Source: Candidatus Asbonarchaeum danakilense (GTDB lineage Archaea > Nanohalarchaeota > Nanosalinia > Nanosalinales > Nanoanaerosalinaceae). Taken from it: a stretch of DNA of 17,668 nucleotides. The notes below the pieces were generated by a model. It was not told the DNA's origin. It saw only the letters and a program-made list of their open reading frames with translations, and ran no database searches. Position numbers and translations under genes: made by a program. Numbering within the stretch: position 1 is the first letter of the stretch; the number at the start of each line of letters is the position of its first letter. This document shows, piece by piece, positions 1-17,668 of this stretch. The stretch spans positions 1-17,668 of the forward strand of contig JAXINV010000076.1 of NCBI GenBank assembly GCA_034190465.1, written 5' to 3'.

Positions 1-2
1 GA

Positions 3-231
3 TGCGCCGCACCGGCTTCCGCGTGGGCGGATGGCGGTTCAACAAGCCTTCCAGTCGGTTCGCTTCGCGAACCGGCTACGCGTCCCACTTCCGCCTAGGA
101 AGTGCGCCGCACAGCGTTTCTCCGCCAGGAGAACGCTGTTCAAGCAGCGGCAGCGGAGCTGCCGGTGCGCCGGCCGGGATTTGAACCCGCAGCGAAGAAG
201 CAAGTTCTTCTGGACGGTTCAAATCACCGGC
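3..231. repeat. Tandem array of six GC-rich hairpins (REP-like palindromic repeats) downstream of tRNA-Gly
   Basis: Stem-loops read by eye: 11-38 (2 mismatches); 53-77 (AGTCGGTTCGC-TTC-GCGAACCGGCT); 86-104 (CACTTCC/GGAAGTG); 111-139 (ACAGCGTTTCTCC/GGAGAACGCTGT); 148-164 (CGGCAGC-GGA-GCTGCCG); 173-231 (GCCGGGATTTGAACC.../...GGTTCAAATCACCGGC). TGCGCCG recurs at 3, 103, 166 and 250. Confidence 0.8.
166..189 (-). repeat. Exact 24-bp duplicate of the tRNA-Gly 3' end (T-arm plus acceptor 3' strand)
   Basis: TGCGCCGGCCGGGATTTGAACCCG at 166-189 is identical to 250-273. The copies are separated by 60 bp. Confidence 0.95.
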
Positions 232-249
232 TCTAGCATATCTCTGATA

Positions 250-322
250 TGCGCCGGCCGGGATTTGAACCCGGGTCGCCAGCATGGGAGGCTGGAGTCG
301 TAAGCCACTGGACCACCGGCGC
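250..322 (-). tRNA. tRNA-Gly(CCC), no intron, CCA not encoded
   Basis: The reverse complement folds as a cloverleaf: acceptor GCGCCGG/CCGGCGC, D-loop with TGG, anticodon arm CCAGC-CT-CCC-AT-GCTGG, T arm CCGGG-TTCAAAT-CCCGG, discriminator A. Confidence 0.96.
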
Positions 323-384
323 CCGTAACCGCCCGTAGCGTCGGGCAACCGTCTTTTTTATGCTCAGCTTCATAAGGTTTTACC

Positions 385-1098
385 ATGGCACGGCAGTGGG
401 ATGAATGGTTCAGGCGTGCCCGTGAAGAAGGCATGACACGGCAGGAGGTCCGTGACCATCTGCGGCAGCAGGGTTACAACGCCGACCAGCTGATGGAGCA
501 GTACTGGCCCGCGCAGACCGACGACACCGACCTCCAGCGCCAGGCCCGACAGCCAGCCGAACGCGAGGAAGACCTGCAGACCACGACCCAGGGCTACACC
601 GACACCGTCCTGACCGTGTTCAGCTCTCCTTCCGGCTTCTTCAGGCGGCTCGACCCCGATGTCGGTGCCGCAGCCAGGTTCGCCGCCGCCAACATCGCCG
701 GCTTCCTCATCCTCAACGTCCTCATCGGCACGCTGATCGGCCTGCTACTGGGCGGCGGCCTCGTCGGCAGCGCCACCGCCTCCCTCATCGACGGCGGCCT
801 GCTCGCCGGCGGGTTCGTGCTCGGTGCCGCAGTCCTGACCCTCTACCTGGGCCTGGTCTTCGTCGTATTGAAGAGCGCCCTGGACTGGACACAGGTCCTC
901 GTCTCCGTCCTGTACGCCAGCTTCGCTCTCCTCATCACATGGCCGCCGATAATCGGACGATTCCTCGGTCTTTACGGATTCTACACCGTCTACACCGGTG
1001 TCGAGGAACAGGTCGAATCGAAGCTGCACAGCTTCACCCTCATCTTCGCTCCCGCCGTCCTCGTCGCGGTCATCGCGGCGATCGCCTCGCTGCTATGA
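385..1098 (+). CDS. Yip1-like multi-pass membrane protein with a small N-terminal helical domain
   Basis: VLTVFSSPSGFFRRL resembles the Yip1 amphipathic entry motif and is followed by about 5 hydrophobic segments. The N-terminus is soluble (WFRRAREEGMTRQEVRDHLRQQGY) with a Q/T/D linker. TTTTTTA lies about 25 bp upstream of the ATG. Confidence 0.7.
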   Translation: MARQWDEWFRRAREEGMTRQEVRDHLRQQGYNADQLMEQYWPAQTDDTDLQRQARQPAEREEDLQTTTQGYTDTVLTVFSSPSGFFRRLDPDVGAAARFAAANIAGFLILNVLIGTLIGLLLGGGLVGSATASLIDGGLLAGGFVLGAAVLTLYLGLVFVVLKSALDWTQVLVSVLYASFALLITWPPIIGRFLGLYGFYTVYTGVEEQVESKLHSFTLIFAPAVLVAVIAAIASLL

Positions 1099-1139
1099 TC
1101 AGCGGTAGAATTATAATCATCGCGCACCCAGTCCTCCAC

Positions 1140-1751
1140 ATGACGTGGCGGGAGAAATCGGTCACAGTCGATGCCGACAGCGAATTCATCTTCAAATCCG
1201 TCCTCGGAGATGTCAAGATCGACCTGTCCGGTATCAAGCGGGACGAACTGACCCGGGGCGATGAGTGGAAGAAGATCAAATCCACCATGGACCCGAACGA
1301 GATCCTGGAGGGCTTCCTGCCCTGGGACCGCGTCACCGAGATCTCGACCAAGGAGGACTTCCTCAGTTACCCGCACATCGACATCGAGGTCGAGAAAGAA
1401 GATGCTCCCGGCACAAAACGGTTGATGATCTTCTTCAAGAAGGACACACCGGAAGGATTTGACGAAGTCCAGGACTGCTTCAAGACCATCCGGAAGATGT
1501 GGAACGCCTACCGGCAGCGGAACAAGCTCCACTCCCTCAACTACAGCTTCCAGGACAACACCCACCGGCTCACCCCGGAGGAAACCGGGGAGGAACAAGA
1601 GGGTGACGAAGCGACCAGCGACAAGGAGGAAAGAGAGGAAGACGAGGAACAGCGGCAGCAGGACGACGGAGACAGTGACGGCGGCATCGGCGACATCATC
1701 GACAAGGCGCTCAGCAGCCCCGGCGACCTGATGGACAGGTTCGGGTCGTAG
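1140..1751 (+). CDS. Hypothetical protein (203 aa): possible PH-like beta domain, acidic linker, C-terminal amphipathic helix
   Basis: ATG 1140 chosen because ATTATAA (1110-1116) lies about 25 bp upstream and the ORF-track start overlaps the previous gene. LPWDRVTEI...IDIEV...LMIFF followed by a helix suggests a PH-like fold (inference). The tail is D/E-rich. Confidence 0.7.
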   Translation: MTWREKSVTVDADSEFIFKSVLGDVKIDLSGIKRDELTRGDEWKKIKSTMDPNEILEGFLPWDRVTEISTKEDFLSYPHIDIEVEKEDAPGTKRLMIFFKKDTPEGFDEVQDCFKTIRKMWNAYRQRNKLHSLNYSFQDNTHRLTPEETGEEQEGDEATSDKEEREEDEEQRQQDDGDSDGGIGDIIDKALSSPGDLMDRFGS

Positions 1752-1831
1752 CGGCCGCTAAAGGACCGAAACAGGGGCCAGGCAACACATTTATATTATC
1801 TCACCGGGAAGTGAGGTATGAGGGCTGTTTA

Positions 1832-2470
1832 ATGGGAGTGATCCAGGACATCGCAGAGAAGGTCTTCGGCTCACCTGACGGTTCGCTTGATATCGAGCAG
1901 CTTACGCTGGACCAGCTCAACGAGGAGAAGGCCAACATCAAGGCCTCGGTCAGACTCAAGCGTGACAGGCACGAAGACCTCGCGAAGAAACGTGAACGAC
2001 TGTTCGAAAAGATCGTCGACACCGACGACGACCTTCTCAAAAAGGAACTTGCAGAAGAGATCTCCTCCATCGAGGACGAGATGGCAATCCTGCACAACGA
2101 GCACGCCCAGCTCATGGACGCCCTCCGGGTCATCGACGGCCTGATCTCCATCAAGCGCAAGGAGCAGATGATGGAGCGTGAAGGCCTGATCAACGAGATC
2201 CGCAACATGAAGAAGGAGGACATCGTCGAGAAACTGCGCAGGGCCGACGTCCGGGAGATGATCCGGGACGAACAGTGGGACCGTCTCAACTCCATGCTCA
2301 AAGGCCAGCTCTCACCGAAGGAGCGCCAGAACGAGCGCGTGGACGAGATCATCCAGCAGGCAGAGGATATCAAGAACCTGCAGGACGAGCTCGGTACCGA
2401 AGAAGCCGTCAAGGAGGCGCTGCGCAACCGCGACGAGAAACGGAAGGAAGACCGTGAGATGAACGTATAG
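1832..2470 (+). CDS. Coiled-coil protein, putative ESCRT-III/CdvB(Snf7)-like (212 aa)
   Basis: Helix-favouring charged protein of ESCRT-III size with N-terminal amphipathic MGVIQDIAEKVFG and a long helical hairpin. RERLFEKIV...LAEEISSI resembles the CdvB hairpin turn. It lies directly upstream of a Vps4-like ATPase. TTTATATT at about 1790-1797. Confidence 0.7.
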   Translation: MGVIQDIAEKVFGSPDGSLDIEQLTLDQLNEEKANIKASVRLKRDRHEDLAKKRERLFEKIVDTDDDLLKKELAEEISSIEDEMAILHNEHAQLMDALRVIDGLISIKRKEQMMEREGLINEIRNMKKEDIVEKLRRADVREMIRDEQWDRLNSMLKGQLSPKERQNERVDEIIQQAEDIKNLQDELGTEEAVKEALRNRDEKRKEDREMNV

Positions 2471-2500
2471 CGCTCCCATCGCTTCTGAAGGTGGCAGGCC

Positions 2501-3688
2501 TTGTACGAGAAAAAGCTGCGCGAAATCTTCAAGGAAAACAAGAACAAGGCAGAGGCAGCACTGGACCAAGGCGACAAGGCGGCGGCCGCATCCTACTACG
2601 AGAACTGTGGCGACATCCTGATGGAAGAAGCTAAGAACAAAACAGGCCCCGCCAAGAAAGAGAAAAAGAACCTCGCCGAGAAATACTACGAGATCAGCAA
2701 AAACCTCGCCGGTCGCAGCGACTCGCTCAAGGAGAAATACAACGGCGGCGGAAGCGGGGGTGACGGGAAAAGCGGTTCCGGAAGCTCCGAGGACGACGAC
2801 TTCGCCGAATACGTCCAGCGGTTCATCCAGGAATCCAACACCACCTGGAACGATGTCGCAGGGCTGCAGGAGACGAAAAAGAACCTGCGTGAATCGTTCG
2901 CCCTCTCCGCCATCGAGAACAAGCCCGCCGCCATCGAATCCATCCACTCCATCCTGCTGTACGGCCCGCCAGGCACCGGTAAGACGCTGCTCGCGTCCGC
3001 TGTCGCCGGCTCCCACGACTACCCCTTCTTCAACGTCAAACTATCCCACGCCCTCTCCAAGTACTACGGCGAATCCGGCAAGATCATCTCCCAGCTGTTC
3101 AGCGCGGCACGGGAGAAGGCTCCGGCGATCGTCTTCTTCGATGAACTGGACTCCATCGCGATGTCACGGGGCGGAGACATGGACGAAGCCACCAGGCGCG
3201 TGCTCTCCACACTTCTCACAGAACTTTCCGGGTTCGACAAGGAGAACAGCGACATCATGTTCGTCGGCGCCACCAACACCCCCTGGGACCTTGACCCCGC
3301 CATCCTCTCACGTATCGAGCGTGTCATCTACGTACCACTGCCTGACGAGACCACTGCCCGGAAGATCATCGAGCTCAATACCGTCGAAGAAGGCCTCGAA
3401 ATGGACTGTAACGTCGAGGACGTCGCCAGGCAGTGCGTTGACCGGAACTACTCCGGCAGAGAGATCAAGAACGTTACCAAAGAAGCCGTCAGGCACATGG
3501 TCGACGCGATGAACCCTGAACTGGAGAACCTCGCCGATCAGCCGGTCGATGATGTACGGGACTACCAGCTCAATTTGCGTGGTCTGACATTCGACGACTT
3601 CAAACACGCATTCCAGCAGATCGATCCCAAGACCGACCCGCAGATGGTGCAGCGGTACAGGGAGTGGGGTGAACAGTTCGGTGGTTGA
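2501..3688 (+). CDS. Vps4/CdvC-like AAA+ ATPase with N-terminal MIT-like domain
   Basis: Three-helix N-terminus (KAEAALDQGDKAAAASYYENC...AEKYYEISKNL) and a G/S linker. Motifs: TWNDVAGL, Walker A GPPGTGKT, pore loop SKYYGES, Walker B VFFDELD, GATNTPWDLDPAILSR, YSGREI, and a Vps4-type C-terminal helix YREWGEQFGG. Single AAA domain. TTG start preceded by SD-like GAAGGTGG. Confidence 0.88.
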   Translation: MYEKKLREIFKENKNKAEAALDQGDKAAAASYYENCGDILMEEAKNKTGPAKKEKKNLAEKYYEISKNLAGRSDSLKEKYNGGGSGGDGKSGSGSSEDDDFAEYVQRFIQESNTTWNDVAGLQETKKNLRESFALSAIENKPAAIESIHSILLYGPPGTGKTLLASAVAGSHDYPFFNVKLSHALSKYYGESGKIISQLFSAAREKAPAIVFFDELDSIAMSRGGDMDEATRRVLSTLLTELSGFDKENSDIMFVGATNTPWDLDPAILSRIERVIYVPLPDETTARKIIELNTVEEGLEMDCNVEDVARQCVDRNYSGREIKNVTKEAVRHMVDAMNPELENLADQPVDDVRDYQLNLRGLTFDDFKHAFQQIDPKTDPQMVQRYREWGEQFGG

Positions 3689-3689
3689 T

Positions 3690-4385
3690 ATGCGACGTGT
3701 CCTCATCCTTCTCACCGCAGCCGTCCTCGCCGGATGTCTGGGCGGTAACGTCACTGAACAGCAGGCAATGGAAGCTGTCAGGCAGACCGACAGCTACCAG
3801 CAGCTCAACGGCAACGTCACAACCACCGCCTGGAAGGTCAACCAGTCCTCGTTCCGTCAGGCAGCCAACATCTCCGGCGTACCAACCCAGCGACAGGCGG
3901 TGCTCTACGGCCTCCAGACCTTCAGCGACTTCCCGACTGACCCCGGTTTCATCGTCCGCGCCACCGGTGACGACGCCGGATACTACTACCACGTCGGTCA
4001 GGACGGCAAAGTGAGCGCAACGGTCAGCATGGACGCCCTGCAGAAAGAGATAACGTCCAAGATGCAGCAGACGCTCGCCGACATGCAGCAAAACATCCAG
4101 CAGATGCAGCAGTGTTCGATAACCCGCCTATCGATAGAGATGGCACGTTACAGCAACGACGACAGCCTTTTAACGGTCAGCGTCCTCAACACCGGGCAGC
4201 GGACAGTCCCAACGATCCGTGCTGAAGCCCTGAATGACGGCGCAGCAGTAAAATCAACGACAGCCCAGGAACTTGCTGCAGGCGAGTACAGCACATTCCG
4301 ATTGACGGTCGAACGCCAGCCCGATACGGTACGGATCGTTCCGACCGGCTGCCCCGACTTCGCTGTGACCCAGTCCCTCCGATGA
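3690..4385 (+). CDS. Predicted lipoprotein with C-terminal Ig/pilin-like beta domain
   Basis: MRRVLILLTAAVLAG-C lipobox. Starts 1 nt after the ATPase stop. Sequons NVT (x2), NQS and NIS, a Q-rich helix, and a C-terminal domain with VSVLNTG and a Cys pair (CSIT...TGCP). Confidence 0.8.
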   Translation: MRRVLILLTAAVLAGCLGGNVTEQQAMEAVRQTDSYQQLNGNVTTTAWKVNQSSFRQAANISGVPTQRQAVLYGLQTFSDFPTDPGFIVRATGDDAGYYYHVGQDGKVSATVSMDALQKEITSKMQQTLADMQQNIQQMQQCSITRLSIEMARYSNDDSLLTVSVLNTGQRTVPTIRAEALNDGAAVKSTTAQELAAGEYSTFRLTVERQPDTVRIVPTGCPDFAVTQSLR

Positions 4386-4409
4386 CACGGGCCGGCAGGC
4401 CGTGACAGA

Positions 4410-4650
4410 AACAGGCTTATATATCGTTCCACACCGATAAGATACCCGAAAAAAGACCGCATAGAATCAAGGAGACCGTAAAACGCTTTTTCTCCGCATA
4501 TAAAGAAAGAAAAAACGCTTTACCAGTGTTCGGCACTGTTGCAACTTTTCCAACCAGATTCATCACCCTTAAATGGAAATTTATCGGCGGAGAGGTTCTA
4601 TAAACGTAGAATTCGCCGTTTGGAACAATCGACACCTTTATATAAGTGGT
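4410..4650. other. AT-rich symmetric intergenic region of unknown function (ori-like or ncRNA candidate)
   Basis: Longest non-coding AT-rich stretch in the window. Inverted CTTATATA (4416-4423)/TATATAAG (4639-4646) and GTTCCA (4426-4431)/TGGAAC (4621-4626). Direct repeat AAAACGCTTT at 4480 and 4512. Confidence 0.4.
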
Positions 4651-4671
4651 GGGGGTAATGGAGGGAATAGT

Positions 4672-4956
4672 ATGGCAGCAGACGAGGACGCCCTCGCACT
4701 CTATCGGCGGGGAGCGATCCTGTTCATAAGTTCGCTTGCGGTCGTGATGACCGGGGGCGGGCTTGTGTACTACGCTGGCTTCGCCGACTCCCTCGCATCC
4801 AACGTCGCCAGCCTGATGATCAGCCTGGTCGGCGGGTACGTCCTGAAGGATGCGCTCATCCCCGGCCTCAATGTCGCCATGGATGTCGGCAGAACCTTCC
4901 TGGGAGTGGCATTCACCGTGGGCAGGCAACTCATCCGGCTGCTCCTCCATATCTGA
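4672..4956 (+). CDS. Small hydrophobic membrane protein (94 aa)
   Basis: TTTATATAAG (4637-4646) and GGAGGG precede ATG 4672. Two to three hydrophobic segments and host-like codon usage. TTTT run after the stop. Confidence 0.7.
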   Translation: MAADEDALALYRRGAILFISSLAVVMTGGGLVYYAGFADSLASNVASLMISLVGGYVLKDALIPGLNVAMDVGRTFLGVAFTVGRQLIRLLLHI

Positions 4957-5030
4957 CCCTTTTCTCCGCCCGCCCACTGCAGCGCCTATGGATTTAATTA
5001 GCTGTAGCCGTAACAGTATCCCGTGATACC

Positions 5031-6131
5031 ATGCTCATCGGCGTACCCCAGGAACGGAAAGACAACGAGAACCGTGTCGGGATGACGCCCGCAGGCGTTC
5101 AGAAACTCGTCAGCAACGGCCACACAGTCAGGATCGAAGAAGGGGCAGGCAGGGGCTCCGGCATCAGCGACGACGCATACCGTCAGGCAGGTGCCGAGTT
5201 CGTGGGGCAGGACGACAGCTGGGATGTCGACATGGTCGTCAAGGTCAAGGAACCCCTCGAATCAGAGTACGGCTACCTCGACGACCAGCTCATCTTCACC
5301 TACTTCCACCTCGCCGCCTTCCCCGACCTGACTGAGAAACTGCTCGACACCGACGTCACAGCGGTCGCCTACGAGACCGTCGAGGAGGGCGGCGACCTGC
5401 CGCTGCTGCGGCCGATGAGCCAGGTCGCCGGCAGGATGGCGCCGCTGATGGGGGCTTACTACCAGACCAGGCACAACAACGGGCGCGGCGTCCTGCCGCC
5501 AGGCATGCCCGGTGTCGAGCCCGCAGACGTCACCGTGGTCGGTGGTGGCACCGTCGGGAAGAACGCCGCCGAGGTCGCCGCCGGCATGGGCGCCGACGTC
5601 ACCGTCCTGGAGATCGACCAGGCACGGATGGAGCACCTGGAGGACGTGCTGCCCGCCAACGTTGACACCGTGCTGTCCAACGAGGTCAACATCGAGAAGC
5701 ACGTCACCGGGTCGGACATCGTCGTCGGCGCGGTCCTGGTACCTGGCGCGGCAGCGCCCGAGGTCGTGACCGAGGACCACGTCAGAGGGATGGACGACGG
5801 CTCGGTCATCGTCGACGTCGCAGTAGATCAGGGCGGCTGTGTCGCGACAACGAGACCGACCCACCACTCCGACCCGACGTACGTCGAGCACGGCGTGGTG
5901 CACTACGCCGTGACCAACATGCCCGGCGCGTACGCCCGGACAGCGACCTACGGCCTGACCAACGCCACGATCGACTACGCCGTCGAGCTGGCGGACAAGG
6001 GCTGGAAGCAGGCCTGCCAGGATAATCCTGCGCTCCGGAAGGGGCTCAACGTGGCCGGGGGACGGGTCACGGAGCAGCCGGTCGCCGAGGAGTTCGGCAT
6101 GGACTACACCCCGCCCGAGGACCTGCTCTGA
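5031..6131 (+). CDS. ald: Alanine dehydrogenase (NAD-dependent, AlaDH/PNT family)
   Basis: Motifs IGVPQE...ENRV, VKVKEP, YFHLAA, AYETV, PMSQVAGR, Rossmann GGGTVG, AVLVPGAAAP, DVAVDQGG and NMPGA. TTTAATTA upstream. Confidence 0.96.
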   Translation: MLIGVPQERKDNENRVGMTPAGVQKLVSNGHTVRIEEGAGRGSGISDDAYRQAGAEFVGQDDSWDVDMVVKVKEPLESEYGYLDDQLIFTYFHLAAFPDLTEKLLDTDVTAVAYETVEEGGDLPLLRPMSQVAGRMAPLMGAYYQTRHNNGRGVLPPGMPGVEPADVTVVGGGTVGKNAAEVAAGMGADVTVLEIDQARMEHLEDVLPANVDTVLSNEVNIEKHVTGSDIVVGAVLVPGAAAPEVVTEDHVRGMDDGSVIVDVAVDQGGCVATTRPTHHSDPTYVEHGVVHYAVTNMPGAYARTATYGLTNATIDYAVELADKGWKQACQDNPALRKGLNVAGGRVTEQPVAEEFGMDYTPPEDLL

Positions 6132-6189
6132 GGCCCGGGCTTTAAAACCGTTGGAGCCGCGTTGTTCCCGTCCAGACGAGGTGACTTCG

Positions 6190-6951
6190 ATGATCGAATT
6201 AGCGACCAACGACAACGACAAGCTGGAAGCGATCGAGGACTACGTCAACGAACACGACCATATCAGCCAGTACTGGGACTGCGCCAACGTCATCGCCAAG
6301 GACCGGATGGAGATGAACGACCACGGCGAGAAACACATCGAGATCGTGACGAACAACGCACTGCAGCTGCTCCGGCTGCTGCATGACAGAAAGACGCCCG
6401 GCATCATCGAGGACTACGGCATGGACGAGGAGGACGCCGAGGTCGTCGTCGCGCTGGCCGGCCTGCTGCACGACGTCGGGCACATCATCCACCGGTACAA
6501 GCACTCCGAGTACAGCCTGCCGATCGCAGCGGACCTGATCGAGGAGCTGGTCGGCGACATGTACGACGATCAGGAACAGGTCATCCTCAAGTCCGAGATC
6601 CTGCACTGCATCCAGAGCCACCACAAGAAAGCCAACCCGCTGACCCTGGAGGCCGGCATCCTCCGCGTGGCGGATAGCCTGGACATGGAGAAAGGTCGTG
6701 CCAGTCCGAAGAAACCGGACAACATGTCGATCCACGGTATCTCCGCGCTCTCCATCGAGAACGTCGAGATCGGGCCGGGAGAGCAGAAACCGGTGCTAAT
6801 CGAGATCGAGATGAGCAACTCCTCTGGCATCTTCCAGCTTGACGAACTGGCGAAGAAGAAAATCGAGGGCTCCGGCCTCGAGGACCTGATCCATCTCCGG
6901 GCGCAGATCGAGGGTGAGGAGAAGAAGATCGTCGACCAGTACGAACTCTGA
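6190..6951 (+). CDS. HD-superfamily metal-dependent phosphohydrolase (COG3294-like)
   Basis: Motifs NDHGEKH, LLHDVGH, QSHH and ADSLDMEKGR. SD GAGGTGA at 6178-6184 before ATG 6190. TTTAAAA at 6141-6147. Confidence 0.9.
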   Translation: MIELATNDNDKLEAIEDYVNEHDHISQYWDCANVIAKDRMEMNDHGEKHIEIVTNNALQLLRLLHDRKTPGIIEDYGMDEEDAEVVVALAGLLHDVGHIIHRYKHSEYSLPIAADLIEELVGDMYDDQEQVILKSEILHCIQSHHKKANPLTLEAGILRVADSLDMEKGRASPKKPDNMSIHGISALSIENVEIGPGEQKPVLIEIEMSNSSGIFQLDELAKKKIEGSGLEDLIHLRAQIEGEEKKIVDQYEL

Positions 6952-6989
6952 CCGGAATTTTTATTACCTTCTCCGAGCGACACCCTCAC

Positions 6990-7493
6990 ATGGGTGACGA
7001 GCGGGGCACGGTCCAGCGCTACCTCAGCGACGTCCGGGACAGCGTGGAGGAGTACACCGGGCTGTATCTCGGCTCCGGGCTACAGGCGGCCGAAACCCTG
7101 GGAAGCTCCGTCTTCAGGGACACCCTTAACCCGGTCGGCCTGGACCACCTGTTCGTCCACCCGTACTTCTCCAAGGATCTTGGCAAGGCCGCAGACCGTG
7201 GCGGGGAACAGCTGGGCGAGTACCTGGAGGAGCGCGACAGCGACTACGTCGCATCCGCCGGCGAGGCACTGCAGGACCCGTACACCCGGCAGGCACTGGC
7301 CTTCGGGGCTGTCAGCGCGTTTACGGCAGCGAAGGAGCTGTGGTACGACCAGAACCCGGACGGGCTGGATGCCGCCGGGAACTATGCCGGACTGTCCTAC
7401 CACCTGCTCACGGAGCACCACGACATCGACCCGCTCAGCCCTGCAAAGGACCTGTACCAGGAGGCGAAGGACGAACTGGGACGGCGCCTCTGA
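6990..7493 (+). CDS. Hypothetical protein with YfiM/VanZ-like motif pattern
   Basis: Acidic 167-aa ORF with TTTTTATTA about 25 bp upstream. DHLFVH ... KELWYD ... DAAGNYAG resembles the DxxxH...KExxD...DxxANxxG pattern (family call is inference). Confidence 0.65.
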   Translation: MGDERGTVQRYLSDVRDSVEEYTGLYLGSGLQAAETLGSSVFRDTLNPVGLDHLFVHPYFSKDLGKAADRGGEQLGEYLEERDSDYVASAGEALQDPYTRQALAFGAVSAFTAAKELWYDQNPDGLDAAGNYAGLSYHLLTEHHDIDPLSPAKDLYQEAKDELGRRL

Positions 7494-7534
7494 GCCAGGG
7501 TGTTTAAATATCTCCGCGTCCCCGGTCAACCAAC

Positions 7535-7858
7535 ATGCCACAACTCGAGGCATCACCGGCCCCTGTCGAACGACAGGAGACCTACGAGCTTGAGGCCGAG
7601 GTCTCCGAGGTCGTCGACTACCTTGAACAGGACATCGGCGGCCTGGAACAGGAAGGCTTCCCAATGGAGACGGAGCGCGGCCCCGTGTTTCACATGCAGT
7701 ACGACGAGGTCAGGGCCAGCCTGCTCGACGACAAATACACAGGCCAGAATGACGTAACAACACTTCGCATCCGGCTCCGGGCTGATGAGGACTATATCGA
7801 ACAGATTGATGAAGCGTACGACGCCATCACCAGCTCACTGGATAGATTCGACCTGTGA
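7535..7858 (+). CDS. Hypothetical acidic protein (107 aa)
   Basis: TTTAAATA at 7503-7510, about 25 bp upstream of the ATG. D/E-rich and host-like codon usage. Confidence 0.7.
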   Translation: MPQLEASPAPVERQETYELEAEVSEVVDYLEQDIGGLEQEGFPMETERGPVFHMQYDEVRASLLDDKYTGQNDVTTLRIRLRADEDYIEQIDEAYDAITSSLDRFDL

Positions 7859-8440
7859 TCCCAGTTCAACGGTCCTATTCGCCGCGATAACGGCACCATT
7901 GTATTCTTCCTCCCGCATAACCGTCACAGGGTAGGTCGACGTCAGGGAGCGATCCCGGAGCCGTGATGTGCACCGTATCCGAGCAGGAGCTACCTTCTCC
8001 ACCATCCGAAGTGTCCCTGGCGGCGCGTACTCCATGTCGACGGTCACCGTGAGATTGGTGGCCCCGTAGTCAGGATGCCGCGGCCGGACGTACTCCGATG
8101 CCGCAGCAGGATCCATCTCACGGGCGAAGAGATACTGGAGGAACGCCCGGACAAGGCCGTGGCATTTCAGCCGCAACGTGCGTTCCACCGACAGGTTGTA
8201 ATCCGGGGCGGCGGTCCCGGAACGGTACGTGACCAGGCCCATCGTGGCGTGGTAGCGGTGGTAGTCCGTCACCTCCGTCTCAAGCACCCAGGTATCCCCG
8301 ATCCGCCGTACCCCGTCTCCCCCGTCCAGACTGCTGCCGACCGTGACACCGACCCCGAGACTGAGACCGACCGCGACCGTGAACAGTACACCGACGTAGA
8401 CCCGTGTCGGGTTATCAAGGTCCATGAGCGGGTTCGTCAT
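7835..8440 (-). CDS. Hypothetical protein with N-terminal membrane anchor (201 aa)
   Basis: One TM segment (VYVGVLFTVAVGLSLGVGVTVG), then a non-acidic domain with two Cys and sequons NLS, NLT and NRT. TTTAA on the minus strand about 30 bp upstream. Overlaps the convergent gene by 24 nt. Confidence 0.65.
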   Translation of the reverse strand: MTNPLMDLDNPTRVYVGVLFTVAVGLSLGVGVTVGSSLDGGDGVRRIGDTWVLETEVTDYHRYHATMGLVTYRSGTAAPDYNLSVERTLRLKCHGLVRAFLQYLFAREMDPAAASEYVRPRHPDYGATNLTVTVDMEYAPPGTLRMVEKVAPARIRCTSRLRDRSLTSTYPVTVMREEEYNGAVIAANRTVELGSQVESIQ

Positions 8441-8521
8441 CACAGCGATGATTGCCGATGCACCGCCTTAAACGTTGCCGTCAGCGGAACGGATTAAAAC
8501 AAGGGCAGGTAATACTCTAGT

Positions 8522-8656
8522 ATGCCCGACGACCCCGCGGAGGAAGGCGAAGAACACGAGCGAGATGAAGATCCTGTCGACGCCATCTTCCGGATCATCG
8601 AGCAGTACTACGAGGGCGTGAAAAAGCGGGAGGACGAGGGTATCGGCGCGGAGTGA
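8522..8656 (+). CDS. Small acidic protein (44 aa), not in the ORF track
   Basis: MPDDPAEEGEEHERDEDPVDAIFRIIEQYYEGVKKREDEGIGAE. ATTAAAA about 25 bp upstream, host-like codons, and it fills the gap before gdhA. Confidence 0.6.
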   Translation: MPDDPAEEGEEHERDEDPVDAIFRIIEQYYEGVKKREDEGIGAE

Positions 8657-8723
8657 CCGGGTCACTCATCCGAAACGTCAGCTTTTTCACTGTTCGCCCT
8701 GTAGTGATACACAGTGATCTTTC

Positions 8724-9992
8724 ATGGTTCCTGATCTTGGCAACAAAAGTACAGAGACGATCTGTGAAGTCTGTGAGGTCGAACTCGACAGGTTCTCCGA
8801 GGCCAACCTCCTCACGGACCAGGACATCGAACTGCTCAAACATCCGAAGCGGACCGTCAGCAACAACCTGCGGGTCCGGATGGACGATGGCAGCACCCAG
8901 ATCTTCCCCTCCTTCCGCATCCAGTACAGCGACGCGCGCGGCCCGACGAAGGGCGGTATCCGGTTCCACCCACAGGTCTCCCGGGACGAGACTGAGGAGC
9001 TCGCCTTCCTGATGACACTGAAATGCGCCGTCGTCAACATCCCGTACGGCGGGGCGAAAGGCGGCGTGGTCGTCGACCCCGACAAGCTGTCCGAAGCCGA
9101 ACTGGAACGGCTGTCACGCGCCTACATCCGCGAATACTTCGACGTCATCGGCCCGGAGAAGGACATCCCCGCGCCCGACATGAACACCGACGCCGAGATC
9201 ATGGCATGGATGATGGACGAGTACGAGCAGATCGCCGGGAACAAGAACCCTGGCGTCATCACCGGTAAGCCGCCCAAGATCGGCGGCAGCAAAGGCCGGA
9301 CGACCGCCACCTCGCTCGGTGGCGCCCACGTCATCGACCAGTTCGTCGAGGACCAGGGCTGGGACGCTGGCAGCACCGACGTCGCGATCCAGGGCTTCGG
9401 CAACGTCGGCTCCCACCTTGCACGTTTCCTCGACGAGCGCGGTTACAACGTCGTCGCGGTGTCCGATGCAGCGGGCGGCATCCACGACCCGGACGGCATC
9501 GACATCCAGCAGCTGTTCGAGCTGTACGACGGTGACGGCGACCTCACCAAGCTTGACGGCCCCGAGGAGATCACCAACGACGAGCTGCTCACCATGGATA
9601 TCGACATCCTGGTCCCGGCCGCGATCGAGGACCAGATCACGGCTGACAACATGGAGGACATCCAGGCGTCCAGCATCGTGGAGATGGCGAACGGCCCGAC
9701 CACGCCCGAGGCGGACGAGTACCTCGCGGACAAGGGCGTGCCGATCGTGCCGGACATCCTCGCCAACGCCGGCGGCGTGACCGTCTCCTACTTCGAGTGG
9801 CTGCAGAATATCTCCAACGAGTACTGGAACCGGGAACGCGTCGAGGACAAGCTGAAGCACTACATGGAACAGGCGTACAGGAGCGTAAAAGAGTTCAAGG
9901 ACAGGGAACGTTCCACGTACCGGGAGGCCGCTTACGCCCGTGCCATCGACCGGGTGATGGAAGCCGAGACGTACCGGGGTAACAGCGCATAG
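8724..9992 (+). CDS. gdhA: Glutamate dehydrogenase (Glu/Leu/Phe/Val dehydrogenase family)
   Basis: Motifs KGGIRFHP, MTLKCA...PYGGAKGG, DIPAPDMNT, ITGKP, IQGFGNVG, EMANGP and PDILANAGGVTVSYFEW. Confidence 0.95.
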   Translation: MVPDLGNKSTETICEVCEVELDRFSEANLLTDQDIELLKHPKRTVSNNLRVRMDDGSTQIFPSFRIQYSDARGPTKGGIRFHPQVSRDETEELAFLMTLKCAVVNIPYGGAKGGVVVDPDKLSEAELERLSRAYIREYFDVIGPEKDIPAPDMNTDAEIMAWMMDEYEQIAGNKNPGVITGKPPKIGGSKGRTTATSLGGAHVIDQFVEDQGWDAGSTDVAIQGFGNVGSHLARFLDERGYNVVAVSDAAGGIHDPDGIDIQQLFELYDGDGDLTKLDGPEEITNDELLTMDIDILVPAAIEDQITADNMEDIQASSIVEMANGPTTPEADEYLADKGVPIVPDILANAGGVTVSYFEWLQNISNEYWNRERVEDKLKHYMEQAYRSVKEFKDRERSTYREAAYARAIDRVMEAETYRGNSA

Positions 9993-10014
9993 TGCTCTCA
10001 CTCCGCAGCAGGCC

Positions 10015-10039
10015 CGGCCCGACCGGGCCGCTCCTTCTT
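10015..10039 (+). terminator. Possible terminator hairpin after gdhA
   Basis: CGGCCCG-AC-CGGGCCG at 10015-10030, followed by a pyrimidine run. Confidence 0.4.
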
Positions 10040-10042
10040 ACA

Positions 10043-10050
10043 TTTATAAA
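10043..10050 (+). promoter_or_regulatory. TATA box of EF-2 gene
   Basis: TTTATAAA about 50 bp upstream of ATG 10097. GGTG SD-like motif at 10086-10089. Confidence 0.65.
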
Positions 10051-10096
10051 GTTTGTCGGGGCAGGTTCTCATCATAGCAAATAATGGTGCATTCTG

Positions 10097-12289
10097 ATGG
10101 CAGACGAGACTGAAGAGATAATGGAGATCATTGAGAGCCCTGAGCAGATACGAAACATCGGTATCGTTGCGCACATCGATCACGGCAAGACGACACTGAC
10201 AGATAACCTGCTGGCCCGCGCAGGAATGATTTCAGACCAGCTGGCGGGCAACCAGCTGTTCATGGACTACGACGACCAGGAGCAGGAACGTGGCATCACG
10301 ATCTACTCCGCCAACGTCTCTATGGTCCACGAACTTGACGGCGACGACTACCTGATCAACCTCATCGACACCCCCGGCCACGTCGACTTCGGTGGGGACG
10401 TCACACGGGCGATGCGTGCCGTCGACGGCGCACTGGTCGTCGTGGACGCGGTCGACGGCGTCATGCCGCAAACCGAGACCGTGCTGCGGCAGGCGCTCAA
10501 GGAACGGGTCAAACCGATCCTGTTCATCAACAAGGTCGACCGCCTGATCCAGGAGCTGCAGCTGACGGATGACGAGATGCAGCAGCGGTTCCAGAAGATC
10601 ATCGCAGAGGTCAACAAGCTGATCAAGAAGAACATGCCTGAAGAGATGGATAAGGACTGGACCGTCGACGTCAAATCCGGCAAGGTCGCGTTCGGCTCCG
10701 CTCTGCTGAACTGGGCGATCTCCATGCCGTACATGGAGAAGTCAGGCATCACGTTCCAGGACATCGTCGACCACGTCAACGACGAGGAGAACGAGGAGCT
10801 GGCCGAGAAGGCGCCGCTCCACGAGGTCACACTGGACATGGTCGTCAACCACCTGGTCAACCCGGACGACGCGCAGAGCTACCGGATCCCTGCGATCTGG
10901 AACGGCGACGTCGACTCCGAGGAAGGCCAGGCGATGGCGAACTGTGACGCCAGCGGCGACATGATCGGCGTCGTGACCAACGTCGAATCCGACAAACACG
11001 CCGGTACGATCTGTACCGCCAGACTGTTTGCGGGCTCTGTCGAGGAAGGTGAGGAGATTTACGGCATCGGCTCCCGTTCCGCGCAGCGCGTGCAGAAGGT
11101 CGGTATCTACTCCGGCCCGCGCAAGCTGCCGGTCGACCACGTCCCGGCGGGCAACATCGCCGCGCTGACAGGCGTGGACTACTCCACCGGTGAGACGGTC
11201 GTCGCGAAGGACCTCGAGATCGAGCCGTTCGAACAGATCGAGCACGTCTTCGAGCCGGTCGTCACGAAGTCGCTGGAGCCGAAGAAGACATCCGACCTCC
11301 CCGACCTCATCGAGGCGCTCAGGAGCCGGGCGAAGGAGGACAGCACGATCAAGGTCTCCATCGACGAGGAGACAGGCGAGACACTGGTCTCCGGCCTCGG
11401 CGAGCTGCACATCGAGGCCAAGGTCGAGCGGTACCTGCAGGAGCAGGGCATCGAGATCCAGGTCTCCGAGCCGATCGTGGTCTACCGTGAATCCATCCGG
11501 AACAAGTCCGAAGAGTTCATGGGCAAGTCCCCGAACCGGCACAACAAGTTCTGGCTGTCCGTCGAGCCGATCAGCGACGAGGTCTACGAGAAGCTCATGT
11601 CCGGCGACGTTCCGGAGGGCAAGGTCCGGAGCCAGGACGAACAGGAAGTCCGGGACGAGCTTCAGGAGGTGGGCTTCGACAAGGATGATGCCGCGGACGT
11701 ACACAACGTCTACAACGGCAACCTGTTCATCGACAAGACCCGTGGCGTGACGCACCTGAACGAGATCATGGAGCTGATCGTCGAGGCGTTCCAGGACATC
11801 GTCGACGAAGGCCCGCTGGCGAACGAGCCGTGCGTCAAGCTCGCCGTGAAGATCCACGACGCCGACATCCACGAAGACCCGGCGCACCGTGGCCCGGCAC
11901 AGGTCATCCCGGCTGTCAGGGATGCCGTGACACGTGGCATGGTCGACGGCGACGCGGTCCTGCTGGAGCCGAAGCAGATCGTCCAGATCAACAGCCCGCA
12001 GGAACAGATGGGCTCCGCGATGAAGGAAGTCAACAACCGCCGCGGCGAGATCATGGACATGGAAGAGGAGGACGAGTCCTCCAAGATCACCGCCAAGGTT
12101 CCGGTCGGCGAGATGTTCGGGTTCGAGGCCGATCTCAAGTCCGCGACCGGCGGCAAGGGCTTCTACAACCTGATGGACCAGGTCTTCGAACCGATGCCCG
12201 ACAACCTGCAGAAGGAGACCATCCTCAAGATCAGGGAGCGCAAGGGCATGAAGACCGAGATCCCCGGCATGGACACCGGCGAGGAGTAA
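10097..12289 (+). CDS. fusA: Translation elongation factor aEF-2
   Basis: Motifs AHIDHGKTT, ERGITI, DTPGHVDF, NKVD, GLGELH and KSPNRHN. Archaeal diphthamide loop HEDPAHRGPAQ. 730 aa. Confidence 0.98.
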   Translation: MADETEEIMEIIESPEQIRNIGIVAHIDHGKTTLTDNLLARAGMISDQLAGNQLFMDYDDQEQERGITIYSANVSMVHELDGDDYLINLIDTPGHVDFGGDVTRAMRAVDGALVVVDAVDGVMPQTETVLRQALKERVKPILFINKVDRLIQELQLTDDEMQQRFQKIIAEVNKLIKKNMPEEMDKDWTVDVKSGKVAFGSALLNWAISMPYMEKSGITFQDIVDHVNDEENEELAEKAPLHEVTLDMVVNHLVNPDDAQSYRIPAIWNGDVDSEEGQAMANCDASGDMIGVVTNVESDKHAGTICTARLFAGSVEEGEEIYGIGSRSAQRVQKVGIYSGPRKLPVDHVPAGNIAALTGVDYSTGETVVAKDLEIEPFEQIEHVFEPVVTKSLEPKKTSDLPDLIEALRSRAKEDSTIKVSIDEETGETLVSGLGELHIEAKVERYLQEQGIEIQVSEPIVVYRESIRNKSEEFMGKSPNRHNKFWLSVEPISDEVYEKLMSGDVPEGKVRSQDEQEVRDELQEVGFDKDDAADVHNVYNGNLFIDKTRGVTHLNEIMELIVEAFQDIVDEGPLANEPCVKLAVKIHDADIHEDPAHRGPAQVIPAVRDAVTRGMVDGDAVLLEPKQIVQINSPQEQMGSAMKEVNNRRGEIMDMEEEDESSKITAKVPVGEMFGFEADLKSATGGKGFYNLMDQVFEPMPDNLQKETILKIRERKGMKTEIPGMDTGEE

Positions 12290-12304
12290 ACTCCCTCGTC
12301 AGCG

Positions 12305-12321
12305 TTCCTTTCTCTTTTTCC
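12305..12321 (+). terminator. Archaeal oligo-T terminator after EF-2
   Basis: TTCCTTTCTCTTTTTCC starting 16 bp after the stop. Confidence 0.6.
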
Positions 12322-12418
12322 CTGGGTCACTCACTAAATCAACGGTGCGTGCCGCAGCGATGTTGCTGCAGGGCGCAACATTCATGAACGCGCAGGAGCC
12401 ATTGTCCGGTACAGTCAG

Positions 12419-13564
12419 ATGGAGTTCGAGAACATCGTCGCACGCGGGACCGCGTCACTGCTGCTCGTCGGCCTGGTCATCGGAGCGCTCCTCCTCGCCA
12501 CAAGCGTCGCCGTCAGCAGGACCGGGCTCGGCGACCCGTACACCATCCCCGAGGAGCACCAGGACCTGCTGCAGCACGTCGAAAAGATCGAATACTGGAA
12601 GTACGGCAAACGGTACGTCATCAACACCACCAGCCCACAGTACCGGCAGATCAGGCAGGCGACCGTCGCAGCGCTCGCCAGGTTGCAGAACACGACGATA
12701 CGCGGCACCACCAGGGACTGCACCAGCCGGCTCCGGGAGCGGCAGGTCGTCCAGGTCTACTTCGACCAGCCCATCAAGACTGTGCACGGTCTCAGCGACA
12801 GCTTCAGTTTCCCGCTCAGCGGCCATATCCACTTCGGATGCACAACGGAAGGCGACAGCAGCAGCCTCCATGCAAGTCCCGTTCCCTGGGAGGCGAAAAT
12901 CCGTGAAGCGCTCTCCTCCTACCGGCCGCATCTGCTCCAGGCGTACGGGGACATCTGCAGGTCCGTCGACGCCGGGTTCGTCACAGAGCTCACGACACAG
13001 CCCGGACGGGTGACAGAAGCCACGTTCACCACCCCTGTCCGGATCGCACCGGCCAACGCCTCGGACAGCACTCTCATCGACCAGACCGTGCTCACCGTCA
13101 GAGCCAACCAGGCCTGCCTCGGCATCGATCCCGCGGAACTGGTACGGGGAACTGTGACTGGCACCACGACCAGGACCGTCACCCTCCACCAGCAACACGA
13201 CGGCTTCCCTGTCTACGGCGCACGGTTCACAGCCACCGTCCGGGACGGGCTGCTGCAGCGGTTCCGGACGACCGACTGGTTCCACCAGGAGAACATCACC
13301 GTGCAGGTCAACGTCGGCGAGCTCCGCGCCATCCAGAACGCCCGCGACTACCTGAACCGTGACTACCTGGCAGGGCAGACACGGGCCGGGATCTACAACG
13401 GACGGGTGGCGTGGCGGGTGCCGTTGATCGTCTCGAACACCACTGCCCGGCTGGTCTATGTCAGCGCCCGTGAAGGGAACGTCCTGGGCTTGGCGATGGA
13501 CAGGGCCGCCCCTTACCAGACACCGTCCTATGAGCACATGCCGTACAACCGGTACGTCCGGTAG
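12419..13564 (+). CDS. Membrane-anchored protein with FTP- and PepSY-like propeptide domains, no peptidase domain
   Basis: N-terminal TM/signal segment. TVTLHQQHDGFPVYGA is FTP-like and AWRV...VYVSAREGNVL is PepSY-like. No HExxH motif. Four Cys and several NxT/S sequons. Confidence 0.7.
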   Translation: MEFENIVARGTASLLLVGLVIGALLLATSVAVSRTGLGDPYTIPEEHQDLLQHVEKIEYWKYGKRYVINTTSPQYRQIRQATVAALARLQNTTIRGTTRDCTSRLRERQVVQVYFDQPIKTVHGLSDSFSFPLSGHIHFGCTTEGDSSSLHASPVPWEAKIREALSSYRPHLLQAYGDICRSVDAGFVTELTTQPGRVTEATFTTPVRIAPANASDSTLIDQTVLTVRANQACLGIDPAELVRGTVTGTTTRTVTLHQQHDGFPVYGARFTATVRDGLLQRFRTTDWFHQENITVQVNVGELRAIQNARDYLNRDYLAGQTRAGIYNGRVAWRVPLIVSNTTARLVYVSAREGNVLGLAMDRAAPYQTPSYEHMPYNRYVR

Positions 13565-13655
13565 GGACGACCCCGATGCCTATAAAAATGTAGCGTACAC
13601 ACGCTCTCCTCCCGGTCCGGGCCCTCCGACATCCGCGGCCAGCGGCCGATTACCT

Positions 13656-13704
13656 TTATAAAGATTGTCGAAGGAACGGTAGGTAGCTAATCGATATTAG
13701 GTGA
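13656..13704 (+). promoter_or_regulatory. TATA box and SD of EF-1alpha gene
   Basis: TTTATAAA at 13656-13663 and AGGTGA at about 13699-13704, before ATG 13711. Confidence 0.7.
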
Positions 13705-13710
13705 ACCCAA

Positions 13711-14994
13711 ATGGCAGAGAAACCGCACATTAATCTTGTATCCATCGGACACGTGGACCACGGCAAGTCCACGATGATCGGTAGGCTTCTCTGGGACACA
13801 GAGAACCTCCCCGAATCCGAAATGAGGAAACTCGAAGAAGAAGCTGAAGAACAGGGCAAGGAGACGTTCGAATTTGCCTTCGCCATGGACAATCTCAAGG
13901 AAGAACGTGAGCGAGGCGTCACAATCGACCTCCGACACCAGAAGTTCGAGTCGGATGACTACGAATTCACGATGATCGACGCTCCTGGCCACCGTGACTT
14001 TATCAAGAACATGATCACAGGCGCTGCACAGGCCGACGCCGGCATCTTGGTCGTTGCCGCGGACGACGGCGTGCAGCCCCAGACCAAGGAGCACTCCTAC
14101 CTTGCCAAAACCCTCGGCATCGAGCAGCTGATCGTCGCCATCAACAAGATGGACAAAGAGGACTGGGACGAGGACACGTTCAACGAGCGTGTCGATGAAG
14201 TCAAGGACCTGCTCAAGGGCGTCGGCTTCCCTGTCGACGACATCACGTTCGTCCCGATCTCCGCCTACGAGGGCGACAACGTCGTCGAGGAGAGCGACAA
14301 TATGGGTTGGTACTCCGGTCCGACCCTGCTCGAGACCCTGGACAACCTCGAAGAACCGACCAAACCAGTCGAACTACCGCTGCGCGTCCCGATCCAGGAC
14401 GCCTACAAGATCAAGGGCGTCGGTACTGTTCCGGTCGGACGTGTCGAGACAGGCAAGTTGAACGTCGGCGACGATGTCAAGTTCGAGCCGGCCTCCACCC
14501 GCCTAAACAAAAACGTCGGCGGCGAGGTCAAGTCCATCGAACAGCACCACGAAGAAGTTGACCAGGCTGATCCTGGCGCCAACATCGGATTCAACGTCCG
14601 GGGCGTCGGCAAGGACGATGTCAAGCGTGGTGACGTCGCCGGCACACCGGACAACCCGCCGACAGTGGTTGACAACTTCCAGGCACAGATCATCGTGCTC
14701 AGCCACCCCAACGTCATCACTGAGGGCTACACGCCGGTGTTCCACGTCAACACGGCCCAGGTCGCCTGTACGTTCGAGGACCTGGTCAAGACGATGGATC
14801 CCAAGTCGGGCGAGGAGAAGGAGCAGAACCCCGACTACATCCAGGAAGGTGAGTCAGCCATCGTCGAGCTCCGACCGCAGAGCCCGCTCGTCATCGAGAA
14901 GAACGACGACATCCCGCAGCTCGCACGGTTCGCGATCCGGGACATGGGCCAGACAGTCGGCGCCGGCATGTGTATCGACCTGGAAGAGGCGTAA
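13711..14994 (+). CDS. tuf: Translation elongation factor aEF-1alpha
   Basis: Motifs [50 protein letters not shown] and [11 protein letters not shown]. Confidence 0.98.
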
Positions 14995-15009
14995 AAGCCT
15001 CTCCCACCT

Positions 15010-15028
15010 CTTCTCTTTTTCTTTTTCC
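15010..15028 (+). terminator. Archaeal oligo-T terminator after tuf
   Basis: CTTCTCTTTTTCTTTTTCC just after the stop, with the same style and spacing as after EF-2. Confidence 0.65.
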
Positions 15029-15107
15029 TGACAGACGTTAAGCCACACCGGTTCCTCCCTGCCGTATATAAAACTCGCGGCCGTTGTGCTGTCCGAGGAT
15101 ACTCACA

Positions 15108-15455
15108 ATGTCACGTGTCGAACAGTGGACGAAAGATCTGGCCGAGAACGCGATCGAGTTCAAGGACGGCATCGTCAAGGGGCTGGACACGCCCGCCCAC
15201 CTGACAGAGGCCGTCACCTACGACGAGGAAACAGCTGAACGCGACGAACCGTACACGGTCGGCGCGAAGAAGGACCTGGACCAGGAATACGCCGCATCGG
15301 ACGACGACTTCGCCTACGAGGCAGGTCGTGCCGTCGGCGCAGCAGGCCCAGCGGTCGCGTTCCTCGGCACAGCCAACCCTGCCGCGCTTGCACTGTACGC
15401 CCCGACAGCGATCGAGGGCGCGAGCAACGCGGTCAAGGAGAACTACCTGGACTGA
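15108..15455 (+). CDS. Hypothetical protein (115 aa) with Ala/Gly-rich hydrophobic C-terminal half
   Basis: TATATAAAA at 15065-15073 and GAGG before ATG 15108. Acidic N-terminal half, then AYEAGRAVGAAGPAVAFLG. Confidence 0.7.
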   Translation: MSRVEQWTKDLAENAIEFKDGIVKGLDTPAHLTEAVTYDEETAERDEPYTVGAKKDLDQEYAASDDDFAYEAGRAVGAAGPAVAFLGTANPAALALYAPTAIEGASNAVKENYLD

Positions 15456-16265
15456 TCACACCGGCTCCAGCAGCACCAGGGGCACCATCAGCAGCGCCCC
15501 AAACAGGAAGCCCGCGGCCAGCTCTTTCTTACCGCCGCCGGGCAGCTCCTCGCCGTGCTCCAGTCCCTCCGGCAGGAACTCGTACAGCACCAGGAAGATC
15601 ATCGCTCCGGCGCCGAACCCGTAGCCGAACGGCAGCAGCTGCTTCGCGGCGCGGACAAACACGAACGCGATCACCGCCCCTACCGGCTGCGGCAGGCTGG
15701 AGAAGATCGACCACCCCACCATCCGCCACTTCGAGACACCCATCGACCGGAGCGGGATCGAGATCGCGGTGCCCTCCGGGATGTTGTGGATCGCGATCGC
15801 CACGGTCATCACCACGCCCAGCACCGGGACGGCCAGGCCGAACAGCGGGAGACCCCCGGTCAGACCCATCTCAGCGAATGAGACACCGACCGCCACGCCC
15901 TCAGGGAAGCTGTGGACGGTCAGGATACCGAGGATGATCAGGAGCTTGTTGAAATCCGCCTGCTCGAACTCGCGCGGATCGACCTCATGGCTGTGCACGA
16001 TCTTCTCCGCGGCAAGGACGAGAAAAACACCGGTAAGGATACCTGAACCGAGGAGGAAGCCTGAACCCGCCTCACGCAGTCCTTCACGCAGCAAGCCAAA
16101 CACGGAGGCAGAGACCATGATCCCGGAGGCGAGGCCCCACAGCCCGACCTCCCACCGCAGGTTCAGCTCGTCGACCAGAAAGAACGGCAGGGCCCCGATA
16201 CCGGTGGCTATCGCGGTGACGAGGCCGGCGAGGAAGACGAAGACGATGCTGTCGATCGCGACCAT
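15456..16265 (-). CDS. ZIP (ZupT/GufA) family divalent metal transporter
   Basis: About 8 hydrophobic segments, with signature motifs TVHSFPEG and IAIHNIPEG, and GAMIFLVLYEFLPE. Confidence 0.93.
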   Translation of the reverse strand: MVAIDSIVFVFLAGLVTAIATGIGALPFFLVDELNLRWEVGLWGLASGIMVSASVFGLLREGLREAGSGFLLGSGILTGVFLVLAAEKIVHSHEVDPREFEQADFNKLLIILGILTVHSFPEGVAVGVSFAEMGLTGGLPLFGLAVPVLGVVMTVAIAIHNIPEGTAISIPLRSMGVSKWRMVGWSIFSSLPQPVGAVIAFVFVRAAKQLLPFGYGFGAGAMIFLVLYEFLPEGLEHGEELPGGGKKELAAGFLFGALLMVPLVLLEPV

Positions 16266-16303
16266 GCCACGTCATGCGGGCGTAACGGATAAGAAAACCG
16301 GTG

Positions 16304-17032
16304 TCAGGTGGAGATGTCGACGGAGATCAGATCGACGTCACTGGTCCCGGGCTCCCAGAACGAGTCGATCAGGTCGTCGAGCTCGTCGGACGCGGCCCAA
16401 CCGATGTCGAGGCGCTGGTAGACGTCGTCGGACGCGGTGCCGTCGTACCATTCGTCCAGCCCGGCCTGGAACTCGTCGGGGTGCTCCTCGACGGCTTGCT
16501 CCTCGATCCGTTCCCTTATCTGGTCGGGCTCCGCGTAGGCGTACCGCGGCCCGTCCAGGTCGCTGTATTTTTCGACCGATCCCCGGTCGCGGTACGTGAG
16601 GATCGCGTCCGCAAGCTCCTCGGAGGCGGTCCGGTCGGGCAGGTAGACGTGGAACTCGATGTCGTCGCCGTGCTCGACGTCGTCGGTCTGGAGGTCAAAC
16701 TGCTCCATGACACTGCCGATGCGGCGGTCACGTGTCATGTTGCCGCGGGAAGCTGCCTCCATGTACTCGTCCACCCAGTCGATCGCCTCCTGCCTGGCCC
16801 ACTCCCTGTCGAACCCCATGTCGCGGGCGTAGGCGGCGGGGTCCTGCGTGGTGTAGCCGAGCAGTTCGTTGAACCGTTCACGTGCCTGTTCCTCGACGTA
16901 GTCCTGGTCGATGCCGTAGTCGTCGGCTCTGTCGAGGGCGCGGTCGCGGTGGCCGTGCCTGACGGCTGCATCGACCTTGTTCCGCAGCAGCGGCTTGAGA
17001 ACGGTGTTCCGTGCCCGGTCCAGCAGCTCCAT
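16304..17032 (-). CDS. Hypothetical highly acidic protein (242 aa)
   Basis: Host-like codon usage on the minus strand, D/E-rich, begins 16 nt after the rps10 stop. Confidence 0.75.
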   Translation of the reverse strand: MELLDRARNTVLKPLLRNKVDAAVRHGHRDRALDRADDYGIDQDYVEEQARERFNELLGYTTQDPAAYARDMGFDREWARQEAIDWVDEYMEAASRGNMTRDRRIGSVMEQFDLQTDDVEHGDDIEFHVYLPDRTASEELADAILTYRDRGSVEKYSDLDGPRYAYAEPDQIRERIEEQAVEEHPDEFQAGLDEWYDGTASDDVYQRLDIGWAASDELDDLIDSFWEPGTSDVDLISVDIST

Positions 17033-17048
17033 TGAGAACCACGCTGCT

Positions 17049-17357
17049 TTATTCGATCAGTTCGACCTCGATGTTGACGCCTTCAGGGACGTGGACACGC
17101 ATGATCTGTCGGAGTGCGCGCTCTGAGTCAGAAACATCGATGATACGCTTGTGGACGCGCTGCTCCCATGTCTCGTACGTCTCTGCGCCTTCCCCGTCCG
17201 GCGACTTCCGCACTGGGACGTCCATGACATCGGTCGGCAGCGGGACAGGCCCTGAGACGTTGGCGTTGTACTCCCTGGCAGTATCGACCACATCGTCTGC
17301 AAGGTCGTCGACCCGGTCGGGGTCGGTGCTGCTCAGCTTGACTCGTGCCTTTTCCAT
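17049..17357 (-). CDS. rps10: 30S ribosomal protein uS10
   Basis: MEKARVKLSS, SGPVPLPT, VPVRKSPDGEG, WEQRVHKRIID. 102 aa from ATG 17357. TTTATAAG upstream on the minus strand. Confidence 0.97.
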   Translation of the reverse strand: MEKARVKLSSTDPDRVDDLADDVVDTAREYNANVSGPVPLPTDVMDVPVRKSPDGEGAETYETWEQRVHKRIIDVSDSERALRQIMRVHVPEGVNIEVELIE

Positions 17358-17383
17358 CGCTACCACGAAACGTGCGGGTGAAT

Positions 17384-17439
17384 CTTATAAAGGATGCCCT
17401 CCCCTCGCAGCGGCGCTCCCGCCGCGTATTTATTAAAAA
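17384..17439. promoter_or_regulatory. Divergent TATA boxes for rps10 (-) and tRNA-Ser (+), separated by a GC hairpin
   Basis: CTTATAAA at about 17385-17392, TTTATTAAAAA at about 17429-17439, and GCGGCG-CTCC-CGCCGC at 17410-17425. Confidence 0.6.
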
Positions 17440-17463
17440 CTTGCCCGCCAACCCTTCCAGCGA

Positions 17464-17666
17464 GCCGGGGTCGCATAATCTGGTAGTGCGCCAGCTTGGA
17501 GCTTAGAGGCGGGCCCTTCCCTCTGAAGGTCACTACGGTTCCACCCTCGCTCCGCTCGGGTCCCCGAGATCCGTCGGACACTGGAACCCCAAGCGGCTCA
17601 AACCGTGTCTCACCAGATAGCTGGTGGGCCTCACGGCCTGTGTGGGTTCAAATCCCACCCCCGGCG
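17464..17666 (+). tRNA. tRNA-Ser(GGA) with 117-nt intron (17502-17618) at position 37/38
   Basis: Acceptor GCCGGGG/CCCCGGC with discriminator G, D stem GCAT/GTGC, anticodon stem CCAGC/GCTGG with TT-GGA-G|A, long variable arm GGGCC-TCAC-GGCCT, T arm GTGGG-TTCAAAT-CCCAC. BHB motif: TTGG (17496-17499) pairs with CCAG (17613-17616), with 3-nt bulges AGC and ATA. Confidence 0.93.
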
Positions 17667-17668
17667 CT

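What the first reader, a model, noticed from the sequence alone, without database searches (positions are those of the whole stretch)
1832..4385. Candidate CdvA-less ESCRT-III + Vps4 + lipoprotein membrane-remodelling operon in a halophilic, probably DPANN, archaeon
Seen: a 212-aa charged helical protein with an N-terminal amphipathic helix, 30 bp upstream of a single-domain AAA ATPase. The ATPase has a MIT-like N-terminus and the Vps4-type YxEWxxQFG end. A lipobox protein starts 1 nt after its stop, and there is one TATA box before the first gene. Established: ESCRT-III/CdvB polymers are disassembled by MIT-domain Vps4/CdvC, are best known from TACK and Asgard archaea, and in Sulfolobus are encoded with CdvA. 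RERLFEKIV...LAEEISSI recalls the CdvB hairpin turn (from memory, not aligned). Inference: this is a divergent ESCRT module in which a surface lipoprotein, not CdvA, is the operon partner. It could act in vesicle budding, membrane repair or host-contact channel formation rather than division. Scattered divergent archaeal ESCRT loci have been reported, so novelty needs checking.
Basis: partly seen in the sequence, partly recalled or inferred. Interest (0 to 1): 0.88.

Follow-up and report, generated by a model that had tools for sequence, protein, structure and literature searches.

The report
Minimal ESCRT-III–Vps4 pair in Nanohaloarchaeota
A tiny salt-loving symbiotic archaeon carries a stripped-down version of the ESCRT membrane-cutting machinery (one filament protein plus its recycling motor), which had not been reported in this lineage; the neighbouring surface lipoprotein is a chance insertion, and the gene that travels with the pair is a PH-fold protein.

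Summary
Core confirmed; partner corrected. The 212-aa protein (1832-2470) is an ESCRT-III of the arCOG09747/09749 family: reciprocal profiles against proteins so labelled by Makarova et al. 2024 give E 1e-6 and 1e-14, and hhalign 97.9%. The ATPase (2501-3688) is a Vps4. Its nearest named relatives outside the lineage are that paper's Vps4 accessions, and it groups with them (100/99), not with Cdc48/PAN. The genome is nanohaloarchaeal. The lipoprotein is not a partner: it is an insertion absent from all 20 related loci. The conserved neighbour is the upstream PH-fold gene (1140-1751), next to ESCRT-III in 26 of 30 genomes, but binding is unshown. Among 70 phylum genomes: ESCRT-III 30, Vps4 13, FtsZ 68, PspA 0. 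Eighteen genomes keep ESCRT-III without Vps4, and all 11 of these examined lack a C-terminal segment. Best reading: non-division membrane repair or vesicle shedding. A 2025 review says DPANN lack ESCRT-III, but Makarova's tables already list Altiarchaeales and one Woesearchaeote; no Nanohaloarchaeota. The scan noted other DPANN ESCRT loci before, on other DNA.

The parts
1140..1751 (+). PH-fold protein (residues ~11-132) + acidic disordered linker + short C-terminal amphipathic helix (184-192); conserved upstream neighbour, candidate adaptor (partnership unproven)
   Evidence: Model; all 50 VIA rows are PH-superfamily domains, Z 10.5-8.0, Vps36 PH domain 2cay Z 9.3 rmsd 2.9 over 93 residues among ties; Foldseek best E 0.004; present in 60 of 70 phylum genomes; upstream of ESCRT-III in 26 of 30
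1790..1797 (+). TATA-box-like element, own promoter of the ESCRT-III gene
   Evidence: an AT-rich element also stands in the PH/ESCRT-III gap of the 11 related loci printed (seen by eye)
1832..2470 (+). ESCRT-III (Snf7 superfamily; arCOG09747/09749-type), 212 aa: amphipathic alpha0, basic alpha1, long hairpin, short helices, C-terminal helix pair
   Evidence: no Pfam hit
2501..3688 (+). Vps4-family AAA+ ATPase, 395 aa: MIT-like N-terminus (~1-72), one AAA domain, Vps4_C-like end
3690..4385 (+). Lipoprotein with C-terminal CARDB/pilin-like beta domain; lineage-restricted insertion, NOT part of the conserved module

Best explanation
A minimal, cytoplasmic ESCRT-III + Vps4 module of the euryarchaeal Main/Halo_FHA type, spread across three families of Nanohaloarchaeota and since reduced in several lineages. 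Shown by homology: the filament subunit and its ATPase. Inferred from the family: ESCRT-III docks on the inner membrane face through its N-terminal amphipathic helix and basic first helix and polymerises; the Vps4 hexamer grips a C-terminal element through its MIT-like domain and pulls subunits off with ATP. Inferred here: that element lies around residues 179-200. The job is not division, which FtsZ1/FtsZ2/SepF cover, but sealing or stabilising the membrane and/or pinching off vesicles, in a phylum with no detectable PspA. The usual partners (arCOG08177, arCOG09748 winged helix, kinase, phosphatase, second ESCRT-III) are not found. The lipoprotein is a bystander. Confidence about 0.93 for the two identities, 0.85 for the pair acting together, 0.85 for a non-division role; repair versus vesicles is not resolved.
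For: ESCRT-III: a profile of 70 nanohaloarchaeal sequences ranks 9 ESCRT-III-type ORFs from Vps4 loci first among 4247 ORFs, including WP_062390968 (arCOG09747, E 1.3e-6) and WP_062390966 (arCOG09749, E 8.4e-5); next hit E 0.7 (labels). The reverse profile hits only this ORF among 7825 genome frames (E 9.6e-15; next 0.31); hhalign 97.9%, 184 columns. Model has ESCRT-III topology; residues 33-60 have net charge +6. Vps4: nearest named non-nanohaloarchaeal hits are WP_014011612, WP_014121457, WP_013099900, WP_013799795 (43-46% identity over 85-99% of length), all listed as Vps4 by Makarova; tree clade 100/99 with them, sister to a Nitrosopumilus CdvC-like row, apart from Cdc48/PAN; N-termini align at 97.4%. 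Adjacent in 12 of 13. C-terminal segment present in 10 of 10 Vps4-bearing genomes examined; 8-9 residues deleted in 8 of 8 family-f3 genomes and truncated in 3 of 3 genus-g5 genomes, all lacking Vps4 (21 of the 30 ESCRT-III genomes examined). FtsZ 68 of 70, PspA over cut-off 0 of 70; SepF in this genome.
Against: No Pfam Snf7/PspA hit. Fold searches alone are not diagnostic: Foldseek ranks PspA, Vipp1, Vipp1, CHMP1B first but at E 0.5-1.2; VIA gives generic hairpins, Z at most 9.2, with CHMP4B 8.0 and Snf7 7.9 among ties. NCBIfam CdvC 152 bits is far below its 650 cut-off and CDC48 scores higher (190). No canonical MIM1 or MIM2 pattern in 23 of 23 sequences. The MIT fold was not modelled. ESCRT-III persists without Vps4 in 18 of 30 genomes, 3 of them single-contig and 98-99% complete, so the ATPase is dispensable. 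The segment/Vps4 co-loss rests on about two evolutionary events. The arCOG09747/09749 label is itself a computational assignment; that family is untested at the bench as far as the sections read show.
Confidence: 0.72

Rival explanations
1. Three-part system: the upstream PH-fold protein is the adaptor, working like the Vps36 GLUE/PH domain of ESCRT-II. [quoted passage not shown]
For: Same-strand upstream neighbour in 26 of 30 ESCRT-III genomes across three families whose further flanks differ (Yip1-like, DinB-like, citrate-synthase-like ORFs; last two labels by inspection). Long tail in all 13 Vps4 genomes (one cut by a contig end) and absent in 19 of 19 family-f3 copies printed. PH fold.
Against: The PH gene is in 60 of 70 genomes, half of them without ESCRT-III, so it has another job. 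Unlinked in 4 of 4 genus-g5 genomes, 3 of which keep a tail without Vps4. ESCRT-III has its own TATA element. No homologue in 4247 ORFs that include Main-clade loci or in 14 short Halobacteriota loci. Vps36 is only one of many tied PH matches.
Confidence: 0.3
2. One reading: the surface lipoprotein is the operon partner in place of CdvA.
For: Starts 1 nt after the Vps4 stop with no TTTATAWW in between, so probably co-transcribed. A contig from a second study carries its N-terminal part at the same spacing from the next gene (run X6 record 31).
Against: Absent from 20 of 20 related loci; clean insertion against G001 and G002. The only full-length homologue among 41 genomes is in G004, where neither ESCRT-III nor Vps4 was found; other hits cover only the C-terminal domain and are mostly short pilin-like proteins. 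A lipobox protein should face outward while ESCRT-III/Vps4 are cytoplasmic (inference).
Confidence: 0.05
3. The pair performs or assists cell division (final scission of very small cells).
For: Makarova 2024 suggests minimal ESCRT systems without sorting factors were co-opted for division in TACK and Thermoplasmata; this one is equally minimal.
Against: FtsZ in 68 of 70 genomes, two copies plus SepF here; ESCRT-III not found in 40 of 70, including single-contig genomes; no CdvA over cut-off.
Confidence: 0.12
4. The module builds or severs the contact with the host cell (symbiosis-specific function).
For: Nanohaloarchaeota depend on hosts (abstract listing, PMC6642349); ESCRT-III acts on membrane necks (general knowledge); the genes lie among core genes of the phylum.
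Against: No data tie it to hosts; not found in 40 of 70 genomes of the same lifestyle, nor in 401 Nanoarchaeota or 301 Micrarchaeota genomes sampled.
Confidence: 0.1

Closest known systems
Euryarchaeal 'Main' (and Halo_FHA) clade ESCRT systems, Makarova et al. 2024 mBio PMC10936438 (parts 1-5 of 8 of main text read; supplements 8 and 9 searched by term)
   Same: ESCRT-III of the arCOG09747/09749 family directly before a Vps4 (arCOG01307) of the same broad clade; coexists with FtsZ/SepF.
   Different: One ESCRT-III (tandem pair in two f4 genomes) instead of 09747+09749(+07402); arCOG08177, arCOG09748, kinase, PP2C, FHA protein not found; PH-fold upstream neighbour; forms its own Vps4 subclade (100/100); Vps4 not found in 18 of 30 ESCRT-III genomes.
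Sulfolobales CdvA/CdvB/CdvC
   Same: ESCRT-III + MIT-AAA core; NCBIfam CdvC aligns over residues 5-393.
   Different: No CdvA over cut-off, no winged-helix extension, no MIM2 pattern; separate branch of the tree; FtsZ present.
PspA/Vipp1 (bacterial and haloarchaeal ESCRT-III superfamily)
   Same: Same overall architecture (top Foldseek ranks, not significant); Vps4-less copies would work like PspA, without a disassembly ATPase.
   Different: No PF04012 match; sequence family is Snf7-like arCOG09747/09749.
Vps36 GLUE/PH domain (ESCRT-II)
   Same: PH fold, Z 9.3, gene beside ESCRT-III.
   Different: Tied with dozens of unrelated PH/PTB/FERM domains; no winged-helix domains; no sequence similarity shown. 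Analogy only.

Membership tests
ESCRT-III (Snf7/CdvB; arCOG09747/09749) | Full-length sequence homology to assigned family members | tested here: met
   (reciprocal profiles; hhalign 97.9%, E 3.2e-13, 184 columns)
ESCRT-III (Snf7/CdvB; arCOG09747/09749) | alpha0 + long alpha1/alpha2-3 hairpin + short helices | tested here: met
   model, mean pLDDT 80.7, hairpin blocks 84-96
ESCRT-III (Snf7/CdvB; arCOG09747/09749) | Significant structural match to a solved ESCRT-III | tested here: inconclusive
   E 0.5 or worse; Z about 8, tied with generic hairpins
ESCRT-III (Snf7/CdvB; arCOG09747/09749) | Pfam Snf7 cut-off | tested here: not met
   the model is insensitive here: in the controls it reached cut-off in 0 of 14 genomes, Sulfolobus included
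ESCRT-III (Snf7/CdvB; arCOG09747/09749) | Canonical MIM1/MIM2 motif | tested here: not met
   0 of 23 sequences (MIM2 pattern adapted from PMC8970359, MIM1 pattern recalled); that paper finds no MIM2 in Euryarchaeota either
ESCRT-III (Snf7/CdvB; arCOG09747/09749) | Polymerisation and membrane remodelling | not testable with these tools
   needs bench work
Vps4/CdvC (arCOG01307) | Single AAA domain grouping with assigned Vps4, apart from Cdc48/PAN | tested here: met
   (41-row clade 100/99); no eukaryotic, Asgard, katanin or spastin rows in the tree
Vps4/CdvC (arCOG01307) | N-terminal MIT domain | tested here: inconclusive
   aligns to N-termini of assigned Vps4 (97.4%) and to CdvC model from residue 5; Pfam MIT not among the rows shown; not folded
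Vps4/CdvC (arCOG01307) | Vps4_C end | tested here: inconclusive
   E 0.0024, 18.3 bits against cut-off 21.3; 33 of 34 aligned relatives hit at E up to 0.1, best 2.5e-9
Vps4/CdvC (arCOG01307) | ESCRT gene in the neighbourhood (Makarova criterion ii) | tested here: met
   12 of 13
Main-clade ESCRT system (whole) | arCOG09748 and arCOG08177 present | tested here: not met
   small profiles (4 and 2 sequences) and tblastn find nothing in this 92%-complete genome; divergent copies could be missed
Cdv division system | CdvA present | tested here: not met
   best 17.4 bits against cut-off 30, on another contig

The most novel reading that the evidence does not exclude
Nanohaloarchaeota run a three-gene ESCRT in which a PH-fold protein, working like the GLUE/PH module of eukaryotic ESCRT-II, recruits ESCRT-III and Vps4 to the membrane, possibly at host contacts. 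The phylum would then preserve a natural series from PH + ESCRT-III + Vps4 down to a Vps4-free ESCRT-III that has shed its Vps4 handle and works like PspA, i.e. a return to the ancestral ATPase-independent mode.
Probability: 0.22. Interest if true: 0.82.

Novelty: new variant of a known kind. Interest (0 to 1): 0.62.

Why it matters
A 2025 review states that ESCRT-III is found in all major archaeal lineages except DPANN and always alongside Vps4 (PMC7619361, section 4). This family breaks both rules across a whole DPANN phylum: 30 of 70 genomes have it, and 18 of those lack a detectable Vps4. It was missed because no Pfam model sees it; a homologue sits unannotated in Nanohaloarchaea SG9, a genome included in Makarova's survey. 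The exception is not absolute news: that survey's tables list Main-type loci in Altiarchaeales and one ESCRT-III-like gene in a Woesearchaeote. The paired loss of Vps4 and a short C-terminal segment points to a non-canonical MIT-binding site and gives natural long and short variants for testing how an ESCRT-III works without its ATPase.

Tried and rejected
Pfam/NCBIfam/PDB-sequence searches of the coiled-coil protein: nothing. Fold searches: not diagnostic; ESM Atlas first hits unnamed clusters 0.95, nearest named Snf7 0.86 and PspA 0.84, leads only. Complex prediction of PH protein with ESCRT-III + MIT: 'no answer', score 0.00, no evidence either way; the MIT/ESCRT-III pair was not scored. 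Third homologue search was filled by nanohaloarchaeal rows; 120 of 230 shown. Cdc48/PAN identity rejected by tree although they top summed-score lists. Origin from haloarchaeal hosts: not shown, not rejected (AU p 0.40); the ESCRT-III quick tree has long-branch warnings. No RNA holder listed; co-transcription untested. Sigma-70 scan not applicable to archaea. Literature: searches (listings only) showed no report of ESCRT in Nanohaloarchaeota; term searches in PMC9563170 and PMC13195033 main texts gave 0 for ESCRT, Cdv, Vps4; Makarova supplements 8 and 9 have no nanohaloarchaeal component rows; supplement 7 was not searched. Subscription papers and bioRxiv supplements are not covered. Aenigmatarchaeota, Undinarchaeota and Altiarchaeota genomes were not searched.
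Full report
Observation. The three ORFs, the 30-bp and 1-nt gaps, the lipobox and the TATA element are as described. The genome is 1.2 Mb and 92% complete. Named homologues of the first two genes come from Candidatus Nanohaloarchaea, so the DPANN guess holds. An independent assembly covers 1167-5200 with 8 differences (it may be the source sample), so the arrangement does not look like an assembly error.

The 212-aa protein is an ESCRT-III. No library names it. The AlphaFold model (48 sequences, pLDDT 80.7) gives helix 3-12, a hairpin 26-63/67-109, four short helices and a final pair 168-187/189-211. Fold searches are only suggestive (Foldseek: PspA, Vipp1, CHMP1B on top, E 0.5 or worse; VIA: generic hairpins). 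Sequence bridging decides it. The Thermococcus peptonophilus plasmid locus carries WP_062390968 and WP_062390966, which Makarova et al. 2024 (PMC10936438, supplement 8) label arCOG09747 and arCOG09749, 'Snf7 family'. A profile from 70 nanohaloarchaeal sequences (all at least 47% identical to the query) finds them at E 1.3e-6 and 8.4e-5; its top 9 of 4247 ORFs are all such genes in Vps4 loci, and the next scores E 0.7. A profile of those 9 finds only this ORF among 7825 frames of the genome (E 9.6e-15); hhalign gives 97.9%, E 3.2e-13, over 184 columns. The 9 were picked by the first search, so the reverse search is a consistency check, not wholly independent. The amphipathic start is conserved (66 of 70) and residues 33-60 are net +6.

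The ATPase is a Vps4. Pfam: AAA E 2e-41, Vps4_C E 0.0024; NCBIfam CdvC aligns over 5-393 but below cut-off, and CDC48 scores higher on the core. After the nanohaloarchaeal rows, the named hits are mainly Thermococcus, Methanocaldococcus, Methanotorris and Methanoperedens proteins (120 of 3228 shown). Four checked accessions (43-46% identity) are exactly those listed as Vps4 by Makarova. In a 54-row tree of the AAA core (LG+C20) ten nanohaloarchaeal rows form a clade (100/100) inside a 41-row clade (100/99) with Thermococcales, Methanococcales, halobacterial and four bacterial rows. A Nitrosopumilus CdvC-like pair is sister (94/78), and Cdc48 and PAN lie outside. No eukaryotic, Asgard, katanin or spastin rows were available. 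The N-terminal 70 residues align with those of the assigned Vps4s (97.4%); the MIT fold was not modelled. Walker A/B and the pore-loop region are intact in the alignment. Whether the gene came from haloarchaeal hosts is open (AU p 0.40).

Synteny. Among 70 genomes of the phylum: ESCRT-III in 30, the Vps4 orthologue in 13 (five of family f1 counting this genome, 8 of 8 f4, 0 of 50 f3, 0 of 4 genus g5; in the others the best listed hits are mostly ~760-aa Cdc48-like frames at E 4e-66 or weaker). Twelve of 13 Vps4 genes directly follow ESCRT-III; the thirteenth is at a contig end. Two f4 genomes have tandem ESCRT-III genes. The family was not found in 401 Nanoarchaeota or 301 Micrarchaeota genomes sampled, while the same profile finds 16 of 401 Halobacteriota.

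The lipoprotein is a passenger. It has no hit in 20 of 20 related loci, and alignment with the same-genus and same-family genomes shows about 0.75 kb inserted right after the Vps4 stop. Of 41 genomes, 18 give hits, nearly all to the C-terminal beta domain shared with short pilin-like proteins; the one full-length homologue is in a genome where neither ESCRT gene was found. A contig of another study has the gene at the same place with a diverged 3' part, as expected of a variable surface protein. It is probably co-transcribed here, but nothing links it to the module.

The conserved neighbour is upstream. The 203-aa ORF at 1140-1751 clustered in 18 of 21 loci. It models as a PH fold plus an acidic linker and an end helix; all 50 VIA rows are PH-superfamily domains. 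It lies upstream on the same strand, within 0.9 kb, in 26 of 30 ESCRT-III genomes (counted by hand); the 4 exceptions are genus g5. The tail is present in all 13 Vps4 genomes and absent in the 19 f3 copies printed (one further f3 region gave no ORF call), but 3 of 4 g5 copies keep a tail without Vps4. Against partnership: it is in 60 of 70 genomes, and ESCRT-III has its own TATA element. I give a functional link about 0.3.

Reduction series. Eighteen of 30 genomes have ESCRT-III but no Vps4 found, three of them single-contig and 98-99% complete. In the 21 genomes aligned, all 10 with Vps4 keep the stretch around residues 179-200 (one upstream paralogue stops inside it); 8 of 8 f3 proteins lose 8-9 residues there and 3 of 3 g5 proteins end just before it. 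That is about two events, so suggestive only, but with no canonical MIM it marks the likely MIT-binding site.

Function. FtsZ is in 68 of 70 genomes; this genome has two copies and SepF, no CdvA over cut-off, and none of the Main-clade sorting and phosphorylation partners that small profiles could find. PspA reaches cut-off in 0 of 70. The review PMC7619361 (section 4 read) holds that where FtsZ and ESCRT-III coexist, ESCRT-III serves repair or vesiculation. I therefore favour a dispensable membrane-maintenance or vesicle-shedding role: polymer on the inner membrane face, recycled by Vps4 where present, PspA-like where not. These steps are inferred from family knowledge; none is shown here.

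Novelty. The same review says DPANN lack ESCRT-III. Makarova's main text (parts 1-5 of 8 read) has no occurrence of 'DPANN'; the tables list three DPANN-group Vps4, one ESCRT-III-like gene in a Woesearchaeote and Main-type genes in Altiarchaeales, which PMC13195033 counts as DPANN (passage), but no Nanohaloarchaeota, although SG9 was in the genome set and encodes the short form. PMC8970359 and PMC11237479 were seen as passages only. Paper searches showed no prior report. Earlier notes of this scan describe other DPANN ESCRT-like loci in other genomes and none resembling this sequence. Interest 0.62.

Noticed in passing
L052:59-8614 (Chloroflexota MAG) and L231:1-4655 (Ca. Chlorohelix plasmid): Bacterial loci with ESCRT-III next to Vps4: L052 has an arCOG09748-like protein, two ESCRT-III-type genes, two MIT-like AAA ATPases, a beta-propeller/TPR protein and a kinase; L231 has an ESCRT-III homologue, a second helical gene, Vps4 and a kinase. 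[quoted passage not shown] ESM Atlas top clusters were also Chloroflexota/Planctomycetota. Worth its own follow-up.
   Followed up: partly
L053, L054 (Alphaproteobacteria MAGs): Full-length Vps4-clade ATPases (tree) with no ESCRT-III homologue detected in the locus.
   Followed up: no
NZ_CP044130.1 (hit H6): Plasmid of Halomicrobium sp. LC1Hm, recalled as the host of a cultured nanohaloarchaeon, encodes a Vps4 of the same broad clade (43% identity); related Halomicrobium plasmids do too.
   Followed up: no
window 4386-4675: AT-rich 290-bp intergenic stretch, partly conserved in G001 and G002, with a TATA-like element at 4637-4644 and a G-run; promoter of the next genes or another element.
   Followed up: no
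window 1140-1751 family: The PH-fold protein is near-universal in the phylum (60 of 70) with no Pfam match: an unannotated core gene in its own right.
   Followed up: partly
G015:C34 and G027:C62: Tandem ESCRT-III duplicates; the upstream copy in G027 is divergent and ends early. G031 has the gene in two pieces.
   Followed up: partly
L033:2512-2802 (G003): A 96-aa ORF resembling a RelE-type toxin-antitoxin gene (label recalled, not tested) is inserted between the PH gene and ESCRT-III.
   Followed up: no
P0139, P0154, P0171, P0181: Vps4-clade ATPases fused to PF02457 (recalled as a diadenylate cyclase domain) or HEAT repeats, some named Ca. Methanoperedens.
   Followed up: no
window 250-322 (-), 10097-17366: tRNA-Gly(CCC); EF-2, EF-1alpha and S10 genes (by inspection) separated by inserted genes such as a 381-aa secreted protein and a ZIP transporter.
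   Followed up: no
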